A DNA stretch of 63,570 nt, filler included, from Choristocarpus tenellus KU-1152 (Eukaryota; Protista; Phaeophyceae): assembly GCA_964200185.2 (NCBI GenBank). It is 11 parts of 11 records of this genome, joined end to end, with 100 filler letters (N's around TTAATTAATTAA, not from the genome) between each part and the next. Parts side by side here need not be neighbours in the genome. Positions count along the whole stretch, not along the records: positions 47,042 to 52,631 come from CAXNAD020010323.1; 10 more parts are not named here. One strand, given 5' to 3'. Position numbers and translations under genes: made by a program. Every line of letters begins with the position of its first letter. Positions within the stretch are counted from its first letter, which is position 1. Below the pieces are notes generated by a model. It worked only from the letters and a program-made list of their open reading frames with translations. It had not been told where the DNA came from and made no database searches. Below, in pieces: positions 1 through 63,570 of this stretch.

Positions 1-775
1 CTTTGGGGTGATCAAAGGATGCTGGAAGTATGAAAAAAAAAACTAGGCAGGGGGATGTAATTTAGTCCTTTGAAACAGTTGGGAGTTATCTCAAGTTTGT
101 CCACAGCAATATACTTCTTGAATTGAGGTCTATGTAGGACCATGCAATTGGCAAACCTCTTGTTATTCCTGCCACGCCAAGATATACGTTCCGGGAGAAA
201 AAATCGAAGCAAAACATGCTCTATACAGTTAACATGAGGACAATAAGTCAGCATTACAAGAATGGTAAGTTGAACCTCCCACACTCTTGTCATGATGAAC
301 ATGAAACAGATGTTCTACACAGAGCAAGCCAAAGCATGGCATTGGCGCCAGGACAATTTTTCCGATCATATTGAGCTCATGGTCAAATTGCAAGAGTATG
401 CCGTATGAGTTTAAAATATGAAACTTTGGCAATACTACTGCATATTTTCTTGAAATACAGTCCTTTCCTTTCAAACAAGCCTCCTCATGTTGTCACGAGG
501 TGTAAAATATGTCCAAGTAGCAAGGGGTGCCTGGGATAACATTGTGGCATCCCCTCTCTGGGGCAGGGGTTACACTAGTGCTGTGTTTTCAAAAACTACA
601 ACAATCCAACATGATGCACACAAATTCAAAAACATTTCAAAGTGACACAGCAATTGACTACGACAGCAAAGACGACTATTGACACTACTTTTTTGCAGTT
701 TGGAAAAATGCTGATATTAGTGTTCATCAGGAACACCCCTTTTGTCCTGCCTTCCATGACCCTCACTGCACCTAC

Positions 776-2628
776 CTCCATTGGTTGATTTGAACACGTC
801 GTTTCTGCATCGCATGCCGTTGTACCTCTCATCATCTTCTGGCCATCCCCCGAACCCCCCCATCACGTACATCGTCTCATTGAATCCCCATCCAATCTCT
901 TCACTGAACACTGGTAGGGAGTGCTTGATGACTGCTACCGCTGAGGATGGGAAAAGGTGTTTCGTCTGGTCACACAAGATGAGTCACGCATTGAGATTGG
1001 AGTTGGGGTCTGATGATGGAAAGGCTGTTCCTCCCATTTGTAAGGTTTCTGCAAATAGCTTTTACAGTAGGCTACACATGAGAGCCAGGTCCATAATTCC
1101 CTCTGACATGCTCACCATGTCCAGCCCGTGGAGAGAATGGAACAGCATCTCGTCCCACCATTTTTTCCCACACAAACACCCACTTCCCATGTCTTGTCTC
1201 ACTAATATTCTTTGATGCCCAAATGTCATTGGTTAGAGGGGAGCCACCCACAATGAAGATCCTGTGCATTTATTGATGGAGATTATTGTCAATATTTGTT
1301 CAAGTCGTTCTGCAATTGACTTGAGACAGAGCAACTGCACCCGCAACTGCACAACTTGCTTTTGCTATTGGACATGTACACTCCCGAGTATATATCTTGC
1401 TATGATATGTTATCCAAATTTATTGCTGAAGGTACAGTAGTATGTTCTGCTGATATAGTGTTGAATGCCAAATATCCAAGTAGATATCAAATATCTATGC
1501 ATGATATCATCATGTAGAAAATCAATCTCATTCTCAACTACTGCAACAAGCGCACATATGCACTACATCAGTAGCAGGAGTATTCAATAATTATTTTTTG
1601 TCAGAAATCTTTCACACGAAAGTCCTCACCTGTCTCGGAAGACAGTGCTTGCATGCCAAGCGCGTTCTGTCCAATTAGCATGGCCTGCAAAACGCCAGTC
1701 ACCTTGTAGAACAGCGGCATATGATTCAGCAATGTGCATTGTATTTCGCATATTTAGTTGTATTCCGGATAAGGTGTGTCTATCATGCTCCTTATGGAAC
1801 CACAAAGCTATCGTCCATAACCCACCGCATTTCAACGTGAAGAAAATCTCATGTATTTTAAGTATAAGGGACTGAGAGCCTAACATCCCCCTAGAAGTAT
1901 TTTTCCTCTAACGGAAAGAAATTGAACCAGTTTACCATGCAGGTCTCTGATCCGTATCCAAGATTCGTATTTCCCTTCACTCAGCACAATTCTACAGATT
2001 GTCACTTTATCCCAGGTGAAGACCATCCAAACTCCACTTACTGCCATCTTTCGTTATCCAAACATCATTGTTGGCATCTGGCGTGTAACCCCCAGCAAGA
2101 ATCATCAGCTCGATGGTGGTTCCATTGAAGGTGGTGACATTGAGAACGTCCAAGGTGTGTCCAAATCTTGCGTACCAGGGTGCAAGTGAGCCAGGATTCA
2201 AGGCATCAAAATTTTGCTCCTCGAAGTCGCCTGTGAGGTTTACAGTCTGCGCCCAGGTTGCTCCATAATCACTGGAGGTCCAGACATCTCCCCGACGATG
2301 AGTATATTCGAGGTTATACGCTTGATATAGCTCGCTACGACCACCAACGACCCAAAGCTTGTCCTTGAATACTGCTGTTGCATGACCTGTGATGGGATGC
2401 AAGATATGAGATAGCGAAAGGGTCAATACGTGTATATTGGTTTTCTCTGTGTGGGCAGGGCGATGGTAGAAGCAGCCGATCCTTACCATGACGACCCGTG
2501 AAGGAGTCATCCTCTGCGTTTTGTTGAATCCAGCTCGTGGCTGGCAACGCGTATTGTGTTGCGTTCGTACATATGTATGGAAAGAGGATCAGAACTTTGA
2601 CGGGCAGAGTTTCAGCAAACCCTCCCAT
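776..2628 (-). CDS. Kelch/beta-propeller repeat protein, 3'-partial (exons approx. 2628-2487, 2386-2042, 1704-1630, 1261-1116, 941-776)
   Basis: Phase-compatible GT-AG exons give repeated Kelch motifs: FTGRHGHATAVFKDKLWVVGG, WYARFGHTLDV..MILAGG..NNDVW, WTERAWHASTVFRDRIFIVGG..TNDIW, FSPRAGHAVAV..MYVMGG..RNDVFKS. The start codon is tentative. Confidence 0.8.
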
Positions 2629-3633
2629 TGAATTGGTTTACGGGAGTCTTTGCTGCCAATGGGATGCCTTCCTGCTGATGGTGGTCAGGAACTATCTTAT
2701 CTCGCTGTGATCCTGCATCTGTGGATCTCGCGTGGAAGTTGACAGGTGCCAGAAAATATTATAAAACAGTTGATCAACTTATGAAAATGTGCACAGTTTC
2801 AAAGGTATGCACCTCCAGGTGAGAATATAAGCGAGGTTTTATTGTCAATAAAAGTTAGTACCATTCTCTTTATTCTATTATGGAATTAATACGATTTTTT
2901 CAATTTAATATTTTATACCTCTTCTCTTACTAAACCCCACCTCATCAAATATTTCTGAATAACACTTCCACAACAATTTGACCATAATTAGCAAACCACC
3001 CTTTTCCATTATTGCCTACCCTGTGACCCAAACACGTGCGCAGAAGCATACAGGTGAGGAACTATTGAAAGCTATATTGTGATATTAATAGGTATGGGAT
3101 GTGCGCTTTTGTTTTGCATCAATTGGTGGTGAGAAGGGGGCACTGCAATAATGACAAATGACCAAAGTTCATCTTCAAGAAGACCCCAAAGTGAAGTATG
3201 CTTTGCGCTGAGAAACTTTCCATCTCTACTCCGTTTCTATTTGCGGTGTAAACTTCAAATCTTTCCACCTAGATTGATCGTGCCTTCCTCTGAATCGTTG
3301 GTGGATATGAAATGGGACTTCAACAATCCTCCGACTAAGACCGCTGACCACACACCTTAAGTCACTTTTTTGACCATTTAGCGTTATGATTTTTTCAGAC
3401 CGTTGTTCTTAAGATCTATACAAGTACCAAGTAGGTCAAAGACCGGATTAGGGGCTAATGGCCGCCATTCTGGTTGTTGGTACGCGTGTGATAATCTCCT
3501 ATTGCTGCTTGATACGAAGCTCTTTTGGTCTCATTTCATCACCTGCAGCATTTCTCATGTATCACCAGGACCACCACCTCCTTACTCATCTGCCAAGCTC
3601 TCAAAATTTGTTGTCGGGGAGGTTTGCTCCAGT

Positions 3634-3755
3634 ATGGGCGATAACGGGCAATACAGCCTGGTGGAGCATGGGGTTGTGGCATTGAAGAAAGCTATAGCAC
3701 TCGAAGAGGCCGAGAATATAGAAGAAGCTGTTGACTCCTTCAAGGTCAGTGCGCT

Positions 3756-3834
<79 letters not shown>

Positions 3835-6800
3835 TCTTAGGGCCATCTATTTGCAGTGTCGCAACGGCTCTACTCATAATACCCTGTGGTAATTCACCTC
3901 GTTCCCACAAATATGAAATTTTCCAATATTTGACAGTGTTAAACCAGGACCAAAAAGAATGAACTTCTGTCCCATCACACCCAATTGGGCACTGAGTGCC
4001 TAACGAAGATGTTTTCGTTGGTGGCATCCTTCATCCCTTTCCCACATCCCCACAACCCAACTTTGTACCGTAACATAAGCTCTTCATGGAGTGGAGAGTC
4101 TGAGTTTGCACTGTTACTTTGACATTTGTCACGGATTCGTTGAGAACTCCCAACCCACCCACAGAGTCGTCGTTCCCTTTTCCATTCTTCTCACACACCC
4201 TTTGATAACCTCTGTCTTCTCGCCTGTTTGGACTAGATTACCGACCATTCCCATGTCCTGCTGTTGGAGGACTCACCAATGGTACCCTGGATTGAAGCAT
4301 CCTGCATTGAACTTGAAAATGCCTTATTATGGTCCCATACTACACCCCCCACAGGATGCAGTGGAGTGCTTCACAACGGCCTTAAGAGAGCCAGGCATAA
4401 AGATTGAAACACGGAAAACACTTTTGGAAAATATCAAGCACTACAAGAAAAAAATTCAAGATATGGAACTGGCCAGTAGCTTAGAGAAGAAGATGCCCTC
4501 AGTGCCAATGTCACGTCCGGTTTCAAAATCAGAAGCGGCTCAAGACCCTGAAAAGGCAGGCAAGTGTGATAATTTACTAGTGACAAGTTCAGGTCATTTG
4601 TTTTGTGGTATGGTCATGGTGGAACAACAGTAGCGTTTCGCTGAAGAGCTGGAATTTGAACAAAGGAACCTAATCCTTATATTGCTCGTGAGCTTTGGGA
4701 TAGAGTTTGGGACAAGGAATGTTAGGATGGCGAGGAAAGACTTTTGTGTGTTTGTGCTGTGTTGCTCCAACAGTAGTGTGGTGCAGTGTACAATATACCA
4801 CATTTCTTATTACTTTTGTTGTGACTTGTTACATAGTGATATATCTGCAGCATGGTATGCTAATACACCTTGATGTTAACCTTGGTAGAAAGACTTTACC
4901 TGGCAAGTCTTTTTCCTGTAGAAGTTGTGGGAGTGGATGGTTGTGCAATGACCTGTTTTTATGATGGTCTGCTCTTCACTCTCTGAGGGCAAGGACAAAC
5001 CAATACTTGCACATGTGTTGCAGTTGAAATCTTGTTTGTTTGTTTTTTCTGAGATATCACTGTATCACTGTGGCAGATAGCTGCACCGAAGGAGGATAAC
5101 TGATATAGAATTGAGGGGTCCAGGTCATGACCTCAAGGAAATGTGTACATTGAGATGACTACTTGGGGAGATTCATGACTAGTGGAGTGATGGCCTCCAG
5201 ATTAAGCTGGGTAGCACCCTGACCTCTGATTTATTAGCAGTTTTTAGCAACATGTATTGATTTCTCTATGCCTTCCAAGGTCGCTATTCCTACAGTATCT
5301 ACAAACAATTACCTAGCACTCTGTGTGGCTGAATCCATAGGTTACCTTATGCTACAGAGTATATTTGGCATGCTCTTGTATTGTCTGCATAGTGTGTATA
5401 ACGTTGCAATTACGGTTCCAATTGGTGCAGAGACAAGAGCAAGGGGACTCTTGAGTGCAGCAATGGATCTCCATGTGAAAGGGAAGGAGGTCAACTGGAA
5501 TGAACCCCCAGATGAAGAGAGAGTCTGCATAGCATACATGGATGCAGCCGAGGTTAGTTGGGTACAGTGAGGTTATGAAGGCGTTCTCGTTGGGTTGTGA
5601 CATATATGCAACTTTGAAGTATACTGTTGTATTATGCTATGGTAGGGAATGAGTTAAGGTTAGGGTTGAAGCTATTGCTGTATGTTAGGGTCAGGGTTAC
5701 GATTTTGTTTAGTGTGATGTTAGAGTTAGGCTTTCAATAGAGATTTGTTAGCAACAGTATTGATAGTTATTTCCAAGTGCAGTAGAAGTGGGGAGAGCAT
5801 TGTCGTGGCTCTGTGATTACACCATCAGTGTTCCATGCTCGAATTTCATGGGTTTGAAGTCCCTAGACACCAGATTTCTTTTCAAGGAAATGGGCTTCGA
5901 TTATACAAAGTCCGCATGGTGATCACTACATGGATTATATACATCTACTATCATATCTGTTGCTATGCGACAAAAACGAGGGAAACTTAAAACAAGGTGG
6001 CAAGGGTTAATCGCGGATTAACCCCAAGGTGGGTCAAGCGTGAGGTTCAAGGGAGGAGGCAAAGCACTGGGCGGTGGGACAGCTTGGACCCAGTATGAGA
6101 GAAGCAAGGCATGAGGGGGGCAATACAACTAGGTGTAGTAGTGGTGGAGTGTGTGGGGGGCCTCTGTCCTTGTGTCAGGATGGTCCCCAGACTAGAGTGA
6201 ATGTGATAATGATAGTACAATAAGGTGCAGTGGTTTAGGGCTAGGGTCAGGATTTTGAGAGGTCAGGGTGGCATTACAGTGAAGTGCTTATGGGTTAGGG
6301 TTAGGGCTAGCATTAGGTTTGTGGTTGGGATTGAGATTGGGGTTATAGTGAGGGATTGCGTTGTTACAGGCATAATGTACATATGTACATATACATACAC
6401 ACTCTTACGTGCTTACTATTGTCCCTTCTATGCAGAAGCTCCTTTTATAACGGGATTTAAAGGCAACATGTTGAGAAATCCCCAAAGAAAGAAACAGTAA
6501 TTAAGTTTATACCACATAGTGCCTTTTGACAGTTCTACGTATACCCTTGTAGAATTCTAGTTATTCCGGCATATTGCTATTGCTGTGAGAAAATGTGTAG
6601 GTTGTGAGTGCATTGAAATATTGGGGAGTAACAGGGGTGAGCAACAGCTATTACTATTGTTATATCGTGTAGTATTTTCAGTCATTTTCATAATTAGGGT
6701 TAGGGTTACTGGTAGTCAAGTGCACATTGAGTGAGAATGAGTATCGCACCCCTGCAACAACGTGATTGGTGTAACTATGAGATGCTCTTAATACTGGTGT

Positions 6801-8788
6801 AACTGTGAGATGCTCTTCCTTTTGTTCGATCTTCCTATCAATTCCATTGAGAGTACGTTGGGATTAGGGTTAGGGTTTAGTATTTTTCACCGAGGTAAGA
6901 TCGGACTCTTGACTTCCATCGTGGTGTGATCGACATACTGCCGTTTATATGATTTGTTTGGGAATAGTAACAATAAGATAGTAATGGTAATATGTTGTCT
7001 AAAGGCGAAAAATGTGACTTATTTCAGAGTCGATTAGAACAGTCCTAACCCTTTTGCATTGGGGTGTGGTGTGAGATAGCATTAACCAGTATAAGCACAT
7101 TTTTCTTATTTTTAGGATCCAATAATTGAACCATTAAAAAAAATAAATGTAGTGATTAACCTCTTTGGGGGGTTAAATATCTAAATATATCAGTAACTGT
7201 CTCATCCTTGAAGTGGTTGGTACCACCACCACCATTGAGGGACACGGAGCCATGTAGGAACTGTGAACGTAAAACAATAATAATAACAATAATAATAATG
7301 ATAATAATAATAATGACAAAAAAAGAAGGAATAACCTCGTACATAGCAAGCAATGTAACTGCCAAAGTTCACAACCGCAAACAACACCGTGCGCTCTACT
7401 CTCATGTTTCAAAAGCCTGTTGATAAAAGGAATATAATGACCCCCTCAGAAAGTGAAAGTGGCCTCGCCCACTTCCAGAGTTTCTGCATCTGATAGGTGT
7501 GTGAGAATTTAGTGTGATTGGCATGATTGGCATGGTTGGTGAGACTCTCAGCACGCGAGGGAGGGGGAGTTGATATCAGTGGCACTGAGAGTCAAACCCT
7601 CTTCATGGGTATGGTGATATGGCGATATTAGAGCCCTGGGTCTGTAGTTCCAATGTGCATGCCCTCTGTTACGCCATGTGTGCATCTCATTTCAACCAAT
7701 TATTTTGAGACTGGCTCTACACCTAGCTGCTGTTTATATTGTCTGTCTGTCTATGCAACTCTCTACAGTACATGGCCCCTTGAAGGTTGGGTGACCCTAC
7801 CGTGCGTGACTGTTCTCGTCCATTTGCCATGCAAGAGCGCACTCGGTCCTCTACTAGTATAGAGAAATAGAAATAGAAAAATCCCGGCATGTTCTCTGAA
7901 CGAATGAGATGCGAGACAGTGAGCAGGTGTAGGAGGAGGCCAGCGAAGAGGTTGTAGCGGAGGTCTAGGTGTAGGTTCTCCGATAGAGCTCTAGGGCTTG
8001 AGATTGGGATTGGTGTAAGGTGAGGTCAATGAGTGATGTGAGTGGTGTGTGTGATGTTCACGCCTGCAAACGCGTGAGAGAAGAGCCGGTGCCAATATTT
8101 TATGCAGGAGGCATGAATGATCTAGGGAGTACACGCTCGATACAGAGAGCCGGTGCTCACAGTAAAGAGGAATATTCAAGAATGAGTCATTGGCACGAGA
8201 ACATGAGTGAGGATTAGAGCCGGTGCTGGTATCTCGCGGTTGACAGACAAAAACACTGGGTCTATTTTGCACAATTGGGTGTGAAATAGCATATCGTTTT
8301 TCGTCGTTTTTCTGGTGTGCTAGTGCTGTGGTAGTGCAGTGTGTAATTCATGTATCGTGAACATAAAAAAAAAAAAATTGGCTCTATTTGAGATATCCAC
8401 TTGGTATTCTGAGTACGTATTATTAGTATCATGTGTATACTTTTTTTGTTTCGTTTTGTTTTATTTTATTTGTGTAACTGTTTTGTTTACTTTTTTTTTA
8501 CGTGACTCGCCTCATCGACCCTCAGGCTCTCAAGTCTGCCGTGAAACTCCTACGGAATGCCTCCCCTGCCGCCACAGCAAGTGCCTACTCAGACCGGGCC
8601 AAGGTTCTGGAGGAACTGACCACTCAAACTCTGGACACAGCCAGTGATCTTCTGTCGCAGAAAACGGCAAAGGCTGGGGGTAGGGCCAGTGCAGCTGCTT
8701 CTGCTAAGCCTCGAGCTCCACCATCGAAGTCTCCCATTGGGTACCCAAGATCTCCTGTGCCATATAGGAAGCCAACAGCACCACCGAA
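3634..8788 (+). CDS. Tandem MIT-domain protein, N-terminal part (exons 3634-3744, 4355-4559, 5431-5552, 8526-8788); calpain-7/PalB-like architecture possible
   Basis: The spliced product has two MIT-like helical units: ALKKAIALEEAENIEEAVDSFKDAVECFTTAL and ARGLLSAAMDL..VCIAYMDAAEALKSAVK. Exon phases join correctly, and intron 2 uses a GC donor. The gene is cut off by the contig end. Confidence 0.7.
3760..3831. repeat. Compound microsatellite (CT)n(CA)n in intron 1 of the MIT gene
   Basis: Read directly from the sequence. Confidence 0.95.
7275..7315. repeat. (AAT)n microsatellite
   Basis: Read directly from the sequence. Confidence 0.9.
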
Positions 8789-9150
8789 GTGAGCTTGAAG
8801 CGTTTGAATTGATGTTTTGTCATGTGGCTGGGTGTGGAGGGGTAGGTATCTCTTTTGGGTGTTCTGTGCATAAGATGGTAGGAGTTGGTAGGCAGAAAGA
8901 AGGCTGTGGGTATCTGCGTAGCTAATCTTCATATACCGCCGTATGCCATTCCCATATTACCTGGTCTGTGTTGCTATGATGTTAAACCACCCCGCCTTCC
9001 CCACCTCTCTGTCTATTTAGGTGGAGATTGGGGAGATTTTTTCGTTTTTATTTTTATTTGTTGTATTTTTTTTGTTATTTTTTGTTATTTTTGAAGAGAC
9101 TGCACGCGGCTTGCCATTGTGCAACTGAGGGCGCTGCGTTGACACTGCTC

Positions 9151-9189
9151 TGGCAGTCAGGCAGTCAGGCAGTCAGGCAGTCAGGCAGT
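9151..9189. repeat. (GGCAGTCA)n 8-bp tandem repeat, about 4.5 copies
   Basis: Read directly from the sequence. Confidence 0.9.
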
Positions 9190-9601
9190 TGCAGTGGTTT
9201 TCTTCCGTGGACCCTAAAATTGTCTGCCAAAAACATAAAATATCGTATTACATCTCACCCCAATAGGGCTGTCCTCATGTGATTACAGCATCTCTACAAT
9301 CGTAATAATAATAATAATAATAATTATTATTATAATTATAATTATAATGTAGTCATGATTGTGATTGGGATGTGAAGCGCTTGTAGCAGCAGTAAGGGTA
9401 TATGTACCTTTTTGTGTTTATGCTTTTATGTTTTTTCTTTTTGTTTCTTATCTGTGTGCCTGTGTGTGCCTTGAGTGTCTTTGAGTGTCTTGATGGTGGC
9501 ACTTGAAGTTTTTTCTCAGTAATAAATATATATATATATACATATGATAAAGATTGTCCAGAAGAGATTTTATCTAAAAAAGAAATAATTGAAGATGAAC
9601 T

Positions 9602-9701
9602 NNNNNNNNNNNNNNNNNNNNNNNNNNNNNNNNNNNNNNNNNNNNTTAATTAATTAANNNNNNNNNNNNNNNNNNNNNNNNNNNNNNNNNNNNNNNNNNN
9701 N
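9602..9701. other. Artificial contig linker N44-TTAATTAATTAA-N44. Also at 15182-15281, 22804-22903, 28966-29065, 34458-34557, 38476-38575, 46942-47041, 52632-52731, 56787-56886 and 60498-60597
   Basis: An identical 100-bp spacer occurs ten times. Its 12-mer places stop codons in all six frames. Confidence 0.98.
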
Positions 9702-9999
9702 GTAAGCTTTGAGGGGCGCCTGTAACATGTGCTGGCATGTTTCGGTTGGTCTAGGGTATTGTTCATATCCCACAGTAGTGAAGTGTTTGTCGTTTATCCC
9801 ATGTTTCTCATAACCAACTACTATGACCTTAGCACGGGTTTGATAAGGCTTGCTCTGCCACCCACACCTATCTCCCTAATACCCTCTTCACTCCCAATGC
9901 TTGATCTGGATGTGAACCTTCTCACACATACACACAGAGACATCTGCGTTGAGGAATTTGCAGGTTCCTCTATACCAAGTACAGGTGAGGATCGATAAT

Positions 10000-11220
10000 A
10001 ACACCTGTTGTGGTGAAGAGGGTTTCCTGAGTAAACCAATTCGTTGCTTGTGCTATACGTATGTTGATTTTATAATTGTAGTTGGGTGAGTTACCCACCA
10101 GAGAAGGTGCAATCTACTGTAAAGACATGGTGCAGTGCTTGTCATTGCAGGGACATGGTTGAGGGGTGTTGGGATCCTGTTTGTTGTGATAGGTGATGGT
10201 GATTGCTGTTGACAACATGGCACAGTGTTCTTTTTGTGTCTTCTTTGGAGGTGATGTAGTGGGTCCATATAGAATTGAGTCCATAGGGGCATGCCTTTGA
10301 TCTAAGTGGAATCCCGGTACAGACTCTGCAACTGTGGAGCACTATCATTCGAGGTATTTCACAGGAGGTGGAAGCTGGAGTTCTCTTCCACACCCTACTA
10401 TTTGTGCTCACACTTGTTACCCTACATCTAGACCTTGAAGTGAAGTGCAGCTGAACGCAAATGACATGTAACTGTTGTGAGTACTGCCAAGGTACTGTAC
10501 CCAATCTAAAAATGATGAAAAGTACGAAATGCCCCTTGGTTATGCAAAACTTTGTGGTAACCACATTCTCACGGATTGTCTAGGAAGGAAATAGAAGTGG
10601 AGTGATGTTGGGAGGACAGGGACGGTACACCCAATTGATGGAGAGGCTGGTAGACCTGGACCGCAGAGTTAGAACAGAGGTTGGACTTGTATCCAACCTC
10701 TGCAAGGCATGTGAGTGTGTGGTTCACTATAGAGCACTTTGAGGAGCTACAGAGTGCACTTAGTAGTTAATGTGGATATCCCGCTTTGAAGTGGTCTGTG
10801 CATGCCACCCCACTATGGCTGCATGCGGAAATATCCTTGTGCATTGTTTGCAACCCCTTGGCCCTTGGGGTGCCGCTCTTTCCTCTCACTGGCTTCTTTC
10901 CCATGAATGTTTCAATGAGTCAAGCACAGTTTAAACCGGGAGGTAGTGTGTGAGGATACCACAGGGTCGTGGGAAAACCTAGTGGAAGTCGCTCTTTATG
11001 GGCATGACAACAGGGAGTCGCTACAACCACTGCTTTCTGGTGAGTCCATGTAGCAACATGTTGAGTGTGTCTTAACCAAGAAGGCATGCATAGCTGATTG
11101 TGATCATCCTGGCATCAATATCAAGACCCTTGCAATTTACCAGCCCTAGCATCCCTTTCATGATGACATTGCACCACTCTACACCTTGAGCCTTTCAATA
11201 TAGTTGTATGATCTGCATAT
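10000..11220 (-). mobile_element. Highly degraded, possibly non-LTR retrotransposon-like coding remnant
   Basis: Coding-like composition with many stops and only weak echoes of RT motifs (KSDFH*VF, a PQG-like segment). Confidence 0.25.
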
Positions 11221-11282
11221 CAGTTATTATTGACAGTTACGCATGTCACTGACCGTTTCATGTTGGTTTGAAGTTCTCTCTC

Positions 11283-11337
<55 letters not shown>

Positions 11338-13030
11338 TTCCCTTCTTCCTCCCTCTTTTTTGTTTCTTTTTGTTTTTTTTTCTTTATATTTTNNNNNNNN
11401 NNCTCTCTTTTCTCTCCCCTCTTCCTTTTTTTTTTTTTTTTTCTCTCCCCCCCCCCCCCCCCCCCCCCCCTCTGAGTGCTGTTATTGGTCCCTTTTCCTT
11501 CTTGTGAAAGATGTGACTTGAATACTTGAATCTGTTTTAGTCAATAGGATTGCAATTTTTCAGTAGCGACATGATGCCTATTTATTTCTTGTCAGGATCG
11601 GCCCTAACCCAAACCCCAACACTGCAAAATCCTTGTCTCATTCTGTGTCTCCATGTGTCCATTAATCATACTTCCATTCAGACATAAACCATGTTGCTGC
11701 CATGGACAGAGGCAGGTACGCCAATGCACTGGCGCTGCTTGCTAGGGTTAGGGTTAGCTGGGATAGCCACAGCACAGCTAGAGAGGTTTAGCAGATGCAT
11801 GACAGTGAGTGCACTGTCAGGAACGGTGCTGAGCTGATATGCTAACATCATTATTGAGCAAACCTGAAGAAAAAACAGCTACTCTTCCACTGCACGGTTG
11901 TTCAAGCCATGCTAAGTGTATTCAGGTCGAGTGATGACTGCATCTTTGCCTACAAGCACCTCCAGGTCCTTACAAGATGACCTCTGGATTGCTATTAGCA
12001 GAAGGTGTTGTATATCTTTGTTGCGTCCTTGACCTTGCCTTTACCCTTGTTTCCTTGCTCATGTTTGTACAGTACTGCTGTCAAGTGCAATGGCCCAGCC
12101 TATGGTTCAGCCAAGCGATCCAGCCTCGGCTGTCTTGCCCTTGCCTCTCCTACCAGGATTTGCCGAGGTGAGGGAAGGGGAAAGGAGACAGGGGGTGCGG
12201 ACAGGGACAGGGAGGGTAGGAGGGGTCAGGGCTCAGCTCATAAGGCGTTGTTGCTCATGGGCAGATTGAGAGCCCGGTTGTAGCGTTGAAGTTGAACACA
12301 CATATTAGATTTGTTGTGTCCTCTACCAGTATTCACATCCCCATGACCAATGGAAAGTGAAGTCATGACTGTAGCAGGAGGTTTGCCATGACAAGAGGTG
12401 TTGCTGCTGAATAGGGGAGGCATGTTTGAGCACCGGACACCCCCTACCTCACTGCCTTCTCAAGGGGCAAGATAATTCTTGTATCAATGGAGCTCTTGAT
12501 TGCCATGCTGTCATTCATCCTTGGGAGGACTGACTGAATAGATTCCCCTCCCTCCTGCACATCCAGTTGATTGATATGTTCTTGGTCAAGAAAATGCACC
12601 CCAAAAGCTCTGTCATGGTTTTGAAGATTTGAGCTTCCACCAAGAGGTAGAATGAAGAACAAGAGGGTTGATTTTTTTCATCACCTTTGAAGGAGGCATT
12701 CCCTCAACTCCTACTGCCTAACCCCTGTACTTGTCCTTTCCTTTCCTGGCTGAGGTGCAGTCTACAGATCTATCCCTCTCTCTCTCTATGTGTGTATATA
12801 TATATTGTTATTTTTATTTATATATACATACGAGACACGTGTGCGTTAGTGAGAAACAGCAATACTTGAGAAATTTCCCACTAACATTTGTTGTTGATAT
12901 AAGGGGGGGGAGGTGTGGCATTTTTCTGATTAGGAACATTGAAGACCATCCTAGGTTGATCAAAAAGCAGAGTGGAATATGAAAAGTCTGAGGTAGAGAG
13001 AGATCTCACCGTTGAGGGTTTTGTCAATGG

Positions 13031-14362
13031 TTGATTGTTGTGTGATACAGGAGCCTGAGGGGGCCCTCCTCCATCACCAGGGTTTGGAGAGGGAACAGGA
13101 GGAGATGCTGGAGATCCCCACTACTGCTGTTGCTACTGGTACTGCCTCCACTACACTACATATTTCTCCAACAGAGGGAGAACCGGAGGAGGGAACTGAG
13201 GAGGACGAAGAGGCTTATGGAGAAGATGAAGAGGGTGGAGGGGGTGGCCTCCCTCCCAGCATAGAAGGAGGTGAGAGGGCCTTGTGGTTGCCCATGTTAC
13301 GTATTGAATTTTCGTTTTTGTGCATCTGAAGTTTTGTGGGCGTCTTGAAACTGCCAGTGATAACTTTGCCTCTAGTGTGTGTTTTGCAGTTATCAGTTGC
13401 TCGTTTCAACTTGCAACTTAGTTGTGTGCAACAACAGTCCTCAAGTCCTATTGTATTAGTAGTAGAGTGGTTCTTGAACACATCAAAGATGTCTGGAAGC
13501 TGCGGCTTGACACTTGCATACCTGTTTACTTGATATGGTTTGCATATTTTGTTGGGGAAAACATGTTCACACTCGGAAAAGTGTTTACCTTTTGTCTACA
13601 TATTGTTTCTGTCAGATTTCCTTTGGGCTGGTTCTGTGGTGGCATTCCTAACTGACGCGTACACACAAACATAAAGACATAGTACTATGCCTAATGGTAG
13701 TGACCTAAGCAAGTGCACCGACACTGGCTCTACTGTTGTTGGTAAGAATCACCACTCAGTGTCATAGTGTATTTGTGTTGGGTACATGTTGATACTCTCT
13801 CTATTTGAACACCATGCTTTTTTTCAGGGAAGCACTGGCGCATGGTGTGGTGGCAGGGATACCAGTGGAGGCAAGAGTTGACGAGTTCGAGGACAGGGAG
13901 GTGAGCCAACGCAGTGGTGGGTGTTAGATGACAACAGGCTCATTCTTGTGTTATGAGGGAACATGCAGGAGTGGGGATGGGGGGTTTAAATGTTATGTTA
14001 CAGGTTACAGGCGATGGTGAAGACCGCCAACACTTTCCCATTGCCTCTTGATTGTGCTCAAGCGCAAACCTTATGAGTTATTCAGTGCCCTTGTGCTCTT
14101 TTGTGCCCTTCCCTTGTGCATTTGTGATTTCCTTTCCCTTTCCCATTTTTTTGTTTTTGCTCTGGTTTGTTGGGGGGGGGGGAGGGGGGGTAACGGGGGC
14201 TTGACGAATGTTGACACATCCAGATTGTTCTTGAAGAGACCCTGACTTGGCTGGAGAACCGTGGCTGATCTGGAGTTGCATCAGGCAACTTTGGATGCCA
14301 GGAACGAGGACCTATCAACACAAGAGGTTGCCCTGCAAGCAAGGGAGTGGATGCTGCAGGGG
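13031..14362 (+). pseudogene. Putative exons of an acidic/coiled-coil protein, apparently disrupted (13031-13270, 13828-13900, from 14224)
   Basis: AG/GT-bounded Glu-rich segments are present, but their phases do not join cleanly and the third has a frameshift or stop. Confidence 0.3.
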
Positions 14363-14820
14363 TAAGCATGTGTGCGGATTGGATTGTTTGTTACACTGCT
14401 GAGTGACTCCTGGTGTTTTTGAAAATAGCTTTTTCATGAGGTCCAGGTAGGTACCAAGAGTAAGACTACTTTGATTTGTTGTGTGCTCAAGATGGTGAGA
14501 TTGTTGCTTGTGTAATCCCAGTTCACAATGTGATCGTGGTACTCTTAGATGACTTTGCTCTTCGAGTGCATGCATTGAGACTGGTTAATTATGAGACAGT
14601 AACAATGCTTGTGAGAACTCGTCCTGAACTGATGTGGGACCAGTCTAGTGTCGGACCCTGTACTTCACCCTACCACGCTGCTCTTAGTTTTTTTGCAAGA
14701 AGTCATTCTATCTCTTGGTCACCCTTTTTTATTTACTTATTTACTTGCTTAAGTCTTGCCTCAACTGTTTTACCCTTTCATCCCTCCCCCCTCTGCCCAC
14801 CATGATTTTGTCGTTGTTCA

Positions 14821-15030
14821 TCTATGTATCTCTTGTGTTTATCTATGCTTCTCTTGTGTTTATCTATGTGTCTCTTGTGTTTATCTATGCTTCTCTTGTG
14901 TTTATCTATGTATCTCTTGTGTTTATCTATGCTTCTCTTGTGTTTATCTATGTGTCTCTTGTGTTTATCTATGCTTCTCTTGTGTTTATCTATGTATCTC
15001 TTGTGTTTATCTATGTATATCTTATGTTTC
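14821..15030. repeat. 21-bp minisatellite TCTATGxxTCTCTTGTGTTTA, about 10 copies, with an 84-bp higher-order period
   Basis: The variable dinucleotide runs TA,CT,TG,CT,TA,CT,TG,CT,TA,TA. Confidence 0.95.
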
Positions 15031-15849
15031 ATGCACGGGGTGTTCGTGCTTGCTAAGGAGGCAAGACAGTGTGGCTGAAAGGCAGGCATTCATGGGGAGG
15101 GAGATAAGAGCTGCAGAAACAGCGATCTCTGTGGCACTCGTCTGTCTGTCCCCTCCCCACCTTTCCCCCCCCCCCCCGTATNNNNNNNNNNNNNNNNNNN
15201 NNNNNNNNNNNNNNNNNNNNNNNNNTTAATTAATTAANNNNNNNNNNNNNNNNNNNNNNNNNNNNNNNNNNNNNNNNNNNNCCCTGGTGTAGACCCCACC
15301 CCCATCCCCAGATACATTGGGTCTCAAACATTAAAATAAAAAACGCTTGCCAACAACTCAAGTTTTTTTTATTACGTCAGAGTGTATGAAGTATCACCAT
15401 TCAAGTATGAACTCAGTGGAGAGGGTGAACTAGTATGACTAAAAATTCACTTCTGTGTCCTCCATTCCGGCTCCTACTATCCTTCTGATCTTTCTTCTTG
15501 TAGAGCACCTCGATTCTTCTGTCCTAGCAACAATACGAAATTTTCGTACGCAGCTCCTCAGTGCAACACCTGGCAGTTTGTGATGAATCAAAACAAATGC
15601 CAAGCGATTCTTCTTGATTGTCGGGTATGAAAAACAGTACTGCACAGTGATACTGATAGGGGTTTGTTTATCACAGAGAGAGTGGTGGAACTTGAATCAT
15701 TTTTTTTCATTTTTAAAATTATCATTTCTGATGACTGCTGACTATTATGCCGCAAGGTCAGATACAAGTAGTATATTTTCCGTTCTTTGCTACACACTCT
15801 GTTGTTCTACAAATAGGTTTTGAAGTGGGTTTGCTTGCCCCCGTGACCA

Positions 15850-17040
15850 GCATGTGTGTGCCATGATAATGAAGCAGGCCCTACACTTGGTTCCCACTCC
15901 CTACTCCTTGGTGGATCATCCATGTGATTTGCTGTTTATTATTGCTGATCAAGAGTCGCCCCTGTAGTCATGGATGAGCGATCCAAGATCCTCTGCCGTA
16001 CTTGTTGTATACAAAAGCAACACCAACCGCTGTTTTTTTTTTTTAATTTGTTAGGGAGATTGTATGCATATACCTACATGCATAAACTTAGTATCAAGAA
16101 CAAAACACATTACTCCTAGTAGAGGTGGCGTACGGTAGGTCGTCTTCTTTGTACACTTACCTTCTTGTCCTTTTCCTTTTAAGTACTCTGTATTGCCAAT
16201 CAAAAGAGCATTCATAATAGCAGGCATTGTTTGCTTGCATCGATCTTCACTACAGCAAGTATTAACTCCCCTTGGGGAGGGTGTGGTTGTCAAAGAGAAG
16301 ATAGGCTATGAATACATGGTCAGCCAAAGCACCGTCTACATTGCTCGAACACGCCTGCGCATGTCCCAACAAGGCAGTCATAGTGACACTCGAAACTCAA
16401 CCACACCCCTCTCTTCAATGGTATTGCTCTATGATGTATGGCATGGGTATGGTCTCATCTCCCACCAGCCACATTGATGTATCATGGAGTTTGGGTCCGA
16501 GTCAACCCTCAAATAAACCAATGTGCTCTTACAGGGAGGAAATTTTGTTTGTGGCTATTCCTATTGAGCACTGATCATTCTACTGCAACCTACAGGGCAG
16601 CACTGAGAGAAAAAGGCAACCAACTGCAAAGATGGACACAACCGATTCTTGACCAAACTATGCACGAAGAGGCTCAGGATCCTTGACTCCTGCCAAAGGC
16701 CCTTGTCAACTAAGAAATACCTGGACAGATGAGATTTGTTGCGTATATATGTTACATGAGGTGCAGACCCTACTGTTGTAGAAAACTTCTGTGCTGAGAA
16801 GCAAAAGGTTGCTACTTCTTTTCAAAAGGTTCCTACTTCTTTTCCCACCCAAAACTTTGTACTACAGTATTATTATCACACCAAAGGAAGCCCAGAGATT
16901 CTTACACTCATGCATAGGATTGTTGAGCTCGGTCTATTTGCTGTTTGTTGCCAGCAAAGATGTCAGGCGCCTGACATCAAGACCTGTATCTACCCCTTTG
17001 AACGCTCTTGCCGTGTGTGTCTGCCTGCCTGCCGCATAGC
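15850..17040 (+). mobile_element. Degraded LINE-like reverse transcriptase remnant
   Basis: RGGVR*-type segment near 16125 resembles RT GVRQG; the rest is riddled with stops. Confidence 0.25.
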
Positions 17041-17422
17041 ACTGTTAGCATTGTAATGACATGGCATCAGTATCGGATTGAAGGTATGTAAAGAAAATGA
17101 CAATTTCAAATCATACAACAATTAGAAGATGTTGCATGTACCTACGACGTATCCTTGAACACTGGAAGGCGTACGTACGTGCCATCAGTACATAGTGTGG
17201 AGTTGTAAGCATTCACGAATTTTCAACATGCATGCAAAGGTCTTCCCAGGAGGCACAGGCCTCGGGCATACCCTGCGTCTGCCCAGCACACTTGGCACCT
17301 AACACTTTGTTGCAGTTGCCAGTAGAATTGAACAATGACAGAAGATACTCTTATCTATTGATCTATGTTGCATGCATGGGGTGTCACCAGCACGCGCCAA
17401 ACAATCCGTACCACTAAACACC

Positions 17423-19626
17423 TCAATTTTTATTCTTTCTGCTTCCACGCCCTCTACCCCTCCCCCCACCTCCCCTTCCCTCTCTCCTCTCCCTACCTCC
17501 CCTTCCCTCACCAGTCCCATCACCTTCACCACCAACCCCGCTACCATGCCCACCAATGCCCTGATTTCCTACTGGCTCCTGGCCCCTGCGTCCTCGCCCA
17601 CCCCCTTTCCCACCCTGCCTGCAACCACTGCCTTGGTCTCCCAGTTCTGTCCTTGCTTTCCACCTTGGAGCTTTAGACTCTCCTCGCGATTCACCCACCC
17701 GCCCTCCTCGGTCTGGCACATCCCCCATGAGCACTCTCTTGGCCACACTCTTTCCTGCAACAGCCTCCTGAGACATCATTATAAATCCAGGGGGCGCATG
17801 GGGCACGAGAGAAGTGGAGTCAGTCAAGAGCCTCTATCCTCATGCTTGAGTTTCCTGCCAATGTCATCACTAGGGTGATGAGGCAAACGCTATGCGAATG
17901 ATATATAACGTAGAGAGAAGAGAACAACAGGAACACATTGCACATACCCTACAAATGTCAGGCCCACTTTTGTGAGGGATGGATGGGTCTACAATGCATT
18001 CTATTCAAGGACGATGGTTGGTGTTGATTTAGTGCACTGCTGCTGCTTGTGATAGATGTGTGACCACAGCTACTTTCCCCCCCATTGCTTCACCCACCGC
18101 AGCTATCATTCGAGTATGCTCCCAGGCCACACAGTGTCTGGCCTGCAGGGCGTCATCCACCGAAATAGCCCTACTGCTGTCTGCAATTGTATCCATTCTT
18201 TCCTGATGAGGGGAAAATACAAGTGGGCGTGTAGTGCATATCCATGAAATGAGGAGAGAGAGGGCATCAGTTCCTCCTTCATCCTCCAGCATAGGGTTTA
18301 GGGCAGTTCTTTGGCGTCTTTTTTATTAGTTCTTAAGGGCAACGAGTTAGACAGACTTCACAAATGGTGTCATTCCTCATTTGTTCATAGAGAATCATAA
18401 CATGATACGTTTACCTTGGTACACATACAACTGTATTCAGGACGATGGTAAGGTGTATGGAACAAAGAGGGAGTTGGGTTCCCTCTGTGATACCAAGCCT
18501 CGAGAAAGGATCAACGGTAGCTGTACAACCTTCATTTGTGCAGCAATGGCACCCTTGTCGCTTCCCAGTAAGTCTTTTCCCTTCAAGAACGATTGCACAG
18601 CAACATCACAGCGCCGGAGCAACATGCGTCTCCTAAGCTGGAAGTCAGCTGACATAGCATTGTTTACCCGCTCCACCACCTCTCGCTGTGAGTTCGTGAG
18701 GTGGATGTCTCCGAGCATTGAATGAGCGACACGCACTGCATCCTGTCCAACAGGTTTCATGGGAACTTCAGCTCTGGAGGAACCGATGAGGGTCTCAGCC
18801 TTGACTGCAATTGAGGCCATGAGAGTATCTGGTTGGGCTTGGACATGTCCTTCGGGTCGAGATACCTACCCGAGACGAAGGAAAGGTTACGAAATTGAAA
18901 CACGATTAGATGCGTTCTAAAATGAAATTCTGTGTATCAGAAAGATGGGGCTCTTGTCTCTGGCAACAACTTTCATGTCCATAATTTTTTCAACCTGAAG
19001 TACTGACTGCAGGGAATTCATCACCACCATTGCTCGGCGGCGCTCATCCTCCGCGTTAATGTTGACCTCGTGATTGGCGGCGACGTCTTTAGCGACAACA
19101 GTACCTTCCCCCAGTTTCAGCTGGTGCAGTCTGCGATAGGACTCAATGCAAAGGGCCTGCAATTCTGAGCACAAAAAGGTTAGGATTTCCACCCTGGGAT
19201 TGGCAATTGAAAAGATGCAAAGTGAGTGCGTTTGAGGTTGAGGCCCTATCACTCACTATCACTCAATGGACTCTGATAGAAAGATTGAAGGTATGATCGC
19301 ACAATCTCAAAGCGGGAGTGGAAGCACCTTTGATCGGATACATTGCATCCACCAGGTAGTATTGGCATGCCCCTTAATCTTGCAGCCTCGGCTGCATCGA
19401 TGTTCTTGTCCGGTTTGATCGTTGACCTGTCGAGTGCGAGTTCGAGGATGTGTATCTGATTCAAGACTTGAGCTTGGACGGTAATGAACGCATCCTCTTG
19501 TGCCCCTCCTGGCTGTACTCCCTGCGCTGCGAAACCTTCTGAATCTAAACCGACATCCAGATCAGATAGCTGCAGGTTTAGATTACCCACAGCCAGGTCA
19601 GGGTCAGCAAGGGCACTCATCATCAT
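17423..19626 (-). CDS. FAM98: FAM98 family protein (DUF2465) with an RGG-rich C-terminal tail; 5 exons (approx. 19626-19257, 19193-18995, 18865-18530, 18202-18074, about 17767-17423)
   Basis: Diagnostic FAM98 motifs RVEILTFLCSELQA, DFQLRRRMLLRRCDVAVQSF and KRVLMGDVPDRGGR are followed by a GGRG/RGG tail and a stop codon. Splice sites are GT-AG. Confidence 0.88.
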
Positions 19627-19982
19627 ATCAAGGAGAACTACTTGGATGGGTAAGATGAGTAAACGTGTTTCAACATAGGGTTAGGGCTCTGCGATCAACA
19701 CACCCAAAAGACCTCTTCCCTGAAAATGACTTATACAACAACACCGGCTATCCTAGGACACAAAGAGGCAAATGGAGCCCCCAGAAGATCGTAAGGCAGA
19801 GGTGAGTGGACATGATCTCCTTCCCTCTATTAAAGGCAGCGTAGGCCTATTGAACTCCTCTTTTCTCGTGTTCACTACAATATTTTTTCTCCATTTCCTT
19901 GCAAAAGTAACTTGAAACCCCCGAACTTAGTACGTTTGATTCCTCCAGCTCACCCAATCTGACACTTTCTCTCTCTTGCATC

Positions 19983-22011
19983 ATGACTCACCAACAGTTT
20001 ATCGCTTTGTTCTTGGAGGTCACGCACTCCTCGGATGAGGCCCAGGCATCACAGGTGAGAATTCCCGGCACCTTTTTGGAGGGTGTCAACACGGACGATA
20101 CACAGTCCATACGGCTAAGAGATTCATCTCTTGGCTTCTAGATTTTACCTCTGCGATACTGACCCTAGCATGCTGATGAAGCGTAGCCCTCCCTACAAAA
20201 GCTACCTGTGCACCCCAAGATCACACCGACAAACCCAGGGATGACGCCTACACTTTCTTCAAGCACTTGATACTTGACCCCTTCCTGTCTGTCCCATAGA
20301 TGCTGGAGTGGTACGGTTGGGAGGTGGACCGAGCCGTGAGTGCCTTCATGCTGGGTGATATTACCCCCCCAAGTAGTTTCCTCAATCCTGGTGGCTCAAG
20401 GGGGTTTGACCAGGCGAACACAGACCCTGCAACAGGTGTTCAGCACTCCGAGATAGACAACCTAGGGGATACTGCAATAGGTGGCATGGGGGGAGAAGAT
20501 TCCCGCACCAGCACTGGGGAGCAGGGTCATCCTGGTATTATCTCAATTGTGCTGGGTCTGCCATTCCGTCTTATTGGAAAGGTATGATTCTGGTCTGGGA
20601 TGCCACCCTTTTTGTCGAATATTGAGTTACTTTCATAGCTAGTCACTGCATGCTGCCTGTTCGCAACCTTTCCATACCTGGTTAACAGTCACACATTGGG
20701 TGGAATAGTGCCTCGGTCGCACTCGATGTTCTATAATAGTGTGCACCAGTGAACAATTTTTTCCCCTCTTCAACATCTGGCAGTTGGTGAGCTACGCCCT
20801 TGCACCAATCAACTACCTCCTTGGGGCAGAGGACCAGCCAAAGGATGGTGGTGCTGCAGCAAGGCGGTTTGTGAGCCATTTTGAAGCTGAGGTGTGTACA
20901 TGTGTGCGTGAGTGCATGCGCTTTTTCCAGCTGGCTGACTGTGGTAACATGAGAATGTTACGGTGCTGTCTTTGGTAGATCTAGAGTTGACACTGTCGCA
21001 TGTCCTGGAGGTGTACCAAGTTGTATTATTGTAAGAACAACCCTCCCTCCCTTATCAACTAAGTGACAGCAATGACCACCCCGCCCCACCACACCTCGAT
21101 TCATTTGTATATGCTCGTGTCTGCTTGCAGTATGGAAGGGAAAAACAGCCGCCCTTCATCATTGAATCATACCGGGAAGCTGTAAATGAGGCTGTACGTC
21201 AGCACAAGTTCTTGCTTGTCTACCTGCATGCCCCAATGCACCAGGATACCCCTCAGTTTTGCAGGTGGGGGATTTTGCCTAATAGGTATTAGAGTGGCAA
21301 GGAAGTGTGTCCCATGATAGGTTTACAAGATATTAACTGAAATGGGCAAGAGTTGCAACAACTCCTCATCTATTTCCCTTTGCAAGTTGCAACAACTCTT
21401 GCTTTTTTTGCGTGGGAGTTCATGATGGGAGATTGACTGCTGGGGAAGGTGAGACCGCATGTTGGAAGGTGTTTGTAATTTGGTTGGAGTTTATCTTGGC
21501 AGACAGACTGGAGAAATGCTGAGTTTCAGCAAAGCTTTGAATCTCATCTCATGTTAGTGGATTGTTCTCCTTCTGGGGTAGATCTACGTTGTGGTCATGT
21601 AGCTGATAGGGTTTCACAATTAAAATCCTTGCCTCGCATCAATTCAATATTAAATTAAACATCCCCCATTAATATTTAAATTTCATTTGCTGAATAGAAT
21701 ACAATTCTCCTAAGGATAACCTCCATTTCTATGATGACTTTTTATTATGAAACTCTTGGAATTCTACAATATTATGCTATAGATACAATATCTCCTACCT
21801 TGTTCATTGTTCTTTTAACTGTGTGTGATACCTGTACCACCGTTTCAGATCTACGTTATGCTCAGAGACTCTTGTAGACTTTCTGGAGCATAATGTCCTG
21901 GTATGGGGTGCATCTCTTTTTCACAAGGAGGGTTTTGTTGTAAGCCAGCATCTTCAGGCGTGTGCCTATCCATTTATTGGTCTGCTCATGTGCAGTGCCA
22001 ATCGAGTTGAG
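19983..22011 (+). CDS. FAF2: UBA-UAS(-UBX) p97/CDC48 adaptor, FAF2/UBXD8/PUX10-like, 3'-partial (exons 19983-20054, 20300-20581, 20784-20891, 21131-21264, 21849-22011)
   Basis: UBA-like N-terminus (FLEVT..ASQMLEWYGWEVDRAV), a hydrophobic hairpin, then a UAS domain: YREAVNEAVRQHKFLLVYLHAPMHQDTPQFCRSTLC..LVWG..VSQHLQACAYPFIGLL. Exon phases are consistent. Confidence 0.85.
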
Positions 22012-22903
22012 GTGTGTGACACAGTTGATGCTGTCTTTCTCTTGAGGGGATAGGATGGTGTGGGGTGGGGTGGGGTGAGAAGGAGCACTCTAAGAATTTA
22101 TTCTTTGCTCATGGACATTTTTTTTCTAAGGCACGGATGTGATGTAGTACACACAGTTTTATAGCCTGTACTGTGTGTTTGTGTCATGTGTTCCAGCAAG
22201 GGATACAATCTGAAGAGGTGGGGTTGAAAAGGGAAATGCTTGTGCCTCCAGGTTGCATGGGGCAAGGCAAGGCAAGTCTGTTGGGGGAGGGGGGGGGGGA
22301 ATATATTTCCTGTGGCAATTGCAATTATAGGAGGGCCCAAGAAAGTGTTAACCTTGGTAGGCTGTACTTTTGGTGAGGCTTGTAATGCATGGAATGATAT
22401 CTTAAAACCAGGAAAATATGACTGCCCGGAGAGAACGGTTGATGACCCGAAAACTCCTTTCCCATGGGTGATTCATTACACTTTCTGGTACTGAAAAAAA
22501 AAGAAAAAAGTTTGAGTGCCATTTCGCATCCAAATGGAAATAAATAAATGATCCTTTATGCCATGCTCTTTATTTCGACCTTTTCGGGTTTACACATATT
22601 CATTCCTATGCCCACAATCCCCTCCCATCCTCTTCCCTTGGACCGTGTTAAATCTCCCATAAACTGCATGCTGGCTTGCTACCGGACAACATTTATTTAT
22701 TTCATTTTTCTGGCGAACGGCTTGTGGCGTTGGTTTGGGTGTGGGGGCATGGGGGGGGGGGGGGGGGGGTTGGTTGGGGGGGGGGGGGGGGGTGGGGGGG
22801 TGGNNNNNNNNNNNNNNNNNNNNNNNNNNNNNNNNNNNNNNNNNNNNTTAATTAATTAANNNNNNNNNNNNNNNNNNNNNNNNNNNNNNNNNNNNNNNNN
22901 NNN

Positions 22904-22988
22904 TTGAAACTTCAGCAAAAAAAAGGGTTGTTTGACCGAAACGGACGCCCCCTCACGAACCACCCCCCCCCCCAAGATACTTTGACCC
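22904..22988 (+). mobile_element. 3' end of a GGG...CCC-type MITE (same family as 62471-62653), cut by the contig start
   Basis: GAAACGGACGCCCCCTCAC...CCCAAGATACTTTGACCC matches the end of the 62471 copy. Confidence 0.8.
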
Positions 22989-23449
22989 CTCTGTTTCCCT
23001 GTAAGGGCGTTGTGACTCTTCAGAGCCTTGCCACGTCATTGATTGCTTCTGGCCCCATCTAGCATTGTGATGGCGACAGTACAAGGTGGCACACGGTTGC
23101 TGACAGTGATAGGAGGTTTTGGAACTAAGGAAAAGGTAGTGGCTCAATGAGCAGCAGTGGGCGAGTAGATGTTGGTTATGAAGTCACACAAGTGGTTTTG
23201 CAACTGAAACGGTAGAGTTGTGATTACTGCACACACTATGTTGTATCAGGTGTGAAAGTAGTGCTGATGAGAAGACAGGGTATGAATAGTAGTGTAAGAA
23301 CAGTGACACTCCTCGGGTGTTCACAATATTACCACAAAGTCCCTGCTAATGCAAATGCCAATGCCAACAAAGGTATCGCCCCATCCCCACATTCACAAAC
23401 TCCTTGTTAGAACTCCACAATCAACACTTTACTGGTTCACCTGCACTAG

Positions 23450-24577
23450 GTGGTTGTTGAGGAAAGCGGTGTTGAGGAATATGTTCATCTAAGATCTACT
23501 GAGGACGAGTACGAACACTTGGACTCAACCTTACCTCCTCAGGCTCGTGGAGGAGGTGCTGGGGTAGATACTGAACCCACAACAGAAGAAGGTGTTGAAG
23601 GTGGGGTTGAAGAAAGGTCCCAAGGCGCCACAAGTGTTAGAGGCACCAATGGTAACGATGCTGCCAAGGAAAGTAACCCTCAGGAGGCACCAGAAAATGT
23701 TGACATATCAGAAAGAGACAGTGCTGGGAGTGATAAAGAAATACCTAGTACAGTTCCAGAGCCAAGTGCAGAGAGAGATGACAACAAGAGCATCCCCTGC
23801 AAAGCAGGAAAAGATGAAGCCAAGGAGACCGGCAAGGAAGAAAGCAGTGTTAACAGGACCAAATACGAGACCTTTCCCAGCTGGTACTCCTCTACTGGTT
23901 GCCCTGCTTCTTACCTTGGACATGTGCGGTCTCCAGTATGTTCACCACGGATCTCGCCTCATCCGCATGGGTCTCCATATCGTCAAGAAGGAGTGGGTGG
24001 GCGGGAGGACTCCGGACGTAGGGTTAGTCCAGTTGGTAGGAGAAGGTCTGGGGGTGGTAATCAGGAGACCTTGAGGCAGGAGACAGATGGCGAAGGGGGA
24101 GAGGGGGCAAGCTTCAACCAAGCACCTTGTCCTCAGGAGGTTTGGGATACTTTTAAAAACCTAGGGGGTCAGAGTGGTATGGAGGGTGGAGGTATTGAAG
24201 GTTGTACGACCCAAAGCATTGACGGGTATAGCACTGACACAAGCCTTTCTGGCAGAATTGCGGTTGGAGACCCCAGTCCGAGGAGAGGAGATGATGGATC
24301 GGTCAACATGGGTGTTGGTTCTGTGGTGTTTGGGATAGACCAGGGGGAGGACAAGACTGGGGGTGAGGAATGGTGGCAAAGCAATGAACTTGGAGGGGAG
24401 AGGAAGGGCTACAACATGGGGAGGGAGGAGTTGGACGCCCTTATTGGACAAGCTAGAGGTTGGGGAGGGGAAGGGGAGCGGGAGGGAGAGGTGGGGAAAG
24501 GATTTGAGGGGTCTGATATAGTGTTGAATGAAAATAGTGAATCAGTGTGCGGTTTATCGACGGCATGGATAGAAAGG
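23450..24577 (+). CDS. Large internal exon of a low-complexity G/E/S-rich protein of unknown function
   Basis: A 376-codon open frame bounded by CTAG| and AG|GTAGG; no recognisable domain. Confidence 0.5.
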
Positions 24578-26524
24578 TAGGACTCCCCCTTCCCCTGAGG
24601 TAGTGCAGACATGTTTTTTTTTTTCAGATAGACGTGAGAACAACATCCATCCTCAGGAGTCTGGTCGAATTCCTCTCTCTGAAGGGATGCGCTACTGAAC
24701 ATAGATGATGCGCACTTCTCGTACAACTTTGTTATCAAATGCCCTGAGGCCGGTCAATGTTAGCCAGGCTTGGGGAGGGGGATGCTATAGGTGGTGTTGC
24801 TGCAATGGAACCGAGACCCTTCAACTGTAATGGCAACTGTGGTAATAATGGTTTTAATAGGATGCATTCTATTTCCTTCTTGCAACATAACTCTCACTTG
24901 ACACAGACACTGCTCCCCAAATAACGAAACAAAACCCTACAGTTACGTACTAGCATCTCCAATTCAGCTGTTGGAGCAGGTAGAAAGTGTTCTATGACCC
25001 CAGATCTTGCATGCCCAACAATGTGCGGTTTTGTGGTCCCAATGTTTGACGGCGATCTAGTGACCACATTCAAGTTTTTTCATCATGAGCACAGTAGTGG
25101 ATCATACTCCATTGGTTTGGATAGTGTGTGCCTTGGCCTGTCCGTACCTCTTTTTTTCAAACTCACAAGTAGTGATATTTCTCCAAAAGGTCTCCTTTCA
25201 TCAAGCTCCTATCCTCGTAATGGTTCCCTCTCTCCCTTCCTAAACAAGAGCCCGTCTCCACCAAACAACAAATCAATCTACTCAATACTACCTTCAACCT
25301 TTAGAAGTTCGAGCTTCCTGAGAGATCGATGACTTACCAAGATGAGGGAGAATGATGTCAAGGAGAACATGTAACTCCACGACAACCTAACCCAGGTTAT
25401 AGACCTACCTACTGGTACACATAAGAGACAGCAATAAGTGAGCACTAGGTTGGGCGGGGATTGAGGTCACTGGCCTACAAAACATATGTGGGGTGATTCG
25501 AAAACTCTCACTTTTGTAGCCTCATGAGTATGCATGGGGAATGATAGGCAATGTCAGGCAGGAGTAGCTATGGTGCCGAGGAAATATCTGTTCCACCTGG
25601 GAAGGGGGATTGCCAACACTACTTGAGCTACTCGTCCAAGGTGGAGATGTGCTGTTCTATTTTTACTGTATAAGGAAGGGGCGGCAGGGATGACAGCAAG
25701 GAAAGTCAGGAGTCAGGGTTAACTTGATATAGTGCACTGCGTTCAGTAATACATGCACTTTGAAGATGGGCTGTGGAGAGTTGTGGTATCTCGTTCCTCA
25801 CTTAAATGTTTTGATGTGAAGCACTCCCTGACTACAACGATTGCAAGTACTATCAAAATATGTATGAAATTTTGTCGATATGCGCAATTACCATGTACTT
25901 CGAAATACTACTAGAAGAGTCAAATTGTACGTACAGTTTGATGGCGGTGTTACCAATTGCTTGTATTACTACTGTATATGTCAGCATGTTAGATATGGAA
26001 GAGAGTGACATTATTTTGAGGTTTGTGGGTAGTGTTGGTGCGTAACAGACAGATCTACTCACCCTTGTTGTTGGAGTGCAAATCTTCCTACTGGTGGTAC
26101 TACTATACTACTACTTCCAGCCTTACTGTTCAATCTAATACATCAAACCAACCATTACCACTCCGAACTCATATAACATATACTAGTACATGTGTCCTAT
26201 GTGGAGCTTACTGCTTCTACAGAGTAGTAGCGGTAAATAGCAGCAAGAAAATCTTGCGATGCACTCACCCGCATGTCCTCCCAGACTTAGAGGTAGGTAG
26301 AGATACCTCCAACAGATCAAGATGAGCTAGAAACTAGAAGAAAATCTTGGAGGGGGTCTTCAAGGCCTAACCTGGCTCACCTAAAGTTAGTCTGTTGTTT
26401 CTAGCATGAGTAGAGTGTACTTGTACTACTTCCGTACAAAACATCTTGAGACCGCTCCACTTCTTGTGCAGTCGTTCCTGACTCAAATTATCGCACGCTC
26501 TAAAAAAAGTTCATGTTGCTTGCA

Positions 26525-26783
26525 GAGACAAAGTATCTTAGAGGGTAGCAACGCGTCCATTTGGAGGTCAAAATCCATTGTTGCAATTTTGATGAAAAAT
26601 TGGCTATCGTGTTTGTTAGGAAGTGTCAATGTCCTTGCTTCAGACACACATTTTCATAACATAAACATTTTACCTACTCCGAAACACTTTGGAGTAGGAA
26701 AATGTCATTTAAAAAAACATGGGGAGCCAAGCCCCAAATGGACAAACAGGGCATAACTCGTACCCTCTAAGATACTTTCACTC
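26525..26783 (+). mobile_element. 259-bp Sola2-like MITE, TSD TGCA
   Basis: TIRs GAGACAAAGTATCTTAGAGGGTA / TACCCTCTAAGATACTTTCACTC, with TGCA on both flanks. Confidence 0.9.
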
Positions 26784-28201
26784 TGCAGTCACCTTCCGTG
26801 CTTCCTCACCCACAATTCTATGTACATAGTTACATTAGTGCAAGGAGTATTTCACGTCGGGGCCTCATCAGCTGTATCGGTATATCAATAATATTATCAT
26901 ATATACTCCGAGTATAATACTTTATTACCAGTTCCTCAGCGTGCGAAGAAGAGGACTCTTGGTCGACCACCGTTGGAAAATCGACGACTGCCAATGTGAA
27001 AACATCTGACCTGATGCCATACAAAGTACTCCCTAAATGAGTGATTCAGCAGGGTAGAATCTTGTAGTGTCCGGGCTAAAACCGCACGAGGTGATGAGGT
27101 GTCATCAACATTTTGGGGTTGTGAGGGCATTAGTTGGGGCCATTCTCATCTCAAAGCAGCAAGGGAAAGGTATGTGCGGAACACGTATATTTCCTCAAGC
27201 AGTACAAGATCATCACGAGATTGTGTTGATTAAGGAGACCTGTTTTCGCCCAAGTTTGTAAGGCAGTACACTTGGAAGGATCCACTAGAGCAAGAAATGC
27301 ATAGTAGGTAGGTGTACCTACCTACCCCTCACTGCCAAGACCACGAGAGAAAGAGGAAACGAGGAGATCGGTCGTAGAGGAGAAACCGTCCTTCTCGCCA
27401 CCGGCGGATCTAAAAGTGATAAAAAAAACCCGACAACCACGCAGGTGGGAGACTTCAATAAATATTTACGTTACACCACTCAGACTTAACTTCTTTCTCC
27501 TCTCATTCCTCGATCTATACGGCATACTGTATACGGCAAAGTAAAAAAAAAAACTCTTCTTAGATCAAGAACAATATAATTCTTTTCGACAAAGGGACCA
27601 TCGTCATATATGAAGGAAGGGGTGCCTAGACCAAGCAAACAATACGGAGAAAAATATGACCTTTTTGCCACCTTGGTGCCCCATACAGACCACACCAGGA
27701 AAACGCCTTCCTAATTTCTCAAAATGCATGTGCCACAAGACAAGTCAGGGGTTCCAAAGGTTCAGTGACACACCCCACTTGAAGATGTAAGCACCATCGG
27801 TAGTTGTTAGTCACTTGAGTATCGGAAGGCAGAGGGCAGCGCAGGCAGACAAGTTTTCGTGTTCATATACTCTAGAGTAGTTCTACTATGTTGTGATAGG
27901 ATCCCTGCACATGCACATACACAGCTTCTCAGCTGGTGGATGATTTGGTCCATCATCATATTAACAATTCTGACCTGCAACGATACACTACTCAACACAA
28001 CACAACTCCTTGGATAGTCGGGATAATACTTCATAAAAAAGGTTCGAGACAATGGAAGCACGTCCTTCCAGAAGAGGATACCTTGGACATTACATCCAAT
28101 CCCCAAAATCTCTTGCATCGGCTGTCTCATTGTCGTCAAGCCGTCTCATGAGGTGGATACCAAAAGCGATATGCTAACTGTGGTGGGGCAAGAAAAAAAA
28201 G

Positions 28202-28298
28202 AATAATAACAATAATAATAATAATAATAATAACAATAATAATAATAATAATAATAATAACACTAATAACAATAATAATAATAACAATAATAATAACA
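28202..28298. repeat. (AAT)n microsatellite
   Basis: Read directly from the sequence. Confidence 0.95.
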
Positions 28299-28370
28299 CA
28301 GGACTTGATATAAATAGTTCCCGCATATTTATGAAACATGCTCTAGCAAGACATAGACAACAGATCCGCC

Positions 28371-28473
28371 ATAGTGAACTTGAAGAGATGATTATGATAT
28401 GCATAGTGAGCTTGAAGAGATGATTATGATATACATAGTGAGCTTGAAGAGATGATTATGATATACATAGTGA
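28371..28473. repeat. About 32-bp tandem repeat ATAGTGAGCTTGAAGAGATGATTATGATATAC, 3 copies
   Basis: Read directly from the sequence. Confidence 0.9.
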
Positions 28474-31181
28474 CCTCCTCAACCTCCCTTGTCGCTATCA
28501 CAAGTCAAATAAGTCAGTGATTCAAACAAAACAAATAAACGCATTAAAAGCACAAGAATGAAAAGAAAAAAAAAACATGCACCGGCTCAGGCCAATCAAA
28601 ACCCAAGAACCCATTGCCCCCCCCCCAAGCAACCACAACAGGGGAGTAGATAGAGGCAGGTTACAATCCCGCCTTCCATCTTATACAACCAAACCCTCAC
28701 AGCTCACAAGCTCCAGCAACACGCCCAACACATCTTCTGAATCCAGCCTTAAATCACACTCCCCTCTAACTCAAATTTGTTCACACTCTTGCATATAAAA
28801 AAGAAAGTGTGTTGCAAGCCTCTCCCTCCCTCCTTCACTCCCAAAGTCAACAAACTACACTCACTCCAGTTATCATATCCCCCCCAAGCCTCCTCATCTC
28901 AGCCAGCACCAATGGTACGCTCGGGACCATCATTAAACCCGATTTGCCACCACTCTTTCCCCCCCNNNNNNNNNNNNNNNNNNNNNNNNNNNNNNNNNNN
29001 NNNNNNNNNTTAATTAATTAANNNNNNNNNNNNNNNNNNNNNNNNNNNNNNNNNNNNNNNNNNNNCTGGGCACAATGGCACGAAGTCGCACTGCTCTCCT
29101 CCCCAAACTTCCCTTCGGCCGGTCACTCTGGTCCCCCCTTCTTCGCCCACCGTGACCAGGCTTACCCACAGACTTCGTCATTGTACCACCTGGTAATTGA
29201 CTCGCCACTCTCTTCCTGCTTTTCTGAGGCAGCAGAGACACTGCAGAGCAGTGCTCCGACGTGGTTGAAGATCCAACCATATTGTGTGGTAATTCTTTCG
29301 ATGCATCTTCTCTCAGCGTCAGTGTCTCGGCCGCGTGGTCCATTGCGCGATTTGATCATGCTGCTATGCCACAGTACACACACACTTCCTCGTCACCTAA
29401 CATCGCACCGACTATCACATGCTACTTGTTTTTTTGTCTCCTCCCGACAGAGAAGGTGCCGAGGGTAGATCCAGGGGGCAGAGTGACCTTGATGGCTCTC
29501 CTTGTCTCACCGTCGTGGTTCTTGTTGCTGTATGATTCACACGTGTGTGTACTCACGGCCTGTCTGCAAGTGGCGCTAAAACGTTGTCCACAAATCTTCC
29601 TTTTTTGTTCTCTCTTTCCCCAAGGACCGTTTTCGACCAGGAAGCTAACACGAGCCAGTTTTTAGCGGGGAATTCAGCCAACCACTTCATTTTTGTACCA
29701 TTTGAAAATGTGACCAAATTTGCGCGGGAGATGTTCCCCAGCGTTTTTTCCATTCTTTGATCGGGGCATAGTTCCTGTTCACTGGAGATAGTACATTCCT
29801 GCATACAAGTCTTCAGCACATCATGTCATAAGTTTTCATTTGATATTTTCATTGTATAGTTGTGGGAATACAGTGAAAAAAAGCAAGATTGGTCCAGAGA
29901 GTGAAAATTGTACGTTATCTTTGATCCATTAATGAGTATGATAACATCTGTAATTGGTTCACAATAAAGCGTCCGAAATAACCCGAAAGAGTTCAAATCA
30001 CTATCAAGAAAACGTCCGTGTTGGGAAAATATCAGAGAAGACAGTATGACCTCTGAAAAAAGTGTCTGAGAAATGTTAAGAAATCTTCGAACAGCAATGG
30101 AATGGCGGAAATAATTTCCGAAAAATTCTTAAATACTGTTCAAAAAATTAAAAAAAGAAGTTGGAATTTGGGGTAGACCATCATATTGTCGAAACACATG
30201 GAATTTCCTTCACACATTTACACTGTAATAATCCTGACCAGACTTCCCCACTTTGTAGAAATAATGATCACACTTTCACCATGGAGCATACCCCATACAT
30301 ACCCCTCAACTTCACCTCACTCCCCGTCCCTCGTCCTCTCGCTTACTATACAAACGCTGTACCTGGACTACACAAGAATAGCATTATTTAGTAGTAGTGT
30401 CAACTGTAACAGCTATTTTCAGCATGTTCTCGGTTGTCATTACATCAGAATGGTGTAGTATAAGAGTCAACACAAAGGGGACCTTCAAAATTTTGTAGGT
30501 TTCCTACCTCTTCTGTATTTCTTGAACCCACCACTGTAATGGTACATACAGTAGCAGTAGTAGTACTGTTAAGAGTCCAACTACAAGGTGTTCGAATTTT
30601 GTTCTTGGTCGAATTGCGGAAGAATAAAGTTTGGACTCAACCCACAACAAGGATACACATGAACGTGAAACACCGATATACCAAGGGCACTCTATCATAA
30701 AATCTATAGTATGAAGTACGTTGCCAAGAACACACATGAAGAAAGTACCCCCCCTAAAGAGACCGAGGGCATCTTGAAAATTCGACTCCAAGACCTGACT
30801 GCCCTTCCGTAACTAGACCAAAGAATCTCCTCCCTGCATCAAACGTCCTTACCCTTTCTCCCTGCTTGCTCTTCCTTTCAACCCAAGTGATACTACTTGC
30901 TGGGCATCTGACGGCATCGCAGGTCTGAAGAGCGAGGTTTTTCATCTCGACCAGTTCTCCACCTCCAATAGTACCACCTCTAACCTGATCCCCCCCACAA
31001 GTATATCCTTCGACATCTGAGCGACATATGTGCCCTGAGACTCTGATTTGCAACGATCTTTTCCGATAAACAACACACTTGGTCGCTTGAACATGCTTTT
31101 TCGGATAGTGCTACTCTCCCTAATTTATCTTTGATTTCCTGCACCCCTCCATCCATATTCCCTGTTGCCTAGTAACAGGGC

Positions 31182-31745
31182 ATGTCTTTAATATGCGCTG
31201 CTGTAATTGCTGCCAAAGATCCCTTACATCAGCGTGGCAATGTTGTTGTGGCTGTTGGGATAGGCAAATCTCTCCAACAATCCTCGTTCCCTGATGGATC
31301 TGAAACAACAATAGCAAGTGCCAAATTGCTTCAGGGGCAAGAAGGTGCGATGATGCCCCTATAGAGTAAAAATGTCCCTGCAAAGAATCTCGTTTTGGTT
31401 CCATGTACGGTCGAAACAACTCTATATTGCAATTCTATTCACACAGGAACAACAGGCTGGATTGGAGTTTCATCAACTCGCAGACTGTGGGTTGGGTATA
31501 TCGAGAGTAATAAAGGAGGGGATGCAGCAATCCATGCGGATAAGTTGCGACAGGATGGACTTCAGTTTCTCTCTCACTCGTGCGATGCACTTGCCGGGTT
31601 GAATGCTATGGAGCCATTGGGGTCTGGCGTGATGGGATGCACCTTACTTGCATTCGATGGAGCTACCACTGCCGCTCTCGTCATAGAAGACAAGAGAAGG
31701 ATTTTCTGCGGTATCATCCCTTCAGGGATATACCAGATCAGGTGA
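31182..31745 (+). pseudogene. Possible decayed SET-domain-like coding segment
   Basis: One frame with a single internal TAG. AIHADKLRQDGLQFLSHSCD resembles the SET motif IDA..GN..RFINHSC. Confidence 0.3.
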
Positions 31746-33531
31746 GAGATGTTTCTTCGTGATTAAGCAGTCACCCCTACTAATATCTTCACCCCCTATG
31801 AGAGATGACTTTGCTCACTCTCGATGAGATCAGTTCTCAGGTGCTGTCTCACGGCAATTCTGTTACTTGTAAGATTTATATCTTTGTGTGGGGCAGAATA
31901 TGTACGATTGACTGCAGCCACCAGTAGATGCTGGCATGGAGGTAATCACAAGGCGTATCGATATACTGTTTTAATATCCATATATTACTTGGTTTGATGT
32001 TTCTCGTACTGATGTATGGTTCACAGGAGCTCTTTGTATGGTAGGTTTCTACCATATATAATCTAACAAACCCTCTGATTTGGTCTGCATGGATTAACTC
32101 TAACTCACCTTACCTTGAACCACAATAATGAAGGAGGGACACATCTCAAAGTAACACATACTACTAAGTATCCCAATAATGATCGATCTCGTTATGTTAT
32201 GTTATTATTTATATTCACTGGCATTTCCCGGATAGGTCATCAGATGCTGTTATGAAGGGAGCAAAGAAGAAACGTAAAATTTATTGTGCTAACCAGTATT
32301 TTGCAGATATGTTGTCAAGTGGGGAACAAGAAGAAATACGTAAGGCAAAGAGAAAACATCAACACTTCCATGTGGGTCAGCCATCTCTCTTCTAGTTTTT
32401 ATGTCACCTGAATCAACAGAGAGTCTGTATTACTTATACGAAAAGTTTTCTGATGCGCCAACGAGAGTTGGATAACATAGCTTGTAATGAGGAACAAATT
32501 TCACCATCAAAGTGGGTGCTATTTGTTGTATATGTCCATCCTCTACTTTCTTTTTATTGTGATTATTGTTGATGGTGGTTACTTCCGTAATCGACAAATT
32601 CCGTACCAGAAAGAAAAATCTTTGACATTTCTCCACCTGTCCCCAGGGGATGTTCTGATGAGCTTTGCTGCAAAAAAACTACTAGTGGAGAACAAATTTC
32701 ATTATCACAAAGTGTGGTTGCGTCGTGATTTTTCGTTTTTGAGGTGGCTGTTTGGATTCCAAAGTGTATTATTGTTTTATGCTGTTTTCTAGATCAGGTA
32801 CTCTGGAGGGCGAAGCCTGCATTGAGACTTGGTTTTCTTGTGTGTCAAGTCAAGGTTGACAACCTCCATGGAATTTTGGCTGTGGTGAAGAAGCTGATGC
32901 ACCTGGGCATTCCTCAAATACTTCAGGACCATCAGACTTCAAACAGACAGGAACGTTCTTCCTAATTCCCTCCAACATGAAATGACAATTTCTCCACATG
33001 GTATCTATTCTACACGCTGCTTCTTTGTGTCTTTCTCTACCGACAGACACCTCCTCTCCGAACTTCTCCTGTTGGGTGCCAGGCAGCCTTTCCTTGACCT
33101 GGGGAAAGAAGACTCCCGTTTCTTCACCATGTTGGGGTGCATGTCGACAAAGTTGGCAGATGGCTTTCAAGGACTCTCTTAGTCTCTATCGCGTAGAAGA
33201 AGGTAGATAATACATCCTTGTTGCTCATGTCTGCAGTAGTTGCATATGCGCTGCCCGATAATGAGACAGCTCATTATCAGTAAATGCATTGCCTGCCTCC
33301 CATCAGCCTCTTTTGTCTCCTTGATGGCACTGTCAAGACAGAAAATGGCGTGGTAATGACACTCCTCTAGCTCCTCTACTCATTTCTCTTTTTGATCCTG
33401 CTGCATGTGATCAGGTTTCACCATTTTCCTTATGTCATATTACTGATACCCTCAAGACCAAAGGGATGAAAGTTCATCATCCATTTTCCCCGTCAATCCT
33501 TCAGAACGTCAACTTCCAAACTCTTCCAGAA

Positions 33532-33790
33532 GAGTCAAAGTATCTTAGAGGGTAGAACCGCGTCCATTTGGAGGTCAAAATCCATTGTTGCAATTTTGAT
33601 GAAAAATTGGCTATCGTTTTTGTTAGGAAGTGTCAATGTCCTTGCTTCGGACAAACCTTTTTGTAACATATATATTTTACCTACTCCGAAACACTTTGGG
33701 GTAGGAAAATGTCATCAAAAAACCCATGGGGAGCCAAGCCCCAAATGGACAAACAGGGCAAAACTCGTACCCTCTAAGATACTTTCACTC
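33532..33790 (+). mobile_element. 259-bp Sola2-like MITE, TSD AGAA
   Basis: Same TIRs and internal sequence as the 26525 copy; AGAA on both flanks. Confidence 0.9.
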
Positions 33791-34272
33791 AGAAACTATG
33801 GCCCTTGGATAGTTCCTTGCCTACTAGCTGAGCAGAAATAATGTCAACCTCCGTATTTGCCTTCCTGCACTCCTTCAACGCATTCAACATCACATTATTT
33901 CCAAGACTTCCCCATGTGTGACCTGCTCAATACCGTTAGCCTCCACGCCAATCCTCGTCCATCAGTAGGTCAGTCGCTTGCCCAAATGTTGCATCGCCTC
34001 GATATTTCATTATGGGGCAACCTACAGCGGGACAGTGCAGTTGATCTTCCATCACCACCAAGTTTCGACTTCCCCACGACCTCCACCCACCCCTCTGTAT
34101 TGAAGACTCTAAAAGAATGCATGCTCTCTGTCCTAGCTGTGGCACAGTTCCCCTTATCTCAATTACAAGTTAGGACAACTGCAATTGAATATCATTGACT
34201 CACCTTCTGGGTGATAAACCAAGACCACAATTTAATAGATTTTCCCCATCTGCCTGTGCCAACACCAGTGAT

Positions 34273-34452
34273 GACACAAAGTATTTTGGGGGGAGTGGCG
34301 GCTGTCCATTTGGGATCCATTTTTCCATGTCGCAATTTTTGGGTGATTTGTTGCATGGGTCAGATGGATATAATGTAAGTTCACTTCTCCTGGTCAGGGC
34401 CCAAATGGACACCTTGGCGTAGACCCCCCCCCCCTTACAGATACTTTGGGTC
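34273..34452 (+). mobile_element. MITE of a related subfamily (TIR core CAAAGTAT..GGGG). Partial relatives at 46884-46941 and 15282-15325
   Basis: GACACAAAGTATTTTGGGGGG ... CCCCCCTTACAGATACTTTGGGTC. No clean TSD. Confidence 0.65.
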
Positions 34453-34557
34453 CATACNNNNNNNNNNNNNNNNNNNNNNNNNNNNNNNNNNNNNNNNNNN
34501 NTTAATTAATTAANNNNNNNNNNNNNNNNNNNNNNNNNNNNNNNNNNNNNNNNNNNN

Positions 34558-35118
34558 TAGGACCCCCTTCGACTGGTACGTGCCCAGCCGGAGGCCGTGT
34601 GCTGGGCACAGCGGCCTGGATGATAGGATGATTTCCGTCGCCGACTCTTTCAGACTGAACCATGGGATTGCCAACGTTTCTTGACAACTGCACTACCGTG
34701 GCCATAAGCTGTCTGAATTCTTGGACCGATGGGCCCTCGGAAGGAACAGGTTCCTGCAATTCTTGAATCGCATCTCCTCGTGTAGACACGATGAAATGAT
34801 GGGTTAGAAACCTAAGGTTCCATATACAGACACCAAGCAATAGATTGTGTTAAAGTATCTCCCAAATCATCAAAGAGGATAAAGGTGATAAACCCAGCGA
34901 GATTACTTGGTGTCTGTAGAGTGATTAATTTTAGGTGGGGCATGCATCGCCCCATATAAAATCAGAAATATTTCCTTTTTTATATGATAATTTTTCTCAT
35001 ACAACTAATCCCTAGTAAAAGGTTCTGATAACTCAACCACTAATTGATTGTTCCATTACTCCATACATATCTTACTGCAGCTCTCCGATAGAGTTGGAAG
35101 AGTCTAATCGAACAGAGT
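34558..35118 (-). mobile_element. Repeated 5' segment of a probable retroelement (gag-like start); second copy at about 38710-39040
   Basis: Two contigs share a diverged copy (VSTRGDAIQEL.EPVPSEG...LMATV..LSRNVGN) plus the downstream CCAAATCATCAAAGAGGAT..GTCTGTAGAG. Confidence 0.55.
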
Positions 35119-37425
35119 ATGCCATAGATTCATTCAGAGAGGAAAATGTTCTGAGTTGTGTTCATGTTTCAAGAAAATTACAACGTTAGCCCAATAATGG
35201 TTGAATATACTTGGAGTGATTTCTTCTACATATGTCTCTGTGTAGCATAAAATAGCCTCATTAAATGGAATGTCTTCTCTTGCCTTTGCCGTGTGTTAGG
35301 ACGAGTCCCCTGCATCCCCTCCTGAACATATAGAAAACCCTTGTTAGACTCCTCCTCTAGGTTTCCCTGTGCAGGATGCTGCAGTTTCTTCCACGCACAC
35401 AACCACACCCACATGAAATATCCCAACCCTTCATACAGAAAGAGCCGAAGCATCTCAAGTATCGTCCCTATCTTGACCCCTATCCTGCCTTTCCTCTACG
35501 TTAGAGGTCAGACCTCCTAACTCTCGTCCCCAAGATTATAGAACTTCTTGACTGAAGTCCTCTCCCAGGTATCATGACATTTGCCACAGTTACTTCCTAA
35601 TATTTCCTTCTGTCACACAAAGAGCCCAAGCACTCGATTACAGCCACCCCTAACCTGTGTTCCGACTTTGGGTCAGATCCCTTAATAACCTATACGTCAG
35701 AATGAAATACCTTGCTGCACTCCTCCAGGTGTTCTACGCAAGTCAAATTTCCACCCCATACTCATATTGTCCCTATGTTACTACACAAAGCACACAAGTA
35801 CTTCAATTGTCGTTCTCTGTCTATACCACCTCTTTCCCATGTTGTCCGTTGCCCCTTTACTCTTCTCCCTACGATCTATATTGAAAATCCTTGTTGGGCT
35901 CCTCCTCCAGGTGTCAAATTCAGAGCGAGAGGAAGAATAAATTTATGATGAACAAGAAATGCTATCTCGACTTCCTTTCGATATTGTCCCCTCTTACGTC
36001 GCTCTTGTTATGTCTTGTGTCTCTCCCGCTTCTTTTTTTTTTGAGGCGGAACTACATCCGATTGGTTCTCTTTTCTTTGTATCACATATAATATTTAATC
36101 TCCCTGAAGAATATTGTGAAGATAAAGATGGTGTCAAAGATCAAGTTTTAAGTAGTTCTTCAACTCCTTTCACACGACGAAACCCCTACGCCCCAACACT
36201 GTCAAGTTCCTGTGTGATGGGGCATCGAGTGCCACGGTGTGATAGGTAACGAAAAGTGACGGTGGAAGTATATGGAGGAATAGTGTTGGATGTGCAAAAA
36301 GCCAATATCGACAGTAATAGAATAATTTTCTATTCCAATATCGATCTCCTCATTATCTTCATCTTCACGAGATTGTTGGCGATCGTTGTGATACCCTGCA
36401 GACAAATTTGAGTCAAACAGTAGGCTACAATGCAAGAGATGCAGCAGGCATGACGGTAGCAGCTTTGTTAGAGGTGATATTAGGATGGTACACAGACATT
36501 CACAAGGAGAGATGCATAACATGTGTTGATTTGTACTTTTACTTCTCTGGCATTGCCCCATCAATAACACACCCCATCACTCTGCCAACACGAATAAGAC
36601 ACACGCCGGGATGCAATAAAAGCAGATTAAAACATCCTTCAAAAACCTTCTCTGCCAAGGTGACAACCCTCTTCACAGAGGATGAATTTCTTCATTTGAG
36701 TGCCTCAATGAATGACCACACAGTTTCTGTCAATCACCGTCTGCTTGAGTAATATATGCCACAGATGTACCAGTACCCATCTCACTTCAACCAAAGTCTG
36801 ATTGAGTAAGACATCCCTTCAGACACATCAAACCGAACCCACAGGTGTCTTGTTGCGCTATGACACACGCTTGCCTCTAACCGTGTTAATAAATTACAGC
36901 ACAACCAAACGTACCCTTCACATCGAACACTGTCTGACTGAATACTACATGTCATCAGACCTACCAGAACAAATTCATCAGTGCTTTGTTGCGCAATGAT
37001 CTCCTTCGTCAAAAATCAGACACATCACAAGAACACACAGCTCATACGAAATCAGGTTTGAACAGGTTATGCACCTGGTGTCCCTTCCCAAAGGAAGTTG
37101 AGTGGTGTTGATTTCTTCTGCTACGGTCTGGTAGCACATTGTATACATGATATGACAAAACAAACATCCTCACAAATCTGTGTCATGCCAATACGCATAT
37201 GATATGTTGTATAATGCGTCTGAACCCGCTGGTTAAAGTGTTTCTTTTCGTTGGAATTCGCGCGGAAACTATTCAGCGTATTGTGGAGTTGAGAACCAGG
37301 AAACACTGCAGCGAAGGATCTGTCATTCCGTCAACAAGGATGCAAATACGTAGAAACGCACCCCTGAAACGAGGAGCGAACCTCGAGGTTGAATGGTGTC
37401 TTCCAGACGAAAATCTGAGGGAAAT

Positions 37426-37904
37426 TATCTCTTAGAGGGTACGAGTTTTGCCCTGTTTGTCTGTTTGGGGCTTGGGTCCCCACGGTGTTTTTAGGACTCT
37501 TTCCTACTCCGAAATGGTTATGAAAACGGGTGTCCGGAACAAGAATATTGTCACTTCCTAACAAACACCATTGGAGTCACAAAATATCTTAGAGGGTAGA
37601 GCCGCGTCCGTTTGGGGGTCAAAATCCAATTTTTCGATTTTGATATAATTTCGGCGATCGTCTTTGTTAGAGTTTGTCAATATCCTTGACCCGGGCACAC
37701 CTTTTCATAACGTACACATTTTACCTACTTCGAAACATTTCAGAGTAGGAAAATGTCATTAAAAACCCTTGGGAAGCCAAGCCCCAATTGGACAAACATG
37801 GCACAACTCGGAACCTGTAAGATACTTTCACTCATAGCCAAAATTACATCAAAATCACAACATTGGGTTATGGCCAACCAAATCGACGCGGCTCTAACCT
37901 CTAT
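37426..37904. mobile_element. Nested Sola2-like MITEs: a + copy (37574-37833) inserted inside a - copy
   Basis: The outer copy resumes exactly (ATAGCCAAAATTACA) after the inner CTC end; TSD ATTG/ATAG with one mismatch. Confidence 0.85.
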
Positions 37905-39479
37905 GAATTTTTTATTTATATATATATATATATTTAAAGGCTGAGAATAGAAAGAATATACCGTACATTGAACCAACCCCACCTCACCTCATTTGCTCAT
38001 TCACTCACGCAAGGAGCAACTAAGAAGGTCGAACAAGAAAGCACTTGTCGTTGATATCATGAGGAGGACGATAACCGTCGCACCTCACACGTGGGATGGT
38101 CACCAGACAGCAACTAAGAGACCTGACCAACATGTGGAATGAAGCTACGGACTCCCAAGGCATACATCCTGCAATATCCTAAAAGGTATGCCCAGGCCGC
38201 CATCGCTAGTACATATACTTGTCCATGTAACCAGGCCCCTCGCAAATATCGGAAGCAGTGATTACTGCTTCCACAGTAAATGAGGCTTATTATATCCCAT
38301 ACCATACGATTTTCAAACCCCACCTGTTTTTCCGAATCCTACTCAAGCGGTATTCATGAGTAACACATGATCCACCTCTCACGAAATATTTTCCAGAGAA
38401 ATCCTTCTGTAGAATTAATAAATGATCAGTTCAAAGTCATTCGCGCACATCCCCTTCCTTCAAAAACATGATTAANNNNNNNNNNNNNNNNNNNNNNNNN
38501 NNNNNNNNNNNNNNNNNNNTTAATTAATTAANNNNNNNNNNNNNNNNNNNNNNNNNNNNNNNNNNNNNNNNNNNNCGAACAATATGTGCGCCTGTCCCCA
38601 AGCTCTCCGAAGAACCGGACCTCCTGCTTGCTCCACTTCTGATGCTCCCAGCATCCAAACTGTTTCCCCTCTCTCTGAAATATGCCCTCAACATGGGTTC
38701 CATAGGACCCATAGGACCCACTTCGACTGGTACGCCCCCAGCCGGAGACCGTGTGCTGGGCACAGCGGCCTGGACAACGGGATGATCTCCGTCGCCGACT
38801 CTTTTCAGATTGAATCATGAGATTGCCAACATTTCTTGACAACTCCGCTACCGTCGCCATAAGCTATCTGAAGTCTTGGATAGATTGCCCCTCGGAAGGA
38901 ACAGGTTCCCGCAATTCTTGAATCGCATCTCCTCGTGTAGACATGANNNNNNNNNNCCAAAATCATCAAAGAGGATAAAAGTCATAAACCCAGCGAGATT
39001 GAATGGTGTCTGTAGAGTTAGAAGAGTCTAATCGAACAAAGTCCTGGGTTGGTGCTGTGCTTAGAATAATCGTGCGTGGACTTCAGTATACAATCCTCCA
39101 AGATTCGAAGGAGAACGAGATCGAATCTAGGTTGTGGACACTTGGACAAAGCAAGAGGTGGCGCATAGAGTATTGAGAAGAAGGGGGGAGGTGCGTTATA
39201 GTGTTCAAGGAATAAATAGCGGCTTTGAGAAGGACAGGGTATCCATCGCAGCCCCTGACGAATTGTTTGGAAAGGTTAGCTGAGCAGACGGAGAAGAGTT
39301 GTTTGATTGATGTATTATATTTTAGTTGTCTAACCTTGTAGCAGACACGCTCTTTTAAACAAGTAATAACACAGGTCTAATCCTCAACGATTGTATAATA
39401 TATGATACGCTTACGACCCTGACTGATAGCAATGTATCTGATACCGCTATCTAATTGCATAACTCATGGAATGGAAAGT

Positions 39480-42400
39480 GCATGAACATGGTAGTAGTCG
39501 GACACCAAGGCAAGGTACACTGGTGCATAAATCACTACAACCTGCAACTCTACCCGTACTTCAACAAAAAACCGAAACGACCGAAGCCCTATTTCAATTG
39601 GTGGGCGGACTCGAAATCGCTTTCGTCCCCCACTCTGTGAGCTTAGGGTATGCCTCGAGTACCTGGCGTTCCAAGTTTCGGACTTCACAAGGCTCCAGAA
39701 GATAGCCTTCCTCGCCTGGAGTGCTTCCACATGCTCGGGACAACGTGTTGCCTGGCTTCCCTCCACGATCGCCGAGTTTAACCTGTGTGGGCTCGAGGAC
39801 GTTGCATTCATCCCTGAACACAAGAGAAACGGCCCCTTTACCGGCCTTGATGAGCCTGAACCCATGGTCGTATATGACTTGGGTGAGGATTTGCGTCTGC
39901 ACTCGATACTGTGAAGAAGCAGGTTTCGTTGCTGATCGTAGGAGCTCGGTAACGCACGCCTCCATGAAGGCTTCAGTGATCCCCACATCGGATGCATCGC
40001 CGGAGTCGGCCGCGTCCTGTGTGATGCAATCCTCATCACCATGAGATGATCTTTCGTCGTCATCGTCGTACCTCGATGTAGATGAACACGGATTTACCTT
40101 GGCAGAAGTGAAAACGTTGTCGAAGAAGCCAGGTTCCAATGCGCTGCCATGAGGACCATGAGGCTGTTTGAAGGGTCTCAGTCGTCCAGCACCTCCTCTC
40201 ACCCTCTTCTTCCTAATTAGCGTCCTTTTCCCCTGTCCTTTGCCCTTCTTGGAAGGCTTGTCCCTCGGGGTTGGGGTAGGATCAGCATGGACGAGGTTCT
40301 CACTTCGCCTCACAGTATGGTCGTAGATGTTCCCTGGCACTTGTGCCTTGTCGCTGCCGCTGCCTACTGAATGGGCGTTCGGTGACATAAATGGGTCACT
40401 CCTGACAGGCGTGGACTCTGAGTCCTTGCCTAGGCGCCCCCTCACGTCCTCCTGTGCAAGTTTCTCTGGACATGACAAAGCGTTACAAACGGATCGGCCC
40501 CCATCGCCTTCAGAGTTGTGTTCCAAGGGTGTAATTGTACGCCTCCCCCCTCGTAGAGTCCTGCTTCCCGTACCTACTGCAGGGCTAGGCGATGGGCTAT
40601 CTTGTTCCTCTTCATCACCTGGTGGGTCGGGTCCTCCACAGGGTATAGGCGTGGATATGCCACCAGCTACCGGTGTCTTCACCAGTGTAAAATTGCGTAA
40701 GGTGGAGAGTTTGTCTATCAGGAGTTTGATACGATCCGGATCTAGGTTGTTCCCGAGGGCGGTGCATGTGATTACCATGCCTCCTGGTCAGGTCTGGAGA
40801 AGGGCGACTCTCTCGTGAGCAGCGCTCGTTTCGGACCTGAACTTCTCGAGGTCGTGCTCGGGTGTGTCGTTCTTGTCTGGGGTGATCACGATGGTTGTGA
40901 CTCTAGGTATCTCTGTGGTGGTGGAGGAGTAGGCAAAGGACGTGGCGAAGTAGGGGTCAAAACAACGGGAGGAGGTGTTAGCGTTACGAGTCAAGGGATG
41001 AGATAGAGGTTGGTGAAAAAGAGTAAGCGAGGCAGGATACAGAGGAGGAGGTAGGGGCTGAGCAAAGGATGGATGGATAAGAGTACTAGCGGTTCGTTAA
41101 ATTTAGGCGGATATTCGAGCCCATAAAACAGGAAGACAAATAGGGCTGGTAACATAGGGTGAAGAGGATGCGTATAGGACTAGCATGTAACTGCGAGATA
41201 ATTTCCCTACTTTTGCCGGGTTCTGTCGATCGGTACAATACAGTGAACGTATTAGTCAATCTGTTCGACGAGCAACTTCACAACATATGAAACTGGAGAA
41301 CCCTGTGACAATTTATGTTGTGAAAATGTCAAACGCCGTAAGATCTGTTAGAGTCTAGGTAGTGTGTTTGGTGTAGGGAACCATGTGTGGATGTTAACCT
41401 ATGGCAATGTTGTACAATGATGTAATTGCTTACCTGCGTGTTCGTCATTGGTGTTCAGGGTAATGCCATTAGAGCATTTGACGTCCAGGTATTTTGTACC
41501 CTCCTCCACATCCTCCCTCAACATGGAGATCCCTTTTCATCTGTGGATTTTACGGGTTACATTGATGTGTGCGATCAGGGCATTTATTGTAAGGTGGCTT
41601 GATAGGAACTGAAATACGGTGGAGAGATGAGATGATGAACCTCACACACAGTTAAGTACCTCGTCGCTGAGGAGATATTTTTTGGTAGGAGGACCCTCGA
41701 CTGAAGACCCTGCTGATGGACCATCGGCGTAGGGGTCTATCCCGAGCTTGTCTTTCCTTTTTAGGTCGTCCATAACTTGTATGGCGACCTCGAGGACAGC
41801 CCTCTCGATGAGGACATTCTTGATGTACATACGTCTCATGTATGCCAATTCGACTTTCCAGGGTTGAGACGCCCACTCTCCTTCGCCTGGGTGGCAGACG
41901 CCGTGTCTGGATCGCCGACCCCTGGTCTATTCTTCTTCCCCTTTCCTTTTGTCTTCTTCTCTCCTTTGTCCTGGTCGGCTGGGGGCCGTTTGTTCCGGAC
42001 GCCCCTAAGAGTGTGGGAGAACTGTCATGGAGAAGCACATGGGTAGCGGAACAGTAAGTCACATGGATGACATGGGTGTCTGCCTCGCGAGGCATGAACT
42101 AGACGGTGAACATTGCAGCTGTTGCAGGATCAGGAGGGGGGTATATGCATATTCATCCATACGTTACTTGAATCGTCATGGTCAAAATCGACTTACCCAT
42201 TCCTCTGGAAATGTCTCTGTCCCGACAACATACGTCAACGAGAGTGCGTCAGTAGGCAATTTTTTGGCAGCCTGTTCTGAGAAGAGGTTGGTAGCCACCT
42301 CGACAATGTCGCACTAGCGACGACCTTGGGGATTCTCCCCTCTAAGGATGGCTAATCCGACTTCAGCGAGGACATCGGTGCACATTCTTGCGAAATAGTG

Positions 42401-44290
42401 CTCCTTGACCTCGTCCGTGAGCTACATGTACGTCAAATGTGCAATGGTGTGTCGTTAGGAGACCGATAAAGAACGTGCTTTGAGGAAGTGGAGGATTTCG
42501 GGTTAGTGTGTCTATCAGGGAAGGATTACGATGGGATGTGCGTAGCGCAATAGAACCCTATGGGCTTGGGGTTCTTTGCAAAATGATGGCCTTTACCGTT
42601 CGACAGAACACATCAAATTCCTTCATTTCTGTCTGCCCTATGTCAAGTGTGGCGTCGTCGTGTGGGGACAACATAGTTGGGAATGTTTATCTCACCTTCA
42701 ACCTGTAGGTGAGTGTGAACCCCTCACTGTTCTTAAGGGATTCGATGGCGGCGTCCGGGTTAGCATACCACAGCACAGTGAACATGTGAACTGCTCTGAA
42801 GTCGAATTTTCCTAGTCAGGTGCGCGTTGGGTGTGTGGAGGACAAGGTGACATGATTAGGACAGAAGAATGTGGGAGTGGGTCTGTTGGTTAGAGGTGTA
42901 TTTCTTAAGGTCGATAGCATTACCAATGTATGAAACGTCATTTCAAGCTCAATATTGGAAGGCAGGGGTTACTACGGTGTTGTTGGACCATTAGTGATGG
43001 GGTATTGGATGTACTATTGTGGAGATAGCTGCATCGCACGTACACTTGACCCATCGCGCTTCTTGTGCTCTCTCCATACATCGAGAAGGATCTCCTCCAG
43101 TTCTTTTTTGTCTCTGGTGTAACATAGTGAGGGGAAGAAAGGGATCGGGTTGGTTGGATCACCGACACAGAATTAATACGGGTATGGGCGACGAAAGGTA
43201 CGCGGTGCTTCACAATCGTTTCACGAATCGTTTCCTGTGGAAGGGGCCGTGAGAATCTCACCTTGTCCCACGCATATGTAGACAAGGGGGGCGAATGCGT
43301 TGCAGAATTGGACAGAGGTCTGGTCGGTGAGCCTATTCGCACCGGCTTCCATGTGTGTGTCCTCCCTAGCTTCTTTGAGGAATACCTTTATCTTTGCAGC
43401 TATCCTCCTCTTAACAGCCATCTGTAACGCGGCATTGGCACTCCGGAAGTCTATGCCACCTAAACAGTACTGGTTGCACTTGGTGACCAGTGTCGCCATG
43501 CGCGTGCGACGGTCAGAGTCCTCTTCCATTTACCGGACGTAGGGGTGGGACCTGTCGTAACTGATGTCGCGCCTGTACTCCGGTATAGCGGCAACCCAAG
43601 ACACCATCCAATGGAATATGTCTAGGATGTTTGGCACGTGCTATTGGCTGACTGCAACGCTATCTCCTATGGAGATTGATTCAGCCTTCTCCTGGCTGCA
43701 ATATATGAATATATCTTCCACGTGAAGCTCCTGTAGTGGGCGATCTGGAGGTTTGCTCCTACTTCCGAGGCCCATCGTGTTGTCACATGGACCGGGAGGT
43801 TGATGCCACAAGGGACATTGTCTTCCTTGGCGACACACTCGATTGTCCTCAAAACCATTACGCGGTGTTGTCCATTAAGGCAAAACAAGAGGTTGTCGTT
43901 GTCCTCTATCTACCTCTTGTCGCCATTATGGTCCACGTCCAAGTTGTTATTGGCGGTATAATATTCAAACAGTTCCCTGTCTGGCACACTGGAGGGCACG
44001 TTTGCCCTGCGCATGTCGACTTTGAAGTCGCTTATGGTCTTCCATCTCGAGTACAGGGGAAAAGGCTGCCCACTCAGGATACCCGCGAGCCTATCAGTGG
44101 CGACCTGTGGGTGTCCAGCCCCAGCTTCGAGAACATAGACTCCACTCTACCGTTGTCAAGAAGGTTGGCGTAGTATCTCTGTATCAAGAAGTCAGATGTG
44201 GCAAGGCCCATCGTACACGTTGCGCTGAGGTTCGGTGTTATCAAGTCTGTGGTCTTTTGCCCTGTGCCTCCGGCCGGCGGTCTGTGAAGG
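39480..44290 (-). pseudogene. Large, intron-containing decayed gene with an N-terminal ParB/Srx-like (xGQHR) motif, probably TE-borne
   Basis: Long coding-like frames are broken by single stops and frameshifts. LLFCLNGQHRVMVL lies near 43890-43850, GT-AG exon boundaries occur around 41.2-42.4 kb, and there is a 394-aa terminal ORF (39594-40778). Confidence 0.5.
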
Positions 44291-44293
44291 TAG

Positions 44294-44812
44294 GAGTGAA
44301 AGTGTCGTAGAGGGTACAAGTTTTGCCCTGTTTGTCCATTTGGGGCTTGGCTTTCCATGGGTTCTCTTACGACATTTTTCCTACTCAAAAATGTTTAGGA
44401 GTAGGTAAAGTGTGGACGTTATGAAAAGATGCGTCTGGAACATGGATATTGATACTTCCTAACAAGCACGATAGCCAAAATTACACCCAAATCGCAACAT
44501 TGACGTTTGGCCCCAAAATGTGCACGGCTCTAGCCTCTAAGATACTTTGAGTGAAAGTATCTTAGAGGGTACGAGTTTTGCCCTGTTTGTCCATTTGGGG
44601 CTTAACCGCCCACAGGTTTTTAATGCCATTTTATCTTCTCTGAAATATTTCTGAGTAGGTAAAATGTATACGTTATGAAAGGGAGTGTCCGGAACAAAGA
44701 TAGTGACATCTCCTAACAAAAATGATAACCAAAATTACATAAAATCGCAACATTGGATTTTGACCCCCAAATGGACACGGCTCTACCCTCTAAGATACTT
44801 TGGCACTTTGGA
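44294..44812 (-). mobile_element. Two Sola2-like MITE copies, the second (from 44549) inserted at or in the terminal TIR of the first
   Basis: Junction GATACTTT|GAGTGAAAGTATCTTAGAGGG; both copies match the 259-bp family. Confidence 0.85.
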
Positions 44813-45154
44813 TCTAGAGGGGAAAATGTTAGGACAACGGTATCAGCAAAGGAGAAGGATATCGACATAGGGGTGGATGCTATGGCTAGTCGAGCACATC
44901 AAGGGTGTCTTTATACGAACAGTGATGATGGACTATGTGATTAATGATGACGGGATCTGTACGGAGTGCAGGGTTCGTGTCCATGCGTGGGCTATGCAAG
45001 CGTGATATGAAAAGGGCGTAGCAATGCCGTGGACATGAGGACGGCGTAACGGTTTCCTCAAAGGCCGCTATTTCCTAAGAAATATGAAACTGTTAACCCA
45101 GTCGACATGGGATGAATATTGAATATGAGTACACACCAATACCGGACACAGACT

Positions 45155-46050
45155 GGAAGGATTTACGCGCCGACCTAGGTAACATGTAGCGAGGGCTTGC
45201 ACAGGTTTGTGCTCGACATAGAGCAGACAATAATGAATGAATTTCATGTGTTCTGTCGAACGGTAGAGGCCATCAATATCCAAAGCGCGGCAAGACTGTT
45301 GGGGTGTGTGTGTGTCGATTTGACATAGTAATCCTGAGCAAGAAAACACTACGTCGAGAGTGAAAGAATCTTAGAGGGTACAAGTTTTACCCTGTTTGTC
45401 CATTTGGGAATGGGCTTCCTATGAGTATCATTATGACATTTTCCTACTCCAAATATTTTTTAGAGTAGGTGAAATATATGCGTTATGAAAAGGTGCGACC
45501 AGAACATGGACATTGACACTTCCAAACAAACACGATATCCAAAATTATATCAAAATCGCAACATTGAATTTTGGCCCTCAAACGGACGCAGCTCTACCCT
45601 CTAAGATACATTAGCTCCGAATCTCGAAAGTGAAAGGTGAACATGAAAGGAATTTATGCGCCGACCCGGGTTAGATGTAGGGAGGGCAACCACGCACAGG
45701 TTTATGCTTTACATAAACCAGCCAGTGATGAATGAATTTAATGTGTTCTGTCGAACGGTAAAGGCCATCGATTTGCAAAGTGTGGCAAGACGGTTGGGTG
45801 TGTGTGTGTCCATTTGAAATACTAACAACCTGAGCAGGAAAACAATACGTCGAACCGCGAAAGAGAAAGATGAAGATGAAAGGAATTTAGGCGCTGACCC
45901 GGGTTGGATATCGGGAGGGCAACCATGCGCAGGTTTGTGCTTGACACAAGGCTGATAGTAATGAATGAAGTTGATGTGTTCTGTCGAACGGTAAAGGCCA
46001 TCAAATTCCAAAGCGCGGCAAGACGGTTGAGGGGGTGTGTATGCCCATTT
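45155..46050. repeat. About 240-bp tandem repeat, 3 copies, the first interrupted by a MITE; inverted partial copy at about 42585-42640
   Basis: Shared core ATGTGTTCTGTCGAACGGTAAAGGCCATC at about 45246, 45741 and 45975, with its reverse complement at about 42590. Confidence 0.85.
45358..45617 (-). mobile_element. Sola2-like MITE copy inside the 240-bp repeat
   Basis: GAGTGAAAGAATCTTAGAGGGTAC ... TACCCTCTAAGATACATTAGCTC. Confidence 0.85.
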
Positions 46051-46470
46051 CCGACACGAACCTTATCGGAAATGTTCCAATGGTATCGGAGCCCTTACAT
46101 ACGCGTATCGAAGTTGTCACCACGTCACCCTGGACAGACGGATGTTGTGGTGCGTCTGACGGATGTTGTGGTGCATGAAGTTGCATCGTGGAATCTTGCT
46201 TCTATTTCGTATCAGTTGTCTGATTACTCCAAACACATGTGACAGCAACACATGTTCCAATTTCCGAAAAAGGTTAGGTCGAATTCGCTGTTGTCACTTG
46301 CCATCATCATTTTTTGGAGATGTTAATGTGCTTTTTCCGAACACTACATTCCATAGTGTAGACATTGTACTTCTCCAAAACCTTTTGGAGTAAGTACAAT
46401 GTCCTTGAAAATCCGTAGGCAGCCAAGCCTCAAAGGACAACTAGCGAATAACTCGTGCCCTCTAACATAG

Positions 46471-46883
46471 AGCATCGAATCTGAAAATGCCGGTGTTACC
46501 ACTGCTGACAGGTGGTGTGTACACGGTCGTAAAGGTTACAAATCCAGCGTACCGAATTTGAAAATGCTGGTGTTACCAGCATTGACAGGTGGTGTGTACA
46601 CGGTTGGACGTGCAAATAATTACAGGGCATCGAATCTGAAAATGCTGGTATCACCACCATTGACAGGTGGTGTGTACACGGTTGTAACTGTTACAAATAC
46701 AGGGACTGAATTTGAAAATGCTGGTATCATCACCAGCATTGACAGGTGGTGTGCACACGCTTGGAAACGCAAATAATTACTGGGCATCGAATCTGAAAAT
46801 GCTGGTATCACCATTGACAGGTGGTGTGTACACGGTTGTGAAGGTAACAGATATAGGGTACTGAATTTGAAAATGCGGGTGTT
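46471..46883. repeat. About 78-bp tandem array (about 5.3 units) with an alternating A/B variable segment (about 156-bp dimer)
   Basis: Conserved core GAATYTGAAAATGCTGGT..CCAxCATTGACAGGTGGTGTGTACACGGTTG, followed by two alternating segments. Confidence 0.9.
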
Positions 46884-47107
46884 GACTCAAAGTATCTGGG
46901 GGGGGGGGTGGCGGCTGTCCATTTGGGGCCAATTTTTCCATNNNNNNNNNNNNNNNNNNNNNNNNNNNNNNNNNNNNNNNNNNNNTTAATTAATTAANNN
47001 NNNNNNNNNNNNNNNNNNNNNNNNNNNNNNNNNNNNNNNNNTTTGAAAAAATCCATATTAAGCCTAAAAACCCACAGTAGTATTTGAAAATGGCCCAGAA
47101 CCTTTTT

Positions 47108-47138
<31 letters not shown>

Positions 47139-47168
47139 TACTCATCTATTGTCTTTCTCTATTCCAAG

Positions 47169-47877
47169 AGAAACTCAGGCAGTGTTGGAAGGGCTCGGTG
47201 TATCAACAGACGTTTTGACTAGGGTGGTATTTCAAGGACAGCATCACATGCACGGGCTGTTGGAGAGTACAGATGCGCGATTGAAGGAGGAGCTCTCTGT
47301 CTTGGTACGTTGGTCCGTATGTGTCCCGTGTTCTATAGATCACGCCTGATGGGCAAACCTAGCCGTCCCGTAGGGTTGCCGTAACATTGGTTGAGAGTGA
47401 TGTAGGGGGTTGTGTGATATATAAATAAATATATATATGTATGTATATATATGTATAATATATTTGTACCCCTTTTTGTTTCATTTTCTTTAATTTTTTT
47501 GTCTTTTTATTGTACAAGTTTTTTTTTTTTGTGTATGCATGCATCATCTATCTCGCTATGCATATAGGTGAAAGTTGAAGATCCTGCTCCATTGATCTGT
47601 GGACTGAATTGTTTGAAAAACAAAAAATACGGTGGTCAGGTGTCTTGTTATTAAGCGTTTCCCTTACCTTGCACCTCCTCCTCCTCCCCCTGACTGTAAT
47701 ACGTTCACTCACGGTGGTGTGTGTGTTTCTTGTTGTTGGTTAAGAGTTTCTCACTTTTTGGACGCTTTGTTTATTTTTTCCGAGTAGGTCCCGATGGAAA
47801 TGTGGCAGGATATGGCATCACGCAGTCGGGAGATGGCTAGGAAGTGCGGGGAAGATAGGGCCAGGCTCGCAGCACAG
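47169..47877 (+). CDS. SbcC/Rad50/SMC-like ATPase, two internal exons (47169-47304, 47788-47877)
   Basis: The spliced sequence ETQAVLEGLGVSTDVLTRVVFQGQHHMHGLLESTDARLKEELSVLVPMEMWQDM matches the SbcC/Rad50 Q-loop segment leading into the coiled coil. The GT-AG join is phase 0. Confidence 0.65.
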
Positions 47878-47894
47878 GTATCCAAAAAGTAGCA

Positions 47895-47975
47895 TTAGGG
47901 TTAGGGTTAGAGGGTAGGAGTTAGGAGTAGAATAATTGAGGTTGGGATTGGGTTTGGGATTAGGTTTAGGGTTAA
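47895..47975 (+). repeat. Degenerate TTAGGG interstitial telomere-like tract (similar tracts near 6235-6345, 6693, 6863, 11744)
   Basis: TTAGGGTTAGGGTTAGAGGGTAGGAGTTAGG... Confidence 0.6.
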
Positions 47976-48280
47976 CAGTTAGAGGTTATCTATTGGAGTT
48001 CTGAAATTGTGTGTGTTTTAAATGTGAAGTGGAAAGGAGAGTGTGTAACTGAGTGAGCCTACCTCTCTCCTTTTTCGGTTTTCTTTTTTTGTGTATTTGA
48101 AGTGGTGGGGCAGTTTTTTTTTCCACTACTACTGTAGTTGTGCATTTTGTAATTTATTTCCTGTGGAGAGATTGTAGAGTTACCAGGATGTTTTGTGCGC
48201 GTGTATAGTATGATACAATATGATAAATGCTATCCTATGCTGCAAATGCGTTGAATGTAATCCATGGCAAATAGAAGGTA

Positions 48281-48650
48281 GTGGTGGAGCAGGAGTGTAC
48301 CAAGAGAGAAAGGATAAGCAGGGTCACCGCAGTTCTAGATGACTGTACCATCCCATTCCTGTGGTACCTGGACAACACTCTGGTCGATCCGAACATGCAA
48401 TCGTATTACCTGGCGGTGGAAGGTACGAGCAACACGGGCAAGTCAGTGTTGATGTCTGCTGTTTCGGATGCTACGGCAACGGTACAGTCGTCTGTACTCT
48501 GCTGTCGTGTATGAAGACGGTAGCCTCACACCTCAGATACTCAGAATCATATGTCAGTCTAGCTAAGATACTCAGTATAGTAGTATGCCCAGATGTAACT
48601 CACTCACCTTTATCACCGCCTATCAATCTCGAACACGAAAGTAGCAACCA
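48281..48650 (+). pseudogene. Decayed viral-type P-loop NTPase (SF3 helicase-like or packaging ATPase-like)
   Basis: Walker A YLAVEGTSNTGKSVL; after a frameshift, a Walker B-like AVVYED and a motif C-like LTFITA. No introns seen. Confidence 0.5.
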
Positions 48651-48691
48651 GTGGTGACTGGGCAATGATTGGTAGTGGTCATATCGCTACC

Positions 48692-51600
48692 ATGAAGAAC
48701 GCGATGGCATACTCTACCAACCAGCTACCTACACCTGTGCCAACCGCTTCCTGGCTGGTGAAGGAGAACACAAAGCGCTTTGCAGTCGTCTGAAGCGGTC
48801 GTACTGCTATCGTTTCCGGTATGGGAGCCGCATCGATCACTGTGATGCAGAAGATGAACCTGCTCGAAGCTGCAGTGTACTCTCGTCTGTGCTATGCTAC
48901 ACCACCAAACTCATTCAGATGTGCCATGCGAGTACTGCTGTTCAATGGAGCACCGGACGTCATGAAGTTCTTTGTTAAGGTCGGGGTCGGTACCTACCCT
49001 GATGAGGAGTACCAGGCATTCTTATCTCTGTTCTCTTTTATGGGCACTACAGTGCAGGACATGATATACAACTGCAAGGGCATTTTATTAATCGGCTATC
49101 GTTAGTCCAACCATAGACGACGGCTTCCGACAGTATGTTGGTGGGTTCATCCTGAACGATCCTCAGACACTGTCACCCGTACATTCAGTAGACCTGTCGC
49201 TGAGAACCGTGTGGAACATGATTGTGGCGAATAAGCTCATGCCCAATCGATCTGAGCCTTCGGGTGGCAGAAGAGACAACAACCGCATAGCCAGTTCCAT
49301 CGGATCTGTTGTCGGATCTTCCCAGGCATAACAGCTACTTCTGCAGCTCTCTTGCAGGCCTCGCTTAATCACTCGCGTTCGTACCGCACACATTTTCAAA
49401 AACACAGCTCCCGGACTGCAAAAATTACTGCCTATAGGCTCACCAGCAGCATCAGTTGCCTGGAAAGTCGTGTCAATGATGTCAGTTCTTGGGAAGACAT
49501 GCAACCTGTTGTTCATGTCACGGTCAGTTGCTGGAGTAAGGTTCGGAGTGACTGCCACTGACATAGCTACGGGAACGTACAGCATCTTTGCGACCAGAGA
49601 GACTGCGAAATTCAGATAATACATTAGGCTCAAGTGTGGAACTGTGTTCGGATGAGTGCAAGCTGTGAATCAGTCTACTGAAGCTACGGAAAGCTGCTGA
49701 CATCCAGTCAAACGTACAGGATGATCACTGCTGATTTGGTCACATCCATGTCCAGAAGCATAGACCACGTCCTGAAGAGGTTGGCGGCCATGCAGCAGAG
49801 GCTGACATCAACGCCGGACGTGAAAGAACTTGCGCATGAGACAGCTGCACTATGCAAGATAGTCAAGTCAGTTCTGTCGGCAACAACAACGACCAGATCT
49901 ATACCTGGTACCCTGCACCATGAGTGCCAACAGTTTTCATTTCTGCATGAAAGCTGTTGACATTGACACAGCTTTCTGGGCAACTAATGCTGCTGGTGAG
50001 CCTATGGCCAGTAATTTGGCTCTCTTGGACCTGTCTGGTGGACTGAACAGCTTACGAACAATGAATTATGCCATCGTGTCTGCCCTAATGATCGACATGA
50101 CCGGCCCAGTGAAGCATGTTTCGCCTTGTTCAAGCCAGAGCATCTAGCATAGCATTTCCAGTGGACAGCAACATCCACGAGAACGCCACTTGAACATTGA
50201 CACTGCACTGTCAGCTACGTCTGCCGGAAGGTATTGTTGTTCGTGGATAGTTGGAGGGCAACCGTGTTCCATCTCATGGTAGGATGCAGACGAGTAGAGT
50301 GGCAACACTCCAGTTGGGTACGGTTGGTCAGATAGGTAGATTGTTTCGATATCGTAGCACGTGCATGCAGCAAGGTAGTTCAGTGCAGTGTATGCCTGTG
50401 GATGATAACGAGCTAGCCTTGCATAGTGCGCAAGCATGTAGCTGTCAGAGGCAAGTTCATGAGACATGAGTGAGTTAAACGACTGTTTCCACTACTTGGT
50501 TGCAATCAGTCGTGGAGCCCAAGGTATGACTTCGTGTTCGTACTTGGTCCACACTTCCCAATCGATGAAGTTGTGTTCAGAAGTTGGTGATCCACCAGGT
50601 CTGCCATTCGGTGAATGTACTGCTCATGGGCCTACATGCCTTGGCTGTTTCAGGCAGCATGACGGAGTTGTTCTCTATCCAACCGAGCTGTGCTTGGTGT
50701 CTGATGGTTACATGGGCGGCATGGCCAGAGCTCAGCTTCAGTTCTCCAGGGGTAAGATAAATGCAGGTCTAACAACCAAGAGCGGTGACCTTTGAAAAAA
50801 AATAGCAGGAACACGTGTGAACACGTGTGGACGGGCGGGGGTGTAGAATGGTCATCTGCCCGTCCAGAAGCCTGCAGGTCGGTCAGGTCGGTCTACCTGC
50901 GTATGTGATGAGTGGAATGGCTGTTCCGTGTGCAGGTGACACTATGAATGCTCCATTGCTGGATGATGTAGTCCGCCACATCTACCGGTGTGAACTACGA
51001 TGGGGCGTCTGAAATGTGGTGTTGTCTACTGACTCGTTTGCCATGCTTATCAATTGGTGGGATACAGCCAGCGACATATCAATGATATGATTCCGATGGC
51101 AGATTGTGGTCGCATGCCCATTGCTGATGGCTGTAGTCGAGGAAATAACACTATGTACCTTTCGATGCAGTCTTGTGCACCATTCCAGGCCGACTATGGT
51201 GGGGATGAAACGATGATATGGCCGGTGACCAGCCGTACTGGCGACGAACGAGTGTAGCCAGTACAGGGTGACCAGAGAGATGTCGTTCAGTCGTTGGTTG
51301 ATACTCAGCAACAGCTCACTCACTGCCCTCCAAGTACGGGTTCTGGCCGGCCGTGTTCCGATACCGTGTTTTGTGTTTTGTGTTTTTGTTTTGTGTTTCT
51401 GTGTACCATGTCAAGTGTGATGTTCAGCAACCCTAGGGCAGTGTGACGGACTCGCTCGGTCTGGTGGAGGAGACCTGTCTCAGGTGGAGTCAAGGTATCG
51501 GGATCATTAAGTTGCTGAAGGGTCCACTGAATGACAGGGACTAACTACTACGGACAGTCTGTGTCTGTTGGCAACAGAAAGGTAACTCGCATCAACAGAA

Positions 51601-51850
51601 AGGTAACTAAGGTGTCACGCCAGCGCATCAACAGAAAGGTAAGTCGTCGTCGGTGGTTACATGAGCAAGTGTGTGCTCGAGCTGCTGCGTCCATGTATGG
51701 GGGGATGGGTCTCGAGCATGGTGTGAACGGAGGACTTGACGGGCACTTATACCGGTCAACCAGTGACCTACCAGACATCCTTCCTCCCTACCACATCTGT
51801 ACAGTGCTTTGAGATCTGTATGGCAACCCATTCATTCAAGGCTAGTTTGT
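48692..51850 (+). pseudogene. Decayed single-chain fused beta/beta-prime two-barrel DNA-directed RNA polymerase of a virus-like element
   Basis: Colinear RPB2-like motifs: IGY..PTIDDG..GGFILND; TNAAGEPMASNLAL; SNIHENA; GNRVPSHG; GTVGQI; KHVA..K; MSELNDC..RGA; C-x2-C. These run in frame into RPB1-like motifs: KSGDL*KKIAGTRVD..RMVICPSRSLQVGQVGLP; LINWWDT..ISMI; CAPFQADYGGDE; GLTTTD; GGYMSKCV; GQPV. Confidence 0.75.
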
Positions 51851-52170
51851 TGCCTGTGGCGGGTGTCTCCTTTCGTCTTCTATGTTACTTCGAGTGGAGA
51901 GGAGGGACAAAAATGCGCTGTTTTTTGCTAGTGTTGTTGTGGTCAGTGTTAACATGATATTGAAGTTGAAGTTGAGTTTGGAGGAAGGGCTTGAGATTGT
52001 GGAGGGGCTGAGAGAAGGGTATGAGATGGGCTTGTTTGTTTGTATTTTTTTTAATTTTAATTTTTCTCCCCTTTTTGGAACTTCTCATTATCGTTTTTCA
52101 TCGATACAAAAACAAATGAAAAAACAAATTAACACAGAAGATTCTTCATCCTCAGCGAAATTTGTGGCAC

Positions 52171-52392
52171 TAAATGTGCACTACTATTTCTGTGTATATA
52201 TATTGATAGAGTGAAATAGTATGTCTCTTATTTACAATAAAAAAATCTAAATGTGCACTACTATTGTATATATATACTGATAGAGTGAGGTAGTATGTCT
52301 CTTATTTACAATTTAAAATCTAAGTGTGCTACTATTTCTGTGTATATATATACTGATAGAGTGAGTTAGTATGTCTCTTATTTACAATTAAA
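52171..52392. repeat. About 75-bp AT-rich tandem repeat, 3 copies
   Basis: TAAATGTGCACTACTATT..TATATA..TGATAGAGTGA..TAGTATGTCTCTTATTTACAAT repeated three times. Confidence 0.9.
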
Positions 52393-53763
52393 AAAAAATT
52401 GATACTGACCCTAACACTCAACCTATTCAAGACCGTTTTTTTTTTTCTTTAGTATTAAAAAAAGTGATTTCATCGATCTCAAAGAGAAACAGTAACACGT
52501 TTTGCGTAAAGAACGGTTCCCTCGTGTTTTAAATTGTCTTACAGAAATAGAAACTCTTATTTGAATGATCACGGCCACGATGAACCCCTAACCCTATGGA
52601 CTTGATTGAATACAGTATACCAAGGTGGTACNNNNNNNNNNNNNNNNNNNNNNNNNNNNNNNNNNNNNNNNNNNNTTAATTAATTAANNNNNNNNNNNNN
52701 NNNNNNNNNNNNNNNNNNNNNNNNNNNNNNNTTTGTCTGTGCCTTTTGGCTTTTTTGGGGCTTTTGTTAATTTTTGTGTTTTTTGTGTGGGTCTTGTGGA
52801 TGAACGGGTGCTTGGGCTTGAGCGTAGTCACGACCCCCCAACCCTCGGGAGAAATGCTTGAAAACGCTCGGGGATGCCACAGAGATTCGGACTCGCTGTG
52901 CTTCTTTACACCTTCCGGCCACTTCTTCCCTCCATTCCAGTCCCTTATCGCATCCCCTTTTCTTGTTGCAGCATTTGAGCGGTTCACAAATACCGCCCCA
53001 CCTTCCTCGCCTTGCTCATCACATTACTGGTCAAAATTATCTACTATGACAAACAAAACAAACACGCAATGGACAAGGTGGCATCCCAATGACCTCCCTC
53101 CCCCACCCATGCCACACACCTCACTCCTCTCCCGTCCCTTCACTTTTTCTTCCCATCAGATCCGTCGAACCATTCGGTAGAGGATTCCCACCCCACAAAC
53201 CACACGCGGTACTAGGCACCACAATGATTCATTCTCTCCGTCACTGAACCGACGACTTGGGCATTTTTTACCATGGAATGGGGGACTCCATAAGGGCAAA
53301 AATTTCAGCGCTTGGACTGGGGCTTGGTTGCCAGGGGTGACACTTGACGCAGTCTTAAATCACCACAACTTGAGCCTCGGGTCTTCGGACAACTTGATCC
53401 CCTTTGCCGACTTGACCCCCAAAACTTCTGCGGTATCCTTAACGTGGCCGTGAGGGTGCACTTTGCGCCCGAGATAAGTTAATGGAGAAGGGTAAGCACG
53501 CCTACCCATAAACTAGCTTTGCATCTACACTCGTGACATATCACGCGAGGTGAAGGACAACATCCATTCAGGAATATTTCGAGATTGGAAGAAAACGTTA
53601 GCACTTCAGAAAAATAATCTGATCCAACGACTTGCCCCACAACTAATTGAACGTCCAGTTTCAGTCAAGTCGACTACTACTCGATCTAGCAACGGAAGAT
53701 CCGCTCCCTTCCCCACATCGGTACACGGCATGAACATCCTTTACATCCCTCCCATCCACTCAC

Positions 53764-53948
53764 TGTGTGCCGTAGTCAAGAGGGAGGTAAACGTCGCGAA
53801 CGTCGCCATATTCCTTGAAGATTGATCTGACATCCTCTGGCCTAGTGCGAAACGTCAGGTTACGCACAAGGAGAGAAACCTTGCGGGGCTCGTCTCTACC
53901 ACGACTGTCATCTCGATCGCGGTTGGACCGTCCACGGTCACGGCTCAT
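53764..53948 (-). CDS. SC35-like (SCL) serine/arginine-rich splicing factor, first coding exon
   Basis: RRM start SLLVRNLTFRTRPEDVRSIFKEYGDVRDVYLPLDYGT followed by a GTGAGT donor, with an RD/RS-rich leader. Confidence 0.85.
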
Positions 53949-54375
53949 GTTTTTGGGTGCACCTGCGGCAAAGCTCGGGTGATCCGCGTTAAGCGTAACA
54001 AGTTCCGAAGTGTCTATGAGAAGATAATAATTTCTTAGCTGGACAACTCCAACTATGTTCTGTGACCCTTAAACACCCTGATATGACATAGATGCCAAGT
54101 AGTCATGGTGATGGATCGTTTCAACCGTTCATGTCGCGCGAGCGCGTCTACGCGCGATTGTTGTGTGTATTGTGTGTGTGTGCTGATGTCATAGTTTTTG
54201 ACGCAACTAACTTGAGATTGCAAGTTCGACACAAAATCAGCTTATTGGAGGCTATTATTCGTTCCCCATTGCTGCCCCAACTACCTTGCCTAGAGACGAC
54301 CAGATATTGGAGTCTGGCATCGATTCCCCGCGTTTCTGATCGTGCCTGCTGCCTGGCGGGCCATTTCTTATTATT

Positions 54376-56188
54376 ATGAGGGTCTCGTCTGGAGCATGCT
54401 TGTCAGCTGGTTACGTCGCCCTATGGTCCACTGCAGAGCTTGCCATGGCGTTTGTCGTGCCTTCGGGACCGGCGAAGTTATGCCTCCATAAATCATCTGG
54501 GTTATCCACCTCATCAATGACGTGCTCATTGCGGCACCGAGGAGGGAGGCGCAGGTCTATCTCGGCTACTTCCATGTCAGCTGTCCCCGATATCGAGTCG
54601 CCATTCGCGAGCCCCGGCATCGCTGATGATGACAGCGATGAACTCTTACCCCTAACGCTGGAGAATGTAGAACTTGTGCTGGATGAGATGCGTCCATATC
54701 TCATGTCTGACGGGTGAGAAATGGTCGTAACATGGCAAATTCTACTAAGGCGAGGAGAGAACAAGTTGCGTGGAAAAGTGCAAGTAGATTTGTCCTAGAC
54801 GCAACTTGACCACATGTTCTGGATCTAGGATTTCAGGAGTCGAACCTTAGGTGGGCCTTACAGATCACCTCCAATTAGACATGTCAACCTCTGACAATGT
54901 TGGGAGATCACGATATATACATAACCTAGCGCCGAACTCGCATGCCTGATTGTGCTTCCTCAGTTCTAAAGATGACTTCATAACCCACCCTCTCATCTAC
55001 CCGAAGTGGAAATGTGCGGGTAGCGGAAATCGACGGTCCCGTGGTGAAACTGGAGCTTCAAGGTGCCTGTGGTAGTTGTCCGAGCAGCACTATGACTATG
55101 AAGATGGGACTGGAGCGAAGACTCGTGGAAAAGATACCGGAAATCAGTCAGGTCATCCAGGCCATGCCAGACGGTCCAAATCTCAATGTGCGTATGTAGA
55201 TATTGAACCTTGGTCTTGAGTTCAATCTGGGGAAGGGAGAGAGAAGGGAGTTCGAGGAGGAACAAATCGGGTGGTCACGCAGGTCGTGAATCTAACCAAT
55301 AGGTTCGCTTTGGTGGGTTTCATGTGCATTGAAGATAACCATCTGAAGTACATCAACCATCATTGTTTTAACAGCCCTGATTCAAACCCACTCATACCAT
55401 TTTTTCAAGAGTTGCTAGTTGTTTCGATGCGGCATGTATATTTCAACTGTCTATTCAATCACTAGACAATCACTAGATAGGAATCAAGAACACAAATGTT
55501 TGGGATTGAACTGCGCTGAGAACCAATGTTTCTTGTAACACAATCATAGTTCTAGAAGCTGAGAAAAGAGAAATCTTGCTCAAACACTTCAGCACTCATA
55601 TATACAGTAAAACACTTTTCGACCGATGATGTCTTGTACATGCCGTTCGACAGTTCCTGTCGGTAAATACTTGCTGAAGATTTCTTCCACATAGGAAAGC
55701 CCACAACACAATATCAAATCCACAACAAGAGGAAGTTCATCGAGTTTGTTCTTTTGTTGAATGTAGGCTCAACAGTTACACAATTACGACTTTTTTATTT
55801 TCCATATTTCTTGGATTTTGTTTGTCCTGTATTCTTCCCTTCTGACGAAGATTAAGGTTACGGCAGTGCATCCTCTGCTAAATTTCCTATAGCATTTGTA
55901 CAAGTACTGCACTTTTGTTGTGTAAACTATTGCGCAAGCACTTGACCAAAATGGATGAAAGACTTATCCATGGTCAAAGCTGCTTGGCTAGACAGAGGTG
56001 ACGTTTCCACTTGTGTGATGAATCAGATCCCTAACCTTTCTCATGGTTTTATTATTTCTATGTCGTGATGACTATACCATCTTCAGGAGGCAGAGATTGA
56101 GAAGGTCTTGGATGGTGTGCGGCCATTCCTTAGCGTGGCAGGGGGAGAGATCAGCATTGATTCACTCACAGGGGTTGGCGGCTTGCAG
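54376..56188 (+). CDS. NFU: Plastid-targeted NifU-like Fe-S cluster carrier (NFU1-3 type), 3'-partial (exons 54376-54713, 55007-55187, 56087-56188)
   Basis: [49 protein letters not shown], then a second NifU repeat [12 protein letters not shown]. The signal peptide ends AMA|FVVP and is followed by an S/R-rich transit peptide. Confidence 0.92.
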
Positions 56189-56739
56189 GTGAGTTGATAC
56201 TCACAGGGGTTGTCTATCTAAAAACTTGATGCCCATAGCATAAATGATGGAGAGTAAATGGCTTGTAGGGAAGAGGTGTGCCTAGGATTGTTTCAACAAG
56301 AGGCATGTAATTTTCGTGTTACATGCAAGATCTTCAGGGGCATCGTTACTTTTGAACTGTTTGGTTCCATATTGTACTTGCCTCGGGAAAATTGGTTCCA
56401 ATTCTCTTCTCATATCGTCTATTCCATGATTCCTCTCCCCACATCCCTGGTAGGTGTTTAGAGCCGTATAGTACAAGAGATGAAGTTGTGTCATGCCAAG
56501 TTGAAGTGGTTTGGTGGGTGTATTCTTGCTTGAGCATGAAGATTGTTGTGCAGCCAGTGAGTGATAGAGAGCAGTTTCTCGGTGTCCTGGTGTTTCCTCT
56601 CCAACCTTCACCATCACGCCTTCGATGTATGAAACTATTGAGGTGTACAGCCTAGAAACAATTTTCAAAAGTTATCCCTAACCCACCCCCTTCTTTTCAC
56701 ATTATGCAAATTTCCCTTGAATAGCAAGGCTGAAGAATA

Positions 56740-56778
<39 letters not shown>

Positions 56779-56939
56779 TTCTCTTTNNNNNNNNNNNNNN
56801 NNNNNNNNNNNNNNNNNNNNNNNNNNNNNNTTAATTAATTAANNNNNNNNNNNNNNNNNNNNNNNNNNNNNNNNNNNNNNNNNNNNCCCCCCCCCCCCCT
56901 TGGCCCCTTTTTTTTTTTCGGGCCCCCCCCCCCCCCCCC

Positions 56940-59900
56940 AGTGTCCCCATCATCTGCGAACAGGGTGTCCTCCTCCGCATCACCATTACCAGACAGGCCA
57001 TCAACACCACTCTTACGATTCAGCTTCCTCTTACTGACCTAGGCGGAGCGTCAACCAGGTTGAGAGGGAAAGGGAAGGAATGACAGCAACATCCCAAGGA
57101 TGGAGGGAAGGTTAGGGAGTGAGATGAGGAGGGGAAGGGAATGGTACATGTGCTTGTGTATGTGTGGGGAGTGTGTGTGTGTGTGTGTGTGAATACATGA
57201 TGGTACCACCACTAGTCCAGTAGTAGATGAAAATCGAATTGGTACACATATTGAACTTACAGTGCATTCACCAGATACAAAGAACACATTTACTCCAGAA
57301 ATTTCTTGGGTATTAACGTACTTGATATTTCATATTTTTGTCTACCTCTCCTCCCTCTTACTCTTACTTCTACCACCCACAATAACCTACTTGCAAGAAA
57401 CCATACATTTGCATTTCCCAACACACACACACACACACACATGTATCGTCACATACTATATAACACATATTGGCGATCACACTGCTGTTGTCCTGTTTAG
57501 GCCGTTGAGTATGTGTATTGTATGCCTACGCCCACAATGTGTCTTGTTACATTCCAGCAAAAGAAAAAAACCCCTTAAAGATTACACATGATCAAGAATT
57601 CATCAATTCAGAAAATGAGAAGAGGAAAATAAGGAAGAGTCAAGCACCACACATAAGCGCACTCACCTTTACCCCCCCTGCCCCCACACCATTGGCACTA
57701 TTTTTTGGTTGTCTTGCCTCCGGGGGCAGAACCCCAGCGATAACGTTGAATTCTCCTTGGATTGACAGCACGGCCAAGGCATCAAACTTTGCAACACTAC
57801 CATTTCCCAGCCACTAACATACCCACACGTACACACAACATACACAGATAGGTAGTCAAGACGGCAGGGTCGACCTTTGTGGAGAAGAGGGCCAGGTGAT
57901 GTAATACAGTCACAGAGGGTATGAGTAATAGCTAGCCTGCGTATGTATTCTTGCTAAGTAGTCCCCCCTCTCACCACCAATAAAAGTCATATGGCAGAAT
58001 TTTTCTTACTCATTTTTTTTCTCTTTTTTGAGAGCTTGGAACAACCCACTCTATATTTGACACACCAACCAGCACCCTTCACCATCTAAAACTGAATACA
58101 ATTGGTTAAAAATGTGAACACTTTGGATAGCCTCTTTCGACGCCCATAGCACAAATATAAAAAATATTTTACCTATTCCCAAACCTTACACACTCAACAC
58201 ACTCAAATTTTAAAAAAGGTCCATAGTGAGAAGTACTTTTCAAAAGGAACAACAAACGCCTTCCTCAATCCGACTCTAGAAATTGCAAAATTAGTACAGA
58301 TAGTGGATGCTTTTTTCTTTTCTTTTTTTTCCCAAGTTGAACACAGTAAACATATCTCAACGCATGTACATACACCTAACATTTTGGGCTGGGCGGAGTA
58401 AGTGGGGTCTGTGGAATATGTAGGATTAAAATTCCTTCAACATTGTACAGGGAAGCATAACCTACCCTCAACAACCCCAACAACCCCAACAAACCAAGAT
58501 GCAAACAATCTCTGCACGGCCAAAACACACCTCCAGGGGGATTTACATCACGAAAGTGGACCGAGGATAACCACTACGACTCTATATCAAGGTAGACAAA
58601 TAGGGCACCTCTTCTGATAACAACACATGATTGACAACGCCTGTAGGTGTAACAAAAGATAACCATTGGGAGGCCCTCATATACTCTTACAGAGTGCACC
58701 CCAGACGGCAATCAGACACTGTTCTTAACAAAAATACAAACTGTCTCTCACAAATGATCTTACACAAGTCTTACAACAGTCGATACAGAATGAACGTATT
58801 GAGTCCACCAAAGGTCATCGGGCTTTCTCGCCACCTCTAACAGACATCGTGCTCTAGCAACAAGGAACAATCGACACCCACAACACAACAAAAAAAACAT
58901 ATTCTTACAATCTGCATCACAAGTGGAGGAGAAATGGGGGAGTAGGAAATGAAAAAAACCTAGCACAGCCCTCCTTCGAATCCGTGTTTCATAAGAGGAA
59001 ATAAAACGCCTCATCACACTCCCCCCCTGCCCCACACAGCAGATTCACCAAATAAAAAACAAAAAATAAAAAATACCTTGATGCTTCGCCATGGGTTCTT
59101 AACAGTGCCAACATATGACTTGACCACCTCCATAGTCTCCACTTTCCACACCACAAGGCGTCTGCTCAGGTGAGAGAGCAAGCAACACAAAACATGCACA
59201 AAAGGATTGGAAATTTCCACGGCGGCATGGAGAACAGAATGACACTGTAAGAGACAAGACCGTTTTGTGGAGAATGACACTGGAAGGGGGCAGTCCATCC
59301 ACGATCCATTACAGCAGGCTATTTCTCTTGTTGAAAAAGCAACAACCAAAACAGGTAAACTGTCGTCATGCTGGAAGATCAGGCACCATCAGGGGTGCTG
59401 GATAGATTTGCAATGGGCAGTTTTGGGGTGTGTGGGGAGGGGGACTGTTGAAGAGGAGGTCAGGAGGGGGTGCTGGATACAGACAGGTGGTGTAGAGACT
59501 ATATCTTAGTGTTCCAGTGCCCTCTCTGTGTTGATGCCTCTTTTTCACAGGCTCTGATCAATGTCACACAACTGAAAGACAAAAAAATTGCAGGAGCTAC
59601 AGAGAGAGCCATGGAGCAGGTCGCAGGGTATTCGCACAACCAATAGAGCAACCAACGCGCAATTAAAAAAAATACAAAGGGTTGTGTTGCCAATGCTTTT
59701 GCCTGACCTGCAGGGGTGGATAGTTAAGTCAGCATAGAAGATTGATCAAGGTGTTCACTACCTGTCGTTCGTTACAAGGCGAAAAGAGAGGCAACTCTAC
59801 TACACATAATCGAGGGGCTGCCTATCCATTGCAATAAATATGTGATGTATGTGATGTATGTATGTGTGTATGTATGTGCAACTAAGGGCAAAACTTCAAC

Positions 59901-60372
59901 GTCTAGTGGTACATGTGTTACATGTAAAGAGCACAAAAATAAACTCATGGCTATCAAGTATGAGTAAATAGTATCATTGCTAGTTACACTATATATGCAG
60001 TACTACAGACAGATATCAATACAAGTAACATATGTAGTACTCCAAACAGATTGTTGCTGAGGGATGCCTGCTGCAACTACATAAAACAAAACAACAAACA
60101 CACAGTGACATACCACCAGGACACGCCTGACTAGATTATCGCTCATACTTTCATTCCTGTCACAACTCTCACAGCAAGCAAAAAACATTATCATATATGA
60201 GTTGCAAGTAAATCTACAGTCAACAGACCAGAGGCATCATAAACAAGGGTGGGGTAGGCACGTACCCATCCAATCCGCCCGTGGCAAGATAAGCACCATC
60301 TTTGTTCCACCTCACAACGGTGGTTACATCTTGGTGTCCATCCTCCTCCCTCTCAGGCACTATAAAGTTCCT
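56940..60372 (-). CDS. WD40-repeat protein, internal exons (about 60372-60266, 57813-57667, 57039-56940); resembles the end of the AND-1/Ctf4 (WDHD1) propeller and its acidic linker
   Basis: DGHQDVTTVVRWNKDGAYLATGGLDG; W...DALAVLSIQGEFNVIAGVLPP; then SKRKLNRK..EEDTLFADD. The intervening exon or exons were not resolved. Confidence 0.5.
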
Positions 60373-61262
60373 GTTCCCCAAGGGACGATGAGAGGGCGGC
60401 ACCCAATAGGGGAGGGATGGAGGGAAGGAAGGTTTGGGGTTAGGGTTATGGCAAGGATGAAGTAGATTGGGATAGAGAGAGCATATGGCACCATGGGNNN
60501 NNNNNNNNNNNNNNNNNNNNNNNNNNNNNNNNNNNNNNNNNTTAATTAATTAANNNNNNNNNNNNNNNNNNNNNNNNNNNNNNNNNNNNNNNNNNNNGCA
60601 AGCGTGACTGTTAGGGCATCCTGGGGGGGGGGAGATGGAGGGGTGAGTTGGGGAGGAGGAAGTGGAGGAAAGGTCAGGAAACGTTGATCCCCCTGTTGAT
60701 TGTAGGGTGGGAGAGGAAATCCAGTGAGGGAGGCATTGAACCTATGCACTCCCTACTAGGTGATATTGGTCGCTATCCTGGTGGGCATGAAAACCAAAGA
60801 AAAGTATTGTGCTGGAAGCCAACAGGTCGAGAATGAGTAGAACATCGAGTTAGGATCATCTAGGGGCTTCGCTGTTTTGTGTCATGTAGTTGCATGTATT
60901 GCTGTGTATTGTGGGGGGGCTGGGGGTTCGGGATGGAGTAGGCGGAGAGGTGGGATTGCAAAAGGGGTGGAGGATGATCAGATGGGGCGCGGGATGGAGG
61001 GTTGGGAGGGGTACAGAGGTGAAGGTCAGAGGCATAGCCAGCCCAGTTGAAGGGTGTGTGACCAGGTAAGAGGATATGCTGCTGGTTCTATGTGGAATAT
61101 GTATGGGGCAGGACTCCAGTACGTGGGTGTGGAAGTTGAGGGGTGTGAGGGTTAGGTTCCCTGGTGTGAGAGGCTGGCTGCTGAATCCCAGTGATACCTC
61201 CTGTCCCACTGTGGATTCTCATGAGTTATTCTGTCTCCTCTCTTGAGCTTCCATCCCGGCTA

Positions 61263-62312
61263 TGTTGAAAGCTTGGCACACATAAGGCTCATCGCCGGAA
61301 GCTAGCAGTTGAATTACATGGTAAAGCATACACTGAATTATTAATTATCTGTAGGGTATTGTCCACTTGATACTATTGTCCCACTAATGTCCCACTAGCT
61401 CACCATAACATACCCCTGCGTACGTTACTACCTTGCATTGTACTAAACTAAAGATCAACGTAATATAAGCTATGTTGTTTACTTGTATCAGCACAGATAA
61501 CGTAAGGATAACACTAGGTTATTCGACATCTTCCCCTTGCTGAAAATAAGTATTAACTCTCAAACAATCACAACAAAAACTAAAACACACATGTTGTGTC
61601 ACATGTTCATCAAAAACTTTACATGTTGTCTAAAAACTCAAACTGTCTAATTCTTGGTCAATACATCTGCCCTCTGATTTGCAGTACCAACAAAAACAAC
61701 ACGAATCTCTCCTTTTCTGGACAAATCCCTCAGAAAATGATGTCGGACATCAATGTGCTTTGTTCTAGTAGAGCTTTTGGCATTTCGTACTAGTTTGCAT
61801 GCACCATCGTTATCCTCAAACAATTCAATACAACGCCTAGGAAACTGTTGCTGAATAAACTCAAAAAACACTTCTCTAGAAAAGTAATTCCTGTGCCACA
61901 CTACAACGAGCTATGTATTCACTCTCTGTGGAAGACAGAGAGACAACTCTTTGTACCTTTGACATCCAAGATATTGCTCCTCCTGCAAACATAATTGCTC
62001 CCTCCAGAACCCAAGACTGTAAGAGCAGCATACACGCTTAAGCATGTTGAAAAGCTTGGAGCACATAAGGCTCATCGCCGGAAGCTAGCAGTTGAATTAC
62101 ATGGTAAAGCATACACTGAATTATTAATTATCTGTAGGGTATTTTCCACTTGATACTATTGTCCTACTAATGTCCCACTAACTCACCATAACATACCGCT
62201 GTGTACGTTACTACCTTGTATTGTACTAAACTAAAGATCAACGTACATATATGCTATGTTGTTTACTTGGATCAGTACAGACAACGTAAGGATAACACTA
62301 GGTTATTTGACA
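61263..62312 (-). mobile_element. Internally deleted Ty1/Copia LTR retrotransposon: LTRs 61263-61528 and 62045-62312, TSD GGCTA
   Basis: TG...CA direct repeats of about 266 bp, a 5-bp TSD, and a PPT (AGCAAGGGGAAGA on the - strand). Copia RNase H fragment EDNDGACKLVRN...RTKHIDVRHHFLRD..QRADVLTK. Confidence 0.95.
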
Positions 62313-62470
62313 GGCTAACCTTGCCTGTGTATGCGCTAGAGGTGTGTGGGATCCTCTCCCTGTGCAACCGTTACCACCCAGCAGACACTGTCCAAGTATC
62401 TTTGCTGTTGCACTTCTTCCTGCACCGTTGTCAGTTGCTCTTCCCTCGATGTGGATGGCGGAGGCTTAGT

Positions 62471-62653
62471 GGGTCAAAGTATCTGGGGGAGGGGGGGGGG
62501 TCGGAGTCCGTTTTTCACCCTTTTTTCGATTTTCACTTTTTTGTGTGATTTGGTTGCACGTGTCGGATTTAAAATGTCAGGAAAAAAAAAAAATTGTTTG
62601 ACTGAAACGGACGCCCCCTCACAAACCACCCCCCAACCCAGATACTTTGACCC
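62471..62653 (+). mobile_element. 183-bp Sola2-like MITE with GGG...CCC termini, TSD TAGT
   Basis: GGGTCAAAGTATCTGGGG ... CCCAAGATACTTTGACCC, with TAGT on both flanks. Confidence 0.9.
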
Positions 62654-63570
62654 TAGTCGGAGTGGCTTGTATAAACTCCCTTCATTGAAGTTAGCTATCT
62701 GTGGAGAGTGGTCGATATGAGGACTGTATTGCTGGAACAATGCGTGAAATACTGCAGGAATTGCTGTTGCCTGTGTCAAAACCATGGTTCTCTACACCGC
62801 CTCCTCTTGATTGTCTTCTCTAACCCACATATTTTTTCCGCCCTACTCCATCACTTACTCGTGCCACATCATGAATTAGAACCGATTTTCGCCAGATTAT
62901 GTCCCTCTCTGCTCCTCTTCGGGTCACCACCACCAACAGAACACTTCAAGCTCAGCTGCGACGATGGGTGTTCAGCATTTTCTTACTCTTGACAGACGGA
63001 TGTCCAGTGTCATGACTGTAGTTTGGCTGAGTCACAAGAAACACTCACACTTGCTGAGGTTCAATGGGAAGGAACATATGAACTTATATACTTGGGACAC
63101 CCCCAGTGACAAACCTTAGATTGAGAATTTCATTGATCAGCTTGCAGAGACCGCGAGATACTCCCCTCTCACTAGTGTTACAAGCGCACTCCATAACCTT
63201 ACCTCCACAGGATGGTTAGCTTCAATCCACAGGTTAACGAACGTCAGCTCAGCAGAACTGTTACAGGCGAATAGCGCGAGCGTTTCTTCTTGTATTTCAA
63301 CAAAGTTTGAGTATTTGTTACACGCGAATAGCGCGAGCATTTTCTCCTCACGTGTTAGGAAATACGAACATTTGTAACAGACATATAGTGTGAAGATTGT
63401 TTCCCGAGTTCTGACAAGTGCGAACTATATACGATATTAGTAACACATAGGTAACCTTACAGAATAAGTGATTATTTTAAGGAGATGCAGAGTAAGATTT
63501 GGAATACCTACGTAACATTACAGAGGAAAATGTCAAAGTTACTAAGAAGTTCAAGAATAGAGGCTTATGG

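Follow-up and report, generated by a model that had tools for sequence, protein, structure and literature searches.

The helicase relic and its setting

A 5.6-kb contig of the Choristocarpus tenellus KU-1152 genome (CAXNAD020010323.1 in assembly GCA_964200185.2, positions 47042-52631) carries the decayed remains of a gene predicted to have encoded a D5-like SF3 helicase and, 1.7 kb downstream on the same strand, what is probably a fragment of a beta-prime-like RNAP subunit. Positions refer to the window, the whole 63,570-nt stretch of DNA that was analysed, which is a pseudomolecule of concatenated contigs of ~5 kb each. About ten linkers join the contigs, and two short N runs occur besides:

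9602-9701, 15182-15281, 22804-22903, 28966-29065 and 34458-34557: linkers N44-TTAATTAATTAA-N44, with a stop in all six frames
38476-38575, 46942-47041, 52632-52731, 56787-56886 and 60498-60597: further linkers of the same composition

Because the window consists of joined contigs, neighbourhood across a linker is not established, which touches any adjacency-based finding that crosses one.

The relic and the RNAP-like fragment sit in a block of raised G+C content that occupies the whole of 48.2-51.4 kb (~3.2 kb of the 5.6-kb contig); between 48 and 52 kb the G+C fraction is 0.48-0.50, and either flank has 0.42. Searching the other contigs of the window revealed nothing resembling the helicase relic and no second copy. 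On the 5.6-kb contig itself, Rfam returned 0 matches, and no DNA polymerase, capping enzyme, terminal repeat, capsid, packaging or other element gene was seen. The longest open frames of the window lie on other contigs, at 39594-40787 (- strand, 397 codons) and 23450-24580 (+ strand, 376 codons); both are of low complexity and rich in Gly, Glu, Ser and Pro.

The relic and its motifs are arranged as follows:

48278-49096, + strand: relic of a decayed, predicted D5-like SF3 helicase gene, found with a profile of seven relatives (109.6 bits)
48422-48445, + strand: Walker A motif (P-loop) GTSNTGKS in frame mod 2, aligning with GPSgtGKST of the family
48498-48560, + strand: frame-shifted piece with AVVYED and SLTPQ in frame mod 0, corresponding to profile positions 215-238
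48577-48597, + strand: probable Walker B remnant IVVCPDV in frame mod 1, from ungapped tblastn
48707-48730, + strand: SF3 motif C region AYSTNQLP (YTTNsLP in the family) in frame mod 2

The seven-relative profile was built without the window's own row, and hmmsearch matched the relic in a single nominal frame (mod 2) over profile positions 144-409 of 485. The 143 N-terminal profile positions of the family are missing, and no counterpart to them was found upstream. By tblastn, residues 144-351 of the relative P0006 match 48281-48919 with an E value of 6e-19, and values for the relatives range from 6e-19 to 3e-14. As the profile and tblastn matches run to 49096, the relic is ~820 nt long rather than 370 nt. 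A first-pass annotation made from the sequence alone had ended it about 40 bp before position 48692, where it placed the ATG of an RNAP gene; the profile match continues well past this point. The ATG is the Met of ...HIATMKNAMAYSTNQLP..., which lies in the helicase frame 15 nt 5' of motif C.

The Walker A motif named in that annotation is real and falls within the family match, enclosed by a 79-codon open stretch (48275-48511). Its reading of AVVYED and LTFITA as Walker B and motif C fared less well: both strings are present on the + strand, and neither has the role given to it. AVVYED (48501-48518, frame mod 0) follows the Walker A piece colinearly and lies between Walker A and Walker B; VVYEDGSLTPQ matches VITGASNLTPQ of P0010, a match that is weak on its own. 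LTFITA (48603-48620, frame mod 0) has no match anywhere in the helicase family, and its occurrence in the relic is due to chance. A piece in frame mod 1 (48547-48606) instead carries IVVCPDV, which is matched by the Walker B stretch of P0006, P0007, P0005 and P0014, four of the nine relatives queried. Taken singly, these matches are weak (E 0.13-20, from a very small database), and we regard IVVCPDV as a probable Walker B remnant. The motif C stretch, AYSTNQLP, aligns in hhalign with the ATN of bona fide D5-like proteins.

Between Walker A and motif C the reading frame is badly broken. Seven stops interrupt the nominal frame (48512, 48521, 48560, 48578, 48581, 48596 and 48791), of which the first six cluster at 48512-48598 and the last is a TGA. 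Following the family through this part of the relic takes about three frame changes within 48494-48620, and the nominal frame picks up again near 48617. Walker A and motif C are thus both readable in frame mod 2, and no single intact frame joins Walker A, Walker B and motif C. The window copy is therefore predicted to be a pseudogene of its family, dead as a helicase. The same stretch was found in three sequencing runs of one study (X1-X3). Contigs of X1 and X2 carry it with 0-1 differences over 47461-49851, an agreement that does not amount to independent confirmation, since the runs come from the same study and possibly represent the assembly's own data.

Relatives and superfamily of the helicase

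Searching 1.84 billion representative proteins with the 79-aa ORF (phmmer) gave seven matches at E <= 1e-3. Five of them form one family (P0001, P0003, P0005, P0006 and P0007; best E 3.7e-7), the closest member being 46% identical over 56 aa. The other two, P0002 and P0004, were dropped as spurious, since they are repeat proteins (Cys-rich or Ig-like) whose match is to a WYLD-type repeat. P0008-P0014 were added through cluster mates and a profile search, bringing the family to roughly twelve proteins out of 15 billion; all are unnamed and encoded on contigs of 1.2-30.5 kb from Logan, ENA or NCBI. The proteins are ~450-510 aa long. Their core consists of Walker A, Walker B, an lK.lTGgD stretch and motif C (TTN), while the N-terminal ~150-200 aa have no family assignment; neither a Prim-Pol/AEP primase domain nor a D5_N domain was detected in the family with Pfam, NCBIfam or hhalign.

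A pattern scan of IMG/VR with the family motifs yielded 18 loci, all of them phage Prim-Pol/D5 proteins of 23-28% identity, and a scan with a second family alignment yielded none. Pattern scans of JGI metagenomes found no family relative, and those of the 185,579 prokaryotic species genomes of GTDB found no relative carrying the family motif. Absence from these three collections holds at the sensitivity of a pattern scan. In four members (P0003, P0005, P0008 and P0009) the helicase core is cut short or departs abruptly from the family, although their contigs measure 1.6-7.5 kb. Instead of belonging to free viruses, these genes may be endogenous copies, broken or split by introns, in the genomes of other eukaryotes.

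These relatives bear on the question of whether the relic could be a chance P-loop, a fragment of a host-type NTPase, or bacterial or phage contamination. Taken by itself, the Walker A pattern is weak evidence: the six-frame translation of the window contains GxxxxGK[ST] six times, compared with 1.3 +/- 1.1 (maximum 5) in 50 shuffles. Pfam applied to the 79-aa ORF alone returned only the generic P-loop models MMR_HSR1 and NPHP3_N at E ~0.07. The surrounding homology is far past chance, with 109.6 bits over 819 nt in a profile to which the window did not contribute. Moreover, the same contig holds spliced exons of an expressed gene (see below), and none of the prokaryotic species genomes contains a relative with the family motif. 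The phmmer, tblastn and family-profile matches refute this explanation, to which we give practically no weight.

Comparison with named families and with structures places the family, as a predicted divergent branch, among the D5/P4-type SF3 helicases. The model TIGR01613 (phage/plasmid primase, P4 family, C-terminal domain) matched five of five relatives at E 1e-6 to 9.5e-9, with scores of 26.8-34.5 bits against a cut-off of 108.7. DUF5906 matched four of the five over nearly the whole model, as well as P0013 and P0014 (E 6e-4 to 0.1), scoring no more than 20.8 bits where the cut-off is 27.6; all matches to named families thus lie below curated cut-offs. The read-through of the window copy, P0016, gave no direct match of D5 type in Pfam or NCBIfam, and the relic therefore takes its SF3 status from the family.

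Alignment of the family with 13 IMG/VR proteins that combine Prim-Pol, D5_N and DUF5906 domains (three of three tested pass the Pfam cut-offs for all three domains) gave an hhalign probability of 97.9 and an E value of 3.9e-13 over 175 columns. The aligned span includes Walker A, Walker B, the TGxD stretch, motif C and the C-terminal helical domain. For P0007, AlphaFold gave a poor model from a 12-row alignment (mean pLDDT 55.6); searched against the PDB with Foldseek, it produced 78 matches at E <= 0.001 (best E 1.6e-5). The 34 of these that were listed are all vaccinia D5, mpox E5, ASFV PrimPol or the SaPI5 primase-helicase, with TMq values of up to 0.51 among the matches listed; the SaPI5/phage proteins fit equally well (TMq 0.50-0.51). 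A language-model Atlas pointed to DUF5906 clusters (score 0.97). A PDB sequence profile search with the family alignment returned only generic P-loop/ABC matches.

The family can thus be compared with the D5/P4-type SF3 helicases (PF19263 DUF5906 with D5_N and Pox_D5; TIGR01613 primase_Cterm), for which we took vaccinia D5, MPXV E5, ASFV C962R PrimPol and the SaPI5 primase-helicase as examples. Both share the order of the ATPase core: a Walker A of the form GxSxTGKS, a hydrophobic strand with an acidic Walker B, lK.lTGgD, motif C as (T/S)TN and a helical C-terminal domain. The family differs in its length of only ~450-510 aa, in the lack of a detectable Prim-Pol/AEP or D5_N domain and in matches that stay below curated cut-offs, and the window copy differs further in being a truncated pseudogene.

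The SF3 call of the first-pass annotation accordingly stands, having been reached through wrong motif assignments and now backed by the fold search, hhalign and the TIGR01613 matches of the family. It had named SF3/D5-like profiles as the check on that call; these place the family with the D5/P4 type, and they return nothing of D5 type for P0016 itself. A first pass built on motifs thus hit the right superfamily and missed the limits of the gene and the start of its neighbour. What the follow-up brings to light is a small, unnamed branch of putative D5-like helicases.

Transcripts across the relic

Run X3 is not recorded as RNA. We infer that it is RNA from the GT..AG joints and the exon-like depth profile of its contigs, which outline two sets of exons:

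47167-47303 and 47787-47877, + strand: two exons of an expressed upstream gene (X3 contigs, depths 181 and 235)
48276-48422 and 48764-49124, + strand: two alternative exons cut from the relic (536-nt X3 contig, depth 17.3)

The upstream exons are joined from 47303 to 47787 on the + strand with GT..AG borders at a depth of 181. A 3.9-kb X3 contig with a depth of 235 starts at 47848-47877 and then continues into sequence that is absent from the 5.6-kb contig. Since this X3 contig leaves after 47877, the gene, which is well expressed, would have its next exon beyond the contig, and the block would be intronic. The relic block is thus likely to be located within an intron of an expressed host gene. 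The upstream host gene matched no Pfam family, its only match being a GoLoco-motif peptide at E 1.3. Parts of the contig are without X3 cover, for example 49178-49622. Just 5' of the relic, the intron contains degenerate telomere-like repeats at 47890-47990 (TTAGGG, TTTAGGG and TTGGGA variants); contigs of X1-X3 from elsewhere pile up there, which identifies the stretch as a dispersed repeat.

The 536-nt X3 contig represents a minor isoform, at ~7% of the main isoform by contig depth (17.3 versus 235). Its two joints, 47875/7 to 48276 and 48418/22 to 48760/4, are both GT..AG. From the upstream exons the frame of this isoform runs straight into 48 helicase-frame codons that precede Walker A (48276-48422). 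The second joint removes a 341-nt 'intron' that contains Walker A, the Walker B remnant and motif C; past it, the sequence is out of the helicase frame and ends at a stop at 48976.

The splice from 48422 to 48764, with its GT..AG borders, and the ORF that stays open across the upstream exons and the helicase-frame exon would suit a live gene, either intron-containing or domesticated by the host, in which the broken middle of the relic is simply an intron. The content of that middle speaks against this: the 341 nt removed are colinear with the ATPase core of the family from Walker A to motif C, and because this core is what is removed, the spliced product would have no NTPase. The frame also leaves the helicase after the junction and terminates at 48976, and the isoform has a small fraction of the depth of the main one. 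A live or domesticated gene is accordingly very improbable. The minor isoform is most likely splicing or exonisation noise and not domestication, and the in-frame helicase piece in a host transcript would be a minor example of the exonisation of viral DNA.

The RNAP-like fragment and the origin of the block

Downstream of the helicase relic, the block contains two RNAP-like pieces and, between them and the helicase, an inverted repeat:

50824-50904, + strand: piece 1, resembling domain 2 of RNAP beta-prime/Rpb1, RVDGRGCRMVICPSRSLQVGQVGLPAY, frame mod 1
51144-51233, + strand: piece 2, RNAP beta-prime-like, frame mod 0
49422-49511 and 49928-50017: arms of a 90-nt inverted repeat, 78% complementary and 416 nt apart, between helicase and RNAP

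Piece 1 (ORF 50821-51009) matches the Pfam model RNA_pol_Rpb1_2 at E 0.016 over profile positions 8-51 and an NCBIfam archaeal RNAP A' model at E 0.096. In the PDB it matches residues 284-311 of vaccinia rpo147 at E 0.79, fifth of six matches and behind defensin peptides. Piece 2 (ORF 51033-51254) matches RNA_pol_Rpb1_2 at E 0.051 over profile positions 124-153, colinear with piece 1, and the phage RNAP model PHROG 2987 at E 0.45. Both Pfam matches fall under the cut-off of 25.3 bits, and all RNAP matches have E > 0.01. In piece 2, QADYGGDE (51186-51209) takes the place of NADFDGD, the metal-binding motif of the RNAP largest subunit, and the second Asp reads Gly.

A read-through across both pieces (P0015) matched no Pfam or NCBIfam family, the Pfam signal being lost, and homologous protein searches with P0015 and with piece 1 (E <= 10) returned no RNAP relatives. 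Scans of IMG/VR with both pieces gave three loci, two of which were inspected and proved to be chance matches over phage portal-like or short ORFs. An RNAP fragment is nonetheless favoured because, with 24,736 models searched, it is very unlikely that chance would give a second piece matching the same model with the correct order and spacing. On this sequence evidence, 50824-51233 is probably a beta-prime-like RNAP fragment.

The 1.7 kb between the end of the helicase relic and this fragment have no assignment: no family was found in the three + frames of 49098-50833 with Pfam or NCBIfam, nor was a beta/Rpb2-like or other polymerase family found there at E <= 10. Likewise, 22 ORF pieces searched with Pfam and PHROGs gave no match of Rpb2 type and only sub-threshold matches of any kind; a very divergent beta part could escape the Pfam and PHROG models used.

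These results bear on the larger proposal of the first-pass annotation: a new class of compact virus-like element, akin in plan to the yeast cytoplasmic linear plasmids but with an SF3 helicase gene next to one for a fused beta/beta-prime RNAP. The compact spacing on which it drew disappears, as the first RNAP-like signal is at 50824 and the proposed RNAP start at 48692 falls within the helicase. A fused RNAP is without support: the searches detected a beta-prime (Rpb1 domain 2) fragment and no beta-like part. Unfused Rpb1-type genes need about the distance between ~49700 and 50824 ahead of the RVD..GR motif, so that the spacing seen here also suits an unfused gene. The same-strand arrangement of an SF3 relic and a beta-prime-like fragment in one 3.2-kb block of raised G+C would fit such an element. 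So would a helicase family that is small, unnamed and apparently free of a primase domain, and for which the scans of IMG/VR, JGI metagenomes and GTDB gave nothing beyond the 23-28% identical phage proteins. Against it, neither a DNA polymerase nor a capping enzyme gene, a terminal repeat or any further element gene was seen on the contig. Nor does the combination of genes by itself argue for a new class, since a D5-like SF3 helicase and a multisubunit-type RNAP both belong to the normal core set of Nucleocytoviricota. We consider a new compact class of this kind improbable.

The likeness to yeast virus-like elements (VLEs) of the pGKL2 type lies in a virus-like origin and in the probable catalytic motif region of an RNAP of multisubunit type of their own. 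Their helicase belongs to SF2 according to the first-pass annotation, whereas the one here is of SF3 type, and no beta-like half corresponding to their fused two-barrel RNAP was detected. The relic is, moreover, nuclear, intronic and decayed. In base composition, the part of PMC4431711 consulted gives more than 75% A/T for yeast VLEs, in contrast to a G+C content of ~48-50% in the relic block.

We instead consider it probable that 48278-49096 is a decayed, 5'-truncated D5-like SF3 helicase gene, most likely the remnant of an integrated virus or virus-like element and predicted to be dead. According to this explanation, an integrated DNA virus or virus-like mobile element would have left its D5-like SF3 helicase gene in the host genome, with the beta-prime-like RNAP fragment (50824-51233) probably derived from the same insertion. 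The inserted block would have come to lie within an intron of an expressed host gene, and a minor host transcript would use two pieces of the relic as alternative terminal exons. The finding is an ordinary dead viral or mobile-element relic and not a working gene, one more eroded fragment of this kind in a eukaryotic genome.

Within this explanation, the donor may have been an eroded giant virus (Nucleocytoviricota-like) or another large DNA virus. The best structural matches of the helicase family are poxvirus D5/E5 and ASFV PrimPol, and vaccinia rpo147 is the only RNAP chain among the six PDB matches of piece 1. Phage and SaPI5 proteins match the fold just as well, however, and the sequence models favour the phage/plasmid P4 type. 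Giant-virus D5 proteins are ~800-1000 aa long, compared with the ~450-510 aa, lacking a detected primase domain, of the family described here, and no other giant-virus marker is present on the 5.6-kb contig. Many eukaryotic genomes are reported to contain eroded insertions of giant viruses, as far as the portions of PMC12455990 and PMC10640383 consulted go. We therefore hold a giant-virus donor to be possible and, on balance, rather unlikely.

Endogenous giant-virus elements (GEVEs) and NCLDV fragments resemble the block in being foreign DNA of raised G+C content with a broken D5-type helicase and a probable Rpb1-type RNAP piece in host DNA, and their erosion is described in the consulted part of PMC12455990. 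The block differs in its size, ~3.2 kb on a 5.6-kb contig, and in having no capsid, polymerase or packaging gene. Its helicase family is, furthermore, not demonstrably of giant-virus type.

A family that is short, apparently primase-less, unnamed and missing from the scanned databases would be compatible with a small element or virus lineage not described so far. The relic could in that case be the first trace, in this host, of a eukaryote-associated DNA virus or element lineage with a short, primase-less D5-like helicase and its own multisubunit-type RNAP, and a piece of the relic would have been captured in frame as an alternative host exon. We regard this as a speculative extension that is unlikely to be correct in full. 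If the contigs of the relatives pair the helicase with an RNAP, a new small DNA element or virus lineage would be defined.

The longest open frame of the block (49163-49669, - strand, 168 codons) lies opposite a + frame with one stop and matches no Pfam or PHROG family. The 90-nt inverted repeat (49422-50017) may have arisen by local inverted duplication or by insertion of a fold-back element; visual inspection did not establish a MITE-like reading. Its arms encode a similar peptide (..D.IDT.F.AT.AAGEP..SN..) on opposite strands. Downstream of the block, at 52170-52395, an A/T-rich unit of ~76 nt is present in three tandem copies.

Follow-up and report, generated by a model that had tools for sequence, protein, structure and literature searches.

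Does a run of broken reading frames in a brown-algal genome preserve a single-chain beta/beta-prime RNA polymerase from a virus-like element? The preliminary description of this locus had proposed such an origin. We analyzed a stretch of 63,570 nucleotides from Choristocarpus tenellus KU-1152 (GenBank assembly GCA_964200185.2; hereafter, the window), which consists of small contigs chained via spacers. Because the spacers separate these contigs, the neighbourhood of the relic is restricted to positions 47042-52631, and the genomic context was taken from this part only.

Genomic setting of the block

The features of the locus are collected in Table 1. The joint between the two host exons was carried by a contig of run X3 with a depth of 181; this run was taken as RNA-derived solely from its GT..AG joints. 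The main spliced form continues from 47877 to an exon off this contig, which places the relic within the intron that begins there. The host exons may resemble SbcC/Rad50, a likeness for which searches gave no confirmation. The block of approximately 3.6 kb thus occupies an intron of a spliced C. tenellus gene and has been partly exonised. No second copy at 80% or more was present among the pieces listed from three runs. A gene on a different contig of the window had brown algae as its nearest match and, together with the splice joints, supports integration of the relic in an ochrophyte nuclear genome. The proposal of an integrated relic in an algal genome held.

Table 1. Features of the contig that carries the relic (positions in the window).
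Feature	Position	Strand	Remarks
Host exon	47173-47304	+	upstream of relic; start approximate; GT..AG joint 47304>47788; frame open
Host exon	47788-47877	+	X3 joint; loose end behind 47877
Foreign coding-like block	48230-51900	+	GC 0.50 vs flanks 0.42 and 0.34; single copy
Best beta (Rpb2) candidate	48257-48295	+	second half of GYFIING protrusion motif; 0/794 control windows as good
Cryptic exon 1, minor host isoform	48278-48422	+	X3 contig depth 17.3; GT..AG joints; in frame with host exon
Cryptic exon 2, minor host isoform	48764-49124	+	frame terminates at 48976-48978
Possible beta hybrid-binding motif PPNSFRCAM, weak	48899-48928	+	4/794 control windows as good
Inverted duplication arm A	49422-49511		78% identical to arm B
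Inverted duplication arm B	49928-50017		contains TNAAGEPMASN
Ambiguous stretch	50227-50340	+	beta GDKF..RHGQKGT register (20/794) or second switch-2-like beta-prime motif (1/794)
Junction ORF	50463-50792	+	possible beta switch 4 at 50598-50630 (GLPFGE..C.AHG), then the beginning of beta-prime switch 2
Beta-prime switch 2 and double-psi barrel	50766-51220	+	metal-binding loop QADYGGDE; one stop, about three frameshifts
Likely shortened beta-prime funnel to bridge helix	51301-51690	+	GGYMSKCVLELL at 51652; frame stops 51724-51726
Microsatellite interrupting the funnel region	~51365-51405		
19-nt repeat, three copies, interrupting the funnel region	51567-51642		

No clear terminal repeats and no integrase were found in the block, and the contig has no gene for a capsid protein, DNA polymerase, helicase or capping enzyme. 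Besides polymerase, the matches of 5070 ORFs from fetched loci included no hallmark gene. A minus-strand ORF of 168 codons (49163-49669) was rejected as a known family after family and ESM Atlas searches. The 90-nt inverted duplication, whose arms have 20 differences (6, 7 and 7 at the three codon positions), indicates that the block was rearranged. Frames are open over 60-140 codons, with roughly one stop per 250 codons in the frames taken as correct; so few stops suggest, as a rough estimate, that much of the sequence distance is older than the decay.

The beta-prime core

The catalytic core of beta-prime, from an RNA polymerase of the multisubunit type, is genuine. Two fragments matched Pfam PF00623 (RNA_pol_Rpb1_2) in colinear order (E 0.045, 0.12 and 0.023), and the score of the switch 2 and barrel region was beaten by none of 180 control regions and none of 200 shuffles, which bears out the description of the locus as a decayed RNA polymerase with a beta-prime barrel. 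Its quoted peptides were all in place, spread over the three plus-strand frames. RMVICP..VGLP (50845) and NTMYL..ADYGGDE (51147) were each equalled in 0/794 control windows and ranked first of about 127,000 positions; the match of KSGDL*KKIAGTRV was moderate (34/794). In the metal loop, a glycine now stands at one aspartate position. Among 91 beta-prime profile blocks, 31 had their window-wide best match inside the element (2.4 expected). The NCBIfam archaeal A-prime profile matched it with E 0.1, and vaccinia Rpo147 was the sole polymerase among six PDB matches (E 0.88). GTRV stands beyond a stop, and the frame is shifted by a tandem duplication of 10 nt (50809-50828). About 125 codons separate GxRV from the NADFDGD position, and this segment aligns with archaeal and NCLDV sequences. 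The breaks are not introns of an intact gene: in X3, the pieces that cover 49668-51636 show no splicing and run across the stops, and no spliced joint across the polymerase part was present in the X3 pieces listed.

Anchored extension upstream or downstream of the barrel gave no gain (51, 55, 28 and 50 of 200), and neither a clamp upstream of the barrel nor the C-terminal half had a recognisable match. The chain of funnel, GL and bridge motifs was equalled in only 3/236 windows. The proposed bridge motif GGYMSKCV stood in ungapped comparison (rank 2 of about 127,000) but was only moderate with gaps (33/794), and in whole-region alignments 14/180 and 161/180 controls were as good. Two further motifs assigned to this part were at chance level, namely GLTTTD (126/794) and the trigger helix start GQPV, which scored -20 ungapped (189/794); the best nearby trigger site ranked 104. 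The bridge motif lies only 156 codons past the metal loop, compared with 356 in canonical yeast Pol II and 117 in yeast Orf6, and the beta-prime part was therefore probably shortened. Since there is one broken copy, this small size is not separable from deletions after insertion.

The beta-like region and the junction

The region from 48257 to about 50630 is weakly supported as beta-like. The relic begins approximately 450 nt upstream of the position given previously (48692), at the best beta-type motif (ungapped score 17.5, next best 10.5); the stop that breaks this motif also provides a splice acceptor, with the joint at 48278. Most of the beta motifs proposed earlier were no better than chance: GGFILND (48/794 control windows as good), TNAAG..NLAL (293/794), which overlaps the inverted duplication, SNIHENA (588/794), GTVGQI (76/794), MSELNDC (167/794) and the C-terminal Zn site (402/794). 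Better candidates were found at 48257, 48902 and 50598 than at most of these sites. The GNRVPSHG region was moderate (20/794), in a register that differs from the one proposed, and 50227-50340 was rejected as a DNA-level duplicate of 50800-50900 (58/211 controls equally good). The NxED sites of the beta barrel were equalled in 157/794 and 588/794 windows, and extending PPNSFRCAM to a wall-like motif near 49500 was not significant (9/100 and 89/100 codon shuffles).

Taken in order, the beta motifs formed a chain equalled by 0/134 overlapping control regions and by 3/200 and 2/200 shuffles; minus the 48257 motif, 54/200 and 48/200 shuffles were as good. In the analysis generally, region borders and several sites were picked after inspection of the sequence. 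Unordered beta blocks were at chance, with 6/205 (5.3 expected), 4/223 (5.8) and 19/577 (15.0), and the whole-beta alignment was equalled by 6/40 shuffles.

The junction ORF had been described as uninterrupted over 50466-50795 and as holding both the beta C-terminus and the GKRVD region; it is open (50463-50792), but ends inside switch 2, with GTRV beyond the stop. GLPFGE..C.AHG was equalled in 3/794 control windows. This GEMERD-like motif lies 66 codons ahead of GxRV in the same frame (26/1000 shuffles as good); on account of this one motif, which stands at a different site from the one proposed earlier, fusion of beta and beta-prime in one chain is weakly supported and slightly favoured. The first ATG of the ORF (50466) shares bases with the TGA that closes the frame before it (ATGA), an arrangement that fits two tandem overlapping genes instead of a fusion. 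Reading the ORF as starting with the Rpb1 N-terminal Zn site (Zn8) was equalled by 400/1000 shuffles, and its assignment as a beta Zn site or an Rpb1 N-terminus was rejected (91/792 and 316/792 as good). AlphaFold without an alignment was uninformative (pLDDT 39.6).

Affinity and origin of the element

The barrel is supported as archaeo-eukaryotic in type, not bacterial or plastid: E. coli RpoC, the one bacterial sequence in a comparison made without a plastid one, scored 21.5 over the barrel region, against medians of 33.9 for 60 archaeal and 31.6 for 76 NCLDV sequences. The earlier exclusion of a plastid polymerase is upheld to this extent. Identity to any sampled group was 25-30%, with means of 25-28% to the NCLDV, archaeal and Pol I sets alike, which are mutually 45-50% identical. 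In a quick tree the element did not fall within Pol I but sat on a branch of 9.5, a long-branch placement that is unreliable; profiles and tree were built without Pol II, Pol III, poxvirus, virus-like element (VLE) or moss sequences, and the element is unplaceable in the tree.

No intact relative was found, and thus no virus is demonstrated. When 5.8 billion proteins were searched from word seeds, neither a one-frame read nor a 62-residue barrel fragment gave a homolog; a different one-frame read, run with phmmer against 1.84 billion representative sequences, gave 0 matches at E 0.001. The junction ORF had no homolog in IMG/VR, and no intact relative appeared in PDB, ESM Atlas or phage records. 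A short beta/beta-prime junction pattern gave 9 matches, all by chance; variant metal-loop patterns matched 0 viral and 0 metagenome contigs, other metal-loop patterns returned only canonical-size giant-virus and phage genes, and a Pol III-type bridge pattern had no match in viral contigs. Because the queries were exact patterns or single frames with breaks in them, the lack of matches says little about whether relatives exist.

The reduced, fused precedent is the pGKL2 Orf6/Orf7 polymerase of yeast VLEs (PMC6211774, PMC2919709). The element resembles Orf6 in the order of beta followed by partial beta-prime, provided that the weak beta motifs hold, and in a short distance between metal loop and bridge, a likely end soon past the bridge (23 codons past its GY, compared with about 12 in Orf6) and a length of about 1000 codons. 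Orf6 also lacks most of the clamp and the rim helices; the missing clamp match upstream and the short way to the bridge would fit such a loss here, but could also stem from deletions after insertion. Unlike Orf6, it spans about 125 codons from GxRV to NADFDGD instead of 72 residues, so that the barrel insert, which Orf6 has lost from the part between switch 2 and NRQP, is kept; the junction measures 66 codons, compared with 149. It also differs from yeast VLEs in its algal host, its GC of 0.50, its integration and its lack of companion genes. None of the linear-replicon traits (terminal repeats, protein-primed DNA polymerase, capping enzyme, high A+T) was found on the contig. Nuclear capture of VLE DNA is known in yeasts (PMC11848437).

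As a further precedent, the NCLDV-like regions of Physcomitrella are likewise nuclear and decaying; these relics of a virus are silenced and carry reduced polymerase subunits, with RPB2 and RP1n as separate genes, beta-prime split into N- and C-terminal genes, and DNA polymerase and capping genes across 61 loci (PMC4083422). Moss RP1n lacks the barrel insert that the element keeps and has a longer N-terminal clamp. Switch 2, R.VI.P..V.P, the GANY-like motif, RH..D and the metal loop follow the order of canonical NCLDV, archaeal and Pol I subunits, with barrel spacing near that of NCLDV RPB1, archaeal RpoA-prime and Pol I; in comparison with these, the element is about 200 residues shorter ahead of the bridge helix, and has no recognisable clamp, trigger or C-terminal half. 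The viral insertions described in brown algae are mostly of Phaeovirus (10.1101/2024.02.19.579948, PMC11890097, 10.1101/2025.02.06.636530); RNA polymerase genes are absent from the Undaria giant-virus insertion, and neither of the other two papers uses that term in its main text. The element shares with these insertions foreign viral-type DNA that decays in the nucleus with some splicing and transcription, and differs from them in being a 3.6-kb polymerase-gene relic.

We consider it probable that the block is a dead insert with a decayed beta-prime core, likely from a compact polymerase locus of an unsampled cytoplasmic DNA virus or virus-like element that infected brown algae. That locus would have carried a beta-like part first and a shortened beta-prime second, and its enzyme would have transcribed the element's own genes apart from the host nucleus. 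As terminal repeats and an integrase are absent, break repair may have captured a fragment truncated at its 5-prime end, which would then have decayed neutrally, part of it now being spliced into an early-stopping minor host transcript. More specifically, the preliminary proposal of a single-chain reduced beta/beta-prime polymerase, placed here in a brown-algal cytoplasmic virus or virus-like element not yet described, is a tentative reading, which we would not put at even chances; it implies a loss pattern of its own, in which the enzyme retained the barrel insert, gave up the clamp and the rim helices and had a junction of about 66 residues.

Less probable, at perhaps one chance in several, is that only the beta-prime core is polymerase, the upstream 2.5 kb being a mosaic of other foreign genes and the short distances the result of later deletions in a canonical giant-virus RPB1. 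A candidate P-loop kinase at 48278-48511, where EGTSNTGKS gave weak P-loop matches (phrog_761 thymidylate kinase, E 0.41; Pfam P-loop families, E 0.07-0.13), the chance-level unordered beta tests, the rearrangement seen in the inverted duplication, the near-canonical barrel spacing and the ancient non-Phaeovirus insertions reported for brown algae all agree with a mosaic. The 48257 motif, unmatched in controls and lying on the same strand at the left edge, and the rarity of equally good ordered beta chains among shuffles speak against it, and the long open frames would be unlikely after heavy decay of a canonical gene. The 48257 motif would also be unexpected in a retrocopy, such as a very old processed pseudogene of the largest subunit of host Pol I, II or III; this explanation, or such a pseudogene of a lost divergent host paralog, inserted in the intron, appears improbable. 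The archaeo-eukaryotic type, the intronless single copy within an intron, the Pol I profile score of 25.1 (1/180 controls) and, by eye, a bridge motif with GYM as in Rpc160 and cysteine as in Rpa190 would suit a host gene. However, the archaeal profile scored higher (29.6), identity to Pol I is 28% on average and 30.5% at best compared with 68% within Pol I, and so much decay should have given more stops. Membership of the pGKL2 Orf6 type is unproven, and a nuclear copy of a helper plasmid gene of the true yeast family in an alga is very improbable: the short metal loop-to-bridge distance, the early frame end with no trigger motif in cis and a total length of similar order are offset by the stretch from switch 2 to NRQP that Orf6 lacks and the element retains, by a GC content unlike that of VLEs, which exceed 75% A+T (PMC4431711), by the absence of any further VLE gene and by the well-kept beta motifs of Orf6, which have no clear counterpart here.

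A single dead copy is a lead toward a lineage, not its description. With only 25-30% identity to every group sampled, this polymerase relic suggests an unsampled lineage of brown-algal elements with their own transcription. In the literature compared here, fused reduced beta/beta-prime enzymes in eukaryotes are known from yeast virus-like elements only. The single-chain reading, if true, would be a second eukaryotic case of this design, distant from yeasts, and the fusion would mean either that such elements occur in a far broader set of hosts or that a minimal polymerase arose independently a second time.

Setting of the relic and its decay

In the window, about 11 small contigs are linked by N runs that surround TTAATTAATTAA, and contigs side by side in it give no physical context for one another. 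Judged by the identities of a kelch-repeat exon on another contig (see table), the host is likely an early-branching brown alga, provided that every contig is from a single organism. Within the contig that carries the relic, the GC content of the foreign block was 0.50, compared with 0.42 and 0.34 in the flanks. Sequence matching the relic was present in three runs, all from one study. In one of these (X1), a single 5656-nt contig covered 47149-52631 with one letter changed and one gap, and no second copy with at least 80% identity was found among the pieces listed for any of the three runs. Another run (X3), which we read as RNA-derived (its record is silent on this), contained the GT..AG joints listed in the table, as well as a loose end after 47877, which continues into sequence off the relic's contig. 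These joints and this loose end place the block within an intron of a host gene that is spliced. In a minor isoform, the host exon was joined to two cryptic exons within the relic, and the first cryptic acceptor makes use of the stop codon that interrupts a beta-type (Rpb2-like) motif at 48257. The rest of the block was represented in X3 by unspliced pieces running through stop codons, which rules out that the breaks are introns of an intact gene. These results show an intronic, single-copy, decayed and cryptically spliced relic.

Positions of the features in the window, with the observations made at each
Feature	Position (strand)	Observation
Relic's contig	47042-52631	
Foreign block (relic)	~48230-51900 (+)	
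X3 joint	47304>47788	depth 181
X3 joints	47877>48278, 48422>48764	depth 17.3
Minor isoform	47877-49124	stops at 48978
Inverted duplication, 90 nt	49422-49511/49928-50017	78% identical
Beta candidate VIHGK*KVVVEQE	48257	reached by 0/794 control windows
Beta candidate PPNSFRCAM	48902	4/794 control windows
Beta candidate GLPFGE..C.AHG	50598	3/794 control windows
P-loop-like YYLAVEGTSNTGKS	48278-48511	frame continues from the beta-type motif; weak kinase/GTPase matches
Fork-like stretch	near 48520-48630	not significant (96-185 of 474)
Ungapped 36-column match to beta-prime switch 2	50227-50340	570 nt upstream of main switch 2
Junction ORF	50463-50792	open; first ATG at 50466
Barrel alignment	50700-51350	
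Candidate bridge helix GGYMSKCVLELL	51652	
76-nt AT-rich unit	52170-52395	three tandem copies, right of relic
Host exon, kelch-repeat protein	2031-2387 (-)	identity: Discosporangium mesarthrocarpum 80%, Ectocarpus 69%, Sphacelaria 67%, Tribonema 50%
Host exon, DUF2465 family	18440-18865 (-)	E 2.4e-10
Possible mobile element (whole contig)	38957-46941	raised GC (0.48) and CpG (0.81); dispersed 250-nt repeats common to other contigs
ORF of 397 codons in that contig	39594-40787 (-)	no Pfam match

The 20 differences between the arms of the inverted duplication were even over codon positions, and 12 of them were transitions, indicating a rearranged block in which neutral decay has altered each arm by about 11% or more. 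Observed/expected ratios over 48250-51860 were 0.67 for CpG, 1.42 for TpG and 1.45 for CpA, a composition resembling that left by methyl-cytosine decay. The available text of 10.1101/2024.02.19.579948 reports DNMT1 from Discosporangium and its loss in later brown algae. About one stop per 250 codons occurred in the frames taken as correct, a figure biased by the selection of open frames, and as a rough guide it suggests that the enzyme was far from canonical already before decay.

Beta-prime barrel and downstream region

Two of 11 queries matched Pfam RNA_pol_Rpb1_2, in order, at profile positions 8-51 (E 0.045) and 124-154 (E 0.12), and a tighter fragment reached E 0.023; no Rpb2 family was among the Pfam matches. 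For the first barrel fragment there was also an NCBIfam match to archaeal subunit A-prime (E 0.1), and vaccinia Rpo147 ranked fifth among six PDB matches (E 0.88), lower than defensins. Further profiles were drawn from giant-virus RPB1/RPB2, archaeal rpoB/rpoA-prime, eukaryotic Pol I loci and E. coli rpoBC, the loci from each pattern scan with many matches being among those listed (at least about 120 matches, 80 of them with flanks). For 31 of 91 beta-prime (Rpb1-like) barrel blocks, the best match of the whole window fell inside the element (2.4 expected), and a frameshift-aware alignment scored 31.4, a value reached by none of 180 control regions and none of 200 codon shuffles. With lax gap costs the score was reached by 2 of 61 controls, and an NCLDV-only profile left the pieces unjoined. 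From switch 2, the alignment passes a GANY-like motif and RH..D and reaches the metal loop, whose present sequence is QADYGGDE. When 5070 ORFs of these loci were compared by tblastn, the barrel accounted for the two bins with most matches (8 and 8 of 121), and the listed element matches, three per 150 nt, included no RPB2 ORF. The beta-prime barrel is shown, and the integrated polymerase relic proposed in the preliminary description is real.

The barrel score was 21.5 with E. coli RpoC; the median was 33.9 for 60 archaeal and 31.6 for 76 NCLDV sequences. Mean identity of the element to every archaeo-eukaryotic group sampled was 25-28% (best 30.5%); the NCLDV, archaeal and Pol I groups are mutually 45-50% identical. 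A quick tree of 64 rows, built without Pol II, Pol III, poxvirus, virus-like element (VLE) or moss rows, gave a branch of 9.5 for the element, whose placement was not usable. Three viral contigs from the pattern scans (L390, L391 and L405; 224-230 kb) carry a beta-prime-like ORF of 546-555 residues ending shortly past NADFDGD, as in split jumbo-phage enzymes.

Downstream of the barrel, the proposed bridge helix was second-best of about 127,000 positions when scored with the bridge-helix block, and a chain of funnel, GL and bridge at fixed spacing was reached by 3 of 236 windows, but gapped alignments of the region were not significant (14/180 and 161/180 controls; 28/200 and 50/200 in a further test). 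The block scan found no match to the trigger block here, and the trigger helix is not supported. If real, the candidate bridge lies 156 codons past the metal loop, compared with 356 in yeast Rpb1 and 117 in Orf6, the fused polymerase of yeast VLEs; this stretch includes a microsatellite and short duplications, and the reading frame ends 23 codons beyond the candidate.

Upstream region and its junction with beta-prime

Beta blocks taken without order had their best match in the element for 6/205, 4/223 and 19/577, near the 5.3, 5.8 and 15.0 expected. Among the beta sites named earlier, GNRVPSHG was reached, in a different register, by 20 of 794 control windows and has moderate support; GGFILND (48), GTVGQI (76), TNAAG..NLAL (293), SNIHENA (588), MSELNDC (167) and the beta Zn site (402) scored at chance level, and the fork assignment sits within one arm of the inverted duplication. 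An ordered chain of 10-11 beta motifs scored 4.51; none of 134 overlapping regions and 3/200 and 2/200 shuffles scored as high, with the region start (48160) chosen once the 48257 motif was known; minus this motif, 54/200 and 48/200 shuffles reached the score. A hybrid-binding-to-wall alignment (48900-49510) was reached by 0/61, 2/166, 0/166 and 10/166 host regions, and was not better than shuffles (9/100 and 89/100). Beta homology of the upstream region is, on balance, probable. An LDD..P..Y.D.L stretch before the P-loop-like sequence may resemble a superfamily-3 helicase Walker B, a likeness that was not confirmed.

The uninterrupted beta/beta-prime frame on which a fusion had been proposed is open, but it ends at a TGA within switch 2; GTRV follows the stop in the same frame, and a 10-nt duplication then shifts the frame. 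A GEMERD-like motif in this ORF, 66 codons upstream of GxRV (149 in Orf6), was reached by 26 of 1000 shuffles, compared with 400 of 1000 when the ORF was read as an Rpb1 N-terminus; folded alone, the ORF gave a pLDDT of 39.6. As seen post hoc, its first ATG shares bases with the TGA that ends the upstream frame. Tandem genes in compact genomes usually have such overlapping start and stop codons, and this overlap counts against fusion. Two genes could also have been joined in frame by a deletion after insertion. We regard a natively fused minimal enzyme as rather doubtful, and a compact locus with beta followed by beta-prime as the somewhat favored source.

Relation to known elements and origin

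Orf6 is a beta/partial beta-prime fusion without most of the clamp and rim helices, and is termed unique in the available text of PMC6211774. The likeness to pGKL2 ORF6 holds for the short path from the metal loop to the candidate bridge, but not for the distance from GxRV to the metal loop, which is 72 codons in Orf6 (PMC2919709, available text) and about 125 in the element. Polymerase subunits in the NCLDV-like regions of mosses are described as separate, reduced and split (PMC4083422). Viral insertions in brown algae are described as mostly Phaeovirus, with some mimivirus-related (10.1101/2024.02.19.579948); in the text available, the Undaria insertion is without polymerase genes (10.1101/2025.02.06.636530) and PMC11890097 does not use the term RNA polymerase. 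In the literature searched, which mostly did not include subscription papers and preprint supplements, no polymerase relic of fused or reduced form was reported from ochrophytes.

The origin of the relic is likely viral or virus-like. The source would have been an element able to make RNA itself, because elements carrying enzymes of this kind carry out their transcription outside the nucleus (PMC2919709). A 5-prime-truncated piece may have been captured without terminal repeats, and this captured piece would now be dead.
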